From NCBI GenBank assembly GCA_048881705.1, contig JBHLSH010000085.1:1-15649 (forward strand): a stretch of 15,649 nucleotides of DNA, in the 5' to 3' direction. The notes below the pieces were generated by a model, which saw nothing but the letters and a program-made list of their open reading frames with translations, had not been told where the DNA came from and did no database searches. Of the stretch, positions 1-15,649 are shown piece by piece. This DNA comes from Candidatus Heimdallarchaeota archaeon (GTDB lineage Archaea > Asgardarchaeota > Heimdallarchaeia > Hodarchaeales > Hodarchaeaceae). Both the position numbers and the translations under genes were made by a program. Each line of letters opens with the position of its first letter. Positions within the stretch are counted from its first letter, which is position 1.

Positions 1-1307
1 AGTAGAACCGCTAGGAAAAACGAGAGTAGTAGAGAGAGCAAAGCTACCGTTACTATGACGGTTCCAAAGGGTTCAGTCTGAAGTTCAGAAAGATATTTAT
101 CCACAAGGGTTTTATAACGAAGATTTTTACCAATGCTTACTTCTGCATGGAAAAGAGCATCATTTCCGTCTGTCCCCCAATCAATCTCACTATATCCAAA
201 GATGGGTTCAGCGTTTCTAAAACTAGCTTCGGCAATATCAAGCGAATCTGCTGCTTCTGTCAATAAATCAGCATATCGGTCCAAATTGTAGCCTAGATTG
301 GATAAATTTAATTGATATTGATTCGTTTGCACTGAAAGTTTCTCTGCAATTGATAAGGACAACATAACGAAGGATACGTTCGCATTTTGATACCCTAATG
401 GTTCAATCTGTTTCTCGATAGTAACCCATCCAACCTCTTTCGTGTGAAACAGAATCTTAACATCAAGTGACTTATTTAAAGGCAAGAAGGAAATAATGTC
501 CCTAGATCCCTGAGCAAGGGCGAAGCTAGCGTAAGCTACAGGGATCTCAAGAAGGAGTTTCCCTTGATAATAGGCCTGGATGGTGATAATAGAAGCTTCG
601 ATATTGTCACGAAGAAAAAGAGGAATGTGATCAAAGCTATTCAGATGAGAAATACCGCTAAGGGCGAGGAAGGCAACAGGTACTAAACGAAGTTTTAAGT
701 TGTACAAGAGAAACGGAGAAAAATCTATCGTATTTAGGACAGGGATAAACGTGAAATTTGAAATTAATGGGTAGGAACCGTTTCCAAATGAAATTGCGAA
801 CACTCCAATAAAATCATCTGAAGATACATTGACTGAATCTGAAGTTCTATTTATACTGAATCCTGTGAGTGGATTTGACGCTGTAAAGCCGATTATTGAA
901 CTGAAAGACAGATCCATTGAAAATGTGTTATTAGTCTTGAAAAGGAGAATAAACGATGGGAGAGAAATATTGGAAAAATAATCCACGGCGGTTCCATTTA
1001 TGTACAATCCTGCAGAGACGCCAATCGAGGAGACATTTTCAGCTCTCTCCCTTTCTAAATCAGATAGAGATGTCTCAAACGATAATAATAGCTGTTTGGC
1101 CTGATCTGGCTCGGTTAACATTAGCTCTGTTAGCCAAGAAACCGGAATATCTGACCAATCATCATCTAACTCCCAGATGTTTGATGAGGTGGTAGGATCT
1201 AACGACCTAAGAGGATAATCATTGTACACAGGGTTCTGATTACTGTACTCTAAAAAATGAATGAAAAGAATTAATAGGAAAGTAAAAGCGACGAAATTTC
1301 GGCCCAC
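1..1307 (-). CDS. Large secreted/membrane-anchored protein, 3'-truncated by the window edge (about 435 aa visible); possibly a FtsX/MacB-type permease with a big ectodomain or a surface glycoprotein
   Basis: Manual translation of the minus frame (codons 1307-1305 down to 5-3) shows no stop; the nearest in-frame upstream stop is TAA at 1343-1341. The first start codon is GTG at 1307. The N-terminus MGRNFVAFTFLLILFIHFLEYS is a signal peptide or anchor. There are 11 N-x-S/T sequons, and a hydrophobic helix VIVTVALLSLLLSFFLAVL lies at the window edge. Absent from the ORF track. Confidence 0.85.
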   Translation of the reverse strand, partial: MGRNFVAFTFLLILFIHFLEYSNQNPVYNDYPLRSLDPTTSSNIWELDDDWSDIPVSWLTELMLTEPDQAKQLLLSFETSLSDLERERAENVSSIGVSAGLYINGTAVDYFSNISLPSFILLFKTNNTFSMDLSFSSIIGFTASNPLTGFSINRTSDSVNVSSDDFIGVFAISFGNGSYPLISNFTFIPVLNTIDFSPFLLYNLKLRLVPVAFLALSGISHLNSFDHIPLFLRDNIEASIITIQAYYQGKLLLEIPVAYASFALAQGSRDIISFLPLNKSLDVKILFHTKEVGWVTIEKQIEPLGYQNANVSFVMLSLSIAEKLSVQTNQYQLNLSNLGYNLDRYADLLTEAADSLDIAEASFRNAEPIFGYSEIDWGTDGNDALFHAEVSIGKNLRYKTLVDKYLSELQTEPFGTVIVTVALLSLLLSFFLAVL

Positions 1308-1337
1308 AACAAATCGATTTAGTACTCCTACCCACAG

Positions 1338-1347
1338 ATTTTAAAAT
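1338..1347. promoter_or_regulatory. Candidate bidirectional TATA-like element ATTTTAAAAT
   Basis: Perfect 10-bp AT palindrome in the 64-bp gap between divergent starts at 1307 (-) and 1372 (+), about 25-40 bp from each. Confidence 0.4.
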
Positions 1348-1357
1348 TTTTGACGTC

Positions 1358-1362
1358 AGGAG
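1358..1362 (+). promoter_or_regulatory. Shine-Dalgarno site AGGAG for the permease at 1372
   Basis: AGGAG 9 nt upstream of ATG 1372. Confidence 0.55.
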
Positions 1363-1371
1363 TTAGTTATC

Positions 1372-2019
1372 ATGGAAAAGCCCTCACTCCCCGATTTTCT
1401 TGAATCCCCAGATAATGCACTTGATTTTAGACCATTTACATTATTTCGGCTCGCACTATCAAACATTGGAAATCGATTCAGAAGGTACTTGGTCATCCTC
1501 TTTGGAATCATATTGACATCTTGCCTCGTGATCATTATCCGCGGTTATACCGTTGCTATAGATATTGTGGAAGATATCCAGATAAGTACAAGCATTTTAT
1601 TCTATGGTACGTTAGTTACCGTCATATGCTTCGGTTTAGTTGCCATTGCTATTACATCAACAATTTTTTTAGCAATTACTGAGCGGATAGAAGAGATCGG
1701 ATTGTATCGAATATGTGGGGCCAATTCTCGAGATGTTTTCATTCTTTTTGAAATCGAATCTCTTCTCATTGGGTGCTTGGGATTATTATCTGGATCCTTG
1801 GTCGGAGCCATTCTTTTTTTCCTGGACTTATCCCGTACTCTTACAAGAACTACATTGGCGGATTTTCTCCTCACTCATCCTGTAGTTATGACATCACTTG
1901 TTGAAACTTTTTTCTTTTTAGTTCCCTTCATTTTTCTGGTTGTAGTGGTTTCCTCACTTATTCCCGTCATCCATGCGGTACGTATGGAAGTCAACGATAC
2001 CATAAGACATCACGTTTAA
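1372..2019 (+). CDS. FtsX/MacB-family ABC transporter permease, minimal form with no extracytoplasmic domain
   Basis: N-terminal amphipathic helix FRLALSNIGNRFRR, then TM1; family motif AITERIEEIGLYRICGA...FEIESLLIGCLGLLSG; C-terminal SLIPVIHAVRME. Four hydrophobic segments in 215 aa. Confidence 0.88.
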   Translation: MEKPSLPDFLESPDNALDFRPFTLFRLALSNIGNRFRRYLVILFGIILTSCLVIIIRGYTVAIDIVEDIQISTSILFYGTLVTVICFGLVAIAITSTIFLAITERIEEIGLYRICGANSRDVFILFEIESLLIGCLGLLSGSLVGAILFFLDLSRTLTRTTLADFLLTHPVVMTSLVETFFFLVPFIFLVVVVSSLIPVIHAVRMEVNDTIRHHV

Positions 2020-2037
2020 TCCAGTGAGCAGGGGATC

Positions 2038-2724
2038 TTGTTGATATTCCTTCAAAGAGTTAATCGCGGATTTTCCGAGCCTGATGGAACCAGGCTAAAG
2101 GTATTGGAAGATATTACCTTAAAAATTCAAGAAGGCCAGTTGATCGTTATTCAAGGCCCAAGTGGAAGCGGAAAAACAACCCTGTTAAATCTTATAGCGG
2201 GAATTCTTCCACCCACAAGTGGAAAAATCTTCTTTCGTGGTATAAATCTTTCTCTGCTGGGTTTAAAGGAATTGGCTGTTTTTCGCTTAAAGTACTTGGG
2301 TTATTTGTTTCAGCACTGGAACCTTCTTCCCTTTTTGACTGCCCGTGAGAACATTGAGATGCCTGCCAAAATCCTCGGAACTCCTTATCTTATTAGACAT
2401 CAAAAAGTGGAAAAGATCGCCCTTTCTTTGGGGATTCATGAACGACTTGATAATATGGCGGAAGAACTTTCAGGAGGTCAGAAACAACGTGCTGCCCTAG
2501 CTCGAGCTCTAATTAATGACCCTATCCTCCTATTGGCGGATGAGCCAACAAGCAGTCTTGACACCCAAACCCGCTCCGAAATGGTAACAATTCTGGAAGA
2601 TCGAAAAAACAACCATAATCTAAGTATGCTTATAACAACACACGATCCGTACTTTACAGAAGTTGCTGATAAAATTTACTCTCTTGAGGATGGGACTCTC
2701 CAGAGCCAAAATTTTCCCAAATGA
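2038..2724 (+). CDS. ABC transporter ATP-binding protein, LolD/MacB/FtsE-like (subunit 1)
   Basis: Walker A GPSGSGKTT, Q-loop GYLFQ, signature LSGGQKQR, Walker B/D-loop LLLADEPTSSLD, H-loop TTHD. TTG start. Confidence 0.95.
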   Translation: MLIFLQRVNRGFSEPDGTRLKVLEDITLKIQEGQLIVIQGPSGSGKTTLLNLIAGILPPTSGKIFFRGINLSLLGLKELAVFRLKYLGYLFQHWNLLPFLTARENIEMPAKILGTPYLIRHQKVEKIALSLGIHERLDNMAEELSGGQKQRAALARALINDPILLLADEPTSSLDTQTRSEMVTILEDRKNNHNLSMLITTHDPYFTEVADKIYSLEDGTLQSQNFPK

Positions 2725-2736
2725 GAAGGATTTTCT

Positions 2737-3408
2737 GTGATTCTCGAAGTTAAAAACCTGACAAAGGCTTATCAGGTTGGAAACCAAAAAATTCTGGCCC
2801 TAAATCGGCTTACCTATTCCTTTCCACTACGCCGTATACACATCGTAATTGGACGATCAGGCTCAGGAAAAACTACTTTACTTTCGCTGTTGTCCCTTCT
2901 TGACACACCAACAAGCGGAAGTATATTTTTGGATAATCTCTCTTTTGAAAAGCTGGCCCCCAAATCCTATGCCTCCATATGGAACAATTATTTCGGTTTT
3001 GTATTTCAGGAAGCGAACCTAATTGGCGTGAAGACTGCATATCACAATATCGAACTTCCTTTACTATTCAGAGGTATTCCCCGCCAGGTACGAAACCGAT
3101 TGGTAACAGAGACCGCTGAACGATTAGGAATTAAAGAAAAACTTGATCAGAAAGCTTTTAGACTATCTGGAGGGCAAAAACAACGAGTCGCAATTGCCCG
3201 AGAGTTGATTAAAAGCCCCGTTATTCTCTTTGCGGATGAACCTACGGGAAATTTGGATGATACGTCATCTACTAAGATAGTTTCAGAACTCAGGAGGATT
3301 AGTGAAGAAACAGGGGTTACTCTCATTATTGCGACTCATGACCTCCGTTTCAGGAAGCTTTCATCTCACATTCTTGCATTAGAAGATGGAAAAATCCAAT
3401 CATCTTGA
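2737..3408 (+). CDS. ABC transporter ATP-binding protein, LolD/MacB/FtsE-like (subunit 2)
   Basis: Walker A GRSGSGKTT, GFVFQ, LSGGQKQR, ILFADEPTGNLD, ATHD. GTG start preceded by GAAGGA. Confidence 0.95.
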   Translation: MILEVKNLTKAYQVGNQKILALNRLTYSFPLRRIHIVIGRSGSGKTTLLSLLSLLDTPTSGSIFLDNLSFEKLAPKSYASIWNNYFGFVFQEANLIGVKTAYHNIELPLLFRGIPRQVRNRLVTETAERLGIKEKLDQKAFRLSGGQKQRVAIARELIKSPVILFADEPTGNLDDTSSTKIVSELRRISEETGVTLIIATHDLRFRKLSSHILALEDGKIQSS

Positions 3409-4536
3409 TTAAGTCTCTCTTAAGGTTAAACGACTACCAAATATGAATAAGATAACAAATAGAAGCTGAACTACCAAGTCTACATTCCAAGGCGTGAGTA
3501 TGAGGCCTTCGATGGAAATTTGACGTAGAAGGTTTACTCCATAAGTCGTGGGGATGAGGTAAGCTACCCAACGTACAACCTCCGGTATTTGATTAAGTGG
3601 AATAATAATACCTGACAGGAGGAGCGCTGGAAGAATCACTAGGGGTACAAATTGAATAGCTTGAAATTCATTACGTGCATAGGAGGATAAGAAAATGGCA
3701 AGAACAAGACCCGTCCATCCACAAACCACAGCTCCAATGTATAATGAAACAAGTTCCGCAAGTCCGAAGGCCAGCTGAATGTTAAACAATATACTTGCGG
3801 CGATTAGAATTACGGTGGTTTGGAAAAACGATAGGATGCTAAATGCTCCCAAGTATCCAAAAATGATCTCTCCTTTATCGTATGGACACTGTAGAAGGAG
3901 ATCGAGAGTTCCTGCCTTTCTTTCTCCTATAAGATTCATGATAATTAGTATGAAAGATAAAAAGAAGACACCAAAAATAATCATGGCCGGGGCAAAGAAT
4001 TCAATTGTCGTTAGATCCTCTCCATAGGCATAGGAGATTTCAACACCCAAATTTCCTCGAAATTCCCCAATCGCATCCTGAAATGCTTGCTGAAACGCCG
4101 CCAGAACAACCACCCCTACTTGCGGGTTAGAATTGTCGAGATAGAGTTGAATCGAAACATTTTCGCCGCTTAGAGAAGCGACGTTTGATGTGAAATTCTC
4201 AGGGACAATGATCGCACAAACAAATCTCTTTTCTTCAACCGCTCGTTTTGCAGTTTCAAAATCATCCGTTAAATTGATAACGTCCACTTTTTGGGATTCC
4301 TCCAAGTTGGTTTTCATCTGTTTACCAATGGAGGGGATAAGAAATGGAGGAAAAATTACAGATGCGTCGCTATCCTGATTTATGACTATAATCGGGACGT
4401 GATTAATTTCTCCTCCAAATGCCACGCCAAAAAGCGCAATATACATTAACGGGGCCATGAAAGCTAAACCTAAGGTACGGTGGTCACGAAGAAGTTGCTT
4501 CCATATTCGTTTTGTTACAAGGTAGGCCAACCGCAC
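3409..4536 (-). CDS. ABC-2 type exporter permease (YbhS/YhhJ-like) with extracellular domain
   Basis: KQLLRDHRTLGLAFMAP TM1, VPIIVINQD start of the ectodomain, ERKAGTLDLLLQCP motif, five further TM segments, LLSGIIIPLNQIP...YLIPTTY. GTG start 1 nt after the ATPase stop. Confidence 0.93.
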   Translation of the reverse strand: MRLAYLVTKRIWKQLLRDHRTLGLAFMAPLMYIALFGVAFGGEINHVPIIVINQDSDASVIFPPFLIPSIGKQMKTNLEESQKVDVINLTDDFETAKRAVEEKRFVCAIIVPENFTSNVASLSGENVSIQLYLDNSNPQVGVVVLAAFQQAFQDAIGEFRGNLGVEISYAYGEDLTTIEFFAPAMIIFGVFFLSFILIIMNLIGERKAGTLDLLLQCPYDKGEIIFGYLGAFSILSFFQTTVILIAASILFNIQLAFGLAELVSLYIGAVVCGWTGLVLAIFLSSYARNEFQAIQFVPLVILPALLLSGIIIPLNQIPEVVRWVAYLIPTTYGVNLLRQISIEGLILTPWNVDLVVQLLFVILFIFGSRLTLRET

Positions 4537-4537
4537 G

Positions 4538-5299
4538 CTATAAAACCCCCTGTTGAGTATCAGAAATTAGATTGAGAAACATTTCTTCCATATTCTGGGA
4601 ATTGGTTTTCACCATTAAATTTCGAGGAGTATCAATCGCAACCATCCGTCCATCTCGCATCACTCCAACTCGATCGGCCCATTCGGCCTCATTTAGATAA
4701 TGCGTGGTTACCAAGATCGTTGTTCCATCTTTACGGGCCTTTTCTCGAAAATATTGCCAGAAATCTCGACGTAACACAGGATCAAGGCCGACTGTTGGTT
4801 CATCGAGAAATGCAATTTTAGGATTATTTACCATAGCAGCCGCCAAAGCAGTCCGTTGCTGAGTTCCTCCAGATAAATGAACCGCCAATTTACCTTGATG
4901 ATCAGTGAGTGATAGTTTCTCGATCATAAGATCAGTATTGATTCGTGTTTGATTAGTAGTGAGCCCTTTAGCTTGTGCAAAGAATTGAATATTCTCACGG
5001 GCCGTAAGGAGATCATATAACGCTCGTTTTTGTGGCAAATACCCCATTATGCTTCTTAGTCTCTTTTTTTCCTGAGGGATAGTTAATCCTTTAACTTGAA
5101 TACTTCCTCCAGATTCCGCCTTCAGGGTTCCCAAGAGGAGGCGAATGGTTGTGGTCTTGCCAGCTGCATTAGGGCCTACCAAGCAAAAAACCTCCCCCTG
5201 ATTAACTCGGAGAGTAAGGTCGTCAACAGCAAGCACATTTCCAAACAGTTTTGAAACATTAGAAATCTCAATGTCATAAACCATTTGTATCACTGACAT
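4538..5299 (-). CDS. ABC-2 type (multidrug-family) ATP-binding protein
   Basis: Walker A GPNAAGKTT, GYLPQ, LSGGTQQR, AFLDEPTVGLDP, TTHY. Confidence 0.95.
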   Translation of the reverse strand: MSVIQMVYDIEISNVSKLFGNVLAVDDLTLRVNQGEVFCLVGPNAAGKTTTIRLLLGTLKAESGGSIQVKGLTIPQEKKRLRSIMGYLPQKRALYDLLTARENIQFFAQAKGLTTNQTRINTDLMIEKLSLTDHQGKLAVHLSGGTQQRTALAAAMVNNPKIAFLDEPTVGLDPVLRRDFWQYFREKARKDGTTILVTTHYLNEAEWADRVGVMRDGRMVAIDTPRNLMVKTNSQNMEEMFLNLISDTQQGVL

Positions 5300-5329
5300 G
5301 ATGAAGACAGTTGAGGTGCGAATAGAAGG

Positions 5330-5336
5330 AAAAAAA
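5330..5336 (-). terminator. Possible archaeal oligo-T terminator for the response regulator
   Basis: T7 run on the minus strand about 45 nt after the stop at 5381. Ambiguous, because it also lies in the upstream region of the 5299 gene. Confidence 0.25.
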
Positions 5337-5380
5337 GCATTTCAGAAGAGAGCAATTTCACTACTTTAGGCTTGTTAAAG

Positions 5381-6292
5381 CTAAAGTGGATGGGTCATGA
5401 AAATCTTGCGAGTCTGATCCAAAAAATTCTCGTTCAGTTCTTCCATGGTTGAATAGGCTCCAAGTAGTTCGTCGAGTTGTTTTTCGATTGTTGCTCTGTT
5501 TGGAAGGACACTGCGGAATAATACTGGGAAGAGAACAACCACAAGACCGTAGTTTGCGCCTATGGTATTCTGTATCCGCTTATCAGTAAAATCCTTTGAG
5601 ACCATTTGAAAGGCATACACCAATCCGCGATACTTTTCATAATTTGGAACAGGAAGTTCAAAGAGGCCTCGGGCATAATCGTGACCAGCTCCCGTTGCCG
5701 ACATATAGTATGTACCGATTTTAATCAGAAAGTTTTCCTTCTCCATATCTGTGATTGAATCTTCAAACGGTAATCTTGATGTTAAAAAAGGCTCTGGTCC
5801 GACTTCTCCAAACTTAAAAACAGATACAGAGAGTTGTTCTGGATTTTCTGCTAGTTGTCGAGCTAATACGGTTTCCTGCCGTGCCCGATGTTCAAGTAAT
5901 ACCTGAGTTATGGTCTGTTTCAAGTTATCAGGTTCAAACATTTCTTCTTTGGTTAAATAATCTTGGACTCCCAGTTTCATTGCCTGTACGGCTACTCGTT
6001 CAGAGCCTAAACCAGTTATCATGATGATCGGGACTTCTCGGTTTAGACGGCGAATTTCCTCGATGACTTCGATTCCTGACTTTCCAGGGAGGGAGTAATC
6101 CACAAGGATTAGATTAAAGGCATTACCTTCTTTTATTTTTCTAATAGCATCCTCTCCAGTTTCAAATACCATGATGCTATTAATTCCGGCTTCTTTTATT
6201 CTCTTGATGAAAAGATATTGATGATCCCTGGAATCCTCAACAAGTAGAACCTTCGCGTCAGCTATAGGGTCGAATTCATCCTTCGATGCCAT
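5381..6292 (-). CDS. Response regulator: intact receiver domain plus a ~150-aa C-terminal domain of probable longin/uDENN-like fold
   Basis: Receiver: acidic pair E19-D20 (VLLVED), phosphoacceptor D65 (LILVDYSLPG), T93 (IMITG), K115 (DYLTK). C-terminal residues 154-303 start LSVSVFKFGEVGP and show no HTH or enzyme motif. Confidence 0.92.
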   Translation of the reverse strand: MASKDEFDPIADAKVLLVEDSRDHQYLFIKRIKEAGINSIMVFETGEDAIRKIKEGNAFNLILVDYSLPGKSGIEVIEEIRRLNREVPIIMITGLGSERVAVQAMKLGVQDYLTKEEMFEPDNLKQTITQVLLEHRARQETVLARQLAENPEQLSVSVFKFGEVGPEPFLTSRLPFEDSITDMEKENFLIKIGTYYMSATGAGHDYARGLFELPVPNYEKYRGLVYAFQMVSKDFTDKRIQNTIGANYGLVVVLFPVLFRSVLPNRATIEKQLDELLGAYSTMEELNENFLDQTRKIFMTHPL

Positions 6293-6499
6293 GCTTAATA
6301 CCTAACATCAAGCTAAATTAATTTTAGACTACGTTAGTACAATTCCAGCCAAAATCATTCCGAACAATCTGATCTTGCACTGGAGAGTAAATTCCTTTCT
6401 TGTTTGATAGGGCAATTTTGGTTCTAAACTTTTTCTTATAACTTATTAGTTTAATTCATTTTATTTATCTTCGTGGAAAATTTCGGGGTCAAGACTCAA

Positions 6500-7507
6500 T
6501 TACATCGGCAAATAACCTTGGTTTTTGAACCATTCGTATGATTCCCGAATCGTTGTCTCCATATCTTTTTGAGGGGTAAACCCGAGTTCGTTCCTAATCT
6601 TCTGGTCATTAAAGCGTCTTGAAGATGCAAATTTCGTAACTCTATATCTATTAAGAGTAGTTTTTTTCCCCGTGATTTTAGCAAAAACCTCAGAGAGTGT
6701 CGCAATCGTGTAAACCAGACGATAATTCAAATGCCGAGGAGGTTTGGATGGTTTAATCGTATCTACAATGAAATTGATAAAATCAATAAATAGACATTCA
6801 AAAGATTTTAAATTATAGGCCTGCCCTTTCGATTTTTGCTGTTTTTCTGCAATAAGTAGCAAAGCTTTGCAAAGGTCAAAAGGATGGATCCAGGTTGTAT
6901 AGACTTGTCGACCGCGAAATATCGGGAGTTTGCGTTCATAGATCGCCTTGAAGATCTGAAACATCGTTTTTTTGTCTTTTGGCCCAATAATACTTGGGGG
7001 GCGCACTATGCTAAAATTATTCCACCCTTGGCTCTGTGAAAAATCCCAAATACTCTTTTCTTGGTAAGCTTTGCTTTTTTGATAAATTCTTGTAGGATTA
7101 AATGGAGTGTTTTCGTCTATGGGTATATCAGGTATAAAATGACCATAAACCCCTGTTGAGGAAACGTGTGCGATGAAGGGATCTGTGCTAGACTGATAAC
7201 AGGCGTTAATCAGGTTATTCATACCCTCTACATTTACCCTATATAACTCAGTCCAGCCAGCCCAGTCATCTACTAGTGAAGCGAGATTGTAAACAACTTC
7301 AACATCTTTTAATGCATTTTTCAAACTAGAAACATCATTCAAATCTGCTTTAACCGGAATAAGCCCTAATGCCTCAATATTGGTTTTACTAACGTTGTCT
7401 CGGCAGATTACTCGAATAGAGTCGTCCTTCTTTCCATAAGTATTCATCAAAAGTTCATTGAGGAACCCCCCCAGAAAACCTGTTCCTCCAGTTACCAACG
7501 AAACCAC
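6500..7507 (-). CDS. NAD-dependent epimerase/dehydratase, extended SDR (3-beta-HSD/OleD-like subgroup)
   Basis: TGGTGFLG cofactor motif, YNLAS, HVSSTGVYG (catalytic Ser), YQKSK (YxxxK), IVRPPSIIGP, C-terminal KIRNELGFTP. GTG start with GAGGT 6 nt upstream (7518-7514). Confidence 0.92.
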   Translation of the reverse strand: MVSLVTGGTGFLGGFLNELLMNTYGKKDDSIRVICRDNVSKTNIEALGLIPVKADLNDVSSLKNALKDVEVVYNLASLVDDWAGWTELYRVNVEGMNNLINACYQSSTDPFIAHVSSTGVYGHFIPDIPIDENTPFNPTRIYQKSKAYQEKSIWDFSQSQGWNNFSIVRPPSIIGPKDKKTMFQIFKAIYERKLPIFRGRQVYTTWIHPFDLCKALLLIAEKQQKSKGQAYNLKSFECLFIDFINFIVDTIKPSKPPRHLNYRLVYTIATLSEVFAKITGKKTTLNRYRVTKFASSRRFNDQKIRNELGFTPQKDMETTIRESYEWFKNQGYLPM

Positions 7508-7623
7508 GGATATACCTCAAGGGGGACTAAAATGCCTAGTTTTAACTCTGTTCACAGGGAGATTCCAGTCTGTTTCACGTTATAAGACTTTTCCGTTTGG
7601 AAAATGTAGACAAGATTTCTAGT

Positions 7624-8394
7624 TTAGCCATTTTTAAGAAACGAATCCAGGTTTTCTAAAGTTTTGTGATTTTGTATCATCTCATAGTCTTTATCAGAGA
7701 CTGTAAATCCTATGAATTTTCTTTTGTTGCGTGAACATGCTGTTAACAAGTTATTGGATGCCAGAAAAGGATCCAAAACCAAAGCCCCTTCATTACTAGC
7801 AATTCGAATACATTTTTCCAGGATGGAATATCCCACAGTCTGATTATTTTCATTACTCCTGGATTGATAAGAGGGAATCCAGACATCCTCAAAATAGAGT
7901 TTCCCCTTGGAACTAGAATATTCAGAAATCCTATTGAAGACTCGACTCCTGTCCTCTTTAAGTGATAACTTCGTGATGTACAAAACATGGGAATGAATCG
8001 GATTAAATTGTTTTTTTAACCCTATATCATGGTTGGAGGTGGGATGTTGCCAGATAATATGGTTAACCAACCGAAACCCTGTGATATTAATTGCATTCAG
8101 AAGAAATCGGAGATTAGTCCAGTGACAGAAAATAAATCCACATGCAATATGACTCATTGCTCTTTTTGCTTGATTTAACCATTCTACTGAAAAATCCTGG
8201 TAGTTCTTATTTGGAATAATTCCATACCTATGTTGAAAATGCTTTTGAAATCTGATAGATGATAGAGTACCCTCTAGAGGGCCGGCCTGATATACTGGTT
8301 CCGTTACCAGGAGGTCAACACTAGAAGACCTGATTTTCGCCATACCAACTCTACAATCTTCAGTGTAAATCATATTGGGTTTAAGATATCCCAC
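7624..8394 (-). CDS. N4/N6 DNA methyltransferase-fold protein (beta-class motif order), probably catalytically inactive
   Basis: Scaffold matches: IYTEDC, SVDLLVT, NHIIW, ILEKCIRIASNEGALVLDPF, RNKRKFIG. The catalytic DPPY reads EPVY and the SAM-binding FxGxG reads FLASN. ORF is intact. Confidence 0.8.
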   Translation of the reverse strand: MGYLKPNMIYTEDCRVGMAKIRSSSVDLLVTEPVYQAGPLEGTLSSIRFQKHFQHRYGIIPNKNYQDFSVEWLNQAKRAMSHIACGFIFCHWTNLRFLLNAINITGFRLVNHIIWQHPTSNHDIGLKKQFNPIHSHVLYITKLSLKEDRSRVFNRISEYSSSKGKLYFEDVWIPSYQSRSNENNQTVGYSILEKCIRIASNEGALVLDPFLASNNLLTACSRNKRKFIGFTVSDKDYEMIQNHKTLENLDSFLKNG

Positions 8395-8399
8395 AGTAT

Positions 8400-9782
8400 T
8401 TACTCCACCAATGAGAACTTAGGGGGCATTAGTTGCCGAACTATGTCCCTATAAATCATTGCGAAGTCATTCATTGATTTTAACATAATAAATTCATCGG
8501 TACCATGGATACCACCTCCCTCTGGTCCAAGATCTATGACAGGAATGTTATAACGGGACAGAAATCGGGCATCAGATGCCCCTTCCTGTTCACATGGCTC
8601 AGAAACCAATGAATGTTTCTCCAGAACTGTACTGGCAGTTTTAACCAAACGATGTTCTTTTGAAGTATAAAAATAGCCAGATGAAGGTTTGACTTCAATG
8701 TCTGCATGTATCGAAAATGCATTGAGCCTAGATTTAATTGCGTAAGCCAGAATAGGGGCTTTTTCAGGAGACAAAAAAGCGCGTACGTCGAGTTCAACCT
8801 GAGTACCGGTAGTGGGGGAGTATATAACGATATTTGGGTTCATTGTAATTCCAAATTCGCTAGGAATTTCGGTTTCAAGCTGCGTTCCATCAAGAAGAAC
8901 CATTCCCCGCATGGCTCGCAAGATGGATGTTAGATTTTCATCATAGGTCTGAATGGAACCGTTAGAAGTTGGTTTAACAACTTTCGCGAGACAATCATCT
9001 GGAATTACGTTTTTCTTAACCCAGGATCCTGTTAAATCCTGAATTTTCCAATTTCTATTTAGATGAAGTAGTTTAGAAAGAGCTAAAATCGCATGCTGAT
9101 CCACACCACGTACAAAATATGCTGAATGTCTGTTTGGGTCTCCAAAAATCTTAGTATACGTTCTTAAGTTTTCAATCTTTCCATTAACGGATTTGATACC
9201 CGGTGGAACAGTTAAGGAAACTCCAAAACCTGCTCGACGCTTATAAACGACACGAGGACCCCCATCGACATTTATTACAAATTTCGGCTGTATTCCTTTC
9301 TTGCTTGCTTCTTCAAAAAATAATTTTGCGCCATGCTGCCCTCCCGTTTCCTCATCTGTTGAGAAAAAAAAGCCAATTTTCGGAAGTCCATCAAATTGTT
9401 GTTGACATAGATCTTGGTACATTAATAAAGACGAGACAACCGAACCTTTACAGTCCTTACTTCCTCGTCCATAAGCCCGGCCATTTTCAATCCGTAGAGA
9501 AAAGGGATCCGAACTCCAACCGTCACTCACTGGAACGACATCCAGATGCCCGATGAAGAGTATATCAACCCCAATGTCCAAGTTGGGAGTCAAGTAGATC
9601 GAACCAAAGTTATGATCACGAAATATCGTCGTTTTGATATTTGGATTCCATACAGTAATCAAGTCTTTGACATAATCCAGAACCTCAACATCTGGAATTA
9701 GCATTTTTTGAGGGTCGTTCACAGTTTCATAACTAATTAACTTGCGAAGTATCTGTTTACCAGAGATATTATTCCCGTTCAT
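8400..9782 (-). CDS. M20/M25/M40 family metallo-hydrolase (DapE/ArgE-like, resembling the Thermococcales type)
   Basis: GHLDVVP, YGRGSKDCKG, DEETGG, NVDG, GASDARF and IHGTDE supply all five metal ligands. Also RHSAY, KNVIP and LDVRA. GGAGG (9797-9793) lies upstream of ATG. Confidence 0.93.
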   Translation of the reverse strand: MNGNNISGKQILRKLISYETVNDPQKMLIPDVEVLDYVKDLITVWNPNIKTTIFRDHNFGSIYLTPNLDIGVDILFIGHLDVVPVSDGWSSDPFSLRIENGRAYGRGSKDCKGSVVSSLLMYQDLCQQQFDGLPKIGFFFSTDEETGGQHGAKLFFEEASKKGIQPKFVINVDGGPRVVYKRRAGFGVSLTVPPGIKSVNGKIENLRTYTKIFGDPNRHSAYFVRGVDQHAILALSKLLHLNRNWKIQDLTGSWVKKNVIPDDCLAKVVKPTSNGSIQTYDENLTSILRAMRGMVLLDGTQLETEIPSEFGITMNPNIVIYSPTTGTQVELDVRAFLSPEKAPILAYAIKSRLNAFSIHADIEVKPSSGYFYTSKEHRLVKTASTVLEKHSLVSEPCEQEGASDARFLSRYNIPVIDLGPEGGGIHGTDEFIMLKSMNDFAMIYRDIVRQLMPPKFSLVE

Positions 9783-9804
9783 TCAACTTTGGCCTCCCAA
9801 TTCA

Positions 9805-11001
9805 TCACATTAGAGCCAGATATTTTTGAAGTCTTTTTTCTAGCCGGTTACTGAGTCCAATTATGATTGATTTCTGAGAACCTAAATCGAGCACTTCCAA
9901 TATATGAAGAAGTGCAGCATTCTGTGCATTAAATCCTTTCATTATCATAGTTTTGCTGAAATGATCCTTCGTACTCGCCCACCAGGTAGAACATGAGTAC
10001 TGTGCTCGAGCCACCGCTTTTAAAGCGTGACGTACATCGTCATTCGTTTCATCAGGAGTTAAAGACAACAGGAATTCAGCCAGTTCCGATATTAAGTCCC
10101 CATGGTAGTTCAATAAATCATGAATGGCATTTCCCGGATATGCCCATAGGGGAAAGGGAATTCCCCGATATAGGTCTTCTTCAGATGTACTCCAGCTAGC
10201 ACTTCTAAACTCCTGAACTGCTTTAGTAGGAAGCGTTAAGAGATCCGAAACCGTCTTGGTTTCCCCCAACTTGAGAAGTTCGATGAAAAACCTATAATAA
10301 TGCTTATGATGCTCACCAAAAGTTTCTATATCGGTAGCCCAAACTAACGTACCATCAGGATTTGATCGATGAAGGGAATTGAAATGTTCCTGAGCATTGG
10401 ATAAGGCAGGGTACCTCTTGAAAGAAATGTTATTTGAAATTTCGCGATTCCGATTTACCAAATAAAGATCCTCAGTCTGAGTGAAATAATACAGATGCGT
10501 AGTTAAGGGAGGAGGCGCGAAAGAATTCGATCTTATTGCGATCTCTGGTATAATTAAGTACTTAAAACCGAGAGTTTCTACTAATTTAATGACTTCATAA
10601 GATACTGCGAGTTCGGGAGGCCAGAATCCGATCGGTGCCCATAGGTTACCAAATACTTCTTTATTGATTTGATGATTCAATTTAATTTGATAAGCAGCCT
10701 CTTTAGGGGAAATTAAAGGAAGAATAGGATGATATGCTCCTGATTCTAGGAACTCGACTTGGCCGTTTCGTGCTAGTTCTTCATATCCTGCAATTACATG
10801 TGGATAATCAAGTGCCAATTGTTCAGTAAGGCTAGCATTGATATTGAGCGTAATTTTTATCTCAGGGAACGAAACCAATTGTTCTGCTACTGGGACATAA
10901 CAATTTTCAACAATGCGTTTCAATATCTTTGGATCTTGCGATGGAGGTTGGTACGCATGAAGAACAGCCGCAATTGGGATTGAATGATAAGCCGCTACCA
11001 C
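9805..11001 (-). CDS. Glycoside hydrolase family 57 protein
   Basis: GH57 conserved regions: HAYQP, ESGAYHPILPL, GFWPPEL (nucleophile Glu), TDIETFGEH (acid/base Asp), AQYSCSTWW. GTG start. Confidence 0.92.
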   Translation of the reverse strand: MVAAYHSIPIAAVLHAYQPPSQDPKILKRIVENCYVPVAEQLVSFPEIKITLNINASLTEQLALDYPHVIAGYEELARNGQVEFLESGAYHPILPLISPKEAAYQIKLNHQINKEVFGNLWAPIGFWPPELAVSYEVIKLVETLGFKYLIIPEIAIRSNSFAPPPLTTHLYYFTQTEDLYLVNRNREISNNISFKRYPALSNAQEHFNSLHRSNPDGTLVWATDIETFGEHHKHYYRFFIELLKLGETKTVSDLLTLPTKAVQEFRSASWSTSEEDLYRGIPFPLWAYPGNAIHDLLNYHGDLISELAEFLLSLTPDETNDDVRHALKAVARAQYSCSTWWASTKDHFSKTMIMKGFNAQNAALLHILEVLDLGSQKSIIIGLSNRLEKRLQKYLALM

Positions 11002-11031
11002 AGCGTTAACGCCCTGTTATGGATAAGCGGT

Positions 11032-12087
11032 CTAGTATCCACGTGTTAATTCCCAAAGTAATTTGTTAAGTTCGGCCCTTCTCGATTTCGTAGGTTTTTT
11101 ATCCTTTTCTTGATCATCCATTTGAGTTTCGGGATCGGCCTCTTCTAATGGTGGCATTGGAGGCGGTTCGAGTAGGTCAGATGATTCAGTTTCCCTCTCA
11201 TTTATGGCAGTTGTATCATTCTCAACCTCGCGGCCAAATTCTGGCTCTCTTTCTACCAGATCTGATGTGAATGTGGTATCTGAAGATGTTTCCTGGATTA
11301 CATTCTCTGAAGTGCCAAAGAAATCTTGGGCCAAATCTTCTAACGATTGATATACATCGTCTGGTTGCTCTTCTTTAACTGTTTGAGAATTTATACCAAG
11401 AGAGGCATCCTCTGACCCCTGATCATATTTTCTTTCCTGATCGTATGTCGGCGAACCGACCTCTTCTTCAAGAAGTAGTTCTAATGGACTCTTTTCTTCA
11501 GGAACTTGGTCGGTTTCAAGTGGCTTCACGCCAAAAAAAGAAGCGATATCAGTTTTTTGGTCAAATATTTCGGATTCGGGTACGGAACTTGCATCCTCAG
11601 TTGTTAAAGGAGTTTCACTTGAAACGCTAGCTTTCTCTAGCGATTGAAGCCGATCAGATGCAAACATGACAAAGGGTTCTGGAGGTTTTGAAGGAGAATC
11701 TTCAAGAGGTAATTGGGGAGGAATTCTTTCTCTCTGAGTAGTAGAAAATGCTTCTTCCTGGACTTCAGACTCCATCTTGGATAGTTCGGAAATTCGGGTT
11801 TCTAGAGTAGCGATCTCATTTTTATCAGGGATAAAATGCGGTCTTAAGGCATCTTGAGGTTCTGTATAAGGTTCAGGGGTGCCTTCAGGTTCCTTTATTG
11901 CACCTGAAGTTTTTAATAAGTTTAAAAAGGAATCAATCTCTAATTTTGCGATATCAACCTGGAAATCTCCCGATATGATACGTAAAGTAATAATTCGATC
12001 ATCAAGCATGATTCCACTTAGGCATATCTGACCGCCATCATAATCTAGGCACCAGGATACTTCTTTCCTTCGGAATTCAACATTCAT
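11032..12087 (-). CDS. Hypothetical protein: ~62-aa N-terminal globular domain, long acidic low-complexity region, short C-terminal amphipathic helix
   Basis: 351-aa ORF overlapping the upstream gene by ATGA. Residues ~63-335 are rich in E/D/S/T/P/Q with few hydrophobics. Ends KSRRAELNKLLWELTRGY. Confidence 0.85.
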   Translation of the reverse strand: MNVEFRRKEVSWCLDYDGGQICLSGIMLDDRIITLRIISGDFQVDIAKLEIDSFLNLLKTSGAIKEPEGTPEPYTEPQDALRPHFIPDKNEIATLETRISELSKMESEVQEEAFSTTQRERIPPQLPLEDSPSKPPEPFVMFASDRLQSLEKASVSSETPLTTEDASSVPESEIFDQKTDIASFFGVKPLETDQVPEEKSPLELLLEEEVGSPTYDQERKYDQGSEDASLGINSQTVKEEQPDDVYQSLEDLAQDFFGTSENVIQETSSDTTFTSDLVEREPEFGREVENDTTAINERETESSDLLEPPPMPPLEEADPETQMDDQEKDKKPTKSRRAELNKLLWELTRGY

Positions 12088-12296
12088 TTTTCAGACCCGA
12101 CCGTATCCAAGAACTGATTTAGAAATTCGAGAAACTGGTGGATTTCCTGTTCCTTCAATACAAGTTGATGGCCACCCGCTTTTAAGGTGACACTTCTTGC
12201 ACCATGTTCATGATTGATCAAATGAACTTCAAGGAGATCACCCGACTCCAACCTTAATCCCGTCGTTGTGTCAATTGTTTTATCAATGATCCTCAA
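12084..12296 (-). CDS. Small hypothetical protein (70 aa), paralog of the N-terminal domain of the downstream gene
   Basis: TTG start after AAGGAAA; 4-nt ATGA overlap with the next gene; local alignment with the 351-aa protein gives 10 identities in about 30 positions. Confidence 0.75.
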   Translation of the reverse strand: MRIIDKTIDTTTGLRLESGDLLEVHLINHEHGARSVTLKAGGHQLVLKEQEIHQFLEFLNQFLDTVGSEK

Positions 12297-12615
12297 TTTC
12301 CTTACCGAACCAGAACCGTCCTACTGAATATCCTCTATAGATGAATTCTTCTTAAGCCTTTTCAATTATCAAACTTGGATTAAGTGGTTTTAGACTCTAT
12401 TCCATATCTCCGACAATTTCAGGCATCATGGAGGGATGAGTTCCTCTGCGCAATACAACGAGGATAAAGCGTTCTTACTCCCTCGGTGGGAATTATTCAC
12501 AGAAAAGGGGGGAATTCTGCGTTTTCATATGAGGTTCCGTGCTTGATAGTTATCGAAAATCTTGGAAATAGTTATATGCCACCCAAATCCGGAATCCCCA
12601 GTCTATTGCGAGAAG

Positions 12616-12945
12616 TTAGCGATAAAAACGTAGTAGGTCATCCCTTCCCTGATCATCTTCAGCAAAGCTTTGAATTATATGAAACAAGTCCCAAACCAGC
12701 TCGCTCGCTCTTCGCCCCCGTTTGGTTAGCACATAGTGATTTTCGATCCCGCCCTCTCCCATTTCCCGATAAACAAGACCAAATTCATGCAAATCATTCA
12801 ATCTTGAAAGAGCGATGGAAGGTTTTTTACATCCAATAGCGGTACAAATTTGCTCAAAACTCCTTCCTTTAGGATTAAAATGCAGGTACTGGAGTATAAG
12901 AAGCGAATACTCTTTTTCAAGACGTTTCAAAGGATTAGAAGACAC
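12616..12945 (-). CDS. Winged helix-turn-helix transcriptional regulator, HxlR/MarR-like
   Basis: LLILQYL helix 1, RSFEQICTAIG helix 2, ALSRLNDLHEFGLVYR recognition helix, wing ending YVLTKRGR. 109 aa, GTG start. Confidence 0.85.
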   Translation of the reverse strand: MSSNPLKRLEKEYSLLILQYLHFNPKGRSFEQICTAIGCKKPSIALSRLNDLHEFGLVYREMGEGGIENHYVLTKRGRRASELVWDLFHIIQSFAEDDQGRDDLLRFYR

Positions 12946-13015
12946 GTGGGAATTCCTCGACCCGTTATCAGGGGTTCTGTCTCATTTTATCAATACTTCA
13001 TCAGGAGTGATTGTG

Positions 13016-13027
13016 AATTCATGAATT
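13016..13027. promoter_or_regulatory. Candidate operator, perfect palindrome AATTCATGAATT
   Basis: 12-bp perfect inverted repeat in the intergenic region, 71-82 bp upstream of the HxlR-like start. Confidence 0.35.
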
Positions 13028-13151
13028 TGCGCACGGTTTTGCAGTATGGCCTGATATAATTTTTATTTGTAGGTAGGCGTTATCATTGGTTTTTAACTTT
13101 TCAATGATTTCAAGTATTACTGTTTCCCGTATGTGGTGGGAAATACCTTTT

Positions 13152-13164
13152 AAAAATAAAGAAA
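13152..13164 (-). terminator. Possible oligo-T terminator after the histidine kinase
   Basis: TTTCTTTATTTTT on the minus strand, beginning 3 nt after the stop codon at 13167. Confidence 0.35.
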
Positions 13165-13166
13165 GT

Positions 13167-14642
13167 TCAGTGCTTTGGTATTTCAACTCTCACTACTGAT
13201 CCTTTGTTCTTTCCAGAAGATTCAATCTCAATCTTTCCGAATAGGATTTCCTCTACAATCTTCTTGGTGATAGACAATCCTAATCCCGTTCCTGTGGATC
13301 CTGATTCGAATTTTGTGAATGGAGTAAACACTCGAGTTAAATCCTGTTCTGTAAATCCATATCCGTTGTCTTTTACAGTAATATGAACAGATGATAAATT
13401 TTTTACCCGTCGTTCCTCCAAGAACACTTCAATCTTCCCAGTTTCCATTGGTGAGTACTTGATTGCGTTGTCGATTATATTCTGTAATACACGTAGAATC
13501 AATTCCCGGTTTCCTACGATTTCAAGCTCTGAGGGAAGAAACACCTGAAAATCCTGATTTCTTTGAATTAATTGGGGAAGAAATGCGATTTTGAGCTCAT
13601 CAATCAGCTCAACTAGATCGAAAGTTTCTTGATTGCTTATGTATTTGTCTCGCTGATAATCCAAGCGCTCATATTCAAGGATCGAGTCAATCATAACCAC
13701 CATGCGTTTGGAATTACTGATGATAACCTCAACATGCTTTTTTACTTCAGGAGAAATAGGGCCTATAAGTCCATCCCGTAATAATTCCCCAAATCCTAGA
13801 ATTGCAGATAATGGAGATTTGAGATCATGAGTCACTGAGGAAAGGAGTTGGCTCTTCTCGGCAAAACGTTTCTTCAAGTCTCTGTATTTGATTACATAGA
13901 AAAAGTCAGTTTCTCGCTTCTTTTGCTCTAAATCCGTCTTTACTTCGACTAGTGGCAATAAATGTGCTAAAGATGCCTCTAAAATATCATTTTGGGTCTT
14001 GGTAAGGAAGAGTTCTTTATTTAAACGATCCTTCTCCAGTTCCTTGAGTTTCAATTCTTCAAGAAGTAGCCATATAGGTTGATAAATTTGCCTGAGGCTT
14101 GATGGAAACGATTCCTCTCCCTTTTTTTCACTGTAAAAGAGATTTGGAAGGACTTGTGAGGGGTTCAGGCAGAAAAAAGGGTATCGCTGTGCAATCTTAA
14201 AGATCATTTGCGATTTCAGTTTTTTCTCCAAGAAAATCGCATATACGGAATATTTGATGTCCCTATCGATTAGTTTCAAGATTAAGGTAGTTTCCGTATA
14301 AAGGACAAATTTCCTTGTCACAGCGACTCGGGAAAAATCAAGGTACACTGCAATATGGTTGATGGAACTGGGCAACAACGATACGATATTTTCCAATTCT
14401 TTTTGATATTTAATTCTAAAGGTTTTTGAGAGCGTTTTCTTGGGTAGAAGAGTAATATTATGAATATCGAATCCCTCTCTTTGATAGGAAGGAAGTTTGT
14501 CCAAGTCATAGCTTTTCTTAGAGAATAAAAACAAGCAATTACTCTGTTTTCTCCGTGAAAGGGCAGATTTGAGAAAAGATGCCAGACGATCTTCGTCAGC
14601 AAACAAACAAAAAATTCTATCGGGCTCTTCTACCATTTCCAC
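13167..14642 (-). CDS. Soluble sensor histidine kinase (HisKA + HATPase_c) with degenerate MEDS-like N-terminal domain and coiled-coil linker
   Basis: H-box VTHDLKSPL, N-box LQNIIDNAIKYS, G1 VKDNGYG, F-box VFTPF, G2 GTGLGLSITKKIV. No TM segment. Start is GTG 14642 or ATG 14636. Confidence 0.93.
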   Translation of the reverse strand: MEMVEEPDRIFCLFADEDRLASFLKSALSRRKQSNCLFLFSKKSYDLDKLPSYQREGFDIHNITLLPKKTLSKTFRIKYQKELENIVSLLPSSINHIAVYLDFSRVAVTRKFVLYTETTLILKLIDRDIKYSVYAIFLEKKLKSQMIFKIAQRYPFFCLNPSQVLPNLFYSEKKGEESFPSSLRQIYQPIWLLLEELKLKELEKDRLNKELFLTKTQNDILEASLAHLLPLVEVKTDLEQKKRETDFFYVIKYRDLKKRFAEKSQLLSSVTHDLKSPLSAILGFGELLRDGLIGPISPEVKKHVEVIISNSKRMVVMIDSILEYERLDYQRDKYISNQETFDLVELIDELKIAFLPQLIQRNQDFQVFLPSELEIVGNRELILRVLQNIIDNAIKYSPMETGKIEVFLEERRVKNLSSVHITVKDNGYGFTEQDLTRVFTPFTKFESGSTGTGLGLSITKKIVEEILFGKIEIESSGKNKGSVVRVEIPKH

Positions 14643-14951
14643 AGTTTTTTGCTCCGAACCCTAGAATTGAAAACAGTTATTATCGTTAAAGATATTTTCA
14701 ATCACCTAGTACATTTTTCAAGTTTAGGTTTTTGATTCCGGGATTAAGATTCCAGTCCATCCTATTTATTTATTTTCGAATATGCTTGTACTAAGGAATC
14801 AAAGGCCCATTCAGCTGATGTCAGCGAATTCCGGCGCTCAAGAACAGCAAGATAAAAAAACGTAAAAGCTTATGACTTTCATGAACCTTATACAACCGTA
14901 TTAAAATCAGAGGCCTGAAATAAATTAGCTTCGATCTTCTTTCTTACCGAT

Positions 14952-14989
14952 ATTAGACTTTCTAGCTTAAACCACAAATATAGTCTAAT
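14952..14989. repeat. 8-bp inverted repeat ATTAGACT-N22-AGTCTAAT
   Basis: Arms at 14952-14959 and 14982-14989, beginning 6 nt downstream of the nitroreductase stop codon. No U-tract follows on the minus strand. Confidence 0.5.
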
Positions 14990-14994
14990 TGAAC

Positions 14995-15534
14995 TCATTT
15001 TTCAAATTCATATGGGGTTCCCAAACTGTTATGATTCAAAAGATCACTTATCGATCGTTTATAACCTTGTGATCCTTCATCTATGGCTTCGCCAATAGGA
15101 ACCAAAGCTATTGTTGTGAGTCTTTCATCCTTGACTCCCATCAACTGATTAATTGCGTCCTGATCGAACTCAACCAGTAGGTTACATCCCAAACCCATAG
15201 CCGTGGCCGCCATCATCAACTGAGACGTTGAAATGATGGCATCAATGATATTAGTATCATCAGCTTCCTCGGATTCGTCAGAAACAACCACTACCACTGC
15301 AAAAATAGCAGGAGCATCGGCTGCCCATTCAGATGCTGGCACTAGATGGATTAAATTTTCTTTTACTGTTGGATCGGAAACTAAGATGAAAGTGTAGTTC
15401 TGAATTTCAGATAACGAAGGAGAGAGCTGAGCACAGGCCATCAACTGCTTTAATTGATCTGAATTCAATGCAGTTTGTCCTGATTTGAATTTTCTGTGGC
15501 GTTTGTTCCGAATTACAACCTCGAAATAATCCAT
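14995..15534 (-). CDS. Nitroreductase-family protein (divergent FMN-binding motifs)
   Basis: N-terminal RNKRHRKF, AQLSPS..IQNYTFILV, WAADAPAIFAV, QLMMAATAMGLGC, ALVPIG. GAGG (15546-15543) lies upstream of ATG. Confidence 0.88.
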   Translation of the reverse strand: MDYFEVVIRNKRHRKFKSGQTALNSDQLKQLMACAQLSPSLSEIQNYTFILVSDPTVKENLIHLVPASEWAADAPAIFAVVVVVSDESEEADDTNIIDAIISTSQLMMAATAMGLGCNLLVEFDQDAINQLMGVKDERLTTIALVPIGEAIDEGSQGYKRSISDLLNHNSLGTPYEFEK

Positions 15535-15557
15535 TTACCGATCCTCTGGTACAATCG

Positions 15558-15563
15558 TTATAA
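15558..15563 (-). promoter_or_regulatory. Candidate TATA box TTATAA for the nitroreductase-like gene
   Basis: Located 24-29 bp upstream of ATG 15534. Confidence 0.4.
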
Positions 15564-15582
15564 CTCGCCCAACCATAGCCGG

Positions 15583-15594
15583 AATTTATAAATT
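15583..15594. promoter_or_regulatory. Perfect palindrome AATTTATAAATT (operator or TATA element)
   Basis: 12-bp perfect inverted repeat 49-60 bp upstream of the nitroreductase start; same outer arms as the 13016-13027 palindrome. Confidence 0.35.
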
Positions 15595-15649
15595 GGCCTT
15601 AATCTTCCCAGGCCTTAGAATTCAATCATTTATCTTTTACATCCTCCCC

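Follow-up and report, generated by a model that had tools for sequence, protein, structure and literature searches.

The 15,649-nucleotide stretch of DNA analysed here (the window) contains the gene for an orphan response regulator from a Hodarchaeales-type Asgard archaeon, the output domain of which belongs to the folliculin/NPRL2/SMCR8 (GAP-type) class of longins, an assignment which, taken jointly with the mechanism proposed below, is given a somewhat better than even chance of being correct. The likeliest function of this receiver-longin (REC-longin) protein is that of a phosphorylation-controlled regulator, probably a GAP, of a Rag/Arf-like GTPase, whereby we infer the GTPase link of the protein itself. 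The features on which this reading is built are collected in Table 1.

Table 1. Features of the REC-longin gene and of the candidate kinase gene in the window (positions in the window; residues of the 303-aa protein)
Feature	Residues	Positions	Strand	Basis or conservation
Whole gene, receiver-helix-longin response regulator, 303 aa		5381..6292	(-)	ORF list, translation; stop codon 5381-5383
Receiver (REC)	15-128	5909..6250	(-)	Pfam PF00072, E 5.4e-23, 81.7 bits
Acidic pair	E19-D20	6233-6238	(-)	canonical receiver position
Phospho-acceptor	D65	6098-6100	(-)	kept in 36/42 orthologues
Threonine	T93	6014-6016	(-)	kept in 37/42 orthologues
Aromatic switch	Y112	5957-5959	(-)	kept in 42/42 orthologues
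Lysine	K115	5948-5950	(-)	kept in 38/42 orthologues
Unbroken 29-residue helix	121-149	5846..5932	(-)	full-length AF2 model, pLDDT 87.2
Longin domain	154-303	5384..5833	(-)	AF2 model, Foldseek, VIA-align
Longin strands	beta1 155-161, beta2 166-171, beta3 209-214, beta4 221-231, beta5 246-256			AF2 model
Longin helices	alpha1 182-200, alpha2 257-278, alpha3 288-297			AF2 model
GP motif, end of beta1-beta2 loop	G165-P166	5795..5800	(-)	42/42 orthologues
Beta3 edge strand and turn, core of predicted homodimer interface	G209-P216	5645..5668	(-)	homodimer prediction
Flexible beta4-beta5 loop, candidate arginine finger	D237-K-R239	5576..5584	(-)	D 126/132, R 127/132 (96%)
Cytoplasmic HisKA/HATPase_c histidine kinase		13167..14642	(-)	Pfam; 6.9 kb upstream, same strand

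The orthologues, 300-322 amino acids in length, have the N-terminus and the end in common with the 303-aa protein, and the two-domain layout is common to 51 homologues of at least 50% identity each. An alignment of 42 of the orthologues contains 31 invariant columns in the C-terminal domain, which, together with the stop codon, is encoded by positions 5381-5833. Judged by this conservation, the REC-longin gene is genuine and selection is acting on it. Equally, the receiver residues named in an earlier sequence-only reading (E19, D20, D65, T93 and K115) were all recovered from the translation where that reading had located them, as were the motifs it had quoted from the C-terminal half (VSVFKFGEVGP, EKENFLIKIGTYYMSAT, GLFELP, GLVYAFQM, TDKR and YGLVVVLFP). 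The Pfam match of the receiver lies above the curated cut-off of 30.2 bits, and the AF2 model gives the domain a (beta-alpha)5 fold, so that on the signature residues, Y112 included, which are kept in 36-42 of 42 orthologues, the receiver domain is canonical and conserved. In the same model, the long helix that follows prolongs the receiver helix alpha5 and runs directly into the first strand of the longin.

Neither as a single sequence nor as a 42-row orthologue profile did the C-terminal domain find a sequence match in Pfam, NCBIfam or the PDB, and therefore the claim that the protein carries no standard output motif stands. The identity of the domain emerges from its predicted structure. 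The AF2 model of residues 146-303 (pLDDT 85.7, pTM 0.83) displays the beta-beta-alpha-beta-beta-beta-alpha-alpha topology which had been predicted from the letters, with DSSP strands at E10-16, E21-26, E64-69, E76-86 and E101-111 and helices at H37-55, 112-133 and 143-152 in model numbering, and is devoid of an N-terminal helix packed in the manner of a roadblock. The best Foldseek match is 8yqg, the longin of a Lokiarchaeal Roadblock-Longin protein (E 5.5e-5), which also heads the VIA-align search (Z 11.8, rmsd 3.3 Å, 134 residues aligned, 16% identity), with the Lst4 longin (Z 10.4-10.9), folliculin chains (Z 10.2, 10.1 and 9.7, rmsd 3.3-3.6 Å, 129-133 residues aligned) and GATOR1/SEA chains including NPRL2 6ces_N (Z 8.3-8.6) also among the matches. 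After 8yqg, longins from GAP complexes outrank most other longins, an AP-1 sigma chain (Z 9.0) being the exception; SNARE longins reach Z 6.6-7.5. The matches to 8yqg, Lst4 and folliculin at Z 11.8, 10.9 and 10.2 span model residues 1-158. Altogether, 19 chains score a Z of at least 8, all from longin-containing entries. A roadblock fold was rejected on the two C-terminal helices and on a Z of only about 6 for roadblocks, and a PAS/GAF, profilin-like or enzyme fold on a Z of at most 6.2 versus 8-12 for longins, a comparison by AlphaFold model and structure search that upholds the longin fold first suggested from sequence.

At the level of sequence profiles, the domain is remote from its structural counterparts. 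A 132-row family profile retrieved from the PDB chance-level matches only (E at least 1; a GPCR fusion and a PLP-binding protein) and did not reach 8yqg, FLCN or NPRL2, and the Pfam scan gave a weak match to PF11704 Folliculin (E 3.5e-4) in one of the 132 domain pieces. The family appears to be without a Pfam model of its own. Because sequence profiles miss the eukaryotic longins as well as 8yqg, homology to FLCN/NPRL2 rests on the fold and two short motifs.

The domain is common to an Asgard family of 296 clusters, and the relatives that carry a source name are all Asgard (Hodarchaeales, Heimdallarchaeota, Kariarchaeaceae, Odinarchaeota, Thorarchaeota and Promethearchaeota). Fusion partners among the 101 multidomain representatives are TPR (30), PAS (30), REC (24), GAF (9) and Ras (4), and this joining of the longin to REC, PAS, GAF and TPR modules is a signalling context. 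Small GTPases, which had been expected as fusion partners, are indeed present, but as a minority of four Ras-family GTPase-longin fusions among the 101 cluster representatives. The broader expectation that homologues associate with small GTPases was borne out by these fusions and by two paralogues in the same genome that reside beside Gtr1/RagA-type genes, one of them in a tight same-strand run of RagA-like, unknown, longin and RagA-like genes, the other abutting a RagA-like gene with another RagA-like gene about 2 kb away. In the genome as a whole, 54 matches to the Ras model pass the Pfam cut-off, and strong Gtr1/RagA genes number about 9. The longin itself has 7 paralogues there, and 10 genes encode roadblocks. 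In a quick tree with weak deep nodes, REC-bearing members are scattered throughout; the four GTPase fusions form a clade with six other REC-longin proteins (SH-aLRT 99), and the 303-aa protein is located outside of this clade.

Family composition can also be seen in a different light, as the longin-like domain might be a PAS/GAF-style ligand sensor that integrates a small-molecule signal with phosphorylation and involves no GTPase. Co-occurrence with PAS and GAF, a mid-protein location in relatives with the architectures PAS-longin-GAF-GAF and REC-longin-HATPase_c, and the surfacing of PAS/GAF/IclR-type folds in the structure search (best Z 5.5-6.2) are in line with such a role. However, longins occupy the first approximately 30 ranks of that search, the domain ends in two helices in the manner of the longin topology, small GTPases occur within or beside family members and a ligand-pocket signature was not seen in the domain, which together make a sensor improbable. 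Mid-protein longins, as in PAS-longin-GAF and REC-longin-HATPase_c, are no less in keeping with a general module for signalling or dimerisation than with a GAP.

Two short motifs speak for the GAP-type class. The F-x-x-x-G-P feature pointed out in the sequence-only reading corresponds to the published 'GP motif', whose position before strand 2 is specific to GAP-type longins (PMC12290439). The combination of GP motif and arginine finger is the signature of GAP longins and is present in Heimdallarchaeial longins (PMC12290439, Traffic 2025), while it is absent from the non-GAP longins examined, namely FNIP2, NPRL3, adaptins, TRAPP subunits and DENND proteins (PMC12290439). In the AF2 model, G165-P166 start beta2, and in the superfamily the glycine is conserved in 128 (97%) and the proline in 96 (73%) of 132 members. 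The beta4-beta5 loop with R239 is located, by the topology of the model, on the same sheet edge as the beta1-beta2 loop. The D237-K-R239 loop itself is modelled with low confidence (mean pLDDT 57, model residues 91-100). Among the 132 divergent members, GP and D-x-R are nearly invariant in every architecture, including the GTPase fusions and the Rag-adjacent paralogues. For comparison, the arginine fingers R164 of FLCN and R78 of NPRL2 were placed in context with the help of short sequence fragments matched to PDB chains; in the chain sequences, both the FLCN context D-S-L-A-R164-G-x4-Y and the NPRL2 context Y-S-R78-N are found between two hydrophobic strands. In its sequence context, R239 between beta4 and beta5 is placed analogously to FLCN R164 and NPRL2 R78.

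In eukaryotes, GAP longins work in heterodimeric form and come with DENN or other additional domains, which the REC-longin protein lacks. For this protein, a homodimer is predicted with an ipSAE of 0.67 versus 0.00 for the best control; of proteins solved as same-chain pairs, 20 of 30 attain this mark, and of those solved as single chains, one of 23. Contact agreement in the homodimer runs is at least 62% and partner pLDDT at least 83, and the score may reflect resemblance to solved longin dimers. Across the dimer axis, residues 211-213 are predicted to meet their own counterparts (expected error 1.9-2.0 Å), and G209 and P214 are each conserved in 130 of 132 superfamily members. The predicted interface is of the canonical beta3/alpha1 mode, leaves GP and R239 free, with the D237-K-R239 loop outside, and includes R260 and R266, which are invariant among the orthologues and the conservation of which is therefore partly structural.

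The longin might, alternatively, be a non-catalytic pairing or scaffold module, in which case receiver phosphorylation would govern homo- or heterodimerisation with another longin or a roadblock protein. It might just as well supply no arginine finger and be a platform of the GEF type, or an effector reading the GTP state. Eukaryotic longins and roadblocks are mostly platforms or GEF subunits and not GAPs (PMC10933270, PMC13408092), the canonical dimer and the two interface arginines are compatible with a role in pairing, and the longin paralogues and roadblock genes of the genome provide possible hetero-partners. Yet GP and D-x-R, the two best-conserved features of the whole family, are positioned on loops outside of the predicted dimer interface, and GP plus arginine match the signature of GAP longins and not that of the non-GAP ones examined (PMC12290439). 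A scaffold or platform role, although it retains appreciable weight, is regarded as unlikely.

The genomic neighbourhood offers a loosely linked candidate kinase. No small GTPase gene adjoins the REC-longin gene at this locus or its orthologues in four other genomes, and the orthologous loci contain no conserved operon with a small GTPase or a kinase. What is conserved at these loci is an upstream pair of neighbours, an N6/N4 DNA methylase and an NAD-dependent epimerase, while gene content downstream differs. The 3.96-Mb assembly has only 5 HisKA genes, among them the histidine kinase gene in the window, the orthologue of which is located 7-19 kb upstream of REC-longin on the same strand in four of five genus relatives and is unlinked in the fifth; this arrangement weakly suggests it as a loosely linked candidate for the cognate kinase.

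That the regulator targets its neighbours instead, either an ABC-2 exporter by protein-protein contact or the DRG/Obg-type GTPase of orthologous loci, is very improbable. An ABC ATPase and an ABC-2 permease are encoded downstream on the same strand, 81 nt from the REC-longin gene, and also downstream at one orthologous locus (L046), and an MMR_HSR1+TGS gene (DRG/Obg-type GTPase) occurs one to five genes downstream in three orthologous loci. The ABC pair is, however, missing downstream at two further loci (L044 and L045), and the distance to the DRG-type gene varies in a way that resembles ordinary synteny. Longins are not known to target ABC transporters or Obg-family GTPases.

Returning to the regulator of a Rag/Arf-like GTPase, the chain of events can be envisaged as follows. 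D65 would receive its phosphate from a histidine kinase, perhaps that encoded 6.9 kb upstream, upon which the T93/Y112 switch would remodel the alpha4-beta5-alpha5 face of the receiver. By receiver mechanics and the model, this remodelling would be relayed along the continuous alpha5-linker helix and would alter the predicted longin-longin pairing via the beta3 strands and the alpha1 ends. The longin pair would constitute a two-fold platform of the kind that longin and roadblock regulators typically form. In view of motif conservation and the likeness to FLCN/NPRL2, this platform might bind a Rag/Arf-like small GTPase with G165-P166 and R239 facing the nucleotide pocket to speed up GTP hydrolysis. 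In this way, the GTP/GDP state of a eukaryote-like small GTPase would come under the control of a His-Asp phosphorelay. In its strictest form, in which a single chain homodimerises, is switched by phosphorylation and acts as a GAP on a Rag- or Arf-like GTPase, the proposal is a tentative one, with a probability clearly short of even.

Longin-domain GAPs (FLCN-FNIP, GATOR1 and C9orf72-SMCR8) control nutrient signalling, are encoded by disease genes and operate in large complexes, and their catalytic mechanism is still debated. A biochemical test of the Asgard relatives was not found in the literature consulted. With a textbook receiver, a longin with GP motif and loop arginine and a predicted simple homodimer in 303 residues, the REC-longin protein is, owing to its small size and predicted simple assembly, a practical candidate for the study of Asgard longins. 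The questions that it can serve are three: whether the GP-motif longins of Asgard archaea are active as GAPs, which of the numerous small GTPases of these archaea are their targets and whether prokaryotic phosphorelays were coupled to GTPase switches before the rise of eukaryotes. If the single-chain GAP reading is true, an archaeal forerunner of nutrient signalling of the FLCN/GATOR1 type is fed straight from a His-Asp phosphorelay in archaea closely related to eukaryotes, and the protein, consisting of only two domains, would be an unusually tractable test of how longin GAPs work and of pre-eukaryotic regulation.

Among known systems, FLCN is the RagC/D GAP subunit of FLCN-FNIP2 and NPRL2 the RagA/B GAP subunit of GATOR1. 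With the FLCN longin (6nzd_H, 8dhb_J and 6ulg_L; Z 9.7-10.2), the domain has in common the longin fold, the GP motif before beta2 (PMC12290439) and a D-x(1-3)-R ahead of an aromatic residue that opens the following strand (D160, R164 and Y170 in FLCN), at a sequence identity of 6-7% and with no profile match. Unlike FLCN, the REC-longin protein possesses an N-terminal receiver, has no DENN domain or known FNIP-type hetero-partner and is predicted to homodimerise. With NPRL2 (6ces_N and others; Z 8.3-8.6), it shares the longin fold, the GP motif and an arginine between two hydrophobic strands, a likeness that is structural only, whereas the NPRL2-specific C-terminal domain and the NPRL3 and DEPDC5 partners are absent. 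As an orthologue of FLCN or NPRL2 the protein was rejected, the chain ending at residue 303 directly after alpha3; lacking the DENN or NPRL2-specific C-terminal domain, it is therefore classed only as bearing a longin of the FLCN/NPRL2 class. Structure 8yqg is equally an Asgard longin and has been solved as a dimer, but its longin is fused to a roadblock and not to a receiver, and the family profile misses it.

The sequence-only reading knew of no characterised protein with this architecture. Its novelty was thereby overstated, as NPRL2-like longins fused to two-component domains have been reported as a class in Asgard archaea (Liu et al., bioRxiv 10.1101/2020.10.19.343400, Fig. 5c; Nature 2021) and Asgard longins with GP motif and arginine have likewise been described (Traffic 2025). 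As in those proteins, an Asgard NPRL2/FLCN-type longin and a two-component domain are united here in one polypeptide, and from such fusions growth signalling has been proposed to be wired via two-component systems with eukaryote-like regulators (10.1101/2020.10.19.343400). That work is a comparative-genomic survey without structure, motif analysis or experiment. The general idea is already published from comparative genomics, and what is contributed here is a concrete, well-characterised candidate and not a new concept. A prokaryotic precedent for receiver proteins together with roadblock/longin-type dimers controlling a Ras-like GTPase is provided by the polarity module of Myxococcus xanthus, in which the small GTPase MglA is governed by the response regulator RomR together with RomX and by the roadblock GAP MglB (PMC13408092, PMC9481161). 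In this module, the receiver is on a different chain from the regulator, which is a roadblock and not a GP-motif longin, whereas the REC-longin protein combines receiver and longin in one chain.

The REC-longin protein is best read as an orphan response regulator with a GAP-class longin as its output, encoded by a real and conserved gene of an Asgard archaeon. In translation, all residues and motifs quoted by the sequence-only reading were found at the positions it had assigned. The receiver (PF00072, residues 15-128, 81.7 bits at a Pfam cut-off of 30.2 bits) holds the complete catalytic set E19, D20, D65, T93 and K115 and also the aromatic switch residue Y112, with the catalytic residues retained in 36-42 of 42 aligned orthologues. 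A search with residues 145-303 identified 51 proteins that are 50% or more identical, the full-length members of which all share the receiver plus C-terminal domain layout; those with a source name are response regulators from MAGs of Hodarchaeales, Hodarchaeota, Heimdallarchaeota, Kariarchaeaceae, Thorarchaeota or Promethearchaeota. With 42 of these homologues aligned, the mean column identity of the C-terminal domain is 65%, and 31 of its columns are invariant. In a sample of 301 genomes of the phylum, clear orthologues, with E below 1e-60, are limited to the window's own GTDB genus (15 of 21 genomes, this one included), and weaker, paralogue-level matches occur across the class.

As had been proposed, a standard output motif is lacking, the C-terminal 160 residues being without match in sequence searches of Pfam, NCBIfam and the PDB. 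Equally, the assignment of a longin fold proved correct. The AlphaFold2 model built from the C-domain alignment (pLDDT 85.7, pTM 0.83) is confident and has the topology of a longin (beta-beta-alpha-beta-beta-beta, then C-terminal helices), and the top Foldseek and VIA-align matches are all longins. Foldseek matches below E 1e-3 are confined to 8yqg (both chains), which represents the longin domain of a Lokiarchaeal Roadblock-Longin protein. VIA-align, run against 48,161 representative chains and concordant with a re-examination of the Foldseek top 1000, also ranks 8yqg best (Z 11.8, rmsd 3.3 A, 134 residues aligned), followed by the Lst4 longin (Z 10.4-10.9), folliculin chains (Z 10.2, 10.1 and 9.7), GATOR1/SEA chains (Z 8.3-8.6, among them NPRL2 6ces_N at 8.3), TRAPP subunits (Z 5.9-8.0), SNARE longins (Z 6.6-7.5), DENND1 (Z 6.3-6.5) and roadblocks (Z about 6); an IclR effector, GAF and PAS are the first folds beyond longins and roadblocks (Z 5.5-6.2). 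Within the longins, those of GAP complexes are, as judged from the model, the nearest solved relatives.

According to a 2025 survey (PMC12290439), FLCN, NPRL2, SMCR8 and C9orf72 carry a 'GP motif' where the loop leading to strand 2 ends, and FNIP2, NPRL3, adaptins, TRAPP subunits and DENND proteins lack it; the catalytic arginine finger adjoins the motif, and both are also seen in Heimdallarchaeial longins. In the REC-longin protein, G165-P166 starts strand 2 and is invariant in 42 of 42 orthologues. A profile searched exhaustively against 1.84 billion cluster representatives delineated a wider longin family of 296 proteins (E 1e-3 or better); in an alignment of 132 near-full-length domain pieces, 19-50% identical to the query, conservation of at least 90% is restricted to G165, G203, G209, P214, D237 and R239. 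While G203, G209 and P214 are located in or beside strand 3, D237-x-R239 resides in the beta4-beta5 loop, the region of lowest confidence in the model and therefore probably flexible. Considering the topology (strand order 2-1-5-4-3, antiparallel), this loop and the beta1-beta2 loop would lie at the same sheet edge. Short fragments matched to PDB chains locate, with native numbering for FLCN, R164 in K-D160-S-L-A-R164-G-F-Q-R-W-Y170-S-I-I (6ulg_L) and NPRL2 R78 in H-K-K-Y-S-R78-N-A-L-L-F (6ces_N). These residues, the arginine fingers of the characterised GAPs, are both found between two hydrophobic strand-like stretches, and R239 is placed likewise. R and Y are spaced in the family consensus D-p-R-x5-Y as they are in FLCN; the spacing of R239 and Y248 in the REC-longin protein is three residues wider. 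A PAS-like sensor role of the domain fits this conservation of GP and D-x-R less well than a GAP-class output does.

The expectation that homologues of the domain would be fused to small GTPases was borne out in part. Pfam scans of 101 multidomain family representatives did reveal a Ras-family GTPase as partner in four, outnumbered by TPR (30), PAS (30), REC (24) and GAF (9). Architectures include REC-longin, REC-PAS-longin, REC-longin-HATPase_c, PAS-longin-GAF(-GAF-GAF), longin-PAS, TPR-longin and GTPase-longin; unusually, the longin is situated mid-protein in the representatives P0151 (511 aa, REC-longin-HATPase_c, hybrid kinase-like with no detectable HisKA) and P0091, P0121 and P0191 (622-794 aa, PAS-longin-GAF(-GAF-GAF)). 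In the GTPase-longin fusions the P-loop, DxxG and NKxD motifs are intact and the D-x-R loop is kept, with GP kept in three of four. All family members with source names are Asgard. In a quick tree with weak deep nodes, REC-bearing members are widely scattered, and the four GTPase fusions group with six other REC-longin proteins in a clade that has support and does not include the window's protein.

The window's own genome (3.96 Mb assembly, about 91% complete) encodes seven members of the longin family, 54 Ras-model matches above the Pfam cut-off, about nine strong Gtr1/RagA-type genes and ten roadblock genes, and only seven receivers and five HisKA kinases. RagA-like genes adjoin two of the longin paralogues, both of which retain GP and D-x-R. 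The tight run at one of these loci, L038, consists of genes for a RagA-like protein (337 aa), an unknown protein (314 aa), the longin paralogue (266 aa, with about 120 extra C-terminal residues), a second RagA-like protein (309 aa) and an M50 site-2-type protease. The CAAX protease near the paralogue at the other locus, L039, and the ICMT-like gene beside one orthologue hint at prenyl-processing enzymes in the vicinity of GTPase regulators.

Around the REC-longin gene itself, genes for an NAD-dependent epimerase, an N6/N4 DNA methylase, an M20 peptidase and a GH57 enzyme are located upstream on the same strand, and an ABC ATPase followed by an ABC-2 permease is located downstream after an 81-nt gap. 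The methylase-epimerase-regulator order is maintained at four orthologous loci, where downstream genes vary, with an ABC pair at one and the ICMT-like methyltransferase at another; action on the neighbouring ABC transporter also fits the GP and D-x-R conservation less well than action on a GTPase. Neither a small GTPase nor a kinase gene is adjacent in the window or at the four orthologous loci. A DRG/Obg-type GTPase gene, absent within the window, recurs near three of the orthologues, probably as a matter of synteny. The best-scoring of the five HisKA kinases is encoded in the window, its N-terminal region of about 250 aa having no Pfam family match; in four of five genus relatives its orthologue is found 7-19 kb upstream of the REC-longin gene, and in the fifth the distance is 1.7 Mb. 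It may be a candidate cognate partner, for which this proximity argues only weakly since the whole block is syntenic.

Features of the window, of orthologous loci in other genomes (L044-L046) and of paralogue loci in the same genome (L038, L039)
Location	Feature	Position	Strand	Remarks
Window	REC-longin gene, 303 aa	5381..6292	-	ORF translation
Window	C-terminal part, residues 154-303 and stop codon	5381-5833	-	
Window	HisKA/HATPase_c kinase, cytoplasmic	13167-14642	-	6.9 kb upstream of REC-longin gene, same strand
Window	N6/N4 DNA methylase	7624-8394	-	No visible restriction partner within window
Window	351-aa protein	11032-12087	-	Short structured N-terminus, then long very acidic Pro/Glu/Ser-rich low-complexity region; no Pfam match
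Window	Probable glycosylated surface protein, >435 aa	3-1307	-	Open at 3' end; N-terminal signal-like hydrophobic stretch, another ending the part read; many N-x-S/T sequons; no Pfam match
L044	DRG/Obg-type GTPase (MMR_HSR1, MMR_HSR1_Xtn, TGS)	9051-10226		1-5 genes downstream of REC-longin orthologue (all three loci)
L045 (GCA_048938105.1)	DRG/Obg-type GTPase, same domains	10711-11889		
L046	DRG/Obg-type GTPase, same domains	12963-14141		
L045	ICMT/PEMT-family (isoprenylcysteine carboxyl methyltransferase-like)	9020-9676	+	Directly downstream of REC-longin orthologue; one locus only
L038 (contig 46, 12000-22000)	Tight same-strand five-gene run	2984-8104	+	Gaps 98, 18, 35, 62 nt
L039 (contig 4, 59000-69000)	RagA-like GTPase	3108-4016	+	Convergent 4-nt overlap with longin-paralogue gene
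L039	341-aa protein, N-terminal longin of the family	4013-5038	-	
L039	Second RagA-like gene	7106-8008	-	About 2 kb from longin paralogue
L039	Ste24-type CAAX prenyl protease (Peptidase_M48_N, M48)	1607-2827	-	

In the full-length model (pLDDT 87.2, pTM 0.73), receiver alpha5 is prolonged as an unbroken helix of 29 residues (121-149) leading into longin strand 1. Homodimer prediction for residues 121-303 scored an ipSAE of 0.67 vs 0.00 for the best of three controls, a value that, among solved proteins, is attained by 20 of 30 one-chain pairs and 1 of 23 single chains, with contact agreement between runs of at least 62% and partner pLDDT of at least 83. This supports predicted self-binding of the longin part, a result that, as solved longin dimers exist, may reflect likeness to them. 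The predicted interface, made up of strand 3 self-pairing (211-213), the end of helix alpha1 and residues 260-270, corresponds to the classical longin/roadblock dimer mode and encompasses much of the invariant block 203-216 as well as R260 and R266, which accounts for their conservation. GP and R239 stay exposed in the predicted homodimer, and a longin serving as a non-catalytic pairing or GEF platform is the poorer fit to GP and D-x-R conservation. The GAP-class output would most likely serve to regulate a Rag/Arf-like GTPase under the control of phosphorylation, probably as a GAP, with the protein acting through a two-fold longin platform and R239 as the putative catalytic residue.

The REC-longin protein is not classed as an orthologue of FLCN or NPRL2, because it is without their C-terminal domains and sequence profiles found no connection between its C-domain and either protein. 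GP-plus-arginine longins in Heimdallarchaeia have been described (PMC12290439) and longin and roadblock fusions to GTPases have been catalogued (Tran et al., PMC10933270). The sequence-only reading had known of no characterised protein with this architecture; this stands insofar as literature searches on Asgard longins with response regulator or receiver domains turned up no paper characterising a REC-longin protein. The class as such is already described, as Liu et al. (bioRxiv 10.1101/2020.10.19.343400) report that NPRL2-like longins are fused to two-component domains in many cases in Asgard archaea and draw the same signalling conclusion. The REC-longin protein is therefore a well-documented new member and not a new class, its main interest being that of an experimentally tractable candidate.
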